DNA of 64,000 nucleotides from Candidatus Woesearchaeota archaeon (GTDB lineage Archaea > Nanobdellota > Nanobdellia > Pacearchaeales > GW2011-AR1): the NCBI GenBank assembly GCA_964366325.1, contig CAYITD010000002.1, positions 100,548-164,547 on the forward strand. The letters run 5' to 3'. Made by a program: the position numbers and the translations under genes. The notes beneath the pieces are model-generated. The model saw nothing but the letters and a program-made list of their open reading frames with translations, searched no databases and was not told the origin of the DNA. This document shows, one piece after another, positions 1-64,000 of this stretch (its first letter is position 1; each line of letters begins with the position of its first letter).

Positions 1-831
1 TATATTCTCCACAACTCTATCACTCCCACCAAAAGACCAAGTTGCAAAACAACTATCAAATTCTACACTATGTGTAGAATTAAAAGTAACGTTCCCTTTA
101 TTGAAATAATCAGCACCATCACTATCCATACAAAACTGAACCCCAGTACAATTTCCATTGCTACAAGTCTGCCCACTAGAACAAGAAGAAACTGAACTCC
201 ATTCTAAACATGAATCAGCGTCGTAGTTTCCACAAGTTTGAGTACCATTTCCTGAACATTGTTTAGCTCCTAAAGTTGAACAATCATTTGTACAAGAGGT
301 CTGATTAGAAACACAACTACCACTCCCAGTACAAATTTGTCCACCAGGACAATAAGAAGGTCCACTCCACTCATAGCAAGAATCAGCGTCGTAGTTTCCA
401 CACATTTTATAAGTATCAGCCGTAAAACACTGACGAGCACCATTTGTACATTCACTAGTACAGGCAGGTTGTTGAACGCAAGCCCCACTTGAGCAAGTAT
501 ATGATCCAAGAGAACTACAATTAAAACTAGTGCTAGCCATATCACCACCATTACAATAATATTCTCTCAAATTAAAAGTAGTAAGACAAAAATCTGTATA
601 AGAAGTAATAGTGCCATTAGCAGTCAATGTTCCCTGAACAACATAATTCAACCCACCATCGCTATCTGAACAATTAAGACTAAATGTAGAGCTTCCAGAA
701 GAATCAGAAGATGAAGTAGAACTAAACATTCTAGACAAAAATCCACTTAAACTCCAAGAAGAAACTAAACTCAACGACATCAGAACAACAAAAGCTAAAA
801 CAATACCAAGCACCAACTCTTTTTTCACCAT
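1..831 (-). CDS. Secreted Cys-rich repeat protein, 3' end outside the window (not in the ORF track)
   Basis: Manual translation from ATG at 831: MVKKELVLGIVLAFVVLMSLSLVSS (signal peptide), then CSDSDGG..YYC, two CGNYDADSC.EW modules and CMDSDG; frame stays open to position 1. Confidence 0.85.
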   Translation of the reverse strand, partial: MVKKELVLGIVLAFVVLMSLSLVSSWSLSGFLSRMFSSTSSSDSSGSSTFSLNCSDSDGGLNYVVQGTLTANGTITSYTDFCLTTFNLREYYCNGGDMASTSFNCSSLGSYTCSSGACVQQPACTSECTNGARQCFTADTYKMCGNYDADSCYEWSGPSYCPGGQICTGSGSCVSNQTSCTNDCSTLGAKQCSGNGTQTCGNYDADSCLEWSSVSSCSSGQTCSNGNCTGVQFCMDSDGADYFNKGNVTFNSTHSVEFDSCFATWSFGGSDRVVENI

Positions 832-958
832 ACTAACAAAATAAAACACAAAGTATATTTAAAGGTTTCGTGACATCGGTATAAAACAATATTATGCCAA
901 ACAGTCCCAGACCCTACAGCAAAGAAATGTTTTTAAAGAAAAATTACATTATACAAAA

Positions 959-1987
959 ATGAAAAGACGCTTGATTATTCTAATAATTCCCATACTAATA
1001 ATAAGTTTAATTTTCGGTTTTACATTAATTTTCGCTGACTCTGGCTCAATTAATAGAGAAAATAGTGATTCTGATTCAGGAAATAATTCAGGCCCTTCCA
1101 ACTCTGAGAGTGATGATGATAATGAATATTCAAATGACAGCTCAACATCTGGTTCAAGCGACGATGATAAAACCGAATCAGAGAATGAAGATGAACTGGA
1201 AGATGAGAATGAAAATAAAAAAGATCGCTCTAGTTCAAGTGAAAAAGAAAAATTCGAAATAGAAGAAGAATTTGAAAATGGAGAAAGAAAAACAAAAGTA
1301 AAAATACACCAAAGATTCTTTGACGAAAATGGTAATTTAATTGAAGTAAAAATTGAAATTGAGGAAGAAGTTGATGCAGATGGAAAAATAGAGAAGAAAA
1401 TCAAAGTAAAAAGCAAAATAGACGGAGATGATATTGAGGAAGAAATTGAAATTGAATCTGAGCTTGAAATTGAGACAAAGTTTGATGAAAACAATGAAAC
1501 TAAAATTAAAGTGAACCTCTCTGACGGAACACAGCAAGAAATTATTTCTCGTGATGAGATAATCAAGTCAATATTAGAATCCTTAGGAACCACCAATGCA
1601 ACTATTATAATAAAAGAATCCCTAAAGGGTGATAAAATAAGAGCAATAATATTTGCTAGCTCCGAGAATGAAGGCGTATTCCTTGGATTTATAAAAATAA
1701 AAGTCAAATTAGAATCTGAAATAGATCCTAAAACAGGAGAGGTTATTTCGATAAATAAACCATGGTGGGCTTTCTTGGTTGCTAGAGAAGACAAAGTAAC
1801 TCTTTGCCACAAAAATAAAGAAACAATAACTGTTGACGCTTCAGCTGTCAGATCTCATTTAACTCACAAAGACACATTAAGAGAATGTGAATTTAAAGAA
1901 CAGGAAAAAAATGAAACAGAAGACGAAGAGCAAAATGAGACTGAAAATAACAATGCAATAATTAACGAAACTAATTCTTCAGCATAA
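959..1987 (+). CDS. Secreted/membrane-anchored acidic low-complexity protein with C-terminal KVTLCH...HL.H.D...C module
   Basis: N-terminal hydrophobic helix, D/E/S-rich linker, E/K-rich beta region, KPWWAFL motif, KVTLCHKNKETITVDASAVRSHLTHKDTLREC. Confidence 0.75.
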   Translation: MKRRLIILIIPILIISLIFGFTLIFADSGSINRENSDSDSGNNSGPSNSESDDDNEYSNDSSTSGSSDDDKTESENEDELEDENENKKDRSSSSEKEKFEIEEEFENGERKTKVKIHQRFFDENGNLIEVKIEIEEEVDADGKIEKKIKVKSKIDGDDIEEEIEIESELEIETKFDENNETKIKVNLSDGTQQEIISRDEIIKSILESLGTTNATIIIKESLKGDKIRAIIFASSENEGVFLGFIKIKVKLESEIDPKTGEVISINKPWWAFLVAREDKVTLCHKNKETITVDASAVRSHLTHKDTLRECEFKEQEKNETEDEEQNETENNNAIINETNSSA

Positions 1988-2064
1988 AAAACTCATAAAT
2001 GATAAGAACTTCTCTGTGCAGAGAATTAAGATACAATAAAAGTAATTCACTTGTACTCACGATT

Positions 2065-2098
2065 GCATTCATCCATGCACTAAAGTGCGTGGTTCTCT
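2065..2098. repeat. Isolated GC-richer hairpin resembling an IS200/IS605-type subterminal hairpin (remnant)
   Basis: ccatgcac-taaa-gtgcgtgg stem-loop at 2073-2092 preceded by gcattcat; no transposase nearby. Confidence 0.4.
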
Positions 2099-2172
2099 AC
2101 ATGAGCAATCTGGGCATAACAAAACATTTTGTAGTTTTCCAATTAATTTATTAATAATCTTAAAAACTAAAA

Positions 2173-4572
2173 TTAAAACATCTCAGAACTAAGAGAAATA
2201 GAATCATTCAAAACAGGCGTGTCTTTGTGTTTTTTAGAACTCTCCCCAGGATGATAATCATTCTTCTCATTAAATGGTTTATTATGATCCTGATGAATTC
2301 CTTGTTTCTTCTCAACTTCAGCAACAATGAGGCTAACTTTTCTCGCAGCATCTGCATTTACAGATATACTGCCAATACCTTCTCGCACTAAAAAAGCAGC
2401 CATCTCTTCTCTACTTCCAGCCTGTCCACATATACTAGTTTTTACTCCATATTTTTTACACTTTCTTATAACATAACTCAAAGAATTCAAAACAGCAGGA
2501 TGCATTTCATCAAATAAATGCTGTACTTCTTCGTTATTTCTATCTATAGCTAATGTAAATTGTGTTAAATCATTTGTTCCAAAACTAATAAAATCTAAAC
2601 CTTCCTCACAAAGCTCATTAATTATCTGCACAGCTGCCGGGGTTTCTACCATTATGCCTATCTTGATATTGCTGGGTATTCCAACTTCCTTAGCAATCTT
2701 CTTTGTTTCTTTAACTTCCTCAACACTAATAACCTGAGGAACCATTATTCCAAAAATCTTATCAGGAAAATCATCAGCAACTTCTTTCAAACCTATTAGT
2801 TCGGCTTTCATTATATCTGGATGTTTCAAACTGAATCTTACCCCATGATCTCCAAGCATAGGGTTTCCTTCAACATGCTGAGGTGCACCCTCCAAATTCT
2901 TATATTCATCGCTCCTTATATCTGATGTTCTAACCCAGAGTTCTTCAAAATGTTCAGCAATGTGTTTCACACCTTTGCGTATCAGCTCAATATAATCTTT
3001 CATCCTTTTATCTTTAACAAATTTAAGTGGATGTTTCCCACCCTCAGCAATTATCCCTTCTAAGCGAAGAAGTCCAACAGCTCTGGCCCCAGATTTAGCT
3101 GCTCTTTCAGCGAAATTTGGAATATCCACGATAACTTTTATTTCAGTCTTAGTAGAAACAATTGGCTCTATAACTATTAGCTTAGTCTCACCTCTTCCAG
3201 CGTAAACTTTTCCAACATTTCCATCAACCGTAATGACATCTCCATCCTTAAGTTTTTTAGTCGCTCCTCCCGTACCCACAACACAAGGAATACCCATCTC
3301 TCTAGAAACAATAGCAGCATGACTTGTAATACCTCCTTCATCTGTAACAATTGCAGCAGCCCTTTCCATGCTAACAACCATATCAGGATTTGTCATTTCT
3401 GTTACAAGAACATCTCCAGACTTTACCTTCTCCAAATCTTCCAAATTGTAAACAACTTTAACAGTTCCAGAAGCAACGCCTGGGCTAGCACCATAACCTG
3501 AAAATAAGAGCTCTCCTTTTACAGTTGAATCTTTACTCTCCTTAAAAAAGGTAGTAACTGGTCTAGATTGAACAATATATATCCCGCTTGAGTCAACGGC
3601 AAACTCTATGTCTTGGGGTTTTTTATAATGCTCCTCTAATTGTTTAGCATACTGAGCAAGTCTCTTTATTTCATAATTATCTAAAACTCTTTCCTCAGCT
3701 TTGTCCTCGCTAAGAGTTATTGTTTCATTTTTGCCATGAGAATTCTTTATTATCGCTATTTTCTTAACATTAACCTGTGTTTCCAAAATCTTAAAATTAT
3801 CTAAATTATGATGAACTTCGTAATGATCAGGCTTTATTTTCCCTGATACAATTCCTTCTCCCAAACCCCAAACTGCTTCAATAACTATACGATTATCTCC
3901 CTTAGTCGGATCCTGTGAAAACATGACTCCTGATTTTTCAGAATTTATCATTTTCTGGATAACAACTGCCAAATAGGACTTACTATGGTCAAAATTCTTC
4001 TTTGTTCTATAATAGATAGCTCTAGCAGTAAACAAAGAAGACATACATTTTTTAACATTCTCTAGCAATTCATGATTTCCTTTAACGTTCAAATAACTGT
4101 CCTGCTGTCCTGCAAAACTCGCATCAGCTAAATCTTCAGTGGTTGCAGAACTTCGCACAGCAACAAATGCCTCATCGCTATTTTTAAGCATCTTCAAAGC
4201 ATCACTATCATTCCTAGATTCTCCAAGCATTTCATAACTCTCAATAATCTCATCCTCCATTTCTCTAGGCAACTTCTCACCTTCAATCATTTCTCTTATT
4301 TTAGCAGAAACCTTGTTCAAAGAATTAGTATCATTAACATCTAAATTCAAAAGCGCATTTTTTATTCTACCATCTAATCCAGTCTCCTTTATAAAATAAG
4401 AATAAGCCTGCGCAGTCACTACAAAACCTGGAGGTATGGGAAATTTAAAATTAAACATCTCAGCAAGACTAGCTCCTTTGCCTCCAGCTGTTGGAACATC
4501 CTTATTATTCAATTCAGAAAACCATTTAACAAAAGACTCTTTAAATGAATGATTAAGAACCTCTCTTTGCAT
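2173..4572 (-). CDS. ppsA: Phosphoenolpyruvate synthase (pyruvate, water dikinase)
   Basis: GGKGASL, VAVRSSATTED, SFAGQQDSY, GGITSHAAIVSRE phospho-His motif, SFGTNDLTQ, ICGQ. Confidence 0.95.
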   Translation of the reverse strand: MQREVLNHSFKESFVKWFSELNNKDVPTAGGKGASLAEMFNFKFPIPPGFVVTAQAYSYFIKETGLDGRIKNALLNLDVNDTNSLNKVSAKIREMIEGEKLPREMEDEIIESYEMLGESRNDSDALKMLKNSDEAFVAVRSSATTEDLADASFAGQQDSYLNVKGNHELLENVKKCMSSLFTARAIYYRTKKNFDHSKSYLAVVIQKMINSEKSGVMFSQDPTKGDNRIVIEAVWGLGEGIVSGKIKPDHYEVHHNLDNFKILETQVNVKKIAIIKNSHGKNETITLSEDKAEERVLDNYEIKRLAQYAKQLEEHYKKPQDIEFAVDSSGIYIVQSRPVTTFFKESKDSTVKGELLFSGYGASPGVASGTVKVVYNLEDLEKVKSGDVLVTEMTNPDMVVSMERAAAIVTDEGGITSHAAIVSREMGIPCVVGTGGATKKLKDGDVITVDGNVGKVYAGRGETKLIVIEPIVSTKTEIKVIVDIPNFAERAAKSGARAVGLLRLEGIIAEGGKHPLKFVKDKRMKDYIELIRKGVKHIAEHFEELWVRTSDIRSDEYKNLEGAPQHVEGNPMLGDHGVRFSLKHPDIMKAELIGLKEVADDFPDKIFGIMVPQVISVEEVKETKKIAKEVGIPSNIKIGIMVETPAAVQIINELCEEGLDFISFGTNDLTQFTLAIDRNNEEVQHLFDEMHPAVLNSLSYVIRKCKKYGVKTSICGQAGSREEMAAFLVREGIGSISVNADAARKVSLIVAEVEKKQGIHQDHNKPFNEKNDYHPGESSKKHKDTPVLNDSISLSSEMF

Positions 4573-4658
4573 TTAACAATAAAAAGTTTTAAGTTAATAA
4601 ATCTTCCTTAACAAGACATTCACAAAAAATTAAAAACCTCTCTTTACTCTGAAAAATA

Positions 4659-5288
4659 ATGAAAAATAAAACTATATATTTCTTAGGCTGCATTTTCTTA
4701 TTTATAGGATTAATCTGGTTATTTCTTCCCCATTTTGCTCACAGCCATATTGAAAAAGAAATAAACAATAATGACGAAAGCACGCATTTCGAAAACATAA
4801 TTTATGGACTAATAGGAACATTAACTGGTTTATTTCTGATAACGATAAGTAATAAATATGAAGAAAGAAAAATTCCTCTGAAAAATAAAACTTATCTAAA
4901 AGAAGTTATCGTGACTTTATCAATAAGCGGAGGATTTATTCATGCTTCTCTTATTCTTGAACATTTTAGAGAATGGATAGGTTATGGTCTCTTCTTCTTC
5001 GTTGTGTCTATTGCACAAATAGTCTACGGAATAATTATCTTGACAGATCTAAAAACAAATAGAAACCCTCTGAAAAACAAATCCTCCTGGAGAATATTTT
5101 ATCTTGCAGGTATAACGGGAAATTTAATCATAATAGTCATCTACATAATCACTAGGACAGTTGGCATTCCTTTCTTTGGTCCAGAAGCAGGAATAATAGA
5201 AGCAATATCTCCAATAGATATCTTTTCAAAAATAGTAGAAATCTTAACAGTTATCTTTTTAGCTATGCTTATGAAAGAAAGTTATTAA
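4659..5288 (+). CDS. Multi-pass membrane protein, His-containing
   Basis: About 6 hydrophobic segments; GFIH..L..EHFREW.GYGLFF and TRTVGIPFFGPEAG motifs. Confidence 0.65.
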   Translation: MKNKTIYFLGCIFLFIGLIWLFLPHFAHSHIEKEINNNDESTHFENIIYGLIGTLTGLFLITISNKYEERKIPLKNKTYLKEVIVTLSISGGFIHASLILEHFREWIGYGLFFFVVSIAQIVYGIIILTDLKTNRNPLKNKSSWRIFYLAGITGNLIIIVIYIITRTVGIPFFGPEAGIIEAISPIDIFSKIVEILTVIFLAMLMKESY

Positions 5289-6195
5289 TTATTCTTTGTA
5301 AATTTTCCGGTTTTATCTTGCTTCCAGTTTGTCTTGGTGAACCACCAATAGTATCACTTCCCGACCACCTATTTCCTTTTGTCGCCAGTTCTCCTTCCGC
5401 TTCATTTAAACATTCATACAATCTAGGAATATCAAAAGGAATCCAAACAGATTTTCTACCTAAAACATATACAAAAGAGCCATCTCCTTTTTCAGAAACA
5501 AGAGCAGCATAAGCACGGATACCATCATTGTACATCGCCAATCTAGATGCAGGCCCAGTTTCCCTAACCATCACCCAATCTTTTCCTTCACCAATTCTTT
5601 GATAATTACCTTCCAAAGGGATCGCTTCACCTCTTCCTAGAGTATGGGTAGTTATTCTAGCGTTTACGGATTCAATAATATTTTTCATACCAGAAGAATC
5701 AAGGCTATGTAATTGATTTTCAAACCTCGCTCGGTTATACGGTTCAAACATCCAAGCCATCTCTCTTCTCATTTCAGTATCTCCAAAAGGATAAGCGCCA
5801 GCTGTACAATCAAGCCTATCTTCGCAATAAACCAGACGATTTATAGAAGGAGTCGCATGACCTATAACCTGCTCATGGTTATTCAATAGCCAAAAAGCCA
5901 AACACGTATCTTCATCTGGATCATTTACGTAAATGTTAGCCTGCGGCTTACCCTCTTTTCTAAATGCTTCAAATAAACCCATGTTTATTTCCATATGAAC
6001 CTGCTCAGAAGTAGATCTAGTAGCAAGTCTGTCAACTTCTGAATGATGATCAAAATTTGCATATGGTCCTTTTATATCTCTTTTTGTCGGGCCGCTAACA
6101 AGTCCATCTAGAGCTATAGAAAAAGGAGGTTTAACTCCGATAAATTCATCCCAACTATATACCTTTCTAGGTTCTACAAATAGCTCAATGGCCAT
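5269..6195 (-). CDS. Putative DHH-like phosphoesterase / conserved hypothetical protein
   Basis: IALDG, NFDHH, NDPDEDTC and C-terminal GSDTIGGSPR motifs. Confidence 0.55.
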   Translation of the reverse strand: MAIELFVEPRKVYSWDEFIGVKPPFSIALDGLVSGPTKRDIKGPYANFDHHSEVDRLATRSTSEQVHMEINMGLFEAFRKEGKPQANIYVNDPDEDTCLAFWLLNNHEQVIGHATPSINRLVYCEDRLDCTAGAYPFGDTEMRREMAWMFEPYNRARFENQLHSLDSSGMKNIIESVNARITTHTLGRGEAIPLEGNYQRIGEGKDWVMVRETGPASRLAMYNDGIRAYAALVSEKGDGSFVYVLGRKSVWIPFDIPRLYECLNEAEGELATKGNRWSGSDTIGGSPRQTGSKIKPENLQRIINNFLS

Positions 6196-6274
6196 AAACC
6201 CTTCAATAAAAAGTCTTTTTAAATTTATCTAATGTATTAACTTAATAATAGATACAATATTGGAAAATAAAATC

Positions 6275-6637
6275 TTAATCCGAAACAAAAAACAATTTAG
6301 CAAGATCATCTCTAAATTTTCTCTGATCATCTCTTAAATCGGATCCTGATGTATAAGCCAAAGAAACATAAATTTCAGCACGCCCCCTTAAAAAATCAAA
6401 ACAAGATTCAGTCAATTCATCTTGAGTTCCACTCAAATTCGGACCAAATCGAACAGTATTTCTAGGATTCAAAGGATCCTCAACATAAATCCCTGCCCAA
6501 GATCCTCTCCAATCTAAAGCCTTAATAGTAATGCCCTCATTCAATTTAACTTTTCTCCGATGAAATACACCAATTAAAGTCCCGCTATTAAATAAAACAG
6601 TGTCCTCCGTTCGATATCCCTCAAAGACATTCTCCAT
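6275..6637 (-). CDS. Hypothetical protein
   Basis: 120-aa ATG ORF filling the gap between genes; TTTAAA box upstream. Confidence 0.6.
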   Translation of the reverse strand: MENVFEGYRTEDTVLFNSGTLIGVFHRRKVKLNEGITIKALDWRGSWAGIYVEDPLNPRNTVRFGPNLSGTQDELTESCFDFLRGRAEIYVSLAYTSGSDLRDDQRKFRDDLAKLFFVSD

Positions 6638-6687
6638 ATCTTAAAAGATTTAATCCAATTTAAAAACATTATGATGGTGAAAAACAA

Positions 6688-7296
6688 TCAAATATTCTTA
6701 TCGAAAATCTCATTAACTTTTTCCCAATTCAAAATATTCCAGAAAGCATCAATATAATCTCCTCTTTTATTCTGGTATTTCAAGTAATAAGCATGTTCCC
6801 AAACGTCAAGACCTAAAATAGGAATCTTTCCTTCCATCAAAGGAGAATCTTGGTTTGCAGTACTAACTATTTCTAAATCCTTGCCAGTATTAAGAACCAA
6901 CCAAACCCAACCAGATCCAAATCTATTCAAAGCAGCTTCTTTAAATTTAGTTTTAAACTCATCAAAACTCCCAAAATCTTCTTCTATCTTTTCAATAACT
7001 TCTCCTTCGACGTCCTGTTTTTCTCCTGTTAAAATTTCCCAAAAGAAACTATGATTCCAATGCCCTCCACCGTGATTTCTAACTGCTGTTCTAATATCCT
7101 CAGGGACCTTATCCAAATGTTCCAAAAGCTCTCTCAACTCCTTCTTTCCAAACTCAGGATGTTTTTCCAAAGCCAGATTCAGTTTATCAACATAAGCCTG
7201 ATGATGTTTCGTGTAGTGTATTTCCATAGTCTTGGCATCTATCCATGGCTCCAAAAAATCATAATCGTAAGGCAATTTAGGTAAAGTGTGTTTCAT
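6688..7296 (-). CDS. sod: Fe/Mn superoxide dismutase, Mn-type signature
   Basis: [30 protein letters not shown]. Confidence 0.97.
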
Positions 7297-7345
7297 ATTT
7301 TTAGTAAAAAAAGTAGATTAATAAAACTTTCTGAATATAATCAAA

Positions 7346-10300
7346 TCAACTCAAACCAAATACTTTAGCCAGTCTATCCAAAAAAGAAGATGGCGGACTT
7401 GGATGAACAACAACACACTTCCCATCAAGGCAACCATCTGGACAATCATAAATTGTTCTTCTAGATTCCCCATTTGGATTTCTATCAAAGTTACAATAAT
7501 ATTCCATTAATTTTTTATCCGTTGTTCTGTTGAACAAATCATTGTAACACACATCGGTCAAAGAATTGGCTGTTCCTTTCTCTTCATAATTTACACCTCC
7601 ATCGGTATCAGTGCAATTATTAAAACATTTTGAAGGCAGTCCAATGCACTGATATCCTGTTTCAGTTTTACAATCTACACTGCACCCATCACCACTATTC
7701 GTATTACCATCATCGCATTTCTCTAAAGTTTCAACTTTTCCGTTCCCGCATTTAGTTGTTTTAAGACAAAAAGCCAATCCTTGTTGGGTAGTTTTACAAA
7801 TTGAATCATCTCCACAAAACTGCGTTATATATCCCAAATTATTGTTCTCGTCACAATAATATTCTATTATATCTTTTCCTTCCCCGCAATAATCTTTGTA
7901 ATTAATTCCTTTAGAGGATACAGTTCCACCTATATTGAATTCTTCATTTTGTAAGCCGTTTTCTGAATCTGAATCTGTGCACCCTAAACTTTCTATTAAA
8001 TTAACACAAACTCCTTCTTTACATTCAACATCATTCCCAAAACAAGTAAGCACACTTTGGATTTCATTGTCTTCACAATACATCTCGCTCAAAACATATT
8101 CATTTTTAGTTCTATCAAAAATGCATTTATCTTCTTCACGTTGATTTCCTTTCGTAGCTTCTCCCTTGATATCATATTTTGCACCTCCATCGCTGTCAGA
8201 ACAAATCTGGCTGGATTCAGCTCCACATAATTTACTGCATCCATCTCCGTCAATTTGATTTCCATCGTCACATTGCTCACCTTCCTCTAAGTATCCATTT
8301 CCACAAACAGAACCAGGAGATATACACGCCCCATCAAAACATAAATAACCATTTGGGCAAGTTTTTTCACTTTCTATAACAAAAGGAGTATTTTGAAGAC
8401 AAGAAAACTCAAGATATAAATTGCCTTTACTATTTGATTGAATATAAATTGTTTCTTTAGGATCGCTATCACTAGTTAGTCCAATTCTGTATTCTTTTCC
8501 AGCATAAATAACACTTAATTTAGCAACATTTCTAATGTTGCTTTCATCAGCATATAAAACTTCAACACTCAATCCTAAAGTAACCATAGTTTTTATATCT
8601 CCTTCATTAATTTCTTTTGTATCGCTGTTCCCTTCCTCGTCAGTCACTTTTAGAGTTGCTGAATTATCAGTAGCAGATAACAATTCAATAGTAAAATAAT
8701 TTGATCTATCAGGCAGACAAAAGTCTTCATACGTATGTCTTGTTTCATCGACAAGATTAATTCCTACACCAGTCGTAATTCCCTTTACAAATAAATTATC
8801 TCCATCTGTATCTGTGCAAAGCTCCTGATAAACGCACGCTCCATCAGAACATATTTTTCCAGAGTCACATTCTACAGCTTTAGACTGAACAGAATTTCCG
8901 TCACATGAATATTCATTCACATATCTATAAGTTCCTCCAGCTACCAAACAATAATCTTCATATTGTTCATTTAAAGTTCCAGTTGTTCCTCTAATCTCCG
9001 TAGAACCTTCGTCTGAATCATAACAAGGAAGATCTAGACAACCTGCTGGTTGTCCACTGCTAGCACAATATTGCCCAGTAGGACAAAGCTCTCCCTCATC
9101 AATCGCTCTGTCTTTATCATTATCAACACCATCGCATTTTTCTATAACTCCATTATAACTGCTACAATAATAACCATTGTGTCCGTCTCCTACGCAAAAC
9201 TCATCTTGTCCGCATTGAGCAACGATACTCTGAACACCATCGTCCCCAAAAGAACAATAATATTCCGTTACAGCTCTTTGGCCTGAACATGAATCTTTTA
9301 GAATCATCTCCTGTCCATTTGTAGGATTTATTCCCTTAACCGTTCCAGGATAATACTTTTGATTTTCATCGTCAAAATAACTTCTATCGCTGTCAGTATC
9401 GTAACATTTTCCCTCACATTGTGATATTCTTGAAGGCTCTTCAGTTACTTGTTTGCATTTCTCACCAACTCCATCACAAGATCTTGGTTCTCCCCATTCA
9501 TTGCATGGATCAAAATCATAATTCCCGCATTCCTTATACTCGCCACTTGGAAGACAAATACTTTCTCCAATAAAACATTCATCCTCACATTTGCAAGCTC
9601 CTCCTCCATCGGATGGATTTATTTCACATGTGTTTTCCTCACCACAATCTGTATCATAGAAACTTCCATAAATAAATCTGTTCCCTTCTTCATCTTCATA
9701 ATTATAACACGATTGCTCTCTAACCATATATGGATTTACACATTTATCTATTTCTCTTATCTGCTCATTTAAAATAATACTTCCCTGAGCAAAAGCCTCA
9801 GCGTATTGAAATCCATTTTCATTGCTATCCGTGTCAACACATCTTTCTGCGGTATTTTTGGGCTCTTCTAATTTGTCTTCAGGATAATCACATCCAGAAT
9901 CATCAGGATAATCTACAAATCCATCCTGATCGTTGTCAATTCCATCTGAACATTGCGCCAAATCAACAGGATTTTCACTTTGATCATAATATGCAGAACA
10001 TCCAGGATCGCTACCATAAATATTATTTAGATCATTTTCATTAAAATCTACATATCTATCTCCATCGTTATCAATCCCATCCGAGCATTCAAATAAACTT
10101 GATTTATCCACTGGGCTTTCTAATGTATCCGCATAACTACTACATGAAGGATCGTAGTAGTTCTCCAAATTATTTGCCTTAGAAAAACTTATAGTTATAG
10201 AATCATAAGTTGAACTAGCATATAACAAAGTCACATAATAAGTTTCGTTATTTATAAATAATTTGACTGGGTGATTTTTTTCTAAGAATATGCTTTCTTC

Positions 10301-12016
10301 ATTTACTAATAAATTTACTCCAACATACTCAATGTCGCCATTACTAAGATCCACATATGTTTTTGCATTAAATCTAAATAACACTCCATTAATAGTTTTC
10401 GTTTCCCTTATAATCATAGCTTCTACAACTTCTTCAGTTACCATCAACCCAAAATCAATCAATCCATCTTGATCGTTATCAATTCCATCTGAACAATCTG
10501 TACTTCCAAGAGAAATATCTAAAGGATATTCCCCATCATTTCCTGCATCATTTGAATTGCATCCTCCATCAGAAGAATCTATTTTTCCATCGTAATCATT
10601 ATCTATTCCATCTGAACATTCTCCGTTTGGAGTTGCTTCATTAGTATCAAATCTTTCTGCACAACCTCTATCAGAAGGATAATCTATTCTTCCATTATTA
10701 TCGTTGTCTTTTCCATCATCGCAAGCATATTGACCTAATTCATTATCATCAAAATAAGAGTCACATCCTCTATCCGCTGGCCAATCAGTAAATCCATCCC
10801 CATCATTATCGATTCCATCGTTGCATTGATATTTTACATAAGTGCAATCATTGTGACAAACATCTCCATTGAAACCGTCTCCGTCAATTTGATTTCCATC
10901 GTCACATTGTTCTCCTGTCTGTATAATACCATTTCCACAAACAGTGGGTCCCAAAGAAATATTCAAAATGTAGGGAGAGTTTTCAAGACCAATCGGGTAA
11001 ACTGCTTCATAGATATCCGAAATGCTAAATTTCTGTTTTTCCATCAACTCAGTCAATGAAGCAGTAACATCCATAATTTCTTGATAATCGCGAGTATGAA
11101 CTAAACCTAAAGTATGGCCTATTTCATGCGAAGCAACATTAGAAATGGCATTTACAATTTCATCAACATTAGGATGAAATTCTTCAAAACTTTGAAAAGT
11201 CTCTACAAAAACAATAGCTTCTCCAGATTTATCGTAATTGTAGTCCTCTACACCATTTGCAACTCCAAGTAAAGCTGGATTAAATGTTCCAAAATATATA
11301 TGTTTGTAGAGTTCAGAAGGCTCCTGACTATTATCAGAAGTTACAATTTTAACATTATAATTTCCAAAATCCTTTCTAACTTTTTCATATATCTTATTTT
11401 TTATTTCTGATATTTGTCCAAGATATTTTTCCGATAACCAAGACTCTTCTAGAGGTGGAACGTCACCTATCGGCATTGAACCAATTACGACATCTTTTCC
11501 GCCATTGAAATCTAGAAAAATAACTTGAGGCTCCTTAGGTGACCCTCCATAATAACCATCTAAGAATTTAACACTAAGTCTATAATCCACTGGATATTTC
11601 TGATACCCTGGGGTTTTTGCTAATGATAAATACAATACATCAAAATCATCCATTAATGTTAAAAAAGAATCTGGACCTTTTCTATCCAAAAAAACATTTC
11701 TGTGGTCATTAATTAATATTTCTTCCCCATTGCTTTTAAAAACTCCTAAAGCTAACTCAGGCTTTTCAAGTGAAGAAAATATAGAAATATCTAATACTTC
11801 TCCTTTTACAAATGGCCCATTTATCTTAAAAACATCTACATCAGGAATAGATTCTATGCTTCCTCTTATTGATAAGTCTTCTCTAAAATCACATTCACTC
11901 AAACTCTGAGCTGATGAAAATTCATTGTTGTTCTCTCGTTCTTCTACTTGACATAAAGCACTAGACAAATTTATAAAAATTATAAATGTCAAAAAAAGAA
12001 AAACAATCTTCTTCAT
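7346..12016 (-). CDS. Large secreted mosaic protein: PPC-like domain, matrixin-like zinc peptidase, DUF4215/myxobacterial Cys repeats, CxDGxDNDxDG repeats, CxDSDGG modules
   Basis: Signal peptide; HEIGHTLGLVH followed by a Met-turn (IMD); CGNG..EQCDDGN repeats; several CSDGIDND.DG..D repeats. Confidence 0.85.
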   Translation of the reverse strand: MKKIVFLFLTFIIFINLSSALCQVEERENNNEFSSAQSLSECDFREDLSIRGSIESIPDVDVFKINGPFVKGEVLDISIFSSLEKPELALGVFKSNGEEILINDHRNVFLDRKGPDSFLTLMDDFDVLYLSLAKTPGYQKYPVDYRLSVKFLDGYYGGSPKEPQVIFLDFNGGKDVVIGSMPIGDVPPLEESWLSEKYLGQISEIKNKIYEKVRKDFGNYNVKIVTSDNSQEPSELYKHIYFGTFNPALLGVANGVEDYNYDKSGEAIVFVETFQSFEEFHPNVDEIVNAISNVASHEIGHTLGLVHTRDYQEIMDVTASLTELMEKQKFSISDIYEAVYPIGLENSPYILNISLGPTVCGNGIIQTGEQCDDGNQIDGDGFNGDVCHNDCTYVKYQCNDGIDNDGDGFTDWPADRGCDSYFDDNELGQYACDDGKDNDNNGRIDYPSDRGCAERFDTNEATPNGECSDGIDNDYDGKIDSSDGGCNSNDAGNDGEYPLDISLGSTDCSDGIDNDQDGLIDFGLMVTEEVVEAMIIRETKTINGVLFRFNAKTYVDLSNGDIEYVGVNLLVNEESIFLEKNHPVKLFINNETYYVTLLYASSTYDSITISFSKANNLENYYDPSCSSYADTLESPVDKSSLFECSDGIDNDGDRYVDFNENDLNNIYGSDPGCSAYYDQSENPVDLAQCSDGIDNDQDGFVDYPDDSGCDYPEDKLEEPKNTAERCVDTDSNENGFQYAEAFAQGSIILNEQIREIDKCVNPYMVREQSCYNYEDEEGNRFIYGSFYDTDCGEENTCEINPSDGGGACKCEDECFIGESICLPSGEYKECGNYDFDPCNEWGEPRSCDGVGEKCKQVTEEPSRISQCEGKCYDTDSDRSYFDDENQKYYPGTVKGINPTNGQEMILKDSCSGQRAVTEYYCSFGDDGVQSIVAQCGQDEFCVGDGHNGYYCSSYNGVIEKCDGVDNDKDRAIDEGELCPTGQYCASSGQPAGCLDLPCYDSDEGSTEIRGTTGTLNEQYEDYCLVAGGTYRYVNEYSCDGNSVQSKAVECDSGKICSDGACVYQELCTDTDGDNLFVKGITTGVGINLVDETRHTYEDFCLPDRSNYFTIELLSATDNSATLKVTDEEGNSDTKEINEGDIKTMVTLGLSVEVLYADESNIRNVAKLSVIYAGKEYRIGLTSDSDPKETIYIQSNSKGNLYLEFSCLQNTPFVIESEKTCPNGYLCFDGACISPGSVCGNGYLEEGEQCDDGNQIDGDGCSKLCGAESSQICSDSDGGAKYDIKGEATKGNQREEDKCIFDRTKNEYVLSEMYCEDNEIQSVLTCFGNDVECKEGVCVNLIESLGCTDSDSENGLQNEEFNIGGTVSSKGINYKDYCGEGKDIIEYYCDENNNLGYITQFCGDDSICKTTQQGLAFCLKTTKCGNGKVETLEKCDDGNTNSGDGCSVDCKTETGYQCIGLPSKCFNNCTDTDGGVNYEEKGTANSLTDVCYNDLFNRTTDKKLMEYYCNFDRNPNGESRRTIYDCPDGCLDGKCVVVHPSPPSSFLDRLAKVFGLS

Positions 12017-12017
12017 T

Positions 12018-12608
12018 TTAATAAGAAAATTGGGGTATTCCCAATAAACACTCCTTTTTATGACCCCTTGTAAATTTATCTAATCTTTCTTTAGATAATT
12101 TATCTCTATACTTATCTCTCATTTCTAACTCCAAACTATCGCATATCTCTTTCCTTAATGTAGGATTTTGTTGAGAGGCTTTCTTCAAACAATAAATAGC
12201 ATCAAATTCCTTCTCGTTGCAAATTCTAAATATTTTATCCTTGTCTCCTTTTTCTTCCTCTAAAAAATCATACAAACCAGTATAGTCTGGTATAAATCCT
12301 CCTCTTGCTAAAATGTTTTTTGCTTCTGCGACTTTACTAAATTCTAAACTTGATAAATCAGGTAATTTTGAACATCCACCTATACCTAATACTCCTTTAT
12401 TGAAATGACAACTTTTCGATATGATAGAACACTCGTCAAAGTCACAAGCGTTAAAAAAACCAGCACCACATATAGAACATTCTTGCACTTTTATTTCTTC
12501 CCTAATCATATTATCAATTGCTCTTCCCTGAATAACAAATTTAAATGTAAAAAGAGATAAAAGCAGGATAACAACAAAAACTATCAAAAACAACACCCTC
12601 TTTTTCAT
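12018..12608 (-). CDS. Membrane-anchored Cys-containing hypothetical protein
   Basis: N-terminal TM helix, CSICGAGFFNACDFDEC motif; stop 1 nt from the next start, suggesting co-transcription. Confidence 0.7.
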   Translation of the reverse strand: MKKRVLFLIVFVVILLLSLFTFKFVIQGRAIDNMIREEIKVQECSICGAGFFNACDFDECSIISKSCHFNKGVLGIGGCSKLPDLSSLEFSKVAEAKNILARGGFIPDYTGLYDFLEEEKGDKDKIFRICNEKEFDAIYCLKKASQQNPTLRKEICDSLELEMRDKYRDKLSKERLDKFTRGHKKECLLGIPQFSY

Positions 12609-12671
12609 AACAAAACCAAAGAAAAATCATATTTATATGTTTCTCTTTAATACTAGTTCTTAGGTAAAAAA

Positions 12672-13742
12672 TTAATTTCGCAACGTATGAAAACCAAGTC
12701 TAGGCATTTGGCTTTCTCCTCTTAATCTTTCTGAATCTTCTACATATTTTACAACGTCTTCCCTAAATTGTTTTGCATCATAAACAACTTCGTTAGGCAC
12801 AAACTTTTCTCCAGCTCTTAAAGCTCCAATCAAATTATCATATCCTCTAGAAAGCAATACTCTTTTTTTAAAAACCGAAACATAATTACGGCAAAAAACT
12901 TCAACAAAAGCGCCAGTTATTTCTTCAGGGCATACATCAGTTAAATTTTGAGCATCATTCTCGCTTATTCTACCAAGACCATATTTCTCAGTAAATCTCA
13001 TCCACATTCTAGTTATTTGTTCTTTACAAGGAAAACCTATAAGTAAAGGAGTTAATCTTCCATCTCTTACTAGCGCTGGGTCAAAGTCATCTAGGTGAGA
13101 ATTAGTAGAAATAGCCAAAACAAGACCTTTTCCTCTATCATTTCCAATAAAACTTTTCATAACTTCCATAGCTTCAGTGTAATGTCTAGAAACAGAATAT
13201 GCTCCAATTTCTGCTCGTTCTGCAAATATTGTTCCTTCATCAAAAGAAACCATCGAAGGAAGACCTTTCTTGTCTGACATAGAAGAAGCATTTTCTAGCC
13301 TTTCCTGTAAATTCTTAGCAAATTGTCCCACAAAAGGATTGTTTATATCAGAAGCAAGAACATCCTCTGCATGAGCCCCAGAATTTGTAAAAACTCGTAT
13401 TAATGCTCGTTGTATTTCTGACTTGCCAGTTCCAGGAGGCCCATATAAAATAACTCCAGGAAATCTAGGTGCTCTTGCCTCTAATAAATCTGGTATGGAT
13501 GTTTTTTCAACAATAGAATCTAAAACAGCGTTAGAAAGAAACAAATCATCAAAGGGAGCTAAAACACTTACCACACACTCTGAAGTTAATTCCCTACCTC
13601 TAACCTCGATTTTATCACGACCTTCCATATCTTTAATTTTAGCGCTTAAACCCTTGTTCTCTCTTGCTAAAGAAGCAACTCTCCTACCCAAACTCTTAAC
13701 TTCTCTCTTCAAACTTTCAGTTATCGAATCTTTATGAGTCAT
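12672..13742 (-). CDS. AAA+ ATPase with N-terminal coiled coil
   Basis: GVILYGPPGTGKS (Walker A), SFDEG (Walker B), STN (sensor 1), DPALVRDGR (second region of homology). Confidence 0.85.
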   Translation of the reverse strand: MTHKDSITESLKREVKSLGRRVASLARENKGLSAKIKDMEGRDKIEVRGRELTSECVVSVLAPFDDLFLSNAVLDSIVEKTSIPDLLEARAPRFPGVILYGPPGTGKSEIQRALIRVFTNSGAHAEDVLASDINNPFVGQFAKNLQERLENASSMSDKKGLPSMVSFDEGTIFAERAEIGAYSVSRHYTEAMEVMKSFIGNDRGKGLVLAISTNSHLDDFDPALVRDGRLTPLLIGFPCKEQITRMWMRFTEKYGLGRISENDAQNLTDVCPEEITGAFVEVFCRNYVSVFKKRVLLSRGYDNLIGALRAGEKFVPNEVVYDAKQFREDVVKYVEDSERLRGESQMPRLGFHTLRN

Positions 13743-13789
13743 AAAAATAGACAAAAACAAAGAGATTTAAACATTTCTATACGGCAAAA

Positions 13790-14797
13790 TCAAGCAGCCA
13801 ACTGAGAATCAAGGACACTCTTGAATTGAGCATAAGGGACAGCACCTTCTAATTTAACTCCATTAACAAAGAAAGTAGGCGTTCCCAAATCGCCGCCATC
13901 AGCAAGATCTTTATCAACTTCTGCTTTCATTTCCCCATTATCCAAGCAGCTAGAGATATCAAATCCAAGGCTCTTAGCCCATTTCTTCAAATCATCCTTA
14001 GTGTATTGAGCAGTTCCTTTCACAGGACCTTCTTTGCTACCTGAATCAATAACATTCTGCTCTTCAAATATCTTATCATGCATCTTCCAAAAAGAAACAT
14101 CTCCTCCTTTCTTTCTCACACACTCAGCAGCCTCTGAAGAAAGATGAGCCATAGGATGAATAGACAACGGATAATCTCTAAAAACAAGTTTAGCTTTTCC
14201 AGTATCAATGTATTCCTTTTTCAATTGAGCATAAGTCTCTGTCCAGAATTTCCTACAATAAGGACATTGAAAATCAGAAAACTCAACTATCGTGATCGGG
14301 GCTTCCTTCTTGCCTAAAACAGCATCATCATCAGGACTCATCTGCGACTCATCAACTTCATCAGCATTCTCCAAACTGGTATTGTCTTGCTCTGGGATTT
14401 CACCATTCAAAGACACAGGCTGGCCTGCAAGTAAATAATTCCCATCTAAAGTAACATAAACCGGAACATCTTGCCCATTAAAAGCAAGTGTAGCTTTGTA
14501 AAAAGAATTCTCCTTTTCAACTGATATCAAAGTAACCTGCCCCTGTAAAGAAGGGTTTGAATTCAAAAATTTAAGAACTGATTCTCCAGCTTTATCTTTA
14601 CTAACCTCTCCTCCACCAAAGCCTCCTCCAAAAGACAAAATCAATATCAAAGCTATGGCCAAAACAAAAGTAGAAACAATCCAAGGATTCTTCCTAACCT
14701 TAGAGAAAAACTTCCCAACCGGAATTTCAATAACATCACTTTTCTTCGCACCATCATGATGATGAGGTAAAGGCTTAGTAGCATCCATCCTCTCCAT
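13790..14797 (-). CDS. DsbA-family thiol-disulfide oxidoreductase, membrane anchored
   Basis: EFSDFQCPYC, FRDYPL..H, GTPTFFVNG; N-terminal TM helix. Confidence 0.92.
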   Translation of the reverse strand: MERMDATKPLPHHHDGAKKSDVIEIPVGKFFSKVRKNPWIVSTFVLAIALILILSFGGGFGGGEVSKDKAGESVLKFLNSNPSLQGQVTLISVEKENSFYKATLAFNGQDVPVYVTLDGNYLLAGQPVSLNGEIPEQDNTSLENADEVDESQMSPDDDAVLGKKEAPITIVEFSDFQCPYCRKFWTETYAQLKKEYIDTGKAKLVFRDYPLSIHPMAHLSSEAAECVRKKGGDVSFWKMHDKIFEEQNVIDSGSKEGPVKGTAQYTKDDLKKWAKSLGFDISSCLDNGEMKAEVDKDLADGGDLGTPTFFVNGVKLEGAVPYAQFKSVLDSQLAA

Positions 14798-15147
14798 TAA
14801 TATAGATCATTTAAAAATCTTTTGAAAGATAAATCGTTAAGTAATTAAATAATTAATAGAAACTAATCTAATAAGACATGTTCTTCCAAGTTGGCTCTCA
14901 AAAGTTTCAATATTCTATATATTATACGACATCTAAACTAAGCAATTTCTGCATTTGTCAAGAACTATGAATTAAAGTGAGAGTATGTCTGGTTCTTGAA
15001 CATGCTCAAGAATTACATTTGATAAAGCTAGCTACTTTAATGAAAAGCTAAAGAAAACGTAAGTCTTGACATATAAAAATTATTACACTCTGTAGGTGAC
15101 TTTAAAACCCTTAACTCTCTTCTTTCAAAATTCTCTATAATTAACAA

Positions 15148-16494
15148 TCAATCTCGGCTTGAATTTTTCATAGCTTTCATTGTTTCAAACAAAACTAACA
15201 ACTGAAGTTGAACAAGCTTTTTTATGGGAATTGTTTTAAGTTTAAATTTCTCATCAATATCTATAATGCACTCTTCCACCTTTTCTTCTATCTCCTTAAT
15301 TAGATCTCTTTTAAGTTTTGCCTTAATCGCCGCTCTTCTTAACTGCCCAAAAGATAAACCTGTATAAAATTTGTATCCTGTATCTGTATCAAATATTTCA
15401 GAAAAAGCAGCCATCCTATCGAACTCATTTGAAGAAAGAACATGATTTTTAGCATGATGATTTCCGATCTTTACTTTCTTCTCCAATTGTTTAACAATAT
15501 AATAATCTGGATCTGGTTCCTTCAGATCTTTTAAAATCTCTTGAATAAACTTTGAATAGAACGTAAGATTCTTGTCAGACTCTTCTATCATTTTAAGCCA
15601 AATTTCTCTCCTTGTTTTGTCTGATAAAGCATTATTGAGGATTTCCTTTTCATAAAAATAAGGAACCTCTCCCTTTATCACCACAACAGATGGATTTTTC
15701 CTTAACAAATAATTTGTACTATTATCCCCATGTTTTAATACTTCCTTAGGGTTCCTCCCTAACTTTACTTGATAATCATAATATTCTTTGAATCCAAAAT
15801 CAAAATAAAAAGGTTTTCTAATTTCAACCATAAACTCTTCCTCCGGTTCGCCTAAATGTAAAGGAATTCCTAAATTATTAACTTCTTTAATAATCTCATC
15901 ATAATAAGAATTCTCAAATTTCTTTGTAGAAAAGAAATACGCACCTCCAAATCCAGAATTATGTAATGGATACATCAAATCAGGTTTTATTTCTTCCATA
16001 ATTTTCATTAGTACCTTTGTTTCTACAAGCGGAGAATTCCACTCAAAATCTTTATATTTTATCGGAAAAGTCCAATCTATCATCCTGTCCGCAGAAGGCC
16101 GATAAAAGTTTTGAAAATACTTCTTAAGTGTCAACTCCCCTTTAAACCAGCCTTCATTTAACTTAGTTCCATCTGGATCTATAGAATAAATAAAATACCA
16201 TGTGTAATCAAATTCTTTCAATTTTTCAGGATTGTTCCCAAAATAATTTATCAAAAAATCTATAAGCAGAGAACCTACGGGCTCATTAGGATGAGGAAAT
16301 CCCCAAACAAAAGCCTTTTTAGAACCATTCCCAACTCTCATCATGTAAATAGAGTGTGTGCCCTCAGACTTTCCAACTTCCCGTAGTTCAAAATCATATT
16401 TTTCTGATAACTCTTTAGTTCTTTTATCTAGTTCCTCAATTGTAAAGAAAGAATCATAATCCTCAACTTTGTTCAAAATATCTTTTATATCCAT
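15148..16494 (-). CDS. M14-family zinc carboxypeptidase
   Basis: GKSEG, PHPNEP (HxxE), DPDG, LHNS, EVPY. Confidence 0.8.
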   Translation of the reverse strand: MDIKDILNKVEDYDSFFTIEELDKRTKELSEKYDFELREVGKSEGTHSIYMMRVGNGSKKAFVWGFPHPNEPVGSLLIDFLINYFGNNPEKLKEFDYTWYFIYSIDPDGTKLNEGWFKGELTLKKYFQNFYRPSADRMIDWTFPIKYKDFEWNSPLVETKVLMKIMEEIKPDLMYPLHNSGFGGAYFFSTKKFENSYYDEIIKEVNNLGIPLHLGEPEEEFMVEIRKPFYFDFGFKEYYDYQVKLGRNPKEVLKHGDNSTNYLLRKNPSVVVIKGEVPYFYEKEILNNALSDKTRREIWLKMIEESDKNLTFYSKFIQEILKDLKEPDPDYYIVKQLEKKVKIGNHHAKNHVLSSNEFDRMAAFSEIFDTDTGYKFYTGLSFGQLRRAAIKAKLKRDLIKEIEEKVEECIIDIDEKFKLKTIPIKKLVQLQLLVLFETMKAMKNSSRD

Positions 16495-16594
16495 AACAAA
16501 AGTTACAATACAGAATATAAAAACATTACATTGTTCTGTAATCTAAATCAAACCACCACATAACATTTAATAAATCCCTTCCATTAAAATATAA

Positions 16595-17902
16595 ATGGCT
16601 TATGATATAATAGTAGGACGAGACAAGTCAGATAAAGAAAAGTTTGGTGACCGCGGTTTAATCTACTTAGGAAAAGGATATGTAAAAATGGGGAACTACA
16701 ATTCACTCTCAAATAAAATATGGATGGACATCGCTCGTTCTCATGTAATTTTAATAGCTGGAAAGAGAGGATCTGGAAAAAGCTACACTCTGGGAACCAT
16801 AGCAGAAGAACTTTCAAATCTCCCAGAAGAAACATCAAAAAACATAGCTTCACTGATTTTTGACACTATGGGAATTTTTTGGACTATGAAGTACAAAAAT
16901 GAAAAAGACAGAATACTTTTAGATGAATGGGGACTTGAAGCAAAAAACCTTCCAGTAAAAGTATTCATTCCATTTGGTAAAAAAATAGATTATGAAAAAA
17001 AGGGAGTTCCTTTTGACTTTACTTTCGCTCTAAAACCCTCAGAGTTAGAAGTAGATGATTGGATAACTTTATTCAATCTAGATATGACTTCACTAACTTC
17101 TGTTTTAATAAACAGAATAATAACAAATTTGAAAGAGTCAGAAAATTTCACTTCAAAAGAGATAGAAAAAGAGATAGAATCAGACAAAAAATCTTCAAAA
17201 GAAACAAAAGAAATAGTTTCTGCACTTTTTTCAACAGCATTCAACTGGGGAATATTTTCAGAAAGTGAAGAAGGAACAGAAATAAAAGATTTAATGACTC
17301 CAGGCACAACAACAGTCCTAGACATTTCAGTTTATAGTTCAACCAGTGCTTTTAATGTGAGAGCTTTAGTAATTAGCTTAATCTCAAAAAAAATATTCCA
17401 AAAAAGAATGGATGCAAGAAAAAAAGAAGAATTAGAATCACTAAGACACGGTCAAGACTATTTATCTTACAAATCAGAGCGTACAGAACCCCTAGTTTGG
17501 ATTTTTATTGATGAAGCTCATGAATTCCTCCCAAAAGAAGGAAAAACTCCTGCAACAGATGCATTAATTCAGTTGTTAAGAGAAGGAAGACAACCAGGTA
17601 TCTCCGTAGTCTTGGCAACACAACAGCCAGGACAAATACATAAAGATGTAATGACTCAAGCGGACCTTGTAATTTCACATAGATTAACAGCTAAACCTGA
17701 TATAGAAGCATTAAATGAAATAATGCAATCCTATTTATTAAAAAACATCAAGCAGGAAATTGATGAGCTTTCCTCCGCAAAAGGCTCAGCCATATTGTTA
17801 GACGACAATTCAGAAAGAATCTATCCAATGCGAGTCCGTCCCAAATTCACTTGGCATGGCGGAGAAGCACCAACCTCAGTTAAAGCAGAGTTTAAGATAT
17901 AA
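16595..17902 (+). CDS. HerA/FtsK-like ATPase (DUF87 type)
   Basis: GKRGSGKS, IFIDEAH, REGRQPG, ATQQP. Confidence 0.88.
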   Translation: MAYDIIVGRDKSDKEKFGDRGLIYLGKGYVKMGNYNSLSNKIWMDIARSHVILIAGKRGSGKSYTLGTIAEELSNLPEETSKNIASLIFDTMGIFWTMKYKNEKDRILLDEWGLEAKNLPVKVFIPFGKKIDYEKKGVPFDFTFALKPSELEVDDWITLFNLDMTSLTSVLINRIITNLKESENFTSKEIEKEIESDKKSSKETKEIVSALFSTAFNWGIFSESEEGTEIKDLMTPGTTTVLDISVYSSTSAFNVRALVISLISKKIFQKRMDARKKEELESLRHGQDYLSYKSERTEPLVWIFIDEAHEFLPKEGKTPATDALIQLLREGRQPGISVVLATQQPGQIHKDVMTQADLVISHRLTAKPDIEALNEIMQSYLLKNIKQEIDELSSAKGSAILLDDNSERIYPMRVRPKFTWHGGEAPTSVKAEFKI

Positions 17903-17948
17903 AAGCCTTGAAAGTAATGTTTAAAAGGATAAAAATAATAAAATAATT

Positions 17949-18266
17949 ATGACAGAAGAAGTTAACACAACTCTAGCATATAGACCTCAAAATCAAAGAA
18001 GTCATGAAACAAAAGAAGCTGAAAGATCCACAACTCGTCAGTATAAAAGACTAAGTACACAAATGGCACAAGAAGAACTATTTAGATCATTAACCCAACT
18101 GGCAAATCTTCCTAGAAATGAAATGGATGCGGCAGAAGAATTATTAAGAGTAATTTCACGAGGGATCTCCGCATATAGTGGAGACGAAAGAACAGATCTG
18201 GAAATCAGAATGGACGCAGCTGCAACCGCTCACACTTTAGGCGAACCAGGAAGATATAGAGTTTAA
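17949..18266 (+). CDS. Hypothetical protein
   Basis: 105-aa helical-looking ORF; TTTAAAA box upstream. Confidence 0.6.
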   Translation: MTEEVNTTLAYRPQNQRSHETKEAERSTTRQYKRLSTQMAQEELFRSLTQLANLPRNEMDAAEELLRVISRGISAYSGDERTDLEIRMDAAATAHTLGEPGRYRV

Positions 18267-18486
18267 TTGAGGAATAAAGTTTTTTAAAGTCGCTCAAATT
18301 TAATAATAGTAAGGGAGAAATATGAAATTAACAAAAAATTACAAATCGAAAAAATTAGCTCTATTATTTATAGTTTCTTCTTCATTGAAATCTCTTCACC
18401 TAGATCACACTTAAAAAATGTTCTAATGAAAAAACGAATTTCAACTATACAATAAAGAAACGAGACAAAAGGAGCATAAAAACTTA

Positions 18487-20268
18487 ATGAAAAAAGAAAA
18501 AGTTGATATCAAAGAAAACTTCAAGAACTACTTGTGGTTCGCAAAAAAATGGAAATGGATATTTCTCGTAGTTATTTTCATCTCATTAATAATAGAATGC
18601 ATCCATATATTTGAAAAGTTCCTTATAAAGAATATAGTAGATAACAGCACTGAATTCGTTGCCAAGCAGATGACCACAGAGATATTTATTTCAGGATTAC
18701 TGATTATCGCTGGCCTTTATATTATTTCTTCACTTATTCTAAAAGTTTTAGGGAATTGGATTCAATTAAGGATAATTAATAGTTTAGAAGCATCTATGAT
18801 GTTAGAAATGAAACAAAAGTTCTTTAATCATATAATTCATCTTTCTCATAATTTCCATACAACCCATAAAACTGGGAGTCTAATCTCTAGAATGAATCGT
18901 GGAAATAAAGCTATAGAATCAATAAGTGATTTCATTGTTTTTAACATCTCCCCTTTGCTCTTACAAATGATCGTAGCAAGCGCAGCTATAATATATTTTG
19001 ATATTACATCAGCAATAATTATTGTTATGACTTCTTTGACATTTATTATTTTTGGATTTTTCATGTCAAAAGTGCAACAAAGATCTCAATACGAAGCGAA
19101 TGTAACAGAAGACCTAGAAAGAGGTGTTATGGCTGACATCTTCATGAACATAGATTCCGTAAAACATTTTGGAAAAGAAGAGCTAATGAATAATAAATTT
19201 CAATTACTCGGAGAAAATACAAGAAAAAAAATGCTGGAATTTTGGAATTTTGGTTCTTGGTTTAATGCTGGACAAAGTTTAATCCTTGGAATTGGAACAT
19301 TTAGCCTATTTTACTTCACAATTACAAAAATCATTTCAGGAAATATAACGGTAGGAACTTTAGTATTTATCTACACAGTGTATCTAGGCTTAGTTGGCCC
19401 GTTATTTGGATTTGTGCAAGGTATGAGAAAATTTTACATCGCACTAGGAGATTTAGATTCCTTGTATGAATACGAAAAGATAACAAATGATATTAAAGAT
19501 GAGGCAAATCCAGAAAAATTAAAAATCAATAAAGGAGAAATAGAATTCAAAAATATTTCATTTAGATATAACAAAAATAGAGTTATAGACAAATTTTCCT
19601 TAAAAATAAATCCAAACGAAAAAGTTGCTTTTGTTGGACACTCTGGTTGTGGAAAAACAACTTTAGTGAAACTTCTTTATAGATTATATGATGTTGAGTC
19701 TGGACAAATTTTAATCGATAATGAAAACATAAAAAAATTTAAACAAGAATCTTTAAGGGAAGAATTGAGCATAGTTCCGCAAGAATGTATTTTATTTGAT
19801 GACACAATTTACAATAACATAGCTTTTTCAAATCCAAAAGCTTCAAAAAAAGAAGTCTTCCAAGCGATTAAATTTGCGCAACTAGATAATTTTATAGAAT
19901 CATTGCCTAATAAAGAAAATACAATTGTCGGCGAAAGAGGCGTCAAACTTTCAGGTGGAGAAAAACAAAGAGTATCAGTAGCAAGAGCAATATTAGCAAA
20001 TAAAAAAGTCCTAGTTTTAGATGAAGCAACGTCCGCGCTAGATAGTAAAACCGAACATGAAATTCAAAAAGATCTAGAAATGTTAATGCAAGGAAGAACA
20101 TCGATCATAATAGCTCATCGTTTATCAACAATAATGAAAGCTGATAAAATAGTAGTTATGGAAAAAGGTAGAATAGTTCAAATTGGTAAGCACAGAGAAC
20201 TAATAAACAAAAAAGGAGTTTACAAAGAACTATGGAATTTACAGAAAGGCGGCTATATTAAAGAATAA
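18487..20268 (+). CDS. ABC exporter, fused permease and ATPase (MsbA/Atm1-like)
   Basis: About 6 TM segments, GHSGCGKT, LSGGEKQR, VLDEATSALD, IAHRLST. Confidence 0.95.
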   Translation: MKKEKVDIKENFKNYLWFAKKWKWIFLVVIFISLIIECIHIFEKFLIKNIVDNSTEFVAKQMTTEIFISGLLIIAGLYIISSLILKVLGNWIQLRIINSLEASMMLEMKQKFFNHIIHLSHNFHTTHKTGSLISRMNRGNKAIESISDFIVFNISPLLLQMIVASAAIIYFDITSAIIIVMTSLTFIIFGFFMSKVQQRSQYEANVTEDLERGVMADIFMNIDSVKHFGKEELMNNKFQLLGENTRKKMLEFWNFGSWFNAGQSLILGIGTFSLFYFTITKIISGNITVGTLVFIYTVYLGLVGPLFGFVQGMRKFYIALGDLDSLYEYEKITNDIKDEANPEKLKINKGEIEFKNISFRYNKNRVIDKFSLKINPNEKVAFVGHSGCGKTTLVKLLYRLYDVESGQILIDNENIKKFKQESLREELSIVPQECILFDDTIYNNIAFSNPKASKKEVFQAIKFAQLDNFIESLPNKENTIVGERGVKLSGGEKQRVSVARAILANKKVLVLDEATSALDSKTEHEIQKDLEMLMQGRTSIIIAHRLSTIMKADKIVVMEKGRIVQIGKHRELINKKGVYKELWNLQKGGYIKE

Positions 20269-20273
20269 AAACT

Positions 20274-21047
20274 CTAATTTAAAACCTTAAAATCAACTCT
20301 ATACCTAAACTTGTAAGGCGCAATATCTCCCGCTTTCTTCACCTTTAGAATCTTAGTTTTCTTCCTTGCCTTTTTAGCCTCTGTCTCAATAAGTTTTCTT
20401 AGGGATTCTTTTTCACTTTCTGGATAAAATCCATAATAATGAATTATTCCGCCACGTTTAATATGGGGAAAAGCAACATCCAAAAAGGAATCTTTTAAGT
20501 TCGGACGAGCCATCACAATCCTATCAAATTTCTCCCCTAGTAAAGGAACTTTCTTCCGAACATCTCCCTGAACTATTTTAACTCTATCCAATAATTTATT
20601 TCTCCTAACATTTTCAATAGCATATTTAGAACATTCTCTTCCTAGTTCAACACTAGTTACTTTACTAGTCTTTGAATTCTTAGCTATAACAATCGCGAAA
20701 GGAGCAACACCTCCAAACATAACTAAAACATTTTCCCCGTTTTTTACCATTGAAGCAACCTCTTTTCTCTCGCTACTCAGTCTAGGAGAAAAGTAACAGC
20801 TCTCGACATTAAACCTAAATAAGCATCCATTTTCCTTATACAAAGCCTCCTTAGTCTTCTCTCCCAAAATATGCTTAGTCTTCAGCGTCCTTAGTCTTCC
20901 CTTAAACTTGTCAGTTTTCTCAAGAACAGTCCTTACATTCACGTTTTCTTTAAGAATCTCAAGAGCAAATCTCTTCTTTTCCCCTGCTTTTGCCCCCCTC
21001 TTAAACTTAACAATTGCAATGTTTCCCAGAATATCAAATCCTCTCAT
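20274..21047 (-). CDS. Trm5/TYW2 (Met-10+)-like tRNA methyltransferase
   Basis: FDILGNIAI, ENGC.F, YFSPRLSSER, VLVMFGGVAPF, FDRIVM, IIHYY. Confidence 0.85.
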   Translation of the reverse strand: MRGFDILGNIAIVKFKRGAKAGEKKRFALEILKENVNVRTVLEKTDKFKGRLRTLKTKHILGEKTKEALYKENGCLFRFNVESCYFSPRLSSERKEVASMVKNGENVLVMFGGVAPFAIVIAKNSKTSKVTSVELGRECSKYAIENVRRNKLLDRVKIVQGDVRKKVPLLGEKFDRIVMARPNLKDSFLDVAFPHIKRGGIIHYYGFYPESEKESLRKLIETEAKKARKKTKILKVKKAGDIAPYKFRYRVDFKVLN

Positions 21048-21170
21048 AAAGGTAAAAAAGGAAGATTGTTAATAAATCTTAGCAAGTCTTAAAAACATCA
21101 TATATAAATGAGTAACTTCCTAGTAGTTACAAATAGAAAGATTTATATAGTATTTACGCCCCTATAGAAT

Positions 21171-22601
21171 ATGAAAAAAACAATAAAAAATAGGGTTAAA
21201 AAAGTATCAATATTCTTAATAGTTGCAACTATCCTAATAGGCTCAATATTCAATTTTAGCATAACAGAAGCAAGAGATTTAAGAACAAAGCAAAAAAGCG
21301 ATCAAGTAAATATAGTAGGCACAACTTACAGCATACATTCTGATAACTTTGATGGAACCTCAAAAAATAAATACTTCATTAAAACCGCAGATAAAAACTA
21401 TTACGAGCTAAAATTAGATAAAGGAACTGAATTCCCAGAATCTAAAGAGGTTATAGTAAAAGGATCTCTAAATGAAGGAATCTTAAAAGTAAATTCTTAT
21501 GAAATAAACACCCGAGGATCAATAAGAGTAGGTCAAAGAGGAGTTCCAAGTTTTGAATCAGAAATAAGAGATAAAGATAGAAGCACTTTAGGTCCTCAAA
21601 GAGTAGCGCTAGTATTAGTTAATTTTCCACACAATCAAACAGAACCTGCAACAAAAGCAGAAGTAAACGATTTTATGTTCAATGGAAGAGTAAACGACTC
21701 TGTAAATAGCCAAATGACTGAAATGTCATATTCAAAAGCATTTCTAATAGGAAATGTCTACGGATGGTACAACCTTCCAATAAGTTACGAAAACAGATGT
21801 AATCTTGAAAGAATAGCAGATGCAGCAACACCTTTGATAGACAAAGATATTGATTTTAGTAAATATGAAAGCATACTCTTTGTTTTTCCAGAAGACAGAA
21901 CTTGCAACTACGGAGGTCAAACAAGAGGAGCGCCTAAGAATTTCCAGACAAACGAAGGGTCTATGTCTCTGAATGTTATGTCAGTAAATGGCCCTAACTA
22001 CATAAAAAAAGGCACTGCATTGCACGAACTAGGTCATTCTATGGGCTTGAGTCATGCAAATTATTATCAATGTTCTAATCAATTTCCTGAAGATCAATGC
22101 ACTTCAATAGAATACAATGACTATTATGATGTGATGGGTGCGTTTTCAAGATCTCACTTTAATGCCATTCACAAAGAAAAACTAAAGTGGTTTGACAGTT
22201 CAAATATAATGGATAATCCTTCTTCAGGCATTTATCAAATAGAACCAATAGAGACTTCCGGTTCAGGAGTAAAGGCTATAAAAATACCTACTCAATCAGG
22301 CTTTAACTATACAATAGAGTATAGAAGACCTATAGGTTTTGACAAAGAACAAATAACAATATTTTCCAATACTGTTTATCAAGCAGACCCAATTTTTGAC
22401 GGTGCCCTAATACACATAGACAAAAAAGTATCTAAAGGAGATACACAAACAATAGACACAACTCCGCAAAACCCAGGAACACCAAAATTAGATGTTGTCC
22501 TAAAGAAAGGAGAAACTTACGTCGATCCTATAAATGGCATAACAATAAAAACCGTTGATTTTAATGACAATTATCTCACAGTAGAGATAAACAGAATATG
22601 A
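21171..22601 (+). CDS. Secreted M6/M11-like zinc metalloprotease (paralog 1)
   Basis: Signal/TM segment, LGPQRVALVLVNF, VYGWY, HELGHSMGLSH, DVMG Met-turn, IEYRRP. Confidence 0.85.
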   Translation: MKKTIKNRVKKVSIFLIVATILIGSIFNFSITEARDLRTKQKSDQVNIVGTTYSIHSDNFDGTSKNKYFIKTADKNYYELKLDKGTEFPESKEVIVKGSLNEGILKVNSYEINTRGSIRVGQRGVPSFESEIRDKDRSTLGPQRVALVLVNFPHNQTEPATKAEVNDFMFNGRVNDSVNSQMTEMSYSKAFLIGNVYGWYNLPISYENRCNLERIADAATPLIDKDIDFSKYESILFVFPEDRTCNYGGQTRGAPKNFQTNEGSMSLNVMSVNGPNYIKKGTALHELGHSMGLSHANYYQCSNQFPEDQCTSIEYNDYYDVMGAFSRSHFNAIHKEKLKWFDSSNIMDNPSSGIYQIEPIETSGSGVKAIKIPTQSGFNYTIEYRRPIGFDKEQITIFSNTVYQADPIFDGALIHIDKKVSKGDTQTIDTTPQNPGTPKLDVVLKKGETYVDPINGITIKTVDFNDNYLTVEINRI

Positions 22602-24721
22602 AAAGTACAATAAAAAATCTGATTACGTTGTTTGTTATTTGCTCAATAATAATTCCTTTAGTTTCTTTTAGCATAAGCGCAGAAAGAGAAAGCTTTAGAA
22701 CAAATCAATATTCTGTTAAAGAAAAAATAGCAGAAATAAAAGAATCTGGAGAGAAAATAACGATTTCAGGAACTCTCGAAATGCGACATTTTGATAATTT
22801 CGAAGATAACACTTATGAAAACATCTACTATTTTCATGATAAAGAAAAGGTCAAAAGAGTTTACTTCGAAATTGAACCAAATTTAGATCTTTTAAGCAAT
22901 ATAAAAATTGAAGGGAAGTCAAAGGGCAACGAAATATTGGTAGAATCATTTTCAATCCTTCAAGAAGAGAATACACAAACCGCTTTCTTTTTTGAAACTA
23001 GATGGAAGCTCGGCGAACAAAAAGCAGCAGTCATTTTAGTAAATTTCATAGATGACAGAAGAGAGCCAGTAAATGATGAATACATAAGAACAAGAACTTT
23101 TAACGCCAGCCGTTTTAAATCTCTGAACAACTTCATAATTGATAATTCTTATTCCAAAGCTTCTGTAACAGGAGAGGTCTATCCTACTAACACGGCGATA
23201 ACAGGATGGTACGAGTTGTCCTATCCTAAAATAGATGTCTGTGGAGGAAATGGAAGCGAAGAACCTTATATAGTATCAAAAAGATTAATGCAATCAGTAA
23301 TAAACTTGGCAGATTCAGAAATAGATTATTCAAAATATAAAAATTTAATTTTCGTTTTTCCAGGAGTTACTGGATGCACTGCTTCCTCTGGAATCTTCCT
23401 TAATGCTGTAACAAATGAAGGAATATTTAACTTTACAATATCAGAAATACCTGGGGCAAATCTATTCGACTTAGGCGTAGTGAATCATGAGTTTGGGCAT
23501 CAACTGGGTTTGAAACACTCAAATGGTTGGGAATGCGGAACAAAATCCATGGGCATTTACGGACTGGATTGTAGTTCTCTAAATTATCTAAATATCTACG
23601 ACACTATGGGTTTAGGAAAATCTCATTTTAGTTTATTTTACAAACTAATGCTTGGATGGTTAAATGAAGAAGATATAATTGTTTTAAACAAAACACAAAA
23701 AGGAGTTTACAGAATAGGCGCAATAAACACAGAAAATGAATATCCAAAAGGAATAATAATAAACTCAAATCCATATAACTATTCTATAGAATTTAGAAGG
23801 CCAAGTAATTATGAAAATTTAAACATTAACAATTACGATCCATCAATAATCGATGGAGCAATCATTAATTTACACTACTCGCTATCTTCCGGACTAGGCG
23901 AAAATCATTTAGTAGATACAACTCCTCATTCTTCGAACGTTGTTGAAAGTTTCGCTGATTTCACAGATGCAATACTAAGAGTAGGAGAAACATTTTTTGA
24001 CGAACAAAACAACATAAAAATAACCACTCTAGATGTAAAAGAAGATTATTTGGATCTTTGTCTTGGCGAAATAAAAGATTGCCTCCAGTTGGATCCCCCA
24101 ATAAAAGAAGATAACTACAAAAAGAAAAATCGTTATCTTTCGTTTCTTCCAGAAAACAAAGGAAAAAGATTCGGTATTTTAGTAAAAGCGAAAACTCTCC
24201 CAGCACAATTTTCAAGCTATATAGGAGAGTACAGATTCGTAGGACCAAAAAATGAATTTAGTGAATATTCTGTTATTCAAAATCAAACAAAAGGTAAAAG
24301 AAACGAATCTATAAGAAACAAATTCATAGCCTCAAAATTACAATGCGAGCCTTACTACTCTAACTGGGACGATGTTGATCTGTTGGGCATATACGGAGAA
24401 AATATTCTTCCTGGAGCAACTTATGAGATTTACACAATAGATGAAAGATGTTCCACTGAAAGTTGCCTTTCAGAACCACTTACAATTGAAACATCTAAAT
24501 GGGGAGATATAAACAACGATAATTTAGTAAATGAAAAAGACATAACAGAAATCGTAAACAAAATAAAAAGAAGCCCAAAAGCTCTAAGCAAAACTCAAAC
24601 ACAGTTAGGTCCAAATCTGCCAAATCCTTTGCATGACGTAAATTCTGCAGGTATATTATATGTTAACAGCGCCTTGAACGGGGAACAATATCCTTTTGAA
24701 GGTCCCTCTGTAAGATGTTAA
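22598..24721 (+). CDS. Secreted M6/M11-like metalloprotease (paralog 2) with a C-terminal domain containing a dockerin-like motif
   Basis: ATGA overlap with paralog 1; LGEQKAAVILVNF, HEFGHQLGLKH, DTMG; C-terminal WGDINNDNLVNEKDI. Confidence 0.85.
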   Translation: MKSTIKNLITLFVICSIIIPLVSFSISAERESFRTNQYSVKEKIAEIKESGEKITISGTLEMRHFDNFEDNTYENIYYFHDKEKVKRVYFEIEPNLDLLSNIKIEGKSKGNEILVESFSILQEENTQTAFFFETRWKLGEQKAAVILVNFIDDRREPVNDEYIRTRTFNASRFKSLNNFIIDNSYSKASVTGEVYPTNTAITGWYELSYPKIDVCGGNGSEEPYIVSKRLMQSVINLADSEIDYSKYKNLIFVFPGVTGCTASSGIFLNAVTNEGIFNFTISEIPGANLFDLGVVNHEFGHQLGLKHSNGWECGTKSMGIYGLDCSSLNYLNIYDTMGLGKSHFSLFYKLMLGWLNEEDIIVLNKTQKGVYRIGAINTENEYPKGIIINSNPYNYSIEFRRPSNYENLNINNYDPSIIDGAIINLHYSLSSGLGENHLVDTTPHSSNVVESFADFTDAILRVGETFFDEQNNIKITTLDVKEDYLDLCLGEIKDCLQLDPPIKEDNYKKKNRYLSFLPENKGKRFGILVKAKTLPAQFSSYIGEYRFVGPKNEFSEYSVIQNQTKGKRNESIRNKFIASKLQCEPYYSNWDDVDLLGIYGENILPGATYEIYTIDERCSTESCLSEPLTIETSKWGDINNDNLVNEKDITEIVNKIKRSPKALSKTQTQLGPNLPNPLHDVNSAGILYVNSALNGEQYPFEGPSVRC

Positions 24722-24728
24722 TCGAAAA

Positions 24729-25127
24729 TCACAACCTCTTCTCTACCAATTCCTTAAATTTAGAAATTATCTCTAAGATCCTCGTTTTATTATTAGCCAA
24801 ATAACTTGAATCAATTTTCTTGCCTTCATAAGAACTATTATTTCGCTTTACTCTTAAATCATTCAAAAAAACAATGTCTCCTTCCGTAAAAACGTCATAG
24901 TTTACTAGGTAATCAATCAAATCTTTATGAGCATTATCTCCTATCGATTTAAACCCAGACAAAAGTAATAGGGCACTAGCTAATTCCTTAATAATTTCAT
25001 AATAATTTTCCATAGCACTTGTAGAAAACTTTTCATGATCTATTGTTGAAACAAAATCCTCTCTTTCTTTGGTCAAATTAAGAATAGACTTCACTTTCTC
25101 TTTATCAGGTGTTGCTTTAACTATCAT
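24729..25127 (-). CDS. HEPN-domain protein (MNT-HEPN toxin partner)
   Basis: YYEIIKEL, H..LI, LRVKRNNSSYEG (Rx4-6Y variant of the HEPN motif); directly downstream of the MNT gene. Confidence 0.75.
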   Translation of the reverse strand: MIVKATPDKEKVKSILNLTKEREDFVSTIDHEKFSTSAMENYYEIIKELASALLLLSGFKSIGDNAHKDLIDYLVNYDVFTEGDIVFLNDLRVKRNNSSYEGKKIDSSYLANNKTRILEIISKFKELVEKRL

Positions 25128-25652
25128 TTAAAAAACCTTAACATAACCTTTTAATATAATTCCATTCAAGATATTATTTTTCAATTCTTTGGAGATTTCA
25201 TTTAATGATTCCTTAAAAATTATATGGGTTTTCTTACCTAACTTTTTTTCGAAACTTTTAAGTTCAACATTTTTTTCCTTCCCAAGAATGAAAAAATCTA
25301 TATCCGAATTTTCAACAGATTCTCCCTTTGCGTAGCTACCATATAAAATAATTACTTCAGGAGACATTTTCTCCCACAAATAATCTATTAAACCACTGTT
25401 ACGTAATTCAAATAAAATACTCATCTTCTTATAAAAAACAAAATCATTATTATCTCTAAGAGCTATATAGTAAGGCACATCCCTTTTTATCTGCTTTTTA
25501 ATTAATCCTTGTTTTTCAAATTCAGCAAGATAATTCATAATAGAAGGAGGAGATATATTCGCAAGCCTAGCTATCTCTCTCAATCTAAAACTATCAGTCG
25601 GAGAATCCAAAAATATCTTCAAAACCTTGTATCTGTTATATTTTTCTAACAT
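25128..25652 (-). CDS. HTH-fused minimal nucleotidyltransferase (MNT) antitoxin
   Basis: LREIAR...ISPPS HTH; LYGSYAKGE...SDIDFFI. Confidence 0.9.
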   Translation of the reverse strand: MLEKYNRYKVLKIFLDSPTDSFRLREIARLANISPPSIMNYLAEFEKQGLIKKQIKRDVPYYIALRDNNDFVFYKKMSILFELRNSGLIDYLWEKMSPEVIILYGSYAKGESVENSDIDFFILGKEKNVELKSFEKKLGKKTHIIFKESLNEISKELKNNILNGIILKGYVKVF

Positions 25653-25683
25653 CTGTTATATTATTATAACAGTCGTTTATAAA
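25653..25683 (-). promoter_or_regulatory. Palindromic operator plus TATA box of the HTH-MNT/HEPN operon
   Basis: Perfect ctgttata-N4-tataacag at 25653-25672 abutting the ATG; tttataaa at 25676-25683. Confidence 0.7.
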
Positions 25684-25751
25684 TCTTCCTAATAAAAATC
25701 GTAAAAATCCAACCCCAATCAAATATAAATACCTTCAATTTAAGGAATTTT

Positions 25752-27587
25752 ATGCCAAATAACTATTCCAGAATTAAAAAACTCTCAATAATTGGTCTAA
25801 TTGTATTACTGATCCTCTCATTAACAATAATCCAAAAATCAACCGATGTTTCAGCTATATCTCCAAAAACAACAACTGGAATAGCAAAAGTCCATGTTAT
25901 GGAAGATCTAACTGGAATAGAGAGTAAAACAATATATAAAATTCAATCACAAAACGCAGAATATTTTCTTAATTTTCCAAAAGAATATACAATTCCAAAA
26001 ATAACTTCAGGAGAATTGTTGCAAGTTACAGGTTTTGCAAACAATGTTGCATCAGACTCTGAAATAGAAGTACAAACAATAAGAGTTATTCCTAAAAGCA
26101 TTGCAAGTTCAAACATTGAAAATCTTGGAGAACAAAAAACAGCCGTTATCTTAGTGAAATTTCCAGAAGATAATGGAGAACAAAAGACAAAAGAAGAAGT
26201 AAATAACTTAATATTTGATACTTCAAACGAATATTCAACTAACAATTTTATAAAAGAAACTTCTTACGGAAAAGCTTCTTTAGTAGGGGAAGTTTACGGA
26301 TGGTACACTCTAAACATAACAAAGCAACAATTCGTATCAAAAGATCCCCTAGGATCCCTAGATTTTTTAACAAAAGAAGCAATTAAAGCATCAGATTCGG
26401 AAATAGATTTAACACAATATGAAAGGTTAATAATAGTTTTTCCATTTATAGATTATAATTCATACAGATATAGTGGATTTGCAACAATAGGAAAATGGTA
26501 TTTCTTTATTCAAGACCAAACTCCTCTGCGCCTATCCTCTTCTTTAATAAACGGTCCAGAAAATATAAAAAATTTAGCACCACACGAACTAGGTCACAAT
26601 TTCAACCTCTTTCACGCAAATGACTGGGAATGCGGAGAATCTCCCTTTAAGCCTTCTTTAAAAGGCTGTTACAACTTAGAATATGCAGACGCATTTGACA
26701 TAATGGGAAATAATAATTATCTATCGCACTACTCTGCAAATAATAAAAAGACTATTGGTTGGCTTAACGAAAATCAAATCGTTAAAGCCAATGATGAAGG
26801 AATATACAGTTTAACACCCTTAGAAACAGAAAACGGAGTTAAAACAATAGAAATCTCAACTTTAAACACAAACTATTCTATTGAATTCAGAAGACCAATA
26901 GGTTTTGATAGAAAAATATCAAATTCATATGGAAGAGAAATTTACAACGGCGTTTTTATAAGAGAAATAAATAATTTTAATTATGGCTCAACACATTTAA
27001 TAGACAGTTCTCCTCATTTAAACTCAACTCTTAATCAAATAACAGATTCTATCTTCTCCGTTTTAAAAGTAGAAGAAATTTTTTCAGATCCAACTAATGA
27101 CTTATACCTAAAAGTTCTCTCAGTAAATGATGAAGAAGCTAAAATTATATATACAAAAACACAAACAATATGTGGAAATAGTATTTTAGAACTGAGCGAA
27201 AAATGCGATGATGAAAACACTAACAACGGAGACGGTTGTTCAAGTACTTGCCAAATAGAAGAAGACTATTCTTGTCATGGAGAACCAAGCATCTGCAGCG
27301 CTCTTTGTATAGATACAGACAATGGCATTAATTCTATAATAAGAGGGAAAACTTATCTTGCAACAAATCCAAAAAGCTATGAAGAAGACATTTGTCTGCC
27401 AAATGATAATCTGATGGAGTGGTTTTGTTCTTATGATCCAATCTCTAAAGAAAATATCGTAACAAACCAAATAATCGCCTGCTCCATATGTTCAAATGGC
27501 TCTTGTGTGATCAATCAGAGAAGTCCTCTTGAACAACTTTCAGAAACAGATAGAATTAAAGACTACATAACAAAGCCAAGAATTTAG
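25752..27587 (+). CDS. Secreted M6/M11-like metalloprotease (paralog 3) with DUF4215-like and CxDTDxG modules
   Basis: LGEQKTAVILVKF, HELGHNFNLFH, DIMG, CGNSILELSEKCDDENTNNGDGC. Confidence 0.85.
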   Translation: MPNNYSRIKKLSIIGLIVLLILSLTIIQKSTDVSAISPKTTTGIAKVHVMEDLTGIESKTIYKIQSQNAEYFLNFPKEYTIPKITSGELLQVTGFANNVASDSEIEVQTIRVIPKSIASSNIENLGEQKTAVILVKFPEDNGEQKTKEEVNNLIFDTSNEYSTNNFIKETSYGKASLVGEVYGWYTLNITKQQFVSKDPLGSLDFLTKEAIKASDSEIDLTQYERLIIVFPFIDYNSYRYSGFATIGKWYFFIQDQTPLRLSSSLINGPENIKNLAPHELGHNFNLFHANDWECGESPFKPSLKGCYNLEYADAFDIMGNNNYLSHYSANNKKTIGWLNENQIVKANDEGIYSLTPLETENGVKTIEISTLNTNYSIEFRRPIGFDRKISNSYGREIYNGVFIREINNFNYGSTHLIDSSPHLNSTLNQITDSIFSVLKVEEIFSDPTNDLYLKVLSVNDEEAKIIYTKTQTICGNSILELSEKCDDENTNNGDGCSSTCQIEEDYSCHGEPSICSALCIDTDNGINSIIRGKTYLATNPKSYEEDICLPNDNLMEWFCSYDPISKENIVTNQIIACSICSNGSCVINQRSPLEQLSETDRIKDYITKPRI

Positions 27588-27644
27588 TAATTATATAATA
27601 GTAACAAATACATAGGTTTAAATATCTTCAAAATTGCAAGTTAA

Positions 27645-27998
27645 ATGAGAAAAATAAATTTTAAAAGAACATTAGCAAGTTTAGTTATCGGAGCATCAAT
27701 TTCACTAACAGCTCACAAATCAAATGCAGACACAGTTTCAATTTATGATAATTCCATAAATTCTTACAATATCGCTAGTGATAAAGAAACACAAAACACC
27801 AGAGAAGCAATTTGGAAACAAGCTCTAATAAGTTCTCTTTATGAAAATAAAGAAACCAACACACAAAACATAAATGAAACACCAAAAATAGAATACAAAT
27901 TAGAAAATAGAGGTATGAGCGTTCCAGAACCAGCAACAATTGCACTTATGACCTTAGGTGCTGCAGCTGCATTAAGAAAAAGAAAAAAGTATCAGTAG
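27645..27998 (+). CDS. Small secreted protein with PEP-CTERM sorting signal
   Basis: Signal peptide ending SNA-D; C-terminus VPEPATIALMTLGAAAALRKRKK (VPEP + TM helix + basic tail). Confidence 0.85.
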   Translation: MRKINFKRTLASLVIGASISLTAHKSNADTVSIYDNSINSYNIASDKETQNTREAIWKQALISSLYENKETNTQNINETPKIEYKLENRGMSVPEPATIALMTLGAAAALRKRKKYQ

Positions 27999-28057
27999 AA
28001 AAAAGAAACCTTTATATATAAAATATTTCTTACATACATATATTAAAAGAGGGTTAG

Positions 28058-28306
28058 ATGAAAAAAATACTTGGATATATTATAGCAGCTGTAGGAATCT
28101 TGGGAATTGCTACATACTCCATACCTGAATTAAAAAAGGTTCTTCAAATTCCAACACAAATAAATGATACTATGCTTATCACAATTTCTCTTATTGTTGC
28201 AGCCATTGGTATTTTCTTTGTTGTAAAAGGAAAAGTCAGTTCAAAACAGCCTAGAGAAGTTCCTATTTTTCACGGAAAAAACGTAGTAGGATACAGAAGA
28301 CATTAA
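28058..28306 (+). CDS. Small two-TM membrane protein
   Basis: Two hydrophobic helices; C-terminal EVPIFHGKNVVGYRR. Confidence 0.75.
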   Translation: MKKILGYIIAAVGILGIATYSIPELKKVLQIPTQINDTMLITISLIVAAIGIFFVVKGKVSSKQPREVPIFHGKNVVGYRRH

Positions 28307-28336
28307 ATTTTTAAAACATCACTCTATCCTCTTTTT

Positions 28337-29194
28337 ATGTATAAAGGTAGAATTTTTAGAAATTGGAAGTTAAGGTATACATCCCATCCTGTAGAAGACT
28401 CTTTTAAAATTGATGACAGAATTGCAACGGTCGCAGATGGTGTAACAAGAGATCCAACAAAATATCTACCTAACACAAAAAATACTCAAGGTAGACTAAT
28501 ATTTATACTTGATTATCCAAAAGAAAGTCCTGCAAAAGTCGCAGCTGAAACTCTGGCTTTAAATACGAATATAAATCTTAGAGAAATCATTGCTCCAGAA
28601 GAGGAGGACATAATCCTCGCATATAAAAAAGTGAATGGCCTAATAAGAGAATACCAAGAGCGAGAAATTCCAGAAATAGATTATGTTATGAACGATTTTC
28701 CAGGTTGTGTCGGAGCAACAGCGATTAATCTTCCCTTTCACGTCATGTACGGATTTATTTGTGATTCAGGAGTCGCGTTAGTAGACAGAAATGGAAACCT
28801 AAAATTTAGAACGCCAAACGAAGGTCCAGACAGAAAAGCAAAAGAAATTTGGGCAAACCCTCCTCTTAATCAACTGTCATGGCAAGATCCAAGAGCAAGA
28901 AGAATAGTTCGTTCTGTTTACAGAAATAATCCCATGGAGCCAAACGCTTATGGAGTATTCACAGGTGAAGGAACTGCAATGGAATACGTTAAAACAGGAA
29001 CAGAAATAAAAGATGAAGGTGACACAATCTTAGTCTTCACAGATGGAGTTGAAAACGCCATATTCCAAAATGACGGAGATATTAGTGGAAAAGTAGCAGA
29101 TAAAATAAGATCCAGAGATTTCATTGGTTTAGAAAGACTTTGCCAGAAAAGTGTAAGAACCGAAGGAACATTAGTTTATTCTGTTGGAAATTAA
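28337..29194 (+). CDS. PP2C-like protein phosphatase family protein
   Basis: ED, VADGV, CDSG, LVFTDG motifs. Confidence 0.75.
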   Translation: MYKGRIFRNWKLRYTSHPVEDSFKIDDRIATVADGVTRDPTKYLPNTKNTQGRLIFILDYPKESPAKVAAETLALNTNINLREIIAPEEEDIILAYKKVNGLIREYQEREIPEIDYVMNDFPGCVGATAINLPFHVMYGFICDSGVALVDRNGNLKFRTPNEGPDRKAKEIWANPPLNQLSWQDPRARRIVRSVYRNNPMEPNAYGVFTGEGTAMEYVKTGTEIKDEGDTILVFTDGVENAIFQNDGDISGKVADKIRSRDFIGLERLCQKSVRTEGTLVYSVGN

Positions 29195-29211
29195 CAATTA
29201 TTTTTAACTCA

Positions 29212-30021
29212 CTAAGATCTAAGCAACTCTCTCAAAGATTTTCTCTTCTCATTTATTTCATCAGATATTGCTTTCCTAGAAGTATGATCCGTAGCATTGC
29301 TTAATCTAGTTTGCAACTCCTTTATCTCTTCAGTCAACTCAGCAGCCTCAACTCTCTTTCTCCTATCAGTTACCTTGTCCAGAGAACTTTCCAACATCCA
29401 AGCTCTAATATTTTTATCAAAAGCTATCAACAGAACAGAAAGCAAAGTTATGAAAAAATAAAACCAAGCTAAGTTCTGATACCATTCAGATCCTGTACTC
29501 AAATCATCCCATCTAGTATACATCAAACCAGTAAAGATAACAGCCATTCCAGACCATCCAACTTTTCTAACTATAAAGCTATCAAAACCCTCTATAAAAA
29601 AGAAAGCAATTAAGAAAGGCAAAAATATAGAAAAGGCTATTCCCAAAGTACCATAAGGCAACCAAATAAAATTAATCAAAGCGCTAGACGTGATATATCT
29701 TATAGAAATCAAAGTCACAGCGAGAGATATTATAAGAGAAACCATTCTGTTATCTCCAATTCTTGGGACATTTTTCACAGCCATACTAACAACAGAAAGT
29801 AATAAAATGAAAACCATCAGCTTAACAAATAATATATCTCCAGCATCAGCAGAACCATCTATCTTTCCCAAAAGAAGACCGACACCTTCTCCAGCACCAT
29901 TTATCGCACCATTTAAATCATCACGAAAAACAGCAGAAGCAAAACTAGAAAAGAAAATAGATCCAAAGATCAGCCCAAGAAAAACAAAAGCCAAATGCCT
30001 CCTCTCTTTATCAACCTGCAT
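29212..30021 (-). CDS. Multi-pass membrane protein (paralog of 30119-30853)
   Basis: About 7 hydrophobic segments, YGTLGIAFSIFLP motif, C-terminal coiled coil. Confidence 0.75.
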   Translation of the reverse strand: MQVDKERRHLAFVFLGLIFGSIFFSSFASAVFRDDLNGAINGAGEGVGLLLGKIDGSADAGDILFVKLMVFILLLSVVSMAVKNVPRIGDNRMVSLIISLAVTLISIRYITSSALINFIWLPYGTLGIAFSIFLPFLIAFFFIEGFDSFIVRKVGWSGMAVIFTGLMYTRWDDLSTGSEWYQNLAWFYFFITLLSVLLIAFDKNIRAWMLESSLDKVTDRRKRVEAAELTEEIKELQTRLSNATDHTSRKAISDEINEKRKSLRELLRS

Positions 30022-30118
30022 GTCCACCAGAAACAAAATTAGTATTTAAACATTTCTCAGATTTCAAAAAACCAAAAATTTCAGAAATATTTATAAATAA
30101 ACAAAATCTAAATCTGGC

Positions 30119-30853
30119 ATGCAAAAAGAGCGTTCTAGAAAACTGATTAATCTATCACTGTTAGTAATCCTTTCACTGCCCTTGCTGATTGCTACAATAA
30201 CTCTTGTCTCCGCAGCTCCTCTAACCGACCCTATAAAAGATCTGTTCGCATTTACTGGAGATTCCGCAATTTCGGTAAACATAGCAAAATATCTATTTTG
30301 GATTCTACTAACACTTCTGGTTTGGTCCGCATTGGATGCAGGAAATGTCGTAAGAAACAATGGAATAAGATGGATCATTAGTATAGTCGTTGGCTTTCTA
30401 GGAGTAGCCTATCTAACGCCTAATGAAATATGGTTGACCCTGATAAGCTATGGTGCGCTTGGAATGACTCTTTTATATATTTTTCCAACCTTAATTTTAA
30501 TGTTCTTCACGTTTAGAGTGGTGAGAGAAGGACAAGCAACCGGAATTGTACTTCAATACGCTATGTGGATAATTTATTCCTGCTTTTTAGCCTACAGATT
30601 CATACAAGGCATTATAACAGGCGATTTAGACACTACAGAAACATCCACTTGGGTATTTCTAGGAGTAATAATCATAACAGTGTTTGTGGTAATAGCAAAT
30701 AAATGGTTGAGAAAGAGGTTAGGAGATGAATTTATTAGCGAAGAAATAACGGCAGCCGAAAGCGTAGAGAGACTTGCAGCAGCTGTAACAGGAGCAAGAG
30801 CCACGACAGCCGTACAACAAAGTGAAGGAAGAGCAAGAAGACCGAGAAGATAA
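30119..30853 (+). CDS. Multi-pass membrane protein (paralog of 29212-30021)
   Basis: Signal peptide, YGALGMTLLYIFP motif, several TM helices. Confidence 0.75.
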   Translation: MQKERSRKLINLSLLVILSLPLLIATITLVSAAPLTDPIKDLFAFTGDSAISVNIAKYLFWILLTLLVWSALDAGNVVRNNGIRWIISIVVGFLGVAYLTPNEIWLTLISYGALGMTLLYIFPTLILMFFTFRVVREGQATGIVLQYAMWIIYSCFLAYRFIQGIITGDLDTTETSTWVFLGVIIITVFVVIANKWLRKRLGDEFISEEITAAESVERLAAAVTGARATTAVQQSEGRARRPRR

Positions 30854-30908
30854 CTTTTCAATAAAAATATAACGTTATATTTTTAAAATCCCCTTCCTTG
30901 AATTAAAG

Positions 30909-31586
30909 ATGAAAAAGAGACTTAATATTTTAATCGCCCTTATACTCCTTATTTCACTATCTCTACTTCCGACTCTAAAAGCAGATCCCTCTGACCCCTC
31001 AGACCTCTCAAACGTCTTTGGAAACAACGTCTCAATAAACCCAGAAAACCTACCGCAAGATTTTGAAGATATACAAAGAGATTATCTCCAAAAAGAATGG
31101 GCAAAAAAACTTTCAGAGAACAAATTAATTGGTCCTGTTCACGATTTATTCAATAAAATCTCTATTGTTTTCAAAATCCTGATTGGTTATCAATATGAAA
31201 TATCGGCTACCTTCCTACTCACTTTATTGCTCTGGATTTTCACATCCTATATCTTGTACAGAATAATAAACTCTTCCGAAATTCTCAAAAGCTGGAAAGC
31301 ATTTTTTGCTGCTCTAGCTTGTTCAACAATACTTGCACAACTAAAAATTCAGTATTATACAGCAAAATACTCTCTTGATTTAGTATTCAAAAAACAAGGC
31401 TGGGTTTACAGTATAGTCTTAACGATAATAGTTCTTGGTTTTTTCGCTGTAATCTACATAACAAGTGGAATGCTAGCAAGAGAATTAAAGAAAAAAGCAG
31501 AAAAGAAAAAGAATAAAGAAAAAGATATCGAACTAAAAAAAGTTAAAGAGATGACTAAAGAAGCTCAAGATATTTATGATAAGTGA
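30909..31586 (+). CDS. Membrane protein
   Basis: Signal peptide, 3-4 TM helices, Lys-rich tail. Confidence 0.7.
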   Translation: MKKRLNILIALILLISLSLLPTLKADPSDPSDLSNVFGNNVSINPENLPQDFEDIQRDYLQKEWAKKLSENKLIGPVHDLFNKISIVFKILIGYQYEISATFLLTLLLWIFTSYILYRIINSSEILKSWKAFFAALACSTILAQLKIQYYTAKYSLDLVFKKQGWVYSIVLTIIVLGFFAVIYITSGMLARELKKKAEKKKNKEKDIELKKVKEMTKEAQDIYDK

Positions 31587-31592
31587 TATGAA

Positions 31593-32210
31593 TTAAATAT
31601 TTTTCCTACTTTCCTCAATAGACTTTCTATAAGATCTTGACAATGCAGCAAAGAACCCAATATTTTGTCCCATTTGTCTAAATTCCTCAACGCCTTTCAT
31701 AGCCTTTAATTTGCCTAACAACTTGAGCAAAATACCAAAAATAACAAGCATGAATATAATAGTTAAAGCTAAGCTAATTATCCCCCACTCCCCTAATAAT
31801 TCAAAGAGTTTACCAAACCCCGCGTACCAAGCCACAATCTCTTTCATTACGCCACTAGAAGATCCTAACAAAGCCACAATCAAAGAAATAGCCCAGGCCT
31901 TCCAAGCAGAAGAGATTATTTCAACAGCAGAATGAACCAATAAAACAAATAATATAAAAAAGCAAATATACAAAACAAAAGTCTGTAAACTTAGCCTTTC
32001 ATCTGCTTTCAAACCAAAAACAAGCCGAGAAAGCAACTGCATATTTTCTGGAACTTCAACATCTTTAGATAAAATTTCATTAGACTTTTCTTTTACTCCT
32101 ATGCCTTCCTCATTTAAACCAAAAGTAGAATTGCTCAAATTAAAAGTACCTACTGCAGAAACAAAGCTAAACATTAGTAAAAATGCAAGTAAAAAAAACC
32201 ACTTTTTCAT
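31593..32210 (-). CDS. Membrane protein
   Basis: Signal peptide ending VSA, 3 TM helices; S.WKA motif shared with 30909-31586. Confidence 0.7.
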   Translation of the reverse strand: MKKWFFLLAFLLMFSFVSAVGTFNLSNSTFGLNEEGIGVKEKSNEILSKDVEVPENMQLLSRLVFGLKADERLSLQTFVLYICFFILFVLLVHSAVEIISSAWKAWAISLIVALLGSSSGVMKEIVAWYAGFGKLFELLGEWGIISLALTIIFMLVIFGILLKLLGKLKAMKGVEEFRQMGQNIGFFAALSRSYRKSIEESRKNI

Positions 32211-32231
32211 ATCCTTTTAAAATAATCAAGA

Positions 32232-32250
32232 TTTAAATCCCTTTCCCTTC
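32232..32250. repeat. 19-bp direct repeat, copy 1, flanking the MNT-HepT pair
   Basis: tttaaatccctttcccttc, identical to 33097-33115. Confidence 0.85.
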
Positions 32251-32698
32251 AGCTTTTCTTCTTGTGATTCTTCAAAAAATCCTCGATCTCTTTTATTACA
32301 AACTCAAAATCTTCAAGTCCTTCCCTTATACTTTCAAACGCTTTTTTATCCTCTATCTTTCCATATTTATGAACTAAAACATTTCTAAATCCCTTCATAT
32401 CTCTAATAATACTAATCGTTTTCTTACTGAAAATTTTCTCCTTTTCTAAATTATCAAATATATCATCTTCAACATCTGGAACACCAAGTCTAAAATCAGA
32501 ATTTATAATATTGCAAATGTCTACAACACTTTCTATAGCAAACTCTATTTTTTTATAAATTCCATCCTTTTTCAAACCAAAATCAATAAAATCTTTAAAA
32601 TTGTTCGGTATATTTTTTTCAACAATCTCTATAGAATCAATCATGTCAGACAGACATCTTTCTATTTCTTCTGTTCTCAATGTTTTCTTTTCAATCAT
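32249..32698 (-). CDS. HepT-like (DUF86) HEPN ribonuclease toxin
   Basis: AIESVVDIC, GFRNVLVHKYG (Rx4HxY). Confidence 0.9.
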   Translation of the reverse strand: MIEKKTLRTEEIERCLSDMIDSIEIVEKNIPNNFKDFIDFGLKKDGIYKKIEFAIESVVDICNIINSDFRLGVPDVEDDIFDNLEKEKIFSKKTISIIRDMKGFRNVLVHKYGKIEDKKAFESIREGLEDFEFVIKEIEDFLKNHKKKS

Positions 32699-33075
32699 TT
32701 TACAATTGACCTCCTAGAAATATAATCATAATAGTATTTTTTAAAACGCTCAAATTCCTTTATAGTTTTATAAGCTATATCTGAAACAAAGCTTAAATCC
32801 TGAGCATAAATAATTTCGCCTTTCAAAATTTCCTTTTTAATAAACAAAGGAATATCCTGAAAAACCTTGACATCGTATTTTTCATCAAAATTTACTCTTA
32901 ATTTGAATTTATATCTTTGATCTTCGTTTCCATCGTAATAAACAGCAAAATCATAATCAGACATACTATTGGCTTTTCCAAAAGCTTGTGAGCCAAACAA
33001 AATCACAAATTTAACTCTATCAAAATCAGAAACTTTCTTCAATTTTTCCATAAACAATTTTACCTTCTTATCCAT
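32695..33075 (-). CDS. MntA-like nucleotidyltransferase antitoxin
   Basis: LFGSQAFG...SDYDFAV; ATGA overlap with the HepT gene. Confidence 0.9.
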   Translation of the reverse strand: MDKKVKLFMEKLKKVSDFDRVKFVILFGSQAFGKANSMSDYDFAVYYDGNEDQRYKFKLRVNFDEKYDVKVFQDIPLFIKKEILKGEIIYAQDLSFVSDIAYKTIKEFERFKKYYYDYISRRSIVK

Positions 33076-33096
33076 ATAAGAAATAAAAGCTTATAG

Positions 33097-33115
33097 TTTA
33101 AATCCCTTTCCCTTC
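33097..33115. repeat. 19-bp direct repeat, copy 2
   Basis: tttaaatccctttcccttc, immediately after the fen stop codon on the minus strand. Confidence 0.85.
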
Positions 33116-34119
33116 TAGAATAAAGTCCTCTGTTCATTCTGCTTCTTCGCCCCAACCAGCTTGCCTAAAGTATTCTCAACTCTCTCTAAAGAAAACTCAT
33201 GTCTCTGAACCAAAATTTCCTTTATTTTTTCCTCATCTAATTTTGGAAATTTAACATTTATATGTTCAACATTCGGCTTCTTAAAAATCTCAAAAATTCT
33301 CTTCCAATCAAAATCAACCTGATGTTCTACCTCTCTAAAAATTTCAACAGGAGATTTTCTCTGTTTAACCAAAGCAAGAGCTTTTTTCGGACCTATTCCT
33401 TTTATCCCTCCAGGATTAAAATCAGTTCCAACTAATATAGCTAAAGAAATAAACTGATCTGCATCAATTCCAAGCTCATTCAAAGTCTTTTCATAATCAA
33501 TAATTTCTGGAGAAATATACACTTCTCCTCCTCTTGTTTTTCTCTTCCTTGCAAGAGTTAAGTTTTGTATCAAATTAGCACCGCAGACCAAAGCATCATA
33601 GTCCTGACTTCCAACAGCAAATGCTTCCTTATCTTTAACAATCCTAGAACATTGCATTTCTCCCTCTCCAGGAGCCTGGACAACACAAACACCCATAGCC
33701 TCTAAGAGCTCCTTGCTCTCATTAATTTTCTTTCCGTCTAATCGAATAAAACCGCGAGAATATTTTTCCATTCCCTCAATATCTTCTTCTTCCAAAGCCT
33801 TCTCATACTTGTCCCTCATCTCCCTCCTTCCCTCCTCTCTATTTTCCTGTGTCTTTCCTTTCAAAACATCGTATTCTCCATCAAAAACATAAACTAGTTT
33901 TATACCCTCAGCAAGTAAAGCAACATTTCTATAAAACAATCCAGAAAGATGTGACGTGACTTCCCCAGAAGAATCCATTAAAGGAGTTCCATCTTGCTGC
34001 CTTATGCTGGACAAGAATTGATAAATCGCATTAAAAGCGTCAACAGCTATAGTCTTTCCCTTCATTTCTTCAAACTTAATCTCCCTTCTCGGAACAATAT
34101 CTCCTATCTGTAAACCCAT
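33115..34119 (-). CDS. fen: Flap endonuclease 1
   Basis: IAVDAFNAIYQFL, TSHLSGLFYR, VFDG, APGEGE, SQDYD, LVGTDFN, GIGPKKA, C-terminal PIP box QRTLF. Confidence 0.97.
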   Translation of the reverse strand: MGLQIGDIVPRREIKFEEMKGKTIAVDAFNAIYQFLSSIRQQDGTPLMDSSGEVTSHLSGLFYRNVALLAEGIKLVYVFDGEYDVLKGKTQENREEGRREMRDKYEKALEEEDIEGMEKYSRGFIRLDGKKINESKELLEAMGVCVVQAPGEGEMQCSRIVKDKEAFAVGSQDYDALVCGANLIQNLTLARKRKTRGGEVYISPEIIDYEKTLNELGIDADQFISLAILVGTDFNPGGIKGIGPKKALALVKQRKSPVEIFREVEHQVDFDWKRIFEIFKKPNVEHINVKFPKLDEEKIKEILVQRHEFSLERVENTLGKLVGAKKQNEQRTLF

Positions 34120-34153
34120 TGGATAAAGAAAAAACAATAACTAATAAATATTT

Positions 34154-34519
34154 CTAATTGAAATTTAATTTTCTTAACATACTAAAAGCCAAATCAACAT
34201 CATGACTCTCAACTCTTGCATCTTCTCCTCTTTTCTTAGCAAGATTGTGAGCAACAAAATAAGGTAAATATGCTAAAGCCAACCTTCCCCTATCATCAAC
34301 AATAGAATCAGGAACTTCAACAGCAAAATCATTTAAACGTCCACCGCAGCTCTTAGCTAATTCCGTTGAAAAACGTCCTCTTTTTACTGTGTTTGGAATA
34401 ATTTTTCTCAAATGTACGAGAGTTGCATCTAATTCTGTATTAACTCTGTCCACTAGACCTATAGGTTCAACTCCATAAGTTCTAGCAATTTCCTGCGGGA
34501 ACGAAACTATGTACCTCAC
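34154..34519 (-). CDS. Hypothetical protein
   Basis: 121-aa GTG ORF between fen and polB. Confidence 0.55.
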   Translation of the reverse strand: MRYIVSFPQEIARTYGVEPIGLVDRVNTELDATLVHLRKIIPNTVKRGRFSTELAKSCGGRLNDFAVEVPDSIVDDRGRLALAYLPYFVAHNLAKKRGEDARVESHDVDLAFSMLRKLNFN

Positions 34520-34571
34520 AACCGCTTAAAAAAATAACAATATTTAAAACTTTACTCTTCAATATGTAAAA

Positions 34572-36896
34572 ATGAAAGGTTTCATTATCTATCCAAGTTA
34601 CGAAAATATAAACGGAGAAACTCTTGTCTATTTGTTCGGAAGACTAGAAAACGGACAATCTTTTCTTACAGTAAACAAATTCGAGCCTTATGTATTCATA
34701 AAAAAGAAGCATCATTCTCAATCGGAAACTCTGAAAAATTTCAAATCAGAAGAGACAAAAATGAAGAACTTTGATAATGAAGAACTAATAAAACTAGTTT
34801 TTCAAAATCAAGAAGAATTGAACAATTTCTTTAAAGAAATGCACAAAAAAATAGAAATATATGAAGGAGATATAAAACCACACATACGCTTTCTAATTGA
34901 CAACGATATTCTAACAGAGCTATATATAGAAGGCGATTACAACCCTTCAGAAAGGATAGATAGAATCTACAAAGAGCCAAAAATAAAAAAAGCAGAATCT
35001 AAAGCAGAATTAAAAATAGTTTCATTAGATATAGAATCCGATGAAAAAGGAAAATTGTTTTGCATTGGTCTATCTTCAAAAAATTACAAAAAAAACTTTT
35101 TCATCACCAACTACGAGCTTGAAAATACAATCTCTTGCAAATCAGAAGAAGAATGTCTCGAACTATTTAAGAAAGAATTAATAAAACAAGATCCTGATAT
35201 AATAATAGGTTGGAATGTAATAGATTTTGATTTGGTTTATTTAAAACAAAAATTCAAAGAAAATAAAATCAAATTCGATATAGGGAGAACAGATTCAGAA
35301 ACAAGATTAAGGATAGAATCAAATTTCTTCCGATCTTCCAGTGCAGATGTAGAAGGAAGGCAGGTTCTTGATGGTTTGAATTTAATAAAAGATCCATTCA
35401 TCAAAGAAGCACCTTCTATAAAAAATCTAAAGTTTGATTCACTAACTCTTGAAGATGTATCGCAAGCAATATTAAAAAAAGGAAAGTTAATGAGCGGTAA
35501 AGGCAGACATTCTGAAATTGAAGATTTATACAAAGAAAATACAAAAAAAAGCCACCAAAAGATCGTTGATTACAATATAAATGATTGTAATTTAGTCTAT
35601 GAGATACTTGAAAAGACAAATATTATAGATTTAGCAATAAACCGTTCCAAACTTACTGGGCAACCTCTAGAAAAAATTACAGGATCAATCGCCTCTTTTG
35701 ATTCACTATATCTAAGAGAGTGCCACAAAAAAAATCTAGCTTCTCCGACAAATGAATATAAGAAAAAAGAGACAAAAATCAAAGGAGGTTACGTCTCTTC
35801 TCTAAATCCTGGAATATACAAAAATGTCCTTGTTTTAGATTTTAAATCTCTTTATCCTTCAATAATAAGAACTTTCAATATAGATCCTGCTTCATACATA
35901 ATTAAGCAAGAAAAAGACAGTATAAAATCCCCAAACGGAGCTCTATTCAAAAATCAAGAAGGTATTCTCCCCATAATAATCGAACGTCTTCATCAAGAAA
36001 GAGAAAAAGCAAAAAAAGAGAAAAACGAATTAGCAAGTTATGCAATTAAAACAATAATGAATTCTTTCTTTGGAGTTTTAGCATCCCCAAATTGCCGTTA
36101 TTTTGATATGAAAATGGCGAATGCTATAACAAATTTTGGACAGTTCATAATAAAACTCACAGCAAAAGAGATTGAGAAAAAAGGATTATCAACAATTTAT
36201 TCAGACACAGATTCAGTTTTCATTGAAACGAAAACAACAAAAGAAAAAGCGCATGAACTAGGAATCGAAATACAGAACTTCATAAATAATTTTTACCAAG
36301 ATTACATTAAAAAAAATTACAAAAGGAAATCTTTCCTCGAGTTAGAATTTGACAAGCACTATCTTTCTCTGATGATCCCACAAACAAGAAATAAAGAAGA
36401 AACAGCCGCAAAAAAGAGATATGCAGGTTTAATATACGACAAAGGAAAAGAAGAACTTGACATAGTTGGCTTAGAAGCAATAAGAGGAGACTGGACAGAA
36501 GCAGCGCAAGATTTCCAAAGAGAAATACTTATGAAAACATTTCACGATGAACCAATTGAAAAATTCATAAAAGAATATGTAAAAAAGATAAGAGCTGGGA
36601 AATTAGATCAAAAATTAGTTTACAAAAAATCAATAAGAAAGAACCTTGAAGAATACACAAAAATGACGCCCCCGCATGTAAAAGCAGCCCGTCTTTTGGA
36701 CAAATTAGAATCCAATGTAATTTCTTACTACATAACTATAAACGGTCCAGAGCCAATTCAGAAACTAAAACATTCTCTTGATTACGACCATTATATAGAA
36801 AAACAAATTAAGCCAATTGCAAATCAAATTTTAACACTTTTAAACAAAAAATTCGAAGATCTTTCCCAAGATTCTAAGCAATCTACTTTATTCTAA
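34572..36896 (+). CDS. polB: Family B DNA polymerase
   Basis: Exonuclease motifs DIE, GWNVIDFD, YNIND; polymerase motifs DFKSLYPSII, KTIMNSFFG, YSDTDS, KKRYAG; C-terminal PIP box QSTLF. Confidence 0.96.
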   Translation: MKGFIIYPSYENINGETLVYLFGRLENGQSFLTVNKFEPYVFIKKKHHSQSETLKNFKSEETKMKNFDNEELIKLVFQNQEELNNFFKEMHKKIEIYEGDIKPHIRFLIDNDILTELYIEGDYNPSERIDRIYKEPKIKKAESKAELKIVSLDIESDEKGKLFCIGLSSKNYKKNFFITNYELENTISCKSEEECLELFKKELIKQDPDIIIGWNVIDFDLVYLKQKFKENKIKFDIGRTDSETRLRIESNFFRSSSADVEGRQVLDGLNLIKDPFIKEAPSIKNLKFDSLTLEDVSQAILKKGKLMSGKGRHSEIEDLYKENTKKSHQKIVDYNINDCNLVYEILEKTNIIDLAINRSKLTGQPLEKITGSIASFDSLYLRECHKKNLASPTNEYKKKETKIKGGYVSSLNPGIYKNVLVLDFKSLYPSIIRTFNIDPASYIIKQEKDSIKSPNGALFKNQEGILPIIIERLHQEREKAKKEKNELASYAIKTIMNSFFGVLASPNCRYFDMKMANAITNFGQFIIKLTAKEIEKKGLSTIYSDTDSVFIETKTTKEKAHELGIEIQNFINNFYQDYIKKNYKRKSFLELEFDKHYLSLMIPQTRNKEETAAKKRYAGLIYDKGKEELDIVGLEAIRGDWTEAAQDFQREILMKTFHDEPIEKFIKEYVKKIRAGKLDQKLVYKKSIRKNLEEYTKMTPPHVKAARLLDKLESNVISYYITINGPEPIQKLKHSLDYDHYIEKQIKPIANQILTLLNKKFEDLSQDSKQSTLF

Positions 36897-37225
36897 TTAT
36901 CAGACATTTTCATATGCACAACATCTTTCTGATCAACTCTTCTTACTTCACTAGAAGAAAGACTTCCTACTAATTGTTCAACAGTCTTATTTAAAATTCT
37001 ATTGTTTTCAACGTTAATTCTCAATAAACTTGTAGGTAAAATTGCCGAAATCTTTCCATTGACATAAATAACTTTCTGAGCATCTCTAGGATTTCTAAAA
37101 TCTTCAGGAAATTGATCTTCACTAATTAAGACATATCTTGATCCGTGAAAGTAACTTTGTATATGTCTAACTCTCGTGTTTCCTTTCACCCCTTTAATCT
37201 CAAGAATAGAATAGTACTGAGACAT
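36893..37225 (-). CDS. Hypothetical protein
   Basis: 110-aa ATG ORF with TTTATAAA box upstream. Confidence 0.55.
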   Translation of the reverse strand: MSQYYSILEIKGVKGNTRVRHIQSYFHGSRYVLISEDQFPEDFRNPRDAQKVIYVNGKISAILPTSLLRINVENNRILNKTVEQLVGSLSSSEVRRVDQKDVVHMKMSDN

Positions 37226-37285
37226 TTATCAAAAAAAACATCCAGCTTTATAAAACTAACTCTCACTTCTAAGTTTCATGAAAAG

Positions 37286-37816
37286 CTAAAAGCATGGAGC
37301 AGTTGAATTGATAACTCCATCAAATCGTTCGTTGGAATTATCATCTAAATATCCTTTATTACGAATATATCCACCTATTTCAGTTTGTCCAAGCAACTCG
37401 TCATGCGCTAACATATTCAAATAAATCCCTGAAGGAATATAGAATAACTCCGCAGATTCTCCAACTTCATGTTGAGGTCGTCCCAGTTTAACTAATCTTA
37501 CTAATTTGCAATCATTCTCACGTATATCATAAAAACTTAAATTAAAAGTTGCTTTGGCAACAACTCCATCTCCCGAACCATGGACTCTTTCAAAAGTTTC
37601 TTCTCTAACACTTTCAACCAAACCACTAGTGTAAAAACCTTTAGGATGAAAAGTTGGATCACAAAGAAAATAATTTGTCTCCGAAGAAACATTATCTTGT
37701 ATTGGTACCAAAGCAGGTTTAGGAACATTGCAACTTGTAGAAAGAAAACCAATTCCAAGACCAAGAATTCCAGCTTTTGCTATTTTCATCATTCCCAAAT
37801 TAACTACCACTTCCAT
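37286..37816 (-). CDS. Putative lipoprotein (start uncertain)
   Basis: KIAKAGILGLGIGFLSTSC lipobox-like signal. Confidence 0.55.
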   Translation of the reverse strand: MEVVVNLGMMKIAKAGILGLGIGFLSTSCNVPKPALVPIQDNVSSETNYFLCDPTFHPKGFYTSGLVESVREETFERVHGSGDGVVAKATFNLSFYDIRENDCKLVRLVKLGRPQHEVGESAELFYIPSGIYLNMLAHDELLGQTEIGGYIRNKGYLDDNSNERFDGVINSTAPCF

Positions 37817-37881
37817 TATTAAACTTTTCTGATTCAAAAATCATTTTTTGATAGCATAATTAATTATAGACACTAAAAAAT

Positions 37882-38226
37882 TTAGTTGCGACCTGCTTTA
37901 ATCACTGTTTTAACACCACGAAGATTTAAATCTTCTGCAATTCTACCAGCTCTATCTAAATCTTCTTGATCATAACTAGCAATAATAGCCATGTGCTCTT
38001 CTTGAGATCTTAGAGGTATAATAATATGGCTAACCTCCTCCAACTTAAAGTTTCTCCCCCCTAACCTAATTTCAAAACAAGTATTATAAAAATCCAGATG
38101 GCTTCTCCCAGATTCATAAACACGTTTATAAAAAACTACACCTAATTCCTGATCTCTTAATCTAGCTTCAGACATAAAATCAGTTTTTGTTACTGGAACT
38201 CCAAAAAACCTATATCTTATTGACAT
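37882..38226 (-). CDS. Hypothetical protein
   Basis: 114-aa ATG ORF in a co-oriented run. Confidence 0.55.
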   Translation of the reverse strand: MSIRYRFFGVPVTKTDFMSEARLRDQELGVVFYKRVYESGRSHLDFYNTCFEIRLGGRNFKLEEVSHIIIPLRSQEEHMAIIASYDQEDLDRAGRIAEDLNLRGVKTVIKAGRN

Positions 38227-38255
38227 TTTAAAATATTAACTTACTCTCCAAGATA

Positions 38256-39239
38256 TTAAGAAGCCTTAAAAATCTTTCTAATCAACTTATCTGCCATTCC
38301 ATAAATTTTAATTTTATTTACTTTTTCAATGTTTTTCAAAATATCTTTAGAAAATATTCCTACACCTTTTTCAGCACCATGGAAAGCACAAGCAATCTCA
38401 GAAGTAGTTTGATTATCTCCACCGCATCTCATAGACAATAAAGAAGATTCTTCAGGACTATTCAAGACAATATAATTTGCAAAAGCGCTAGGAACAACAT
38501 CTCTTGCAAACCAGCTAACTCCAATTCGTTTTACAATATACTCTCTTGCCTCTTCCAAATTTTTGCCTCTTAAATTTCTTAACAATCCTTCTAATATTTC
38601 ATCAATTCTTGGTTCGGTTGTTTTTGCTCCAAACTTTCCATGATATTTTCTGATAGCTTTTATTGCCTCTTTTATGGCGTCAAACTTATTTTTTCCATTA
38701 ATCAAAGAAGCGAGAGTTACATTAGAAGCTATCGCTGCATCAATTGCAACATCTGTATTATGAGAAATTATGCAAGAATTAATAGTATTTTCAATCAACA
38801 ATTTTTCATTATTATAAAAATACATTCCAATTGGAAGCCCTCTCATTGCAGAACCGCAGGTTATTCCAGTTTTTCCCATTTCATAAACATTCTCCCCTGC
38901 AATAATTTTTGTGATTGCCTTTTGTGTGCTTGGTCCATAAACGTCACCCTTAAAGACATTATACTTTTTATGCAAAACTAGCAAATAATCCTTAAATATT
39001 TCTGGTGTGATTTTTCCATATTTAATTAATATATCATAAATCAGCTTCGTCTGTGTATATTGATCATAAAGTTTATATCTAGAACCATAAATTTCAAAAT
39101 CATAATACTGTGCAAATTTTTTATCTCCAAATCTTCTTAATGCTTCTTTTGGTTCAAGCATTGGAGAAAATCTAGGATTTACACCTGCACCAAAATATAA
39201 GCCAATGAACGCTCCCTTGATCTTATTTTTAACATCCAT
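38256..39239 (-). CDS. ADP-ribosylglycohydrolase (DraG/ARH) family protein with degenerate metal-binding motifs
   Basis: KIKGAFIG, YGPST..A, TCGSAMR..PIG, ISHN, GGDNQT..IACAFHGA..G. Confidence 0.8.
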   Translation of the reverse strand: MDVKNKIKGAFIGLYFGAGVNPRFSPMLEPKEALRRFGDKKFAQYYDFEIYGSRYKLYDQYTQTKLIYDILIKYGKITPEIFKDYLLVLHKKYNVFKGDVYGPSTQKAITKIIAGENVYEMGKTGITCGSAMRGLPIGMYFYNNEKLLIENTINSCIISHNTDVAIDAAIASNVTLASLINGKNKFDAIKEAIKAIRKYHGKFGAKTTEPRIDEILEGLLRNLRGKNLEEAREYIVKRIGVSWFARDVVPSAFANYIVLNSPEESSLLSMRCGGDNQTTSEIACAFHGAEKGVGIFSKDILKNIEKVNKIKIYGMADKLIRKIFKAS

Positions 39240-39322
39240 TAGATTTAGAAATTTGAGAAGGATATAAATTTATCTGAAAAATACTGCTCTTTTTTGAATA
39301 GTTCCAAACTTCAACAATTAAT

Positions 39323-39350
39323 GCCTCGCGCGTTCGGCGCTTCGCGCCTC
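39323..39350. repeat. Short GC-rich palindromic (REP-like) element
   Basis: ggcgc-ttc-gcgcc hairpin at 39336-39348 inside a GC-rich patch of an AT-rich intergenic region. Confidence 0.5.
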
Positions 39351-39385
39351 ACATTTATTGTGGCTATTTTTTAGTAAGTAAAAGC

Positions 39386-39712
39386 CTAACTTTCAAAAAT
39401 TTCTTTCTTCGGATTCTCCAAGTTATCAAAAACTCTTCTTCTTTGCTCATCCGTCTCACTTCCATACAAAACCCAATAAGAAAAAAAAGTCTCAGCTTCC
39501 GAATCTCTACAAAAAGCAGTCCTTCTAAGAGCCACAAACCAAGGATTTTGTTCTATAATCTTTCTAGAAGATAGAATCTGCGTTGGAGTAACATCATCCA
39601 AAAGATAAGCCCCGCTATCATCACAAGAATTTGAAGCTGGAATACCTACATCCATGGCTCTAGCTAAATCTCCAACTAAATCATAACTATTAACCACAAA
39701 GTCATATCTCAT
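39386..39712 (-). CDS. Hypothetical protein
   Basis: ORF with ATG at 39712 and a TTTATAAG box upstream. Confidence 0.55.
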   Translation of the reverse strand: MRYDFVVNSYDLVGDLARAMDVGIPASNSCDDSGAYLLDDVTPTQILSSRKIIEQNPWFVALRRTAFCRDSEAETFFSYWVLYGSETDEQRRRVFDNLENPKKEIFES

Positions 39713-39776
39713 ACAAAAAAGCCAAGAATTAGCCTTATAAATCTTACTATTCACGAGTTAAAAAAATACCAAAAAG

Positions 39777-40313
39777 TCATAATTCAAACTCTAAAAGTTC
39801 ACAATTCCCAACTCTAGAATTCCTTGCCTCATAATTACTCAATTTAAAAACAGCCTCTCTGGCAGCCATAATTGGCCATTCATGTGAAACAACCAAAACA
39901 CATTCATACTTCTTCTTTTTTAAAGAATTCAAAAATTCAGAAAGCCGCTCAACCAGTTCATTCCAACTCTCTCCATCTTTAGTTTTAAAATTATATTTAT
40001 TCCCAGCTTCTTTATCCAAATAAAATCTCGTAGTCTTTCCTTCAAATTCTCTTCCTGCTTTAAATTCATTAACTCTCTTATCAAATTTAATTTTTGCTCC
40101 CAAAACTTTATTAATTATCTCCGCAGTTTCTCTAGCGCGCAAGAACTCCGAACAAAATATCAGCTCTATCTTCTTTCTCTTTAATTTCCCAGACACTTCA
40201 AAAGCTTGCTTCTTTCCAGTTTCATTCAATCCAATCTTAATTTTTTTATCTTGATTAATAACTCTCTTCAAATTATAATCATATTGTCCATGTCTTAAAA
40301 AAATAACTCTCAT
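39777..40313 (-). CDS. Histidine phosphatase (phosphoglycerate mutase-like) family protein
   Basis: FLRHG, S...RARETA, GES, VVSH. Confidence 0.9.
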   Translation of the reverse strand: MRVIFLRHGQYDYNLKRVINQDKKIKIGLNETGKKQAFEVSGKLKRKKIELIFCSEFLRARETAEIINKVLGAKIKFDKRVNEFKAGREFEGKTTRFYLDKEAGNKYNFKTKDGESWNELVERLSEFLNSLKKKKYECVLVVSHEWPIMAAREAVFKLSNYEARNSRVGNCELLEFEL

Positions 40314-40342
40314 TAAAACACAAAGAACAGCTTGTTTTATAA

Positions 40343-41677
40343 TCATTTCTTAAAGGGATAACTTCTGCCAACGCCGTAATAATTAAAACCATGTCTGTTT
40401 GCATCCTGAGGTCTCCAACGATTTCTCAAATCAAAAATATCATTTCCTTTCATTACTTCATTCAAATGTTTAAAGTCAACAGAATCAAATTCAGACCACT
40501 CAGTTAATAAAACAAGCGCGTCAGCTCCGTTAGCTACTTCGTATGCACCATCTCCAAATTTTATATTATCCCCAAATATTTTTCTTGCTTTCTTATCCAT
40601 TGGCTCATAAGCCACAACTTTAGCACCACGATTGATCAATCCTGTAACAATAGGTACAGAAGGAGAATCTCGCATATCATCAGTATCTGGTTTAAAAGTC
40701 AAACCTAATACTGCAATAGTTGGCCTAATTTTCTGCTCTAACAAAGTAGATATTCTATCACCCATATATACCTTATGTGCTTCATTTGATTCATGCACCC
40801 TTCCTAATAAAATAGGATCATAACCATCTTTTCTAGCTCTGCTAACAAGAGCAGGAACATCCTTTGGAAAACAACTTCCACCATATCCGGCTCCAGGAAA
40901 CAAAAACTGGTATCCTATTCTTGCATCAGAAGAAATCATTCTTCTGATTGTGTCCATATCAGCTCCAAGAGTAACATCAGCTATTCGTGCAAATTCGTTC
41001 ACCGAAGCGACTCTCATTGCCAAAGAAGCATTGGACATAAGTTTAGCTAATTCAGCATCTGCTGGAGAACCTATTTCAAATTTATCAGTTCTCCTAACAA
41101 AAGGATGATAAATTTGTTTTAGTCTATCGATCGCTAAATGAGAATCAGAACCTATAATAATCCTATCAGGTTTAGAAAAATTAGCAACAGCTGTTCCTTC
41201 AGACAAAGTTTCAGGATTAGAGACATAATTCCAAATCCTCTCTTTTTTACCTATTTTTGAATTTATTATATCGCTAATTTCTCTGTGAGTTCCCTGCTCA
41301 ACCGTACTTCTCATGACAACAGTTTTTTCTCCACAACTAACTCCTCTCAAAATTTCACCTATCTCGCTGGAAACTTTACGCACATAATCCATATTAAAAG
41401 AACCATCTGGATTAGAAGGTGTGCCAACGCAAACAAATATAGTTTCAGATCCAACAACTCCCTCCCTTAAATCAGAAGTGAAAGTTAAAAGTCCTTTTTC
41501 ACTAGCAGACCTAACTTCATTTTCCAAGCCAGGTTCAAAAAAGTGTACCTCTCCCTGGTTTAATTTTCTAACCACTCCTTGATCGCTATCAACGCAAATG
41601 ACTTGATTACCTCTGCTAGCTAACATAGTTCCAGTAACAAGCCCTACATATCCCGTACCCACTACTCCAATATTCAT
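40343..41677 (-). CDS. ugd: UDP-glucose/GDP-mannose dehydrogenase
   Basis: GTGYVGL, CVGTP, SNPE, GYGGSCFPKD, GLTFKPDTDDMRDSP. Confidence 0.93.
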   Translation of the reverse strand: MNIGVVGTGYVGLVTGTMLASRGNQVICVDSDQGVVRKLNQGEVHFFEPGLENEVRSASEKGLLTFTSDLREGVVGSETIFVCVGTPSNPDGSFNMDYVRKVSSEIGEILRGVSCGEKTVVMRSTVEQGTHREISDIINSKIGKKERIWNYVSNPETLSEGTAVANFSKPDRIIIGSDSHLAIDRLKQIYHPFVRRTDKFEIGSPADAELAKLMSNASLAMRVASVNEFARIADVTLGADMDTIRRMISSDARIGYQFLFPGAGYGGSCFPKDVPALVSRARKDGYDPILLGRVHESNEAHKVYMGDRISTLLEQKIRPTIAVLGLTFKPDTDDMRDSPSVPIVTGLINRGAKVVAYEPMDKKARKIFGDNIKFGDGAYEVANGADALVLLTEWSEFDSVDFKHLNEVMKGNDIFDLRNRWRPQDANRHGFNYYGVGRSYPFKK

Positions 41678-41821
41678 TTCTTCTCCAAAAAATAAACAGA
41701 AAACTCAATTTTTAAACATTATCGTATAGAAAAGCAACAATTAGTAAAGAACAAAAAAGCAAATATACATATCTATTTAAACAAGAAAGACATTTAATAT
41801 TAACTAAATTGTGGAGGAAAA

Positions 41822-42142
41822 ATGACAAACAAATGGTCCTATCTTATTTTGGTAGCGCTTCTAACGACCACAGTCTTCTCTTCTTTCGTTGTCGCAGGCA
41901 CAACCTTGTATCAAACAAGTCTTATGTGCAGCAATGATGACATTGGAATAGTTAACGCTGGAAAGTATTGTTTAACCCCTAGTGCACTATCAGCACACTG
42001 GTGCAGCACTGGAATGGCTGTTTCATCGTGTAATGAAGGATGTACTATGTACAACAATGCAAACGGATGCGGAACAGGAAACTGGGGAGCGAACTGTAAA
42101 GCAGGTTGTACAGGCTCAGCCGGATGTAATACAGCATACTAA
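41822..42142 (+). CDS. Small secreted Cys/Gly-rich peptide (9 Cys)
   Basis: GGAGG ribosome-binding site, signal peptide ending VVA-G, about 80-aa mature region with 9 Cys, T-rich tract downstream. Confidence 0.8.
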   Translation: MTNKWSYLILVALLTTTVFSSFVVAGTTLYQTSLMCSNDDIGIVNAGKYCLTPSALSAHWCSTGMAVSSCNEGCTMYNNANGCGTGNWGANCKAGCTGSAGCNTAY

Positions 42143-42148
42143 AACTTA

Positions 42149-42175
42149 ATTTTTTTCTTGTTTTCTTTTTGTTTC
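42149..42175 (+). terminator. Archaeal oligo-T terminator
   Basis: tttttttcttgttttctttttgttt immediately after the stop codon. Confidence 0.55.
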
Positions 42176-42238
42176 CAATCTTCTATTTCTTAACTATATA
42201 ATAGTAATACTTAAATATTACAAATGGCTATCGACTAG

Positions 42239-42931
42239 ATGGAAAGAGTAAAATATAGCAATAGAAGAGTATGGTCAAAAACAGCACTAGCTGTTAGTTT
42301 AGGCCTTGGAGCTGCAGCCCTCATACCAGCAACACATTACATTCAGAAAGACAGACTCAGATACGCCTTTAATGCTATAGTTCCAGACGAATATGCATTC
42401 ACAGAAATCAGCAATCAAGAAGATAGAGTTCTCCCCTCCAGTATGAAAATAAGCACAATTCCTCTTTATACAGATGGGCTTTGTGATTGTGTCGCTATAG
42501 TTTTATATTCAGGAGATCCAAACGAAATAATTGCCCTAAGCCACTATGGTGTAGGAGATCAAATCAAGAATATGAGAAATAAAAGTCAATTAGAGAATTT
42601 TCTCTTAAAATCAGGAAAAGAAAGAGTTAATCAAATCTTAGAAGGAGTAGAGAGCACACATGATCGATTTTATGAGGGAAAAAGTTGGCACCCAGATCTA
42701 AGAAAAAAGCCTTTTGAAAAAGCGAAAGCGAAAGCATTTGTAGTTGGAGGCCTAAAAAGATATGGAGAAGTCATTGTTGATGAATTTAAAAGAAAAGGTG
42801 TTCCAGTCAATTCTTATTTTGATGAAACAGGAAATGATGCAGAAAAAGTTTATAATAAAACAGTAGTAGTAGCAAAAAATAGACAAGTAATCATAAAATC
42901 TCAAAATGGAGATTTTGTTGAATTAAGATAA
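42239..42931 (+). CDS. Membrane-anchored CheD/CNF1-like putative deamidase
   Basis: N-terminal TM helix; LYTDGLCDCVAIVLY...ALSH (TxGLxxC...H); AFVVGG. Confidence 0.6.
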   Translation: MERVKYSNRRVWSKTALAVSLGLGAAALIPATHYIQKDRLRYAFNAIVPDEYAFTEISNQEDRVLPSSMKISTIPLYTDGLCDCVAIVLYSGDPNEIIALSHYGVGDQIKNMRNKSQLENFLLKSGKERVNQILEGVESTHDRFYEGKSWHPDLRKKPFEKAKAKAFVVGGLKRYGEVIVDEFKRKGVPVNSYFDETGNDAEKVYNKTVVVAKNRQVIIKSQNGDFVELR

Positions 42932-42940
42932 ATCAAAAAC

Positions 42941-43369
42941 ATGGCGAAAGAAAATCCAATACCTATTCATCTCTATCTTTCTAAAGAGGAAGTTGAAAAA
43001 AGAAAAAATGATTATCAATGTATACACTATGATAAAAAAACAAGAAGATGTGGAGTAAACAATAAAACTCCAGAATGTGGAGGAAGACTTTTTAATTGTT
43101 CATTTTTTGAAGTTGCACAAAATAAAGGAATTGTAGTCCTTTTAACATATAAACCTACTAGAAATCCACCCACACAAGTTCAAAGCACATTTTACCTAGA
43201 CGCATGCCTCCCAGAAGATGCTCAAGCAGTATTAAGAATTGCTGGAATATTTGAACATAAAAAAGCGTTTCTCCAAGCCAAAGGAGCATACAAATATGCT
43301 TTATCTATAGATCCTAAAAACGAGAAAGCCCAAGAAGGATTTTCAAGATTAGAAGAGTTAACAGGATAA
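42941..43369 (+). CDS. Hypothetical protein with Cys cluster and C-terminal TPR-like repeat
   Basis: Four Cys in CIHY..RC..EC..NC; AYKYALSIDPKNEKA. Confidence 0.6.
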   Translation: MAKENPIPIHLYLSKEEVEKRKNDYQCIHYDKKTRRCGVNNKTPECGGRLFNCSFFEVAQNKGIVVLLTYKPTRNPPTQVQSTFYLDACLPEDAQAVLRIAGIFEHKKAFLQAKGAYKYALSIDPKNEKAQEGFSRLEELTG

Positions 43370-43420
43370 ATAAAAAGCAATGATATATAATCTTTTAAAT
43401 TGTTAAAAATTTTAAAAATC

Positions 43421-43798
43421 ATGGAACAAAAAGATATAATTATAAAAAACGAATATCCAATTTGGATAAAACTTCTTCATCATGATTATTTAGAAAGAAC
43501 TAGTAAAATAGCTGGAAAATGGGTTTATCACGATTCCCCAAATAGATTAGCGATAATAGCCGTGAGCTTGGCTCAATTAATCGTAGAAGATTTAACAAGA
43601 CAAATAAAATACAGACCTACTTTAAATAATCCTAATGGACCATTTAGAAGTTTTTTACCTCCTCTATGTGTTTACTCTGAACCAGAAAATAAAGATCAAT
43701 TATACGAAAGAATCATTCAATATGATTTGCAAAATGTTTATTGGCAGTCTAATGAAGATACAAGAGAATTGCATAAAAGAATTAGACAATCAAAATGA
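43421..43798 (+). CDS. Hypothetical protein with possible DUF1917/eIF4E-like fold
   Basis: GKW..Y, IKY and LCVYS motifs. Confidence 0.5.
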   Translation: MEQKDIIIKNEYPIWIKLLHHDYLERTSKIAGKWVYHDSPNRLAIIAVSLAQLIVEDLTRQIKYRPTLNNPNGPFRSFLPPLCVYSEPENKDQLYERIIQYDLQNVYWQSNEDTRELHKRIRQSK

Positions 43799-43832
43799 AA
43801 AATAATTCTACTAAAAATCAAAAATAGAAAGA

Positions 43833-44171
43833 TTAATTTATTTTCCAACCATTATCATTAGCAAGTTTATTTAATGTTTCTTTTATACCGCTCAAAACAG
43901 AATCCTCACGATCAAACAGATCCAACTGAAAAAGACCTACTTTTCCACCAGCAACAACAGAGTTTACAACACATTCAGTTTCGTTTTTGATGTCTACCAA
44001 AATAATAACAGACATATCAGCATTTTGCAAAAGTGAATACTTTTCAAGAACAAAAAAATAAGTTTTGCCCGTACTAGAGATATAATCAAAAGAAGGTTTA
44101 AGCTCTTTTTTTAAAATAGTAGGAAGTATCCTAATATTTTTTCCTTTTACTATATACTTAGCATGCTTCAT
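43833..44171 (-). CDS. DUF6054-like protein
   Basis: VLEKYS....MSV.ILV....VVAGG..GLF pattern. Confidence 0.55.
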   Translation of the reverse strand: MKHAKYIVKGKNIRILPTILKKELKPSFDYISSTGKTYFFVLEKYSLLQNADMSVIILVDIKNETECVVNSVVAGGKVGLFQLDLFDREDSVLSGIKETLNKLANDNGWKIN

Positions 44172-44219
44172 TAAAAATTATAGCCAAACAATGATATATA
44201 AATTCTTCTTAAAAATTAA

Positions 44220-44313
44220 CTTATAGACAATTAGGTTAATTATATTCCTAGTTTTTCCAAATTGTCTATAAGAGATTTAGGAGCAGAAAGTAACTCAATT
44301 ATCCTAAATCTCT
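44220..44313. other. Two adjacent long perfect inverted repeats (double hairpin)
   Basis: cttatagacaatt (44220-44232) / aattgtctataag (44260-44272); agagatttagga (44271-44282) / tcctaaatctct (44302-44313). Confidence 0.75.
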
Positions 44314-44351
44314 GTATATAAATATAAAAACTCCTCTAAACAACTTTAATT

Positions 44352-45317
44352 ATGGAATACAAATATCAAATGAAACCTCTATTAAAAGAAAGAATGCAAA
44401 AACTTCTCCCAGATGAGCAAGACTTTGCAGAATACGAAAGAATAACCCATGAAGAAACTAGAAGCTACATAAGATGTAATACTCTCAAAATCTCAATAGA
44501 AGAATTATTCTCAAAACTCTCAGAAAAATGGTCCGTCAAACAACCTTTTCCAAAGCATCCAGAAATAATGCTTGTCTTATCCGATTTAATGCCTGGAGAA
44601 TTAGGTAATTCATTAGAACACACTTTAGGATATTATTACATTCAAGAAATATCTTCAATGCTTCCAGTTCTTTCTCTAAATCCGGAGCCAGAAGAATTTG
44701 TTCTTGATGTATTCGCCTCACCAGGTTCAAAAACAACACAAATTGCAGCTAAAATGAATAATACTGGAACATTGCTTGCAAACGATCTTAAAATAGAAAG
44801 AATTAAAATCCTTTCTTCAAACACAGAAAAATGCGGAGTCACAAATTGCATAATAACAAGAAATGATGCAATAAACCTCTGTGGAAATCTTTCAAAAACA
44901 GACTTCAAATTTGACAAAATACTTCTTGATTCTCCTTGTTCTGGAGAAGGAATTTTTCGCTCATCTCCAAAAACAATGAATATTTGGAATTTTAACGTAA
45001 TAAAAGGATTATCAAAACAACAAAAGAAATTTATTTCTCTTGCCTTAAAATGTCTAAAAAAAGGTGGAACTTTAGTGTATTCAACATGTACTCATGCTCC
45101 AGAAGAAAACGAAGAAATAGTTGATTTCGCTTTAAACAATTTTCCAGTCAAAATAGAAAATCTTTCTCTACCTCTAAAATCAAGACCAGGAATAACAGAA
45201 TGGAATGGAAAAACATTCCACAAAGACATTATAAAATGCGCACGTATTTATCCCCAAGACAACGATTCCGAAGGTTTTTTTCTAGCTAAGTTAACTTTAC
45301 TAGAGGAATTAAAATGA
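44352..45317 (+). CDS. NOL1/NOP2/RsmB-family RNA m5C methyltransferase
   Basis: IRCNTLK, YIQE..SM, ASPGSKT, DSPCSGEG, YSTCT..PEENE. Confidence 0.93.
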   Translation: MEYKYQMKPLLKERMQKLLPDEQDFAEYERITHEETRSYIRCNTLKISIEELFSKLSEKWSVKQPFPKHPEIMLVLSDLMPGELGNSLEHTLGYYYIQEISSMLPVLSLNPEPEEFVLDVFASPGSKTTQIAAKMNNTGTLLANDLKIERIKILSSNTEKCGVTNCIITRNDAINLCGNLSKTDFKFDKILLDSPCSGEGIFRSSPKTMNIWNFNVIKGLSKQQKKFISLALKCLKKGGTLVYSTCTHAPEENEEIVDFALNNFPVKIENLSLPLKSRPGITEWNGKTFHKDIIKCARIYPQDNDSEGFFLAKLTLLEELK

Positions 45318-45781
45318 ACGCCAGATTCATAAAATCAAGTGAAAAGAAAGAAATTCTAAATGAATTAAATGAATACTATGGAGTATCAAAACTTCCCTAT
45401 CTCCTTATAGAAACCGGAAGACAAAGAATAAGAGCCTTCTCTGGCAGTTTAAGCAAAGAAGAAATATTAAAACTTGCAAGACACGCAAACATAGAAATAA
45501 TCGGCTTATATTTAGCAAGTAAAAGAGACGATGACATAAGATTAAATTTTGATGCTGTCTCTCTTCTAAAAGATCAAATAAAAGAGAACATAGTTGAGAT
45601 AGATGAAAAACAATTAGCTCTCTGGATCCGTGGTTTCGATCTTGATATAAAATACAAAAGAGGACCAGTTGTAATAAAATACAAAGATGAAATCGTAGGC
45701 GTTGGTAAATCAAATGAAGAAAAACTCTTTAACTACATCCCAAAAGAAAGAAAAGTCAGGACTCCTGTGCCATCTCTATAA
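45314..45781 (+). CDS. RsmF C-terminal-like/PUA-related RNA-binding accessory protein
   Basis: ATGA overlap with the methyltransferase; W..G.D, G.GK, NYIPKER. Confidence 0.75.
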   Translation: MNARFIKSSEKKEILNELNEYYGVSKLPYLLIETGRQRIRAFSGSLSKEEILKLARHANIEIIGLYLASKRDDDIRLNFDAVSLLKDQIKENIVEIDEKQLALWIRGFDLDIKYKRGPVVIKYKDEIVGVGKSNEEKLFNYIPKERKVRTPVPSL

Positions 45782-45848
45782 ATTTTATTACTACACTAGA
45801 TAACAAATAATAACCTCTCTTTAAATAGCTCATTTTCAACAAAATTTT

Positions 45849-46250
45849 ATGAGTTTATCAAATAAATTCTCAATAGGAGCAGTTGCGCTAGCTGGAATAT
45901 TATGTAATCAAAGAGTTGAAGGAAATTTAGATAAAAGAGATTGCATTTATGGAAGTTCACAAAGGGCAGAAGTAGAAGATCCAAACAAAAGAAAAACTAA
46001 AAATTATAGCTTTGAAGGAGAACAAGTTAAATGGTGTGATCTCATGCTTGCTCCAAATAAACAGCATAACGATAAAAAAGTTGATGATTGTGACGTAAGA
46101 GTACATAGAATAACAGAGTATTATCAAGAGGTTATAAATCAAAAAGATAGAGAACTTAAAGATTTAAGAAACGCAAGTACCTTAACACTCATTGGAACAA
46201 GTTTATTATCTCTTGGTATAATCTATGCAAATAAAAGAAAAAAGGCGTAA
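45849..46250 (+). CDS. Hypothetical secreted protein with C-terminal TM anchor
   Basis: Hydrophobic N-terminus; C-terminal TM helix followed by KRKK. Confidence 0.6.
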   Translation: MSLSNKFSIGAVALAGILCNQRVEGNLDKRDCIYGSSQRAEVEDPNKRKTKNYSFEGEQVKWCDLMLAPNKQHNDKKVDDCDVRVHRITEYYQEVINQKDRELKDLRNASTLTLIGTSLLSLGIIYANKRKKA

Positions 46251-46270
46251 AAATAAATAAACATTCAATT

Positions 46271-47059
46271 CTATCTCTTCTTTTTCATCTCAAAGTAAAA
46301 GTTCTTAAAGAAAAATATTAGGAAAGGAATAGCTATCAATTTCTCTATAGAACTAGAGACAAAACCTAAAATAGAATGAATAAGATAAAAAGTAAAGCTC
46401 ACAGGAGAATTAGCATTCTTCGCCAAACTATATATAAAAGTAGTTGGAAAAACTATTGATCCTGCAACAAGAGAAATAGCTAGATAAATCAAAAACACAA
46501 CCAAAATATAGCCAACAACTTTCCACCATCTTCCTTTAACAATGTGTCTGCTTCTCTTTAAAGAAGCATTTATTCCTTTGCCCTCATCAAGTAAAACATA
46601 GCTTGAAAATGACCAATAAACAATAAAAATTATAAATGGTATAACGAACAAAATAAATAAACCAATAGAATACAAAGATAAAATTATACTTAATAAAATA
46701 TACTTCCAATAATATTTTTTACCTACTTGAACGGCATCTTTATAATTAAACTTAGATTTCTTAACGGAAACTCCTATTAAACTTGAAGATATAAAAAGTT
46801 GAAATAAAGCAAGAACAAATGCAAACAATATAGAAATAATAAAATAAGATGAGTAAAAGTAAGATCCTCCAGCTTCTATAATAGAAGAAGGATTCAAAAC
46901 AAATTGCCTCGCTCCGTTGTTATTAAATAAAAAAATCAAAGAGAAGACAAGAAAAATAAACTGGGGTATAATACCAAAAAATAAAATTAATTTAAAAATA
47001 GGTCTAAAATTAGTCCTAAAATCCTTCAGCGTTTTATTAAAAACTGTGCCAAGAGTCAT
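46271..47059 (-). CDS. Multi-pass membrane protein (GDPD membrane-domain/DUF975-like)
   Basis: LFVIPFI, SLKRS..IVKGRWWK motif. Confidence 0.75.
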   Translation of the reverse strand: MTLGTVFNKTLKDFRTNFRPIFKLILFFGIIPQFIFLVFSLIFLFNNNGARQFVLNPSSIIEAGGSYFYSSYFIISILFAFVLALFQLFISSSLIGVSVKKSKFNYKDAVQVGKKYYWKYILLSIILSLYSIGLFILFVIPFIIFIVYWSFSSYVLLDEGKGINASLKRSRHIVKGRWWKVVGYILVVFLIYLAISLVAGSIVFPTTFIYSLAKNANSPVSFTFYLIHSILGFVSSSIEKLIAIPFLIFFFKNFYFEMKKKR

Positions 47060-47184
47060 AAATCAAACCAGTTTAATTAATATAAAAAGCTATCTCTTTT
47101 ACAAAATAAAAACAAAACGATCCAACGATAACCTTAAAAAACCCCTATATTATATTTCTATGTCGTAGCTTTGTGCTATGCAAT

Positions 47185-47331
47185 CCCTCCGTAGCTCAGT
47201 GGTTAGAGCGTCTGGCTGTAGAATAGCGCAGACATTCCTCTATATTGAGGACAAGAATGAAGCGTAAGAAGCCTACCTTCAAGTGGTTTGCAGAACCCGG
47301 AAGATCCCCAGTTCGATTCTGGGCGGGGGGA
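47185..47331 (+). tRNA. tRNA-Tyr(GTA) with a 74-nt intron at 37/38 (47222-47295)
   Basis: Acceptor stem CCCTCCG/CGGGGGG + A73 (C1:G72), D arm GCTC/GAGC, anticodon stem TCTGG/CCGGA, BHB helix CTGT/GCAG with bulges AGA and AAC, T arm CCCAG-TTCGATT-CTGGG. Confidence 0.93.
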
Positions 47332-47400
47332 TATCTCTATATGTGAAACATATAGAATTAATTCTATCAAGAATTAAACAGTGCAAACTCAAACATTCTT

Positions 47401-47478
47401 CCCAGTTCGATTCACTTCAATGCGTAAGTATTGAAGTTACCAGGAGCTTTGCTCACGAGTATGGGTGGGGGGATTTTT
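47401..47478 (+). repeat. Copy of the tRNA-Tyr 3' end interrupted by a 48-nt structured insert (R1)
   Basis: cccagttcgattc (47401-47413) + insert (47414-47461) + tgggtgggggga (47462-47473); matches tRNA 47307-47331 at 24/25 once the insert is removed. Confidence 0.85.
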
Positions 47479-47515
47479 CACAAATTATATAAACCTCATT
47501 TTATCTTAATTAAAC

Positions 47516-47731
47516 ATGCAAAACGAACAAATAATTATGAATAAACTAGATGTAATAAAGGCAGAACTTGATTACATAAAAGAACATATGGTTGATGTAG
47601 ATACTATTCTAACTTCTGAAGAAGAAGAAATATTAGAGCAAAGTATAAAAGAATTTAAAGAAGGAAAGACCACCTCTTTAGAAGAACTTGAAAAAGAGAG
47701 GGAAAATGCTAAATATAGAGTTTTCAAATAA
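47516..47731 (+). CDS. Putative antitoxin of the RelE pair
   Basis: Small acidic protein, DTILTSEEEE...SIKEFKEGKT.SLEEL; overlaps the toxin start. Confidence 0.8.
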   Translation: MQNEQIIMNKLDVIKAELDYIKEHMVDVDTILTSEEEEILEQSIKEFKEGKTTSLEELEKERENAKYRVFK

Positions 47732-47963
47732 CTCTAAAAAATTTCTTGAAAATTGTGATGATAAATTGTACAACCGGCTAAATGAAAAGATAAAAGAATT
47801 AGCTCTCGATCCATATCCTAAAGACAGGAAAAAAGTTGAAGGGAGAAAAGAAAAATTATTCAGGGTAAGAGTCGGCAACTACAGAATTCTCTATATTGTT
47901 TTTAGTGATAAAAATACATTATTAATCTCAGATATAGACAAAAGAGATTCCGTTTATAATTAA
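47706..47963 (+). CDS. relE: RelE/ParE-family toxin
   Basis: IEFS..SKKFL, L..DPYP, KKVEG, FRVRVGNYRILY, IDKR..VY. Confidence 0.9.
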   Translation: MLNIEFSNNSKKFLENCDDKLYNRLNEKIKELALDPYPKDRKKVEGRKEKLFRVRVGNYRILYIVFSDKNTLLISDIDKRDSVYN

Positions 47964-47975
47964 ATTCTTAAACAG

Positions 47976-48016
47976 CAGAACAGAAAAATTTTATTCGGGT
48001 TAGGTTGGGGGATTTT
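47976..48016 (+). repeat. Degenerate tRNA-3'-end-like repeat (R2)
   Basis: cagaacagaa...ttcgggttaggttgggggatttt, similar to R3 and to the 3' part of R1. Confidence 0.7.
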
Positions 48017-48447
48017 CACTCCATATAATCTTCTTCCTCAATCTCATCTAATAAATCTTTAACACCATAAATTTTGATTTCTTTCTGTTTATTAAAATGG
48101 TCATCAAAAGACCATATTCCATCTGCATTTATTGCTAAAGCTGTTGCAACGAAAGAAGAATCTTTAATATCTATATCTTTCATTATCTCTTCTGCTTTTT
48201 CCAAATATGGTTTTATTTCGGCTTTTGAAACGAGGGTTATACTATCCAACAATAAATCTCGCAATTTTCCAAATTCCTCTTTAGTATATCCAGATTTTGC
48301 TGTTAATTCTATCCTATATTTCTCAATTTCTTCAAGAGCATCTTCTGGCAAAAAGAACTGGAATTTTTTAGATATCAAAATCTTCCTAACAGTAGAGTCT
48401 CTAATCAATCCTGCAATTAGAACATTAGTATCAATTACTCTTTTCAT
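48016..48447 (-). CDS. vapC: PIN-domain (VapC-like) toxin
   Basis: [29 protein letters not shown]. Confidence 0.9.
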
Positions 48448-48664
48448 CCTTTAATCTAGCATATAACCCTTTTTTTATTTTTTCATTAATTTCTTCAACA
48501 TCTTTCATAGTTAATTTACTCTTTGAGGCAATTTTATCCATAGTTTCTAATTTCCTTACCTGTTCAACTATTGCTGCTCTAGCTACTTCGCTCCATCTCA
48601 TTTCTCTATGTTTTTTCATAACTACATACACTTCCTCTGGTATTGATAATGTTACATTGGGCAT
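48431..48664 (-). CDS. RHH-type antitoxin (VapB-like)
   Basis: [11 protein letters not shown]....MKKH.E..WSEVAR.AI. Confidence 0.85.
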
Positions 48665-48674
48665 TTTTCTTCTC

Positions 48675-48695
48675 TGTGATATCACATTAATCACA
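48675..48695 (-). promoter_or_regulatory. Operator palindrome of the vapBC operon
   Basis: tgtgatatcaca (48675-48686) plus an extra atcaca half-site (48690-48695), between a TTTAAA box and the ATG. Confidence 0.65.
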
Positions 48696-48718
48696 TATTT
48701 AAACTTTTCTATAATCTC

Positions 48719-48761
48719 CAGAACAGAACGCTTTCGTTCGGGTTAGGTGAGGGGGATTTTT
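48719..48761 (+). repeat. Degenerate tRNA-3'-end-like repeat (R3)
   Basis: cagaacagaacgctttcgttcgggttaggtgagggggattttt, containing a gaacg-cttt-cgttc hairpin. Confidence 0.7.
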
Positions 48762-48828
48762 ATCTAGATAAATTGTTTAAACTATCATTTAACACAACAA
48801 TTAAATAATCTCCATAATTAAAAAAGAA

Positions 48829-49314
48829 ATGAAGACAGACACAAAAATATTAAGTGATTATCTATCCAGAGCGTTAGCACAACAACAAGAACTCATAAGA
48901 CTTGCAGATACAAAAGCCAGTGTTGTCTTGACCTTAATAGGAGTTATTCTCTCTTTATTTTTCAACTATTTTATTTCTAAAAATTCAGTTTCAATAATTC
49001 CAATAATACTCATAATCTCTTTGTTCGTAATCTCTGGTTTATTCTCATTCATCGCTATATATCCAAGAAAAGGGAATTCAAATGAAAAAAACTCTTTGCT
49101 TTACTACGGCTCAGCAAAAAATATTCAAAAAAATTTCCTGTCTCCTTTAATAAAAAATGAAGAAGAAAAAATAATTTCTGATTACGTAGAAAACGTAAAA
49201 TCCATAGCTGGAATAGTAGAAAAAAAATTTAATTTTCTTAGATACTCATACATCTTCCTCGCAATCGCAATCTTAATAAAAATAATAGTAGAATTCTCGT
49301 CATGGATTAAATAA
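48829..49314 (+). CDS. Pycsar effector-like membrane protein (DUF5706/PycTM-like)
   Basis: IRLADTKASVVL, TM helices, AIYPR, SLLYY, I...KF..LR.S plus C-terminal TM. Confidence 0.75.
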   Translation: MKTDTKILSDYLSRALAQQQELIRLADTKASVVLTLIGVILSLFFNYFISKNSVSIIPIILIISLFVISGLFSFIAIYPRKGNSNEKNSLLYYGSAKNIQKNFLSPLIKNEEEKIISDYVENVKSIAGIVEKKFNFLRYSYIFLAIAILIKIIVEFSSWIK

Positions 49315-49487
49315 ACTGCGAATTAATCTCTACAAGGTGGCAGTAAAAACCGTCGATAATTTGGTTTAAAAACACTCTCGTGGTTAAAAATGCAATTTGA
49401 AAAATGAACTTTGCAAAGATTATATCGAAAAAAGAAAAACATTTAAATACTAGAATTATCTGAATAAGAAAGAGGTCGGACAAATAT

Positions 49488-50321
49488 ATGATAATTAAAG
49501 AAGAATTTTTGAGCAGGCTAAGAAAAATATTTGACCTCAACCTCTACGAAGCTAGAGTATGGACTGCTCTTCTCTCTCGTGGTGTTTCTACCGCAGGAGA
49601 ACTTAGTAACATTTCTGATGTACCAAGATCAAGAACTTATGATATATTAGAGTCTTTAGAAAAGAAAGGGTTCATAGTTATGAAGATAGGTAAACCAATA
49701 AAATTTGTTGCATTGAAACCTGAAGAGGTAGTTGAAAGAGTTAAGAAGAATTTAGTTATAAATGCGAATGAAAAAGCTAAAAGACTTGATCAATTAAAAG
49801 AAGATGATGTACTTGATGAACTTACAGGTTTATTCGAGAATGGTGTCAAGTTTGTCGAACCATCTGACTTATCAGGAAGCCTAAGAGGAAGACAGAATAT
49901 GCATAATCATCTAGATATGATGATTAGAAATGCAGAAAAAAACATAACCATAGTTACTACAGAAGATGGTTTAAACAGAAAGTTTGAAGCTTTAATGCCT
50001 TCTTTAGAAAAAGCAAAAAAACGTGGTGTTTCTTTGAAAATAGCTGCCCCTATAACAGAAAATAATATTAAAGTAGCAAAAACGCTATCTAAAATAGCAG
50101 AGGTTAGAGACACTTCAACTAAACCAATAAAGGGCAGATTTACAATAATAGATGAGCAACAACTCATGTTAATGTTAACAGATGATAGCAACGTTCATCC
50201 TAATTATGATGTAGGAGTTTGGATATCAACAGACTACTTTGCCAAAGTAATGAATAATATGTTCGAAAGTACCTGGAAAGATCTTACACCTTTAGCAAAA
50301 CTTAAGGTCAAAGATAATTAG
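49488..50321 (+). CDS. TrmB-family transcriptional regulator
   Basis: LNLYEARVW..LL, TAGELS..SDVPRSRTYDILESLEKKG, P.KF.A..P. Confidence 0.92.
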   Translation: MIIKEEFLSRLRKIFDLNLYEARVWTALLSRGVSTAGELSNISDVPRSRTYDILESLEKKGFIVMKIGKPIKFVALKPEEVVERVKKNLVINANEKAKRLDQLKEDDVLDELTGLFENGVKFVEPSDLSGSLRGRQNMHNHLDMMIRNAEKNITIVTTEDGLNRKFEALMPSLEKAKKRGVSLKIAAPITENNIKVAKTLSKIAEVRDTSTKPIKGRFTIIDEQQLMLMLTDDSNVHPNYDVGVWISTDYFAKVMNNMFESTWKDLTPLAKLKVKDN

Positions 50322-50416
50322 TTTTTTCTTAAAAGTTTGAATTGTTAAGCACCCATACAACTTTCACTAGTTAGTAAATTATAAAGAGGCTAGACTTTTT
50401 ATCCTAAGACGCCTAA

Positions 50417-51022
50417 CTACGTTTCTCTATGGATAATAATTATATCCTCATCTGTTCCCTGAGCTTTTCTTGCTTCTTCAAAAATTTCTCTTTTAATTGG
50501 TAAAAAAAGTCTAGGATCATCCAATCCATGATTATGAACATACATATTCTCGTCATCGTATCCTACAATTGGAACAAAATGACCCTGATAACCTTTTTCT
50601 CTTGTACCTTTTACAATGTTCCAATCCAACAAAATTATAGCAATACTATCTTCACTTATTTTCTGCAAAAGTTCTTCTAAAGACATTACTTTTTTCTCTA
50701 CCATTACTCCTGCAGTTTTAGCATCCTCAACTATTTGTTTAGATTGTTGAATAGCATCAGAATACCTTTGATAAAACTCAAGTTTTAAGTTATCTTCATT
50801 AAAATAAATATGTTTAGAAAAGAAATCAGTCTTATATCCTAACGAACTTGCCACAGTCGCTAATTGAATTGTACTTACTCCTTTGCCTTCTTTTATTCCT
50901 GTTCTTTGTTCAAGAACATCTAAACTTACCTCTTGACCAAAGTATGCTAAAACCATTCGTAATGCTACGGGACCACAATTAAGCTTGGTGGTTTGCTTGT
51001 AAAAAGGAACTTCCAATCTCAT
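50417..51022 (-). CDS. C39-like cysteine peptidase
   Basis: VPFYKQ...NCGP.AL.M, GHFVPIVGYD. Confidence 0.85.
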   Translation of the reverse strand: MRLEVPFYKQTTKLNCGPVALRMVLAYFGQEVSLDVLEQRTGIKEGKGVSTIQLATVASSLGYKTDFFSKHIYFNEDNLKLEFYQRYSDAIQQSKQIVEDAKTAGVMVEKKVMSLEELLQKISEDSIAIILLDWNIVKGTREKGYQGHFVPIVGYDDENMYVHNHGLDDPRLFLPIKREIFEEARKAQGTDEDIIIIHRET

Positions 51023-51104
51023 AAAATCAAATCAAATTATAAGTTTATAATGTTTTATATGCAAAATTCTAAAAGTTTAAATATCCCTGCAAGTATAAAC
51101 ACAG

Positions 51105-51488
51105 ATGAAAAAGTCTTCAAAAGTAATCGTTGGAGTTATAATCGCAGCCATAGCTTTATTTCTTATCATAAGATCAATTCCAAATACAGAAGCTGAAGTA
51201 GGAAAATACGATACATTTGCACAATGCCTAAGAGATAGTGGTGCAAGAATGTTCGGAGCCTATTGGTGCCAGCATTGTCAGAATCAAAAGAAAATGTTCG
51301 GCTCAAGTGCTAGTAAAATTCTATACGTTGAATGTGATCCTAGAGGAGACAATGCCAGACCAGATTTATGCCAAGAAAACAATATTCAAGGATATCCTAC
51401 TTGGGTCTTCTCAAACGGAGAAAGAATAGAAGGAGAAGCAGTGTTCTCAGAATTAAGCTTTAGAACCGGTTGCCCTCTTCCTCAATAA
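51105..51488 (+). CDS. Membrane-anchored thioredoxin-like protein (VKOR-partner type)
   Basis: FAQCL...GARMFGAYWCQHC, YVEC, IQGYPTW. Confidence 0.85.
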   Translation: MKKSSKVIVGVIIAAIALFLIIRSIPNTEAEVGKYDTFAQCLRDSGARMFGAYWCQHCQNQKKMFGSSASKILYVECDPRGDNARPDLCQENNIQGYPTWVFSNGERIEGEAVFSELSFRTGCPLPQ

Positions 51489-54400
51489 AATCTTGTCCTT
51501 TCTTAACTTTAAATGAAAAGCATAAAGCAAAATAACTGAAGCTAAAAGCAACGAGTTTAGAAACATGATGATTGCAACATTAAAGTTTCTCTCAACATCG
51601 AAAAATCCAACTTGTCTCTTATCCAAACCGTCATCTCTGCCAAGAAGGATCTTATCTTTTGAAGAGTCAAAAGAAAAATCAGTTTTATTTACATAACTAT
51701 CAGTTTTATTGACACATTGAATGTTTATTTTTTTTGTCGAACTGCTTATGAAACCGTTTCCATAACCAACATCTACTCTAATATCATAATCTCCGGATTC
51801 AACATTATTAGGAATTGTAAAACTAAATTCGCTATCTTCTCTATCGTTATCTCCATATTTTTCAAGCTTAAAAGCTGTTGATTTCTGATTTAACTTTAAC
51901 TTGCTATTTGTTAAACTAACAACAACATTATTTTGATTATCTTTTCCTATATTGAAAACACTAACCTCTGAATTGATAATATCTCCGCAAATAGCATTCT
52001 CAGGAAGACTAATATCGTCAATTATAATCTTATCCTTGGATCTAACAAAATTTATAGGGATATATTCTTGATTACATATATTATCTTCGGCTGTTATAAG
52101 CAAAACATAATCATCATTTGTGTCCAAATCTTGTGGGATTTCCAAGTTAAGTTTTATATTTTCAGTTCTTCCTGACTTAACTTCTAAACTATCATCTGTA
52201 TCTGCCTCAGACTTATCTCCATCCAAATTATATATGCTTCCAGTTATCTCAAAATCTTGATCCTCAGCAAAATTATTCTTAAAACTAACTTTCAAACTCA
52301 AATTTTCAGACAAAGTTAAATCTTCTCCATCATCAGGGCTAGTTATCTCAATGCCTAGATCATTACTAAGAGTTTTACAAGAGCTGACATCTCCAAAGTC
52401 AGGAACACAAACAGAAGAACAACACAAATTATCAGTAGTATCTATTTCAGTTCCAGAACATAGCTCATTATTTGAACACAAATTCCCGCCCACTTCAGAA
52501 CAGCTAAATTCACTAGTTGGTCCAACAATAACAGTCCAATTTCTTTCAGAGCTTAAGGATCCATCGCTCAACAAAGCTCTCAAAACATAAGCTCCAATAG
52601 GTTTAGAGAAAGTGTAATCAGAAGAATTTGAATTTGTGTTCGAAACAAAAGAATCGCCTATATACCACTTAACGCCCAAATTGCTAGAGTCTATATCTTT
52701 GCCAGCAACGCTAAATCTCTTAGTTTTACCATCTATAATAACAACAGCACTGTCTCTAGGTTCATAGGAAGTGATTTGAGGAGCGTCATTTACGGGATTT
52801 ACAACAAAATTTAAGTTTTTCAAATCAAAATTCCCTTCCCTATCATTCACTTTAATCACACATAAAGCAAGACCATTATAATTAGCAGAAGACTTATAAG
52901 AAAGATATCTGCCTTCCAATTCGCAGTCTATTTTATCTTCAGTTATGACAGAAAATTCTAAAGGTTCTCCCTTGTCCAGATCAGAAGCTTCAAGAACGCA
53001 TTCTCCTTCCTCATCTTCACTTATATTCAAATTACAGTCTAACTCTCCGAATTCAGGAGCCTCTCCTTTTTCAAGGACATTAACAACTACCTTATTAGAA
53101 GTTATTTCATAATCTTGATCCATAGCGACAAAATAAATTTCTTGAGTTCCAGCGTAATTATTCATAGGGTAAAAGCTAACTTCACGGCCATTAATCTCTA
53201 TTCTCATCTTCTTAGAATCTCCTCCAGTAAATTTAAATGTCAAATTAGAATCTATATCACTAAAATAATCGTCGAGGTTAATTACATTCTCAACATCGTT
53301 ATCTTCTCCAAAGCTTAAATTCCCTATTTCTCCAGAGAACTGAGGAGCGTCATTTACAGGCAAGACATTTAAATTAATCCTGTTAGAAACAGTCTTCTTT
53401 CTACCATCAAAAGCCCAGAAAATAATCCAATCGTTCCCATTATAGTTAGGTTTTGTTGTAAACTTATGAACAATTCCATCTTCAGAAGAAACTGTTATAT
53501 TTTTATCTTCAGATGTATTTTCAACCCCAAATATTAAAAGATCATTATCTGAATCATAAAAGTATTCACTCAAGTTTAATTCAAATTCTGTATCTTCATT
53601 CCAAGATAGGTCTGGAATTTCTCTAAATTCAGGAGCCCTGTTAGCACCTTTAACTTCTAAACTAAATTGTTTCTTAATACTAAACTCGCCATCTGAAACA
53701 GTTATAGCGAAACTATAATTTCCTGCATCATCATAGGTAGTCTGCCACTTAAACAAATTATTTTCTCTATTGAATCTAGAATCATCTAGCTCATAAACTA
53801 AATCATCTCCTTCAGGATCTACAGCATCTACAGCGATCTCAACTAAGTCTCCTTCATCAAATGCATAGCTATTTTGAATATTTACAATTGGAGCGTCATT
53901 TTTACAATTTTTGAAAACATCCAAACTTGAAGGCTTTATTGTATTATCATTATCATTACAATCTAAACCGCCAACAATCAAAGCATCAAAATCATCTAAA
54001 TCTACATCTTTCAAATCGCCTCCAAGACAATCTTGGTCTGTTCCATCATAAGGAACTTCGGTAGCTCCAGGATGCACGCTAGCATCATTATCATTACAAT
54101 CTAAATCTGTCTTAAATCCATCTCCATCTAAATCTTCAGAAGAAAGTAGCCATTTCATAGAATTCTCAAAAAGCTTCTTTGTCTGTGGAGTCCAATATTG
54201 GGCATTGGCTGCACCAAAGAAAACATTTCTTTCCAACAGTGTCTTGCCATTAAGCATCCTTCTTCCCTTTTCTAATGTAGCCAAAAAAGCATCAGCATTA
54301 TTATTTACTGCTGAAACAACAATAACTGTTCCAGCTGGTTTATTACCTTTAAGATTAAAAGCAACAACATTTGGAGAAGAAGTTGTATATGTATTGAAAT

Positions 54401-54824
54401 CCAAAGGTAATCCCTGAACGATTTCATTACTTCTAGCCTGAACAGTTAAACCGGCAGGGCTTGTTTTCAAACTAAGAGCCACGCTTGACCAGCCAAAATC
54501 ATCCCCCCCATGAAATGAATTCATAGTTATTGTTTTATATTTATAATAAGAAACAACGCTAGGATCTGTGAACTTCTGATTTCCAATAATTAGTAATCTA
54601 TATTTTGAAAAATCAGTAGTAGCTATATCACTTTCAAAAAAAACTTTATAGCTATAACCCAAACTACTAATATAGCTAAGAAGTGAACTATCCACGCCCA
54701 AATCATTCTTAACTAAATAAGCAACATCTTTATCAATAGTTGCCTGAGCGCTAACATTTTGCCCAAGGCCTATTAACAAAACAAACACAAACAATAATTT
54801 TGTATATCTCCATCTATTTGTCAC
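51453..54824 (-). CDS. Large surface protein with CxDxD Ca-binding repeats, cadherin/tandem-95-like repeats, CARDB-like domain and C-terminal TM
   Basis: DCNDND..EVPYDG.DQDC, repeated (V)NDAP/NRAP motifs, C-terminal TM helix and basic tail. Confidence 0.85.
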   Translation of the reverse strand: MTNRWRYTKLLFVFVLLIGLGQNVSAQATIDKDVAYLVKNDLGVDSSLLSYISSLGYSYKVFFESDIATTDFSKYRLLIIGNQKFTDPSVVSYYKYKTITMNSFHGGDDFGWSSVALSLKTSPAGLTVQARSNEIVQGLPLDFNTYTTSSPNVVAFNLKGNKPAGTVIVVSAVNNNADAFLATLEKGRRMLNGKTLLERNVFFGAANAQYWTPQTKKLFENSMKWLLSSEDLDGDGFKTDLDCNDNDASVHPGATEVPYDGTDQDCLGGDLKDVDLDDFDALIVGGLDCNDNDNTIKPSSLDVFKNCKNDAPIVNIQNSYAFDEGDLVEIAVDAVDPEGDDLVYELDDSRFNRENNLFKWQTTYDDAGNYSFAITVSDGEFSIKKQFSLEVKGANRAPEFREIPDLSWNEDTEFELNLSEYFYDSDNDLLIFGVENTSEDKNITVSSEDGIVHKFTTKPNYNGNDWIIFWAFDGRKKTVSNRINLNVLPVNDAPQFSGEIGNLSFGEDNDVENVINLDDYFSDIDSNLTFKFTGGDSKKMRIEINGREVSFYPMNNYAGTQEIYFVAMDQDYEITSNKVVVNVLEKGEAPEFGELDCNLNISEDEEGECVLEASDLDKGEPLEFSVITEDKIDCELEGRYLSYKSSANYNGLALCVIKVNDREGNFDLKNLNFVVNPVNDAPQITSYEPRDSAVVIIDGKTKRFSVAGKDIDSSNLGVKWYIGDSFVSNTNSNSSDYTFSKPIGAYVLRALLSDGSLSSERNWTVIVGPTSEFSCSEVGGNLCSNNELCSGTEIDTTDNLCCSSVCVPDFGDVSSCKTLSNDLGIEITSPDDGEDLTLSENLSLKVSFKNNFAEDQDFEITGSIYNLDGDKSEADTDDSLEVKSGRTENIKLNLEIPQDLDTNDDYVLLITAEDNICNQEYIPINFVRSKDKIIIDDISLPENAICGDIINSEVSVFNIGKDNQNNVVVSLTNSKLKLNQKSTAFKLEKYGDNDREDSEFSFTIPNNVESGDYDIRVDVGYGNGFISSSTKKINIQCVNKTDSYVNKTDFSFDSSKDKILLGRDDGLDKRQVGFFDVERNFNVAIIMFLNSLLLASVILLYAFHLKLRKDKILLRKRATGSKA

Positions 54825-55521
54825 GAGCCCTCCCCACTCTCTTCTTTTCTATTTTTTTATTGGAAGGCATAATTTTCTTTCCATTTACTTTTACATTCTT
54901 TGCAGTTTTCTTAACATAAAATATCAGCAAAATAACAAAGACTATAGCTAAAACTAAAGTTGAAATTGTCAACAAAACCAAAGGAGAAATTCTGCTTCCA
55001 CTTGTGCTTCCTAAAGAACTTTCTGAATCGCTTTCATCGTTAGTTTCCTCTTCATTATCATCTGAACCTCCAAAACCAAAAAATCCTCCGTTTTCATCTA
55101 CATCTTCTTCGTCAGCATTTCCTTCTTCAGATACAATAAAAATAACTGTAGAAGTTAACCCAACCCCATTTTTCTCTCCTTCGACCGTATACTGAACTAA
55201 AATTTTATTTTCTGTTGTGCCAACTTCATTCGATTTTATAGTAAAATAAGCTTTCTTCTCTTCTCCTGGTTGAAGTGAAAAATTGCTCTCTCTTAATTTA
55301 ATAGTTTTTTCCAAATCCCCAGAGGGTCTCATCTCAACTCTAACAACTCCATCATTTGGGTTTTTTACAAGAATGTATCTTTCGACAACTTCGCCAACAG
55401 CAGCATTCAATACCATTCTGGAATTTCCGATACTAGCAGTCACAGCCTCTGCTCTAGCAAAAAGCAAAAATGACAATAGCAGCATCGTCAAAATCAAAAA
55501 CTCAATTTTTTTATTTATCAT
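54814..55521 (-). CDS. Secreted Ig-like protein with C-terminal TM anchor
   Basis: Signal peptide, TASIGNSRMVL, F.LQPGEEK, acidic linker, TM helix, basic tail. Confidence 0.75.
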   Translation of the reverse strand: MINKKIEFLILTMLLLSFLLFARAEAVTASIGNSRMVLNAAVGEVVERYILVKNPNDGVVRVEMRPSGDLEKTIKLRESNFSLQPGEEKKAYFTIKSNEVGTTENKILVQYTVEGEKNGVGLTSTVIFIVSEEGNADEEDVDENGGFFGFGGSDDNEEETNDESDSESSLGSTSGSRISPLVLLTISTLVLAIVFVILLIFYVKKTAKNVKVNGKKIMPSNKKIEKKRVGRARDK

Positions 55522-55679
55522 TTTATATTATTACTTTAAAATAACACTTAAAGTTCTTTAAAAACTATACTATACTCTAGCATATAATTTATGTAGTTAC
55601 TCATCAAGATTACAAACATCAATTTAATTTTATAAATTTTAAAAAATAATCCACTATAAAAAACAGTAGTTAAAAATAA

Positions 55680-56813
55680 TTAATGGTTCTCGTAACCGCT
55701 GTGATCGTCATTCATCCAATTGTCTGTCCCATCAGTCCAATTTTGCACATCATCTTGATCGTTAGCTAAAATTCTTACAACTTCTGACACAGTAACATCA
55801 GCATTTTCAGAAGTAACATCAAAGACAGAAGCTCCAATCATTCCATCACTAACAAGAAGAACATGTTTCTGTCCAGCTTCATAATTTCTGTTATCCGCTC
55901 CATTAGCCGAAAACATCTTCAAAGAGTTATCATTTAAACCTTCTCCTGTAACAGCAAAAAGTAATCTTCCACCATTAACCTCGTTGTAATCAAAAACATG
56001 ATGCTCAGGATTATCTATAGGAGTTTCAAGATTCTCTCTAACATCCATCAAATTGCCAGAATTGTCGGTCATTAATGTATAAAATCTTATGTCAGTAGAT
56101 TCATCTTGGTTAGAAGTCATAGGATCATCCATTGCTCTTCCTAATTGCATTGAAGCGTTTCTGATTATCTTTCCCTCTAAACCACCATGGTGTCCGTGAT
56201 GTCCATCATCATCACCCTGATGAGAACCATCGTAATGAGTAGGTGTATCCGTCAAAGTAATTTTATTACCTTTTGCACCACTGGTATCAAAACCCCACAT
56301 ATCGAGCATAACTGAGCCAACATTTTCATACTCTGTTCTTATGCTGACAATCCCTCTAGACACATCACCTATACTAGCAAAATCATAAGTCACTGTATCT
56401 CCCTTAATAACTGCTCTAAAACTAGATTTCCCATCTTTAATATCATAACTCACTTTAGTTCCATCACTAAAATCAGCCTCAAGCTCATCAACTTTCCCTT
56501 CAAGCTCTTCTCTAACACCGTTATACTCTACAGCTGCTTTATCAGAATATGGATCAGTAGGAATTCTCAAGTTAAAATTGCGACCATTAAATTCATATCC
56601 GCAAAGGTTTCCATCTTTATCCACTGTAGAAACTATTCTTTCACTCTCATCGTCAACTCTTCCATTACTATAAACATATTCTCCACTCTGTAACGTAGTC
56701 TTAGGAGGTGAATTCATAGAGCCACAACCAGCAGAAACAAGAGCAGCAAGACCAACAACAGCTCCACCAACGGTAGAAGCAACTTTACTAACGTAATTTC
56801 TATAACTCATCAA
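55680..56813 (-). CDS. Putative lipoprotein, acidic, with His-rich loop
   Basis: LAALVSAGC lipobox-like signal; HYDGSHQGDDDGHHGHHGG. Confidence 0.7.
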   Translation of the reverse strand: MMSYRNYVSKVASTVGGAVVGLAALVSAGCGSMNSPPKTTLQSGEYVYSNGRVDDESERIVSTVDKDGNLCGYEFNGRNFNLRIPTDPYSDKAAVEYNGVREELEGKVDELEADFSDGTKVSYDIKDGKSSFRAVIKGDTVTYDFASIGDVSRGIVSIRTEYENVGSVMLDMWGFDTSGAKGNKITLTDTPTHYDGSHQGDDDGHHGHHGGLEGKIIRNASMQLGRAMDDPMTSNQDESTDIRFYTLMTDNSGNLMDVRENLETPIDNPEHHVFDYNEVNGGRLLFAVTGEGLNDNSLKMFSANGADNRNYEAGQKHVLLVSDGMIGASVFDVTSENADVTVSEVVRILANDQDDVQNWTDGTDNWMNDDHSGYENH

Positions 56814-57027
56814 TTCCCCTAATATCTACACTATATAAACTTTATAGTGACGCAACATATACTTAAAACTAATATATTCTGATCACCTCAAAAATAAACT
56901 AAATCTCTAAAACAATTATCATATTTCAAAATCTTTTCTTGTCTAAGACAAAAGTCTTTCATTATTAAAACACAACTCACTCAATAGAGGGTTATCTCAA
57001 AAGTTAAGATTTTATCAATACAAAAAA

Positions 57028-58221
57028 TTAAAGCTCTTTTCCATCTGTTCTAGAAGTACACTGTGGATCAGCAGGATAATCTATTTTCCCATCTCTATCA
57101 TTGTCAAAGCCATCAGAACATTCAGGAACAATATTATTCTCAAATTCAGAATCATCTTGTCTTGATGAACAGCCTGTGTCAGCAGGGTAGTCAATTTTAC
57201 TATCTCCATCATCGTCCATCCCATTACTACATTGCGTTACAATAGGTTGAGGTGGCGAAGGCGGATTATTAACAACTTCACTATTTTCTGAATCGTCCTG
57301 CCTGCTCTGACATCCAGGATCAGCTGGATAATCTATTTTTCCATCGCTATCATCATCGATTCCATTACTGCATTGTGTAACAACAGGAACAGGCAAACAA
57401 GCTCCATTAGAACACCCAAAAGAACATTGTTCAACTAAAAGATCACTATTTGAACTAGAACAATATGAACCAAAAGTTCCAGGATTGCTACAAGAGTAAG
57501 CTATAAATTCTCTATAAAGATCCCCATTTCTGCAAAAGTTTTCTCCTATAAGATCATTTGTTCCGCATTGTGAATCAAAAGAACAAGTTATTGTTGAATT
57601 CAAGCAAACTCCGCTAAAGCATCCACCAGAACAAACTTCTATCAATTTCTGTTCATTAGAAGAAACACATCTTGAATTAGTAGTTCCAGGATTCTCACAC
57701 TTATAAGAAACAAAAGATCTCAATATGTCATTAACAGAACAAAAAGGCTCAGAAATAAATCCACTTGTTCCGCACTGTAAATCAGAAGAGCAAACAATAT
57801 TACTGCTTCCACCACTTCTTCTCTTACTTGATCTCACAACATCGCAAACATCCCCTATTCCGTCAAGATCCTTGTCTTCTTGATCAGTGTTGTAATGTTG
57901 TCTACAGTTATCACAACTATCAACTACACCATCACTATCTGTATCAATATCATTTCCAGGCTCGTATTTGCACTGCTCATCATAATTCAAGGATCCATAG
58001 TCAAATATATTCCCATAATCCGAAGAATTTAAGTTAAAATCACGATAAAAAGAATTCCCTAAGTCAGAATTAAGAAGATTATAATCACTAGAAGTCTTAT
58101 CAACCTCAGGTGTGTTGGAAAAACTCAAAAGCATGATATTCAAAAATATTAAAAACAACAAAACTAATCCAAGGAATACAAAAACTTCCTTCTTTCCAGA
58201 GCCATTTTTTCTATCTGTCAT
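57028..58221 (-). CDS. Membrane-anchored Cys-rich protein with TSP3-like repeat and three CS.G.D.D.DGKIDYPAD.GC repeats
   Basis: DTDSDGVVDSCDNC....NTDQED.D.DGIGDVCD; two CS.D.QCGT modules; three terminal repeats. Confidence 0.85.
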   Translation of the reverse strand: MTDRKNGSGKKEVFVFLGLVLLFLIFLNIMLLSFSNTPEVDKTSSDYNLLNSDLGNSFYRDFNLNSSDYGNIFDYGSLNYDEQCKYEPGNDIDTDSDGVVDSCDNCRQHYNTDQEDKDLDGIGDVCDVVRSSKRRSGGSSNIVCSSDLQCGTSGFISEPFCSVNDILRSFVSYKCENPGTTNSRCVSSNEQKLIEVCSGGCFSGVCLNSTITCSFDSQCGTNDLIGENFCRNGDLYREFIAYSCSNPGTFGSYCSSSNSDLLVEQCSFGCSNGACLPVPVVTQCSNGIDDDSDGKIDYPADPGCQSRQDDSENSEVVNNPPSPPQPIVTQCSNGMDDDGDSKIDYPADTGCSSRQDDSEFENNIVPECSDGFDNDRDGKIDYPADPQCTSRTDGKEL

Positions 58222-58290
58222 TTTAAAATAATAACATGAAACACCAGAATCAGTATAAAAAGATTGTTATAGTGCAAGATATGCAATATT

Positions 58291-59661
58291 TCAATATTTC
58301 TCAACCAGAATAGTCAAATAATCCTCATTAAAATCACTAGTTGTTATTTTTAGTCTTGATAATTTGTCATCAAAAGTTTCCCCTTTTCTTAAAACCACAT
58401 CTTTCATATTACTATCTGGTCTCATATCAATCAGTTGCGATCTTCCCCCTCCTGAATTTACATTGACCCTAATCATAGCTCCATCATATAAATCGCTTCC
58501 ATGTTGCAATGCGAAAGAATCAAAACCTACTGATCTTCTATATTCTATATAATACTTAAAACCGAAAGAAGAATCTAGAACAATTGTTTTAATTCTCTCC
58601 CCTTTTTTTTCAATAGGATATATTCTATACTCTCCACTTGCAGGGTTCTCTAGTATGTTATTTCCATCAAACCATCCAAGTTGTTTTTTATAAATAGAAT
58701 TAAAATGCCCAGTTAAAGAAGGCCAGCCCATAACATCAAACATATCTTCATACTGAATAGAATTGCATTCATTATAATCACCCATAGGTTTCGCTCCACA
58801 TTGATAATAATTAGAATGGGATAATCCTAAAGTGTGTCCAAACTCATGTACTCCGACCCCATTATTTATATTATTCAAACTATTCAAAAATAAAACACCA
58901 TATGTGAAATTACCTTCATTTGTTATAACTCTTTTACCTCCTTCAAAGGACGCGCCTCCATAAGAACACCCTCCAGAAGTTATAACTATCAGTCTGCTAT
59001 ATTTACCAAAGTCTATTTCTCCATCAGACAAAGATATTGCTTTTTTAAGTAAATTTCCAGTAGTACAACTCTGGCTATTAGCTTCTTCCTGTGTCTGATA
59101 CCATCCAAAAACCTTTCCAGAAAGGAAAGTCTTTCCATAAGAAACTTCTTTCAAATAACTATTAATAGAATTTCCCCTGGCTTCAGAAAATACTCTTGCA
59201 TCTATCTCTTTCAAAGTTTCTCCAACAAAATTTCCATTAGAAAAATTTAGAAGTACAACTGCTGTTTTCTGTTCTCCAATCTGTTTATATTTTTCAGTTC
59301 TTAAACTTCCAGATTCTCCAGAATAGCCTCCAGCATTTCCAAGAACATTTCTTTCTCTCAAACTCCAAAAACCATCAACAACGATTTCTTTGCCTTTTCT
59401 TATTCCTTCTAAACCTACTAAACTTCCGGAACTAGGCATTGTCAAACCTCTAGAAAGACTAAGAGTATATTCTGAACCATCATCACCAAAAAAAACATCC
59501 TCTTCCTTATGATCAGAATCTGAATACTCGTAATTGATTCTAACAATTTCCCCAGTCATTAAGTTGTTATTATTGCGGTTCCCCACATCTCTCAAGGTTT
59601 TAGCATCTGCAATTCCAAATAACAAAAGCGATAATACAATAAAAATTAACATTTTTTTCAT
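58291..59661 (-). CDS. Secreted M6/M11-like metalloprotease (paralog 4)
   Basis: IGEQKTAVVLLNF, VFGWY, HEFGHTLGLSH, DVMG, IEYRR. Confidence 0.85.
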   Translation of the reverse strand: MKKMLIFIVLSLLLFGIADAKTLRDVGNRNNNNLMTGEIVRINYEYSDSDHKEEDVFFGDDGSEYTLSLSRGLTMPSSGSLVGLEGIRKGKEIVVDGFWSLRERNVLGNAGGYSGESGSLRTEKYKQIGEQKTAVVLLNFSNGNFVGETLKEIDARVFSEARGNSINSYLKEVSYGKTFLSGKVFGWYQTQEEANSQSCTTGNLLKKAISLSDGEIDFGKYSRLIVITSGGCSYGGASFEGGKRVITNEGNFTYGVLFLNSLNNINNGVGVHEFGHTLGLSHSNYYQCGAKPMGDYNECNSIQYEDMFDVMGWPSLTGHFNSIYKKQLGWFDGNNILENPASGEYRIYPIEKKGERIKTIVLDSSFGFKYYIEYRRSVGFDSFALQHGSDLYDGAMIRVNVNSGGGRSQLIDMRPDSNMKDVVLRKGETFDDKLSRLKITTSDFNEDYLTILVEKY

Positions 59662-59777
59662 AAAACTCCACACTTTTAGGTTATTTAAACGTTTGTTTTT
59701 AACTACTAACTAGATACTACATACTAACAATCTCTAGCTTTCTTCATATAATTTAGTATGACCTTTCAACTCTGCAA

Positions 59778-59829
59778 AAAAATCCCATAGAATAAAAATA
59801 CTCCACAGCTTACTGTGATTGGGATTTTT
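59778..59829 (-). terminator. Stem-loop just downstream of protease paralog 5
   Basis: aaaatccca...tgggatttt outer stem, cacag-ctta-ctgtg inner stem, T-run on the minus strand. Confidence 0.45.
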
Positions 59830-61906
59830 ATTGAAGGTTATTAACTGGATTTTTAGGCACTTTTGTAGGGATTGGTCCACCTTGTGGAGAATAAGTACAG
59901 TATCCGTCTGTGCACCATGTGTTACAAGATTGGACTTTTGAATTAGCGAAAGTTTCATTTCTTACCGCATCCCAGTCGCAGATATATTCTCTCACCATAG
60001 TTGTGTTGAAGCATGAATCTTGGACGTTTATTCTATATGCTTCAATGTTTACTATGCCTTTTCTGTATGGCTTGTCTCCTCCATCGCTGTCTGTACAAAT
60101 TGCTTTGCATATGCTTGGCTGTCCAGAACATTCAAAATAAGTTTGAATTTGGCATGTTGAAGAACAGCCATCAGGATTGTTTAGATTTCCATCGTCGCAT
60201 TGTTCTCCTTGTTCTATTACTCCATCTCCACAATTATCCTCATTATCATCTCCAGGGTCAGAACATCCATAATCTTCTAGGTCTATCTTTCCATCTCCAT
60301 CATTATCTATTCCATCAAAACATAGAGGTGCTCTTGGGCTATCGGAAACTCTTACAAAAGCTCCTGTATTATCTACTCCCAAAACAGAAACATAAACATT
60401 TCCCTCTCCACTAGGCAGAACTCTTTCCTGTCCAACTCTCAAAACAGAATCATGTGAATCTTCAATTTGCATGGAATTAGAATTGTCTTGTCTTGGAGTT
60501 GCATCTAAAAGTTGGGAAGAAGCAGAGCCTACACCGCCATCATTATAAGTAGTTTTTCTATTTATTTCTAAAAACACCCCACTTATACTTGCATTATCGT
60601 TTGTCAAATCTAGATCAGAGCCTAGAGGTCGCCTATATTCAATATAATAATAAACTTGGCGATTGTTTTCATCCTTATAGTAGAACTTTAAACCTTGAGG
60701 AAACAAAGGATCATTATTGACCTCCAAAGGTTCGATATTATATATTCCATAATTACTATCATCCAAAGAAACTATCTCTCCAAGATTCATCCAACCAGCT
60801 CTTTCTTTTTGAGGCAAACTCATATGCCTTGTCTCTACCAAAATACCATTATCAGGACGACCCATTATGCACAAGTAGTCTCCATATATTAAATTCGTGT
60901 TCTCGATTCTGCCAAAATGATAATTGTTCCCGCAATAATTTTCTTCACCTATAATTTCTGGCCCACATTCCAAATCAGCAGAATGTAAAATCCCAAACTG
61001 ATGCCCCATTTCATGTGCTGTAGTTCCCGCATCCCATCCAGTAGGACCATTCAAATAAGAATGAGACATTCTTATAGAAGGAGAAGAGCTATACCCTCTA
61101 ATAATCGTAGTAGAAAGTCCATTATAATTGCATCTATTTTGGTTTAAAGACATAAAAAAAACTCTTTTATATTTAGAAAGCTCTTCATAAAACTCTCTCG
61201 TTGGAACAGGACTTATACGACAATCTTGAGGACTATCAGGAAAAAGAGCACACACTCTTATATCCTCAATTAGTCTGCCAAAAACATTGCTGCAATCATC
61301 AGAGCCAGAAATAGACAAATCATAATCATAATTGAGCAAACCATAAATATCTTCCGCAGAATTAAAATCTATTGATGCCCTATTATATGAAATTTCCCTA
61401 AGGTATGAATTCATTTCAGACATCAAAGCCGAAATTCCATTGTTATCTAGTGGCTGTAAATTAATTGGATCGTTCCTAAACTTAATTCTAAAAACTGCAG
61501 TTTTTTGAGCTCCTAAATTATCATTCGGAAGAACAGATGCAGGCAATCCGTTATTTAAAATATTGTAAGTAGAAACATTTATTGTGTTTCCATTCAAAGT
61601 CCCTAATAAATTAATCTGAATCCCAGAATCAAGATCTTCAGGCTCCAGGTCAAATCTAAGCTTGTAAAATCTATAATCAACAGTTTGAAGGACATATATC
61701 CCCTCATTAGAAGAACCATCCATAACTATATCTAAAGTACCCTGAAAAAATTCCGTGTCTGGGCTCTCTCTCAAGTCAATTCCTTTTTTCTCATAATATT
61801 TGCTCATATTGGAAACTAAAAAAAGAATAGAAAGTATAAGGACAATAACAATTAAAAAAAATATAATCTTTTCCGTTTTTTTCTTAGGCAAATCATAAAT
61901 CCTCAT
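59828..61906 (-). CDS. Membrane-anchored M6/M11-like metalloprotease (paralog 5) with Cys-rich C-terminal modules
   Basis: LGAQKTAVF, HEMGHQFGILH, CIMG, IEYRRP; CFDGIDND, CGDG..EQCDDGN, CTDSDGG; ATGA overlap with the upstream gene. Confidence 0.85.
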   Translation of the reverse strand: MRIYDLPKKKTEKIIFFLIVIVLILSILFLVSNMSKYYEKKGIDLRESPDTEFFQGTLDIVMDGSSNEGIYVLQTVDYRFYKLRFDLEPEDLDSGIQINLLGTLNGNTINVSTYNILNNGLPASVLPNDNLGAQKTAVFRIKFRNDPINLQPLDNNGISALMSEMNSYLREISYNRASIDFNSAEDIYGLLNYDYDLSISGSDDCSNVFGRLIEDIRVCALFPDSPQDCRISPVPTREFYEELSKYKRVFFMSLNQNRCNYNGLSTTIIRGYSSSPSIRMSHSYLNGPTGWDAGTTAHEMGHQFGILHSADLECGPEIIGEENYCGNNYHFGRIENTNLIYGDYLCIMGRPDNGILVETRHMSLPQKERAGWMNLGEIVSLDDSNYGIYNIEPLEVNNDPLFPQGLKFYYKDENNRQVYYYIEYRRPLGSDLDLTNDNASISGVFLEINRKTTYNDGGVGSASSQLLDATPRQDNSNSMQIEDSHDSVLRVGQERVLPSGEGNVYVSVLGVDNTGAFVRVSDSPRAPLCFDGIDNDGDGKIDLEDYGCSDPGDDNEDNCGDGVIEQGEQCDDGNLNNPDGCSSTCQIQTYFECSGQPSICKAICTDSDGGDKPYRKGIVNIEAYRINVQDSCFNTTMVREYICDWDAVRNETFANSKVQSCNTWCTDGYCTYSPQGGPIPTKVPKNPVNNLQ

Positions 61907-64000
61907 ATACAAGCCCCATTCAGGCATCCGTTAGGACAATTATAGAATACTCTCCCAGCCCGATATTCAGTAGAACAATAATATTCCAAAAGATTCCCAG
62001 TCCAATTTATCGTACTGCTAATCTCACTCGTGCATTTATCAACTAACGTTCCTGTCTTTGAAACTACAGCACCTCTAATATTATATTCAATTCCCCCATC
62101 GCCATCATAACATTCAAGTTTGCATAAAGAATCGCAACCATCTCCGTTATCTCTATTTCCATCTTCGCATTCTTCCGCTCCCTCTTTTATTTCATTCCCG
62201 CAAATAGTCACGCACGAAATACCTTCATCTTTACTTCCATCGCAGTCATTGTCTTTTCCATCGCAGATTTCCTGTATAGGTGTTACAAGAGAAGCATTGC
62301 AAATAGAAGTTAAGTCTCCATAGTAATCACCACAAACATAAACCCCGCTCCTCTTACATTCTCCAGCTCCAACTTCACATCTTGTTCCAACACCAAATTC
62401 TTCATCTATCTTCCCGTCACAATCGTTATCTTTCCCGTCACAAACTTCCCTATTAGAAGCGCAAAATGTGCAATCATTATCAAGCATATCTGTCTTTCCG
62501 TCGCAATCGTTGTCTTTTTTATCACCACATATTTCCAGAGGAAGTTCTCCAATAACAGAACACTGTGTTCCAGTTCCAAGAGAATTACAAACATAAGTCC
62601 CAGGTCTTGCACACAGTCCAGATCCAGTAGTACATGCTTGTCCAACATTAAATCCTTCATCTACCTGTTGATCACAATCATCATCTATATTATTTCCACA
62701 AATTTCAAAAGAAGGAACACATTGTTGTTGATTTTCACACATGGAAAAGTCATAATCATTACATTGATTGTTGCATGTCAAGTTTCCAGAGTTATAGTTA
62801 TCAAAATCAGAACACAACTTTCCTCCAACGTTTAATCCATCACATATCTCTCCATGTTCTAAATTAATATCTAAATCTCCGCATCTAGCTCCCTGAACCA
62901 TTTTAAGTAAACAAGAATTATCACAATAATTACAACTTGAACCATAACCAGGTGTACAAATTACTCCATTTTGCGTTCCAGAATCACATTGTTCAATTCC
63001 CGTGTAATTATAATTGTCTCCACATATATTAGTTCTACAAGAATTCGTACAAGAATCTTCATTATCTGTGTTTCCATCGTCGCATTGTTCTGCTCCCTGT
63101 GTTAAGTTATTTCCGCATGTTGGAGCAACTTCCTCAACCACCACATTCTCGCTTCTCGCATTAACTTCCGGTCTTTCAATGAGAGAAGCAATAAAATAAT
63201 ACTCAGGGTTTCCAAGTGTACAAATTCCAAAGATACTTCCATCACACTGCCATTCTGCATCCCATTCACTCGTTGCACTCCCATTAACAAACAAAGCATT
63301 CGAAGGTTTCACAGCCGAATTATCCCTGCTTATTCCATCATCCTCATAAACTTCAAAATTTACAAGTTTACCATCGCAGTTTAATCCCTCAACATTCAAA
63401 CTTAACTGTTCCCCCTGAACAGCAATTATGCTACTCCAGTAAACGCTATCAATCACACAATCCTGTACAAATTGACAATCTTCATAATCTTCATAATCTA
63501 CAGCAAAATCACAATCATCGTCAATTTCATTGTCACAAATTTCAGGGGAAGGAGAGCAATCAAAAATACATTGAGAATTATCAACTCTACAATTATTTAA
63601 ACAATTTAAATTTCCTGAATCATAACCATAAGTTGAACAACTTAAATTCCCAAAAGAGTTTGCATCACATTCTTCATTTCCATTTTTACTTCCATCACCG
63701 CAAATATAGCAATTTTGCAAACCTTCATCAATCTCCCCATTACAATTTTCGTCTAACCCATTACAAATTTCTATATTTAGCTCGCAATTTATAATTTCTC
63801 CGCAATTAGACACATTAAAACTGCAATCATTATTACACCTCAATAATCCTGGGCTCAAACCAAGACTTTGACAAGTTTGCAATCCAATATTGATCCCATC
63901 GCATTCCTCCATCAAAGGATCCATAATTCCATTTCCACATGTGTTTCCATTTTTTGTATTGAGTTTAAGAAGTAATGGGCCATTTTGATAACCTACATAT
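61903..64000 (-). CDS. Large Cys-rich repeat protein, 5' end outside the window
   Basis: Frame open from 64000 (YVGYQNGP..TCGNGIMDP); many EICDGKDNDCDG, CGN..EQCDDGN and EECDG..C..SG.L.C modules. Confidence 0.88.
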   Translation of the reverse strand, partial: YVGYQNGPLLLKLNTKNGNTCGNGIMDPLMEECDGINIGLQTCQSLGLSPGLLRCNNDCSFNVSNCGEIINCELNIEICNGLDENCNGEIDEGLQNCYICGDGSKNGNEECDANSFGNLSCSTYGYDSGNLNCLNNCRVDNSQCIFDCSPSPEICDNEIDDDCDFAVDYEDYEDCQFVQDCVIDSVYWSSIIAVQGEQLSLNVEGLNCDGKLVNFEVYEDDGISRDNSAVKPSNALFVNGSATSEWDAEWQCDGSIFGICTLGNPEYYFIASLIERPEVNARSENVVVEEVAPTCGNNLTQGAEQCDDGNTDNEDSCTNSCRTNICGDNYNYTGIEQCDSGTQNGVICTPGYGSSCNYCDNSCLLKMVQGARCGDLDINLEHGEICDGLNVGGKLCSDFDNYNSGNLTCNNQCNDYDFSMCENQQQCVPSFEICGNNIDDDCDQQVDEGFNVGQACTTGSGLCARPGTYVCNSLGTGTQCSVIGELPLEICGDKKDNDCDGKTDMLDNDCTFCASNREVCDGKDNDCDGKIDEEFGVGTRCEVGAGECKRSGVYVCGDYYGDLTSICNASLVTPIQEICDGKDNDCDGSKDEGISCVTICGNEIKEGAEECEDGNRDNGDGCDSLCKLECYDGDGGIEYNIRGAVVSKTGTLVDKCTSEISSTINWTGNLLEYYCSTEYRAGRVFYNCPNGCLNGACI

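Follow-up and report, generated by a model that had tools for sequence, protein, structure and literature searches.

Downstream of the single tRNA-Tyr gene of a groundwater archaeon with a 1.05-Mb genome (88% complete), three leftover copies of the tRNA 3′ end alternate with gene modules: two toxin-antitoxin pairs and a membrane gene of defence type. Two of the copies belong to a class of repeats, class C, that is restricted to the region 3′ of tRNA-Tyr, is conserved between species of the genus and separates different genes in each of them. We see an even chance that the 3′ end of tRNA-Tyr is a site-specific insertion hotspot with retained att-like repeats, at which modules accrete in a way resembling the accretion of bacterial CIMEs. 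How defence genes are gained and exchanged in symbiotic archaea with tiny genomes is poorly known. If our reading is true, one tRNA gene would act as a landing pad for the swapping of toxin-antitoxin and defence genes between species at tRNA-derived sites. The problem solved by integrons would then have been solved a second time and independently, and accessory genes could be located by this means in archaeal genomes that are fragmentary.

The tRNA-Tyr array and its genes

The array is part of a window of 64,000 nt (C2:100548-164547), to which coordinates refer if no contig is given. Its tRNA-Tyr gene is the only one among the 37 tRNAs detected in the genome. The order of features proposed in the initial annotation proved correct in Pfam and PADLOC searches (Table 1).

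Table 1 Features of the tRNA-Tyr array in window coordinates.
Feature	Position	Strand	Basis
tRNA-Tyr(GTA), anchor of the array, intron of ~77 nt	47185-47331	+	Rfam RF00005, 49.5 bits; aragorn with introns
Spacer of 69 nt with two hairpins, tRNA to R1	47332-47400	+	Fold z = -4.5 jointly with R1
R1, class A element (T-arm copy, two hairpins, tRNA 3′-strand copy, T5)	47401-47478	+	Model R1, 80.9 bits
Promoter-like block, TTATATAAAC ~20 nt ahead of ATG	47481-47515	+	Sequence
Cassette 1, 71-aa ORF, presumed antitoxin	47516-47731	+	No family above cut-off
Cassette 1, ParE/RelE-superfamily toxin	47706-47963	+	Pfam ParE_toxin 5.5e-8, 33.7 bits (cut-off 23)
R2, class C repeat (diverged unstructured copy of tRNA-Tyr 3′ half plus T-run)	47971-48017	+	
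Cassette 2, PIN-domain toxin (VapC-like)	48016-48447	-	Pfam PIN_2 1.1e-24, 87.6 bits
Cassette 2, 87-aa ORF, presumed VapB-type antitoxin, overlapping the PIN gene start	48431-48694	-	No family above cut-off
R3, class C repeat	48715-48761	+	Repeat alignment, model R2 search
Cassette 3, PycTM-type two-transmembrane effector gene	48829-49314	+	Pfam PycTM 2.3e-11, 44.5 bits (cut-off 27.2); PADLOC PycTM 1.3e-23, 82.1 bits
Right border, colinear with G001 again from 49321	49321-50321	+	blastn
TrmB-family regulator gene, inside the right border	49488-50321	+	Pfam TrmB 4.6e-19

Cassette 1 has the composition of a type II ParE/RelE pair, with a toxin domain and an overlapping upstream ORF whose product matched no family, and the pair is kept in G013 (contig C9) with 77% nucleotide identity over 47516-47963. 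The promoter-like block ahead of it is 87% identical to the block after repeat Ra in G018 (G018:C12:9901-9937 versus 47481-47518), which precedes an unrelated gene there. Cassette 2, which is inverted relative to the repeats, consists of a PIN toxin and an upstream overlapping ORF, again with no family match for the partner, as in VapBC pairs; the PIN ortholog in G001 is a frameshifted remnant. The third gene was identified as a Pycsar effector by both Pfam and PADLOC. For a Pycsar cyclase, PF00211 gave no match in the whole genome (88% complete) and no class III cyclase was found. A Guanylate_cyc_2 match at 50417-51022 was also matched by three C39-type peptidase families. The modules occur in both orientations, and each appears from its upstream sequence to have its own TATA-like box.

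The class C repeats and their variable contents

Class C repeats are ~45 nt long (range 38-47 nt), and R2 and R3 are identical at 36 of 42 positions. When both strands of the genome were searched, GGGGGATTTT was matched three times, in R1, R2 and R3, and TTCGGGTTAGGT, with at most one mismatch, twice, in R2 and R3; all of these matches lie on the tRNA strand and within 1.3 kb. Since the two motifs are confined to this locus, the repeats are specific, as the initial annotation had supposed, and we dropped the reading as generic terminators. The 11-mer TTCGGGTTAGG alone was not enriched in the genus (7 matches versus 11 for a reversed control), and the matches in G003 and G009 had neither the G-run nor the T-run.

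The proposed origin of these repeats in the tRNA 3′ end was borne out by the relatives: the repeats are copies of the 3′ half of tRNA-Tyr, aligning to the 3′ exon between approximately position 41 and its end, together with the T-run that directly follows the tRNA in these genomes, where the gene ends in GGGGGGATTTTT. Taken singly, R2 and R3 are each only modestly similar to the tRNA 3′ exon (score of 9, compared to 5.6 ± 1.1 for 20,000 random 47-mers of the genome, of which a fraction of 0.016 scored at least as high); the descent is clear from better-kept copies in relatives. The copies in G020 keep the last 12 nt of the tRNA exactly, and R2 and R3 differ from these 12 nt by 2-3 changes. In addition, the repeats carry a conserved 5′ arm, GAACACTTTCATTCGGGTTAGG. 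In repeat Rb of G018, this shared arm is joined to the lineage's own CTTGG variant of the T-stem, an arrangement that, by its sequence, would be that of an attR hybrid. A derived state, TCGGGT(T/A)AGG, is unlike every tRNA-Tyr and is kept in G000, G018, G020 and G015. The inserted DNA is bounded by direct repeats of the tRNA 3′ part on the same strand. RNAalifold predicted no conserved pair for class C (six repeats), and the small hairpins in R2 and R3 were not significant (z = -0.6 and -1.3). Of the hairpins claimed earlier for R1 and R3, only those of R1 hold, with z = -4.5 when folded together with the spacer.

Class C repeats are carried by four genomes of the genus (G018, G020, G015 and the one studied here), and degenerate copies by a fifth, G001. 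A search of 21 genus genomes with model R2 gave seven strong matches (E ≤ 2.2e-6) in four genomes, all located 0.5-3.5 kb 3′ of tRNA-Tyr, and the class C pattern was found in none of 300 other genomes of the family. Identities ranged from 29/43 to 38/44 between the four species (37/44 for R3 and the repeat 3′ of tRNA-Tyr in G015) and from 33/41 to 39/45 within one genome. The conserved TrmB gene has 73-77% nucleotide identity, and the flanks of the repeats cannot be aligned. Similarity is not clearly higher among copies from one genome than among those from different genomes, so that recent multiplication is unsupported, and homogenisation was not seen.

As the initial annotation had anticipated, the cassette content between repeats of the same type 3′ of tRNA-Tyr varies, namely in G018, G020 and G015 and, with degenerate repeats, in G001. 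Module content differs among all five arrays, and a tblastn search with 11 module proteins of the relatives gave no match in this genome. A two-gene module common to G018 and G020 has opposite orientations relative to the repeats. The 403-aa protein adjoining tRNA-Tyr in G020 has no Pfam match and no homolog in this genome. Compared with G001, homology stops at the 3′ end of the tRNA and is regained within 13 nt of R2. The expectation of breakpoints at the repeats was thus correct for these two; a further one fades inside the PIN gene, and the PycTM gene has no repeat at its right side.

R1 and recombinase genes

The initial annotation had taken R1 for a mere degenerate repeat. It is instead a separate structured element, class A, that stands beside many tRNAs. 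It starts with 13 nt that match the T-arm exactly (CCCAGTTCGATTC, T-arm 5′ strand and T-loop), continues with a 48-nt insert composed of hairpin 1, TACC, hairpin 2 and GTA, and ends with TGGGTGGGGGGA, a copy of the T-stem 3′ strand and acceptor 3′ strand of the tRNA (12 nt, one mismatch), and T5. Hairpin 2 is partly decayed in this genome. Elements of class A are ~75 nt long, are located just 3′ of many tRNA genes and end in a copy of the 3′ strand of the respective tRNA; their two hairpins, with loops of GNRA and UUCG type, covary, with compensatory changes at 19 of 21 pairs among 41 copies. Seven copies were found in this genome. In G004, a PIN-containing module 3′ of tRNA-Tyr is flanked by two class A elements. 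The spacer ahead of R1 resembles the flank of the intron-less tRNA-Tyr in G011 and G004 (BLAST matches of G011:C3 and G004:C21 to 47308-47421). A comparison of 3′ flanks revealed a T-run directly after tRNA-Tyr in several relatives but not at that place here; since the tRNA's own T-run has moved to where R1 ends, R1 is probably on the tRNA-Tyr transcript.

In an Rfam search with R1-R3, only tRNA scored above threshold, and the one further match at E ≤ 1, to RnaG, was at chance level (28.6 bits, gathering score 153). We rejected three candidate origins of class A: an IS200/IS605-derived miniature element (the flanks of the single Y1 TnpA gene looked unlike class A by eye, and model R1 had no match at this locus), a TnpB guide RNA (no TnpB-type domain was found) and a casposon remnant (no Cas1 was found). 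Class A stands on its own as a result: of the 151 genomes of the order searched with model R1, 22 gave matches, all of them from a single family, and the element covaries strongly and matches none of the Rfam families. It is relevant to an old problem, the origin of insertions, introns and fragments in archaeal tRNA genes.

The absence of an integrase from the array, pointed out by the initial annotation, was confirmed and extends to the arrays of G001, G018, G020, G015 and G004. All six tyrosine recombinases of the genome, among them a Xer-like one at C1:167935-168405, are encoded outside the array. PF00589 had no match inside the window and matched this contig at C2:11.8 kb and C2:29 kb; the distance from the array to the closest integrase genes exceeds 70 kb. 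The best-kept array is that of G020 (92% complete), in which one tyrosine recombinase was detectable, a Xer-like one. In the 21 genomes of the genus, we found no integrase-bearing element that would be cognate to tRNA-Tyr. Two candidates were rejected. A provirus on G015:C4 with terminase and integrase, 7-9 kb beyond the array, has no tRNA-Tyr repeat beside its integrase, which is only ~25% identical to that of this genome, and the 11 nt near this integrase that match the repeat arm fall in a very common word. The integrase on G003:C15, 22 kb from tRNA-Tyr, likewise has no repeat beside it.

The phenomenon is general in this genome: a downstream copy of the tRNA's own last 13 nt (at most two mismatches) was found for 11 of the 37 tRNAs, compared to none for upstream and none for inverted copies. 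Two of these copies bracket elements with integrase genes, of 6 kb at tRNA-Gly(GCC) on C16 and of 8 kb at tRNA-Leu(AAG) on C1, both with the tyrosine recombinase gene next to the tRNA.

Among contigs assembled from four DNA runs, one from another sample spans 47193-49534 unchanged, and a run from another study yielded a contig with the R2 junction (47941-48095, one difference). The sole joints in these contigs are at the tRNA intron and probably represent tRNA-Tyr genes of other organisms with other intron lengths. Neither an excised nor an empty form appeared among them. The comparison is one of assembled contigs only and speaks neither for nor against mobility. A pattern scan of viral contigs gave six matches, all unrelated by context and G+C. 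A scan of metagenome contigs gave at least 81 matches at no fewer than 80 loci; among the matches listed, four passed a loose filter, and the one of these inspected as a candidate extrachromosomal source of the repeat was unrelated.

Possible explanations and known systems

Under the hotspot reading, the array would have grown by repeated insertions at the 3′ end of the single tRNA-Tyr gene, each leaving a copy of the tRNA 3′ part as an att-type repeat and pushing the earlier 3′ end with its T-run terminator outward. The inserted DNA would be of two kinds, the ~75-nt non-coding structured class A element (R1) and gene modules of 0.5-0.7 kb (the ParE-type pair, the VapBC-type pair and PycTM) separated by class C repeats. 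A recombinase encoded elsewhere would act on the class C repeats, as in the accretion of integrase-less bacterial CIMEs; both recombination as the mechanism and its action in trans are what we infer from the arrangement. Because the repeat sequence is kept across species while the intervening genes are exchanged, we take the class C repeats for sites of recombination whose recognition persists or ended only recently. R2 and R3 themselves may no longer be usable, owing to their 2-3 changes relative to the last 12 nt of the tRNA. Counting against a hotspot are the lack of a recombinase tied to the repeats, the opposite orientation of the module in G018 and G020, which simple directional site-specific insertion does not predict, the G001 breakpoint that fades in the PIN gene and the missing right-hand repeat of PycTM. 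A wider extension of the hotspot reading seems doubtful to us: an undescribed, family-wide machinery for insertion at tRNA 3′ ends that duplicates their last 12-32 nt, with cargo from 75-nt elements to defence cassettes of one or two genes, with tRNA-Tyr as an integron-like platform having unstructured sites and no neighbouring integrase, and with a host Xer-like or unrecognised enzyme.

It is unlikely, in our estimate, that the arrays are dead relics, i.e. attR scars of larger integrase-bearing elements in an ancestor of the genus that have been deleted nearly completely, with nothing moving now and no recombinase acting in trans; the toxin-antitoxin pairs would then have survived because they are resistant to loss. 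Such classical elements, with integrase and distal tRNA 3′ copy, exist in the same genome at tRNA-Gly(GCC) and tRNA-Leu(AAG), and in bacteria, according to the account in PMC5704250, decayed elements arranged in tandem at tRNA genes are well documented. The degenerate tRNA-matching part of R2 and R3, the decay in G001, with its frameshifted PIN gene and very degenerate repeats, and the lack of excision joints in the contigs (assembled contigs only) fit this picture as well. Neutral scars would, however, not be expected to remain 67-86% identical over four species in which TrmB has 73-77% identity and the flanks are unalignable, nor to share the derived TCGGGT(T/A)AGG. Moreover, the different modules in each of the five arrays require many independent gains at the site after the repeats arose.

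We regard it as improbable that the repeats are kept for transcription or RNA processing, as terminators, insulators or processing signals, and that the genes turn over by unrelated means. The T-run with which the tRNA gene terminates in relatives is present in every repeat, R2 begins 8 nt past the stop codon of the ParE-type gene, and R1 is RNA-like in its structure and strong covariation. Yet class C has no conserved structure, and all repeats are oriented like the tRNA although cassette 2 lies on the other strand; R3 is at the promoter end of this cassette, to which R2 presents an A-run and no T-run. The conserved 5′ arm would be needless for a terminator, and the restriction to tRNA-Tyr is not explained by one.

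The attC R′ core has the consensus GTTRRRY, and GTTAGGT in R2 and R3 conforms to it. A true integron cassette array minus its integrase (CALIN), for which the small toxin-antitoxin-rich cassettes, the short repeats between them, the missing integrase and the CALINs with such cassettes reported for archaea including Nanoarchaeota (as far as PMC9668308 describes them) also speak, is nevertheless most improbable: the repeats are tRNA-derived, 38-47 nt long and devoid of a hairpin-forming imperfect palindrome, folding no better than shuffled sequences, the core is misfitting in G018 (GTTAGGA), G020 (GTTAGGG) and G015 (GTAAGGT), and the modules lie both ways round, each seemingly with its own TATA-like box. 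Overall, the initial annotation is supported in part: tRNA-derived repeats confined to this locus and varying modules between them remain, whereas the integron likeness in the strict sense does not, given the lack of an attC-type hairpin, the lack of IntI next to the site and modules in either orientation.

Compared to integrons and CALINs, including those of archaea as presented in PMC9668308, the tRNA-Tyr array shares small toxin-antitoxin or defence cassettes, short repeats and an integrase that is often not nearby. It differs in the lack of an attC hairpin, in repeats that come from a tRNA 3′ half and in an anchor that is a tRNA gene rather than attI/intI. In the Streptococcus ICESt1 family, on the account given in PMC5704250, integrative elements and integrase-less CIMEs accrete in tandem at tRNA or other target genes, each unit being bounded by direct repeats of the target-gene 3′ end. 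The integrase-less units keep attL and attR, new units enter an existing att site and thereby form arrays, and mobilisation of CIMEs depends on a recombinase in trans. Like CIMEs, the arrays described here retain att-type repeats, in four species, without a recombinase gene between them. Unlike the kilobase-scale islands of that account, their units measure 0.5-0.7 kb, with one or two genes, or are ~75-nt non-coding elements, their host is an archaeon with a small genome, and their repeats are a diverged variant shared across species and not fresh copies of the target.

Within the same genome, the elements at tRNA-Gly(GCC) and tRNA-Leu(AAG) share with the tRNA-Tyr array the same-strand downstream copy of the tRNA's 3′-terminal 13 nt; they are 6 and 8 kb in size and have a tyrosine recombinase, which the tRNA-Tyr array lacks. 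Other archaea provide further parallels, namely the Caldiarchaeum tRNA-Thr model, in which tRNA gene fragments are left by mobile elements (PMC3293823), and the tRNA fragments from mobile DNA in Thermococcaceae (PMC9897764). As outlined in these reports, partial copies of a tRNA come to lie next to the intact gene when mobile DNA integrates, which would apply here too; the elements reported there bear a recombinase and measure ~1.8 kb or more, whereas those described here are integrase-less mini-modules, together with a family of structured 75-nt elements at many tRNAs.

Gene content of the tRNA-Tyr array

The window corresponds to C2:100548-164547 of the source genome, G000 (1.05 Mb, 20 contigs, 32% G+C, estimated to be 88% complete). 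Intron-bearing tRNAs and TrmB-type regulators mark this genome as archaeal, its small size hints at a DPANN-type organism, and the sequencing runs with the window sequence are groundwater metagenomes. Downstream of tRNA-Tyr, Pfam and PADLOC confirmed the gene order of the initial annotation, i.e. a ParE-type pair, an inverted PIN pair and a PycTM gene. Since no class III cyclase was found in the whole genome at this completeness, the PycTM gene stands alone. A protein matching Guanylate_cyc_2, encoded about 1.1 kb from PycTM between a TrmB gene and a thioredoxin-like gene, was rejected as a Pycsar-type cyclase and also matches C39-type peptidases; its gene is absent at the same place in the relative G001 and thus represents another indel. 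For the ParE-type pair, the nearest homolog (77% nucleotide identity, coding part only) has no tRNA nearby and is inverted relative to three direct copies of GGGGAGTT that flank it within 710 nt. According to aragorn, tRNA-Tyr introns measure 56-111 nt in 17 loci (window and 16 relatives), and the gene is intron-less in three other loci of the genus, L030 (G011:C3), L031 (G004:C21) and L083 (G015:C4).

Features of the array, of related loci and of the source genome (C, contig; L, extracted locus)
Feature	Location	Strand	Details
tRNA-Tyr(GTA)	window 47185-47331		intron ~77 nt; sole tRNA-Tyr of 37 tRNAs found
R1	window 47401-47478		class A
Promoter-like block	window 47481-47518		after R1
Cassette 1			71-aa ORF, ParE/RelE-superfamily toxin (Pfam 5.5e-8)
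R2	window 47971-48017		class C
Cassette 2		inverted	PIN_2 toxin (1.1e-24), 87-aa partner
R3	window 48715-48761		class C
Cassette 3			PycTM-type effector (Pfam 2.3e-11; PADLOC 1.3e-23)
201-aa protein	window 50417-51022	-	Pfam Guanylate_cyc_2 (1.6e-25), three C39-type peptidase families
Class A copies outside window	C1:3627-3702 (Phe), C1:138461-138543 (Trp), C5:14533-14607 (Ser-TGA), C6:28666-28741 (Asp), C16:7080-7153 (displaced Gly-GCC end), C12:20931-20999 (Leu-TAA, inverted)		
Integrated element, tRNA-Gly(GCC)	C16:7163-13265		~6 kb
Integrated element, tRNA-Leu(AAG)	C1:177873-185908		~8 kb
RVT_1 matches	C2:13972-14610, C1:178220-178636, C2:64670-65002		second lies in the tRNA-Leu(AAG) element
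Tyrosine recombinase gene	C2:11833-12300		
Promoter-like block, G018	L014 (G018:C12) 2988-3024		after repeat Ra
ParE-type pair homolog	L043 (G013:C9) 2930-3660		
Probable provirus	L212 (G015:C4:41934-44966)		large terminase subunit, tyrosine integrase
Tandem class A array	L061 (G057:C4) 1412-1705		period 89 nt

As had been anticipated, the cassette content between the repeats varied among relatives and was different in every genome compared; 11 module proteins of G001, G018 and G020 had no tblastn match in G000. One module, common to G018 and G020, is inverted in one of these genomes relative to the other. The first ORF upstream of tRNA-Tyr in G015 resembles, by eye, that of the window. After the probable provirus of G015, 7-9 kb beyond its array, come the genes of a membrane protein and of seryl-tRNA synthetase; the synthetase gene is also the neighbour on the downstream side in G018. 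Window and G018 share a promoter-like block (CAAATTATATAAACCT...AAACATG) with 87% identity over 37 nt, which lies before unrelated genes, the ParE-partner ORF and a HicB-like ORF, respectively, and its full 15-mer occurs only twice in G000. The expectation that breakpoints coincide with repeats held for two of four breakpoints against G001, but not for the other two: on the left side, homology stops at the tRNA 3' end and resumes within 13 nt after R2, and on the right side, it is gradually lost within the PIN gene. There it resumes 7 nt beyond the stop codon of PycTM, a point some 28 nt past the second repeat of G001, with no repeat at the corresponding window place.

Order of elements 3' of tRNA-Tyr
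Genome	Order
G000 (window)	class A / ParE-type pair / R2 / VapBC-type pair / R3 / PycTM
G001	121-aa membrane ORF / repeat / frameshifted PIN remnant, 109-aa ORF / repeat / TrmB
G018	two ORFs / Ra / HicB-like, winged-helix-like and 87-aa ORFs / Rb
G020	403-aa and 55-aa ORFs / Rc1 / 221-aa ORF / Rc2 / 86-aa and winged-helix-like ORFs / partial repeat
G015	108-aa ORF / repeat / 99-aa and weak YoeB-like ORFs / exact 13-nt tRNA copy with T-run
G004	class A / ORF, PIN, ORF / decayed class A

A family of structured elements next to tRNA genes

R1 had been regarded as a degenerate repeat like R2 and R3. It does carry a tRNA 3'-end copy (13 nt of the T-arm kept exactly; T-stem and acceptor 3' strands, 12 nt with one mismatch), but belongs to a separate, widespread family of structured elements of about 75 nt, class A. 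No Rfam family matches R1-R3. Nine of 20 tRNA-Tyr loci (window and 19 relatives) have a structured insert of 110-150 nt downstream, closed by a copy of the 3' strand of the tRNA at that locus: class A in the window, G017, G011 and G004, and class B, an unlike insert that ends in the same way, in G003, G006, G007, G008 and G012; the other 11 have neither. Class A consists of a T-loop-like sequence, hairpin 1, (T/A)ACC, hairpin 2, GTA and the tRNA copy. Its covariance model matched 22 of 151 genomes of the order, all of one family (21 of the 105 other family members; none of 45 genomes of eight other families). Of the seven matches in G000, six are outside the window: those at tRNA-Phe, tRNA-Trp, tRNA-Asp and tRNA-Ser(TGA) lie 12-24 nt 3' of the gene, one follows a displaced 3' end of tRNA-Gly(GCC), and one at tRNA-Leu(TAA) is weak and inverted. 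Among 27 loci scanned in relatives, 20 have the element on the same strand as a tRNA, of nearly any isotype, and no more than about 100 nt 3' of it; four are beside a tRNA of opposite orientation and three have no tRNA nearby. In 41 aligned copies, fitted to the model and thereby favouring it, 94.7% of cells pair versus 72.8% in shuffles, compensatory changes occur at 19 of 21 pairs, and the covariation score is 0.62 versus 0.21 in shuffles (reached by 0 of 500) and at most 0.12 for slid partners.

In front of several class A copies of G000 lies a short sequence that is complementary to the T-loop and the 3' strand of the T-stem. Two tRNA-Glu genes and a tRNA labelled 'Pyl' (cta) by aragorn are followed by small hairpin units of other kinds, which end in CAGA and the tRNA copy. 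Arrays of mini-units, each closed by a tRNA copy, were found in G155, G017 and G057; the tandem array of G057 comprises at least three class A units, each containing the reverse complement of a tRNA 3' end (T-loop to acceptor), and reaches the contig end.

A downstream copy of the tRNA's own last 13 nt (at most two mismatches) was found for 11 of 37 G000 tRNAs, nine times within 73-209 nt; none of the 37 had upstream or inverted copies. The segment duplicated with class A starts at a fixed point just after the T-loop and is 12 to 32 nt long. Near-identical cores at tRNA-Phe and tRNA-Trp each carry their own tRNA's repeat; this favours a duplicated target over a repeat that the element brings along. 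Our search for the insertion machinery found neither TnpB nor Cas1, and the single IS200-type transposase of G000 was rejected as source since its ends are, by eye, unlike class A.

Origin and conservation of R2 and R3

GGGGGATTTT occurs three times in the genome (both strands searched), at R1, R2 and R3 on one strand, and TTCGGGTTAGGT (at most one mismatch) only at R2 and R3, which are identical at 36 of 42 positions. A genome-wide terminator motif, the alternative named in the initial annotation, is thereby ruled out. In several relatives, a T-run directly follows tRNA-Tyr (...GGGGGGATTTTT), where the window has ATATCTC instead, and a G-run plus T-run recurs at the end of each of R1, R2 and R3; the repeats are thus displaced copies of the tRNA end with its native terminator. 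Alone, R2 and R3 show a modest likeness to the tRNA-Tyr 3' exon (0.016 of random 47-mers score as high). This gap is closed by better-kept copies: both G020 copies match the final 12 nt of the tRNA without a mismatch, and Rb of G018 joins a T-stem variant of its own tRNA-Tyr, CTTGG, which is present in only three of 20 loci, to the common 5' arm AAACACTTTCATTC.

A class C model built from six such repeats gave seven strong matches (E <= 2.2e-6) in 21 genus genomes, two each in G000, G018 and G020 and one in G015, and a weak partial third one in the G020 array (E 0.08); all matches lie 0.5-3.5 kb 3' of tRNA-Tyr. Two highly degenerate copies sit at the equivalent positions of G001, the one relative that is colinear with the window. 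The pattern TTCGGGTTAGGN{0,3}GGGG was absent from 300 other family genomes searched (three of them in the genus). All copies share TCGGGT(T/A)AGG, a state unlike that of any tRNA-Tyr, and no conserved secondary structure was found. Identity between species (29/43 to 38/44) about equals that within a genome (33/41 to 39/45); for comparison, the conserved TrmB gene has 73-77% nucleotide identity and the repeat flanks are unalignable. Because the repeats stay similar while their surroundings change, they are, judging from these alignments, under some constraint, and their conservation amid changing content suggests that they serve as sites now or did so recently. That they are pure relics, as the degenerate G001 copies might indicate, is less likely in view of this similarity. 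A role in transcription, to which the terminator-like T-runs could point, is less likely still and would not account for the confinement of the repeats to tRNA-Tyr.

Recombinases and proposed serial insertion at tRNA-Tyr

The array had been described as free of integrases, and no integrase-family match was present among the scanned proteins of these arrays, nor any recombinase-like gene in the 2 kb upstream of tRNA-Tyr in the window, G015 and G001. G000 contains six tyrosine recombinases above the cut-off (one Xer-like with 161 bits, two tRNA-adjacent and three elsewhere) and no detected serine recombinase; none could be linked to tRNA-Tyr. The repeats are best kept in G020, yet at 92% completeness a Xer-like enzyme was the only tyrosine recombinase found there. 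The integrases near tRNA-Tyr in G015 and G003 were rejected as cognate enzymes, having no tRNA-Tyr repeat beside them. Insertion at a tRNA 3' end, the kind of event proposed, does occur in G000. Both classical integrated elements, at tRNA-Gly(GCC) and tRNA-Leu(AAG), combine a tyrosine recombinase gene near the tRNA with a distal copy of its last 13 nt, and the latter also contains a reverse transcriptase gene. On C2, one of the three RVT_1 matches in the genome is 1.7 kb away from the gene of a tyrosine recombinase.

On sequence grounds, the anatomy of the array fits serial site-specific insertion at the tRNA-Tyr 3' end, in which successive insertions would have left att-type repeats behind. 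This reading is weakened by the failure to identify the enzyme among the recombinases found, by the lack of an excised form in the assembled contigs examined, by the degeneracy of R2 and R3, by the mixed breakpoints and by the opposite orientations of the G018/G020 module. A full-text literature search turned up no description of tRNA-anchored arrays of mini-cassettes in DPANN-type archaea, or of a family of structured elements located 3' of tRNA genes in archaea. Of the integron-like accretion originally proposed, serial insertion at a tRNA with repeats left behind is retained, but CIME/accretion in bacteria (PMC5704250) is a closer match to the array than the integron (PMC9668308).
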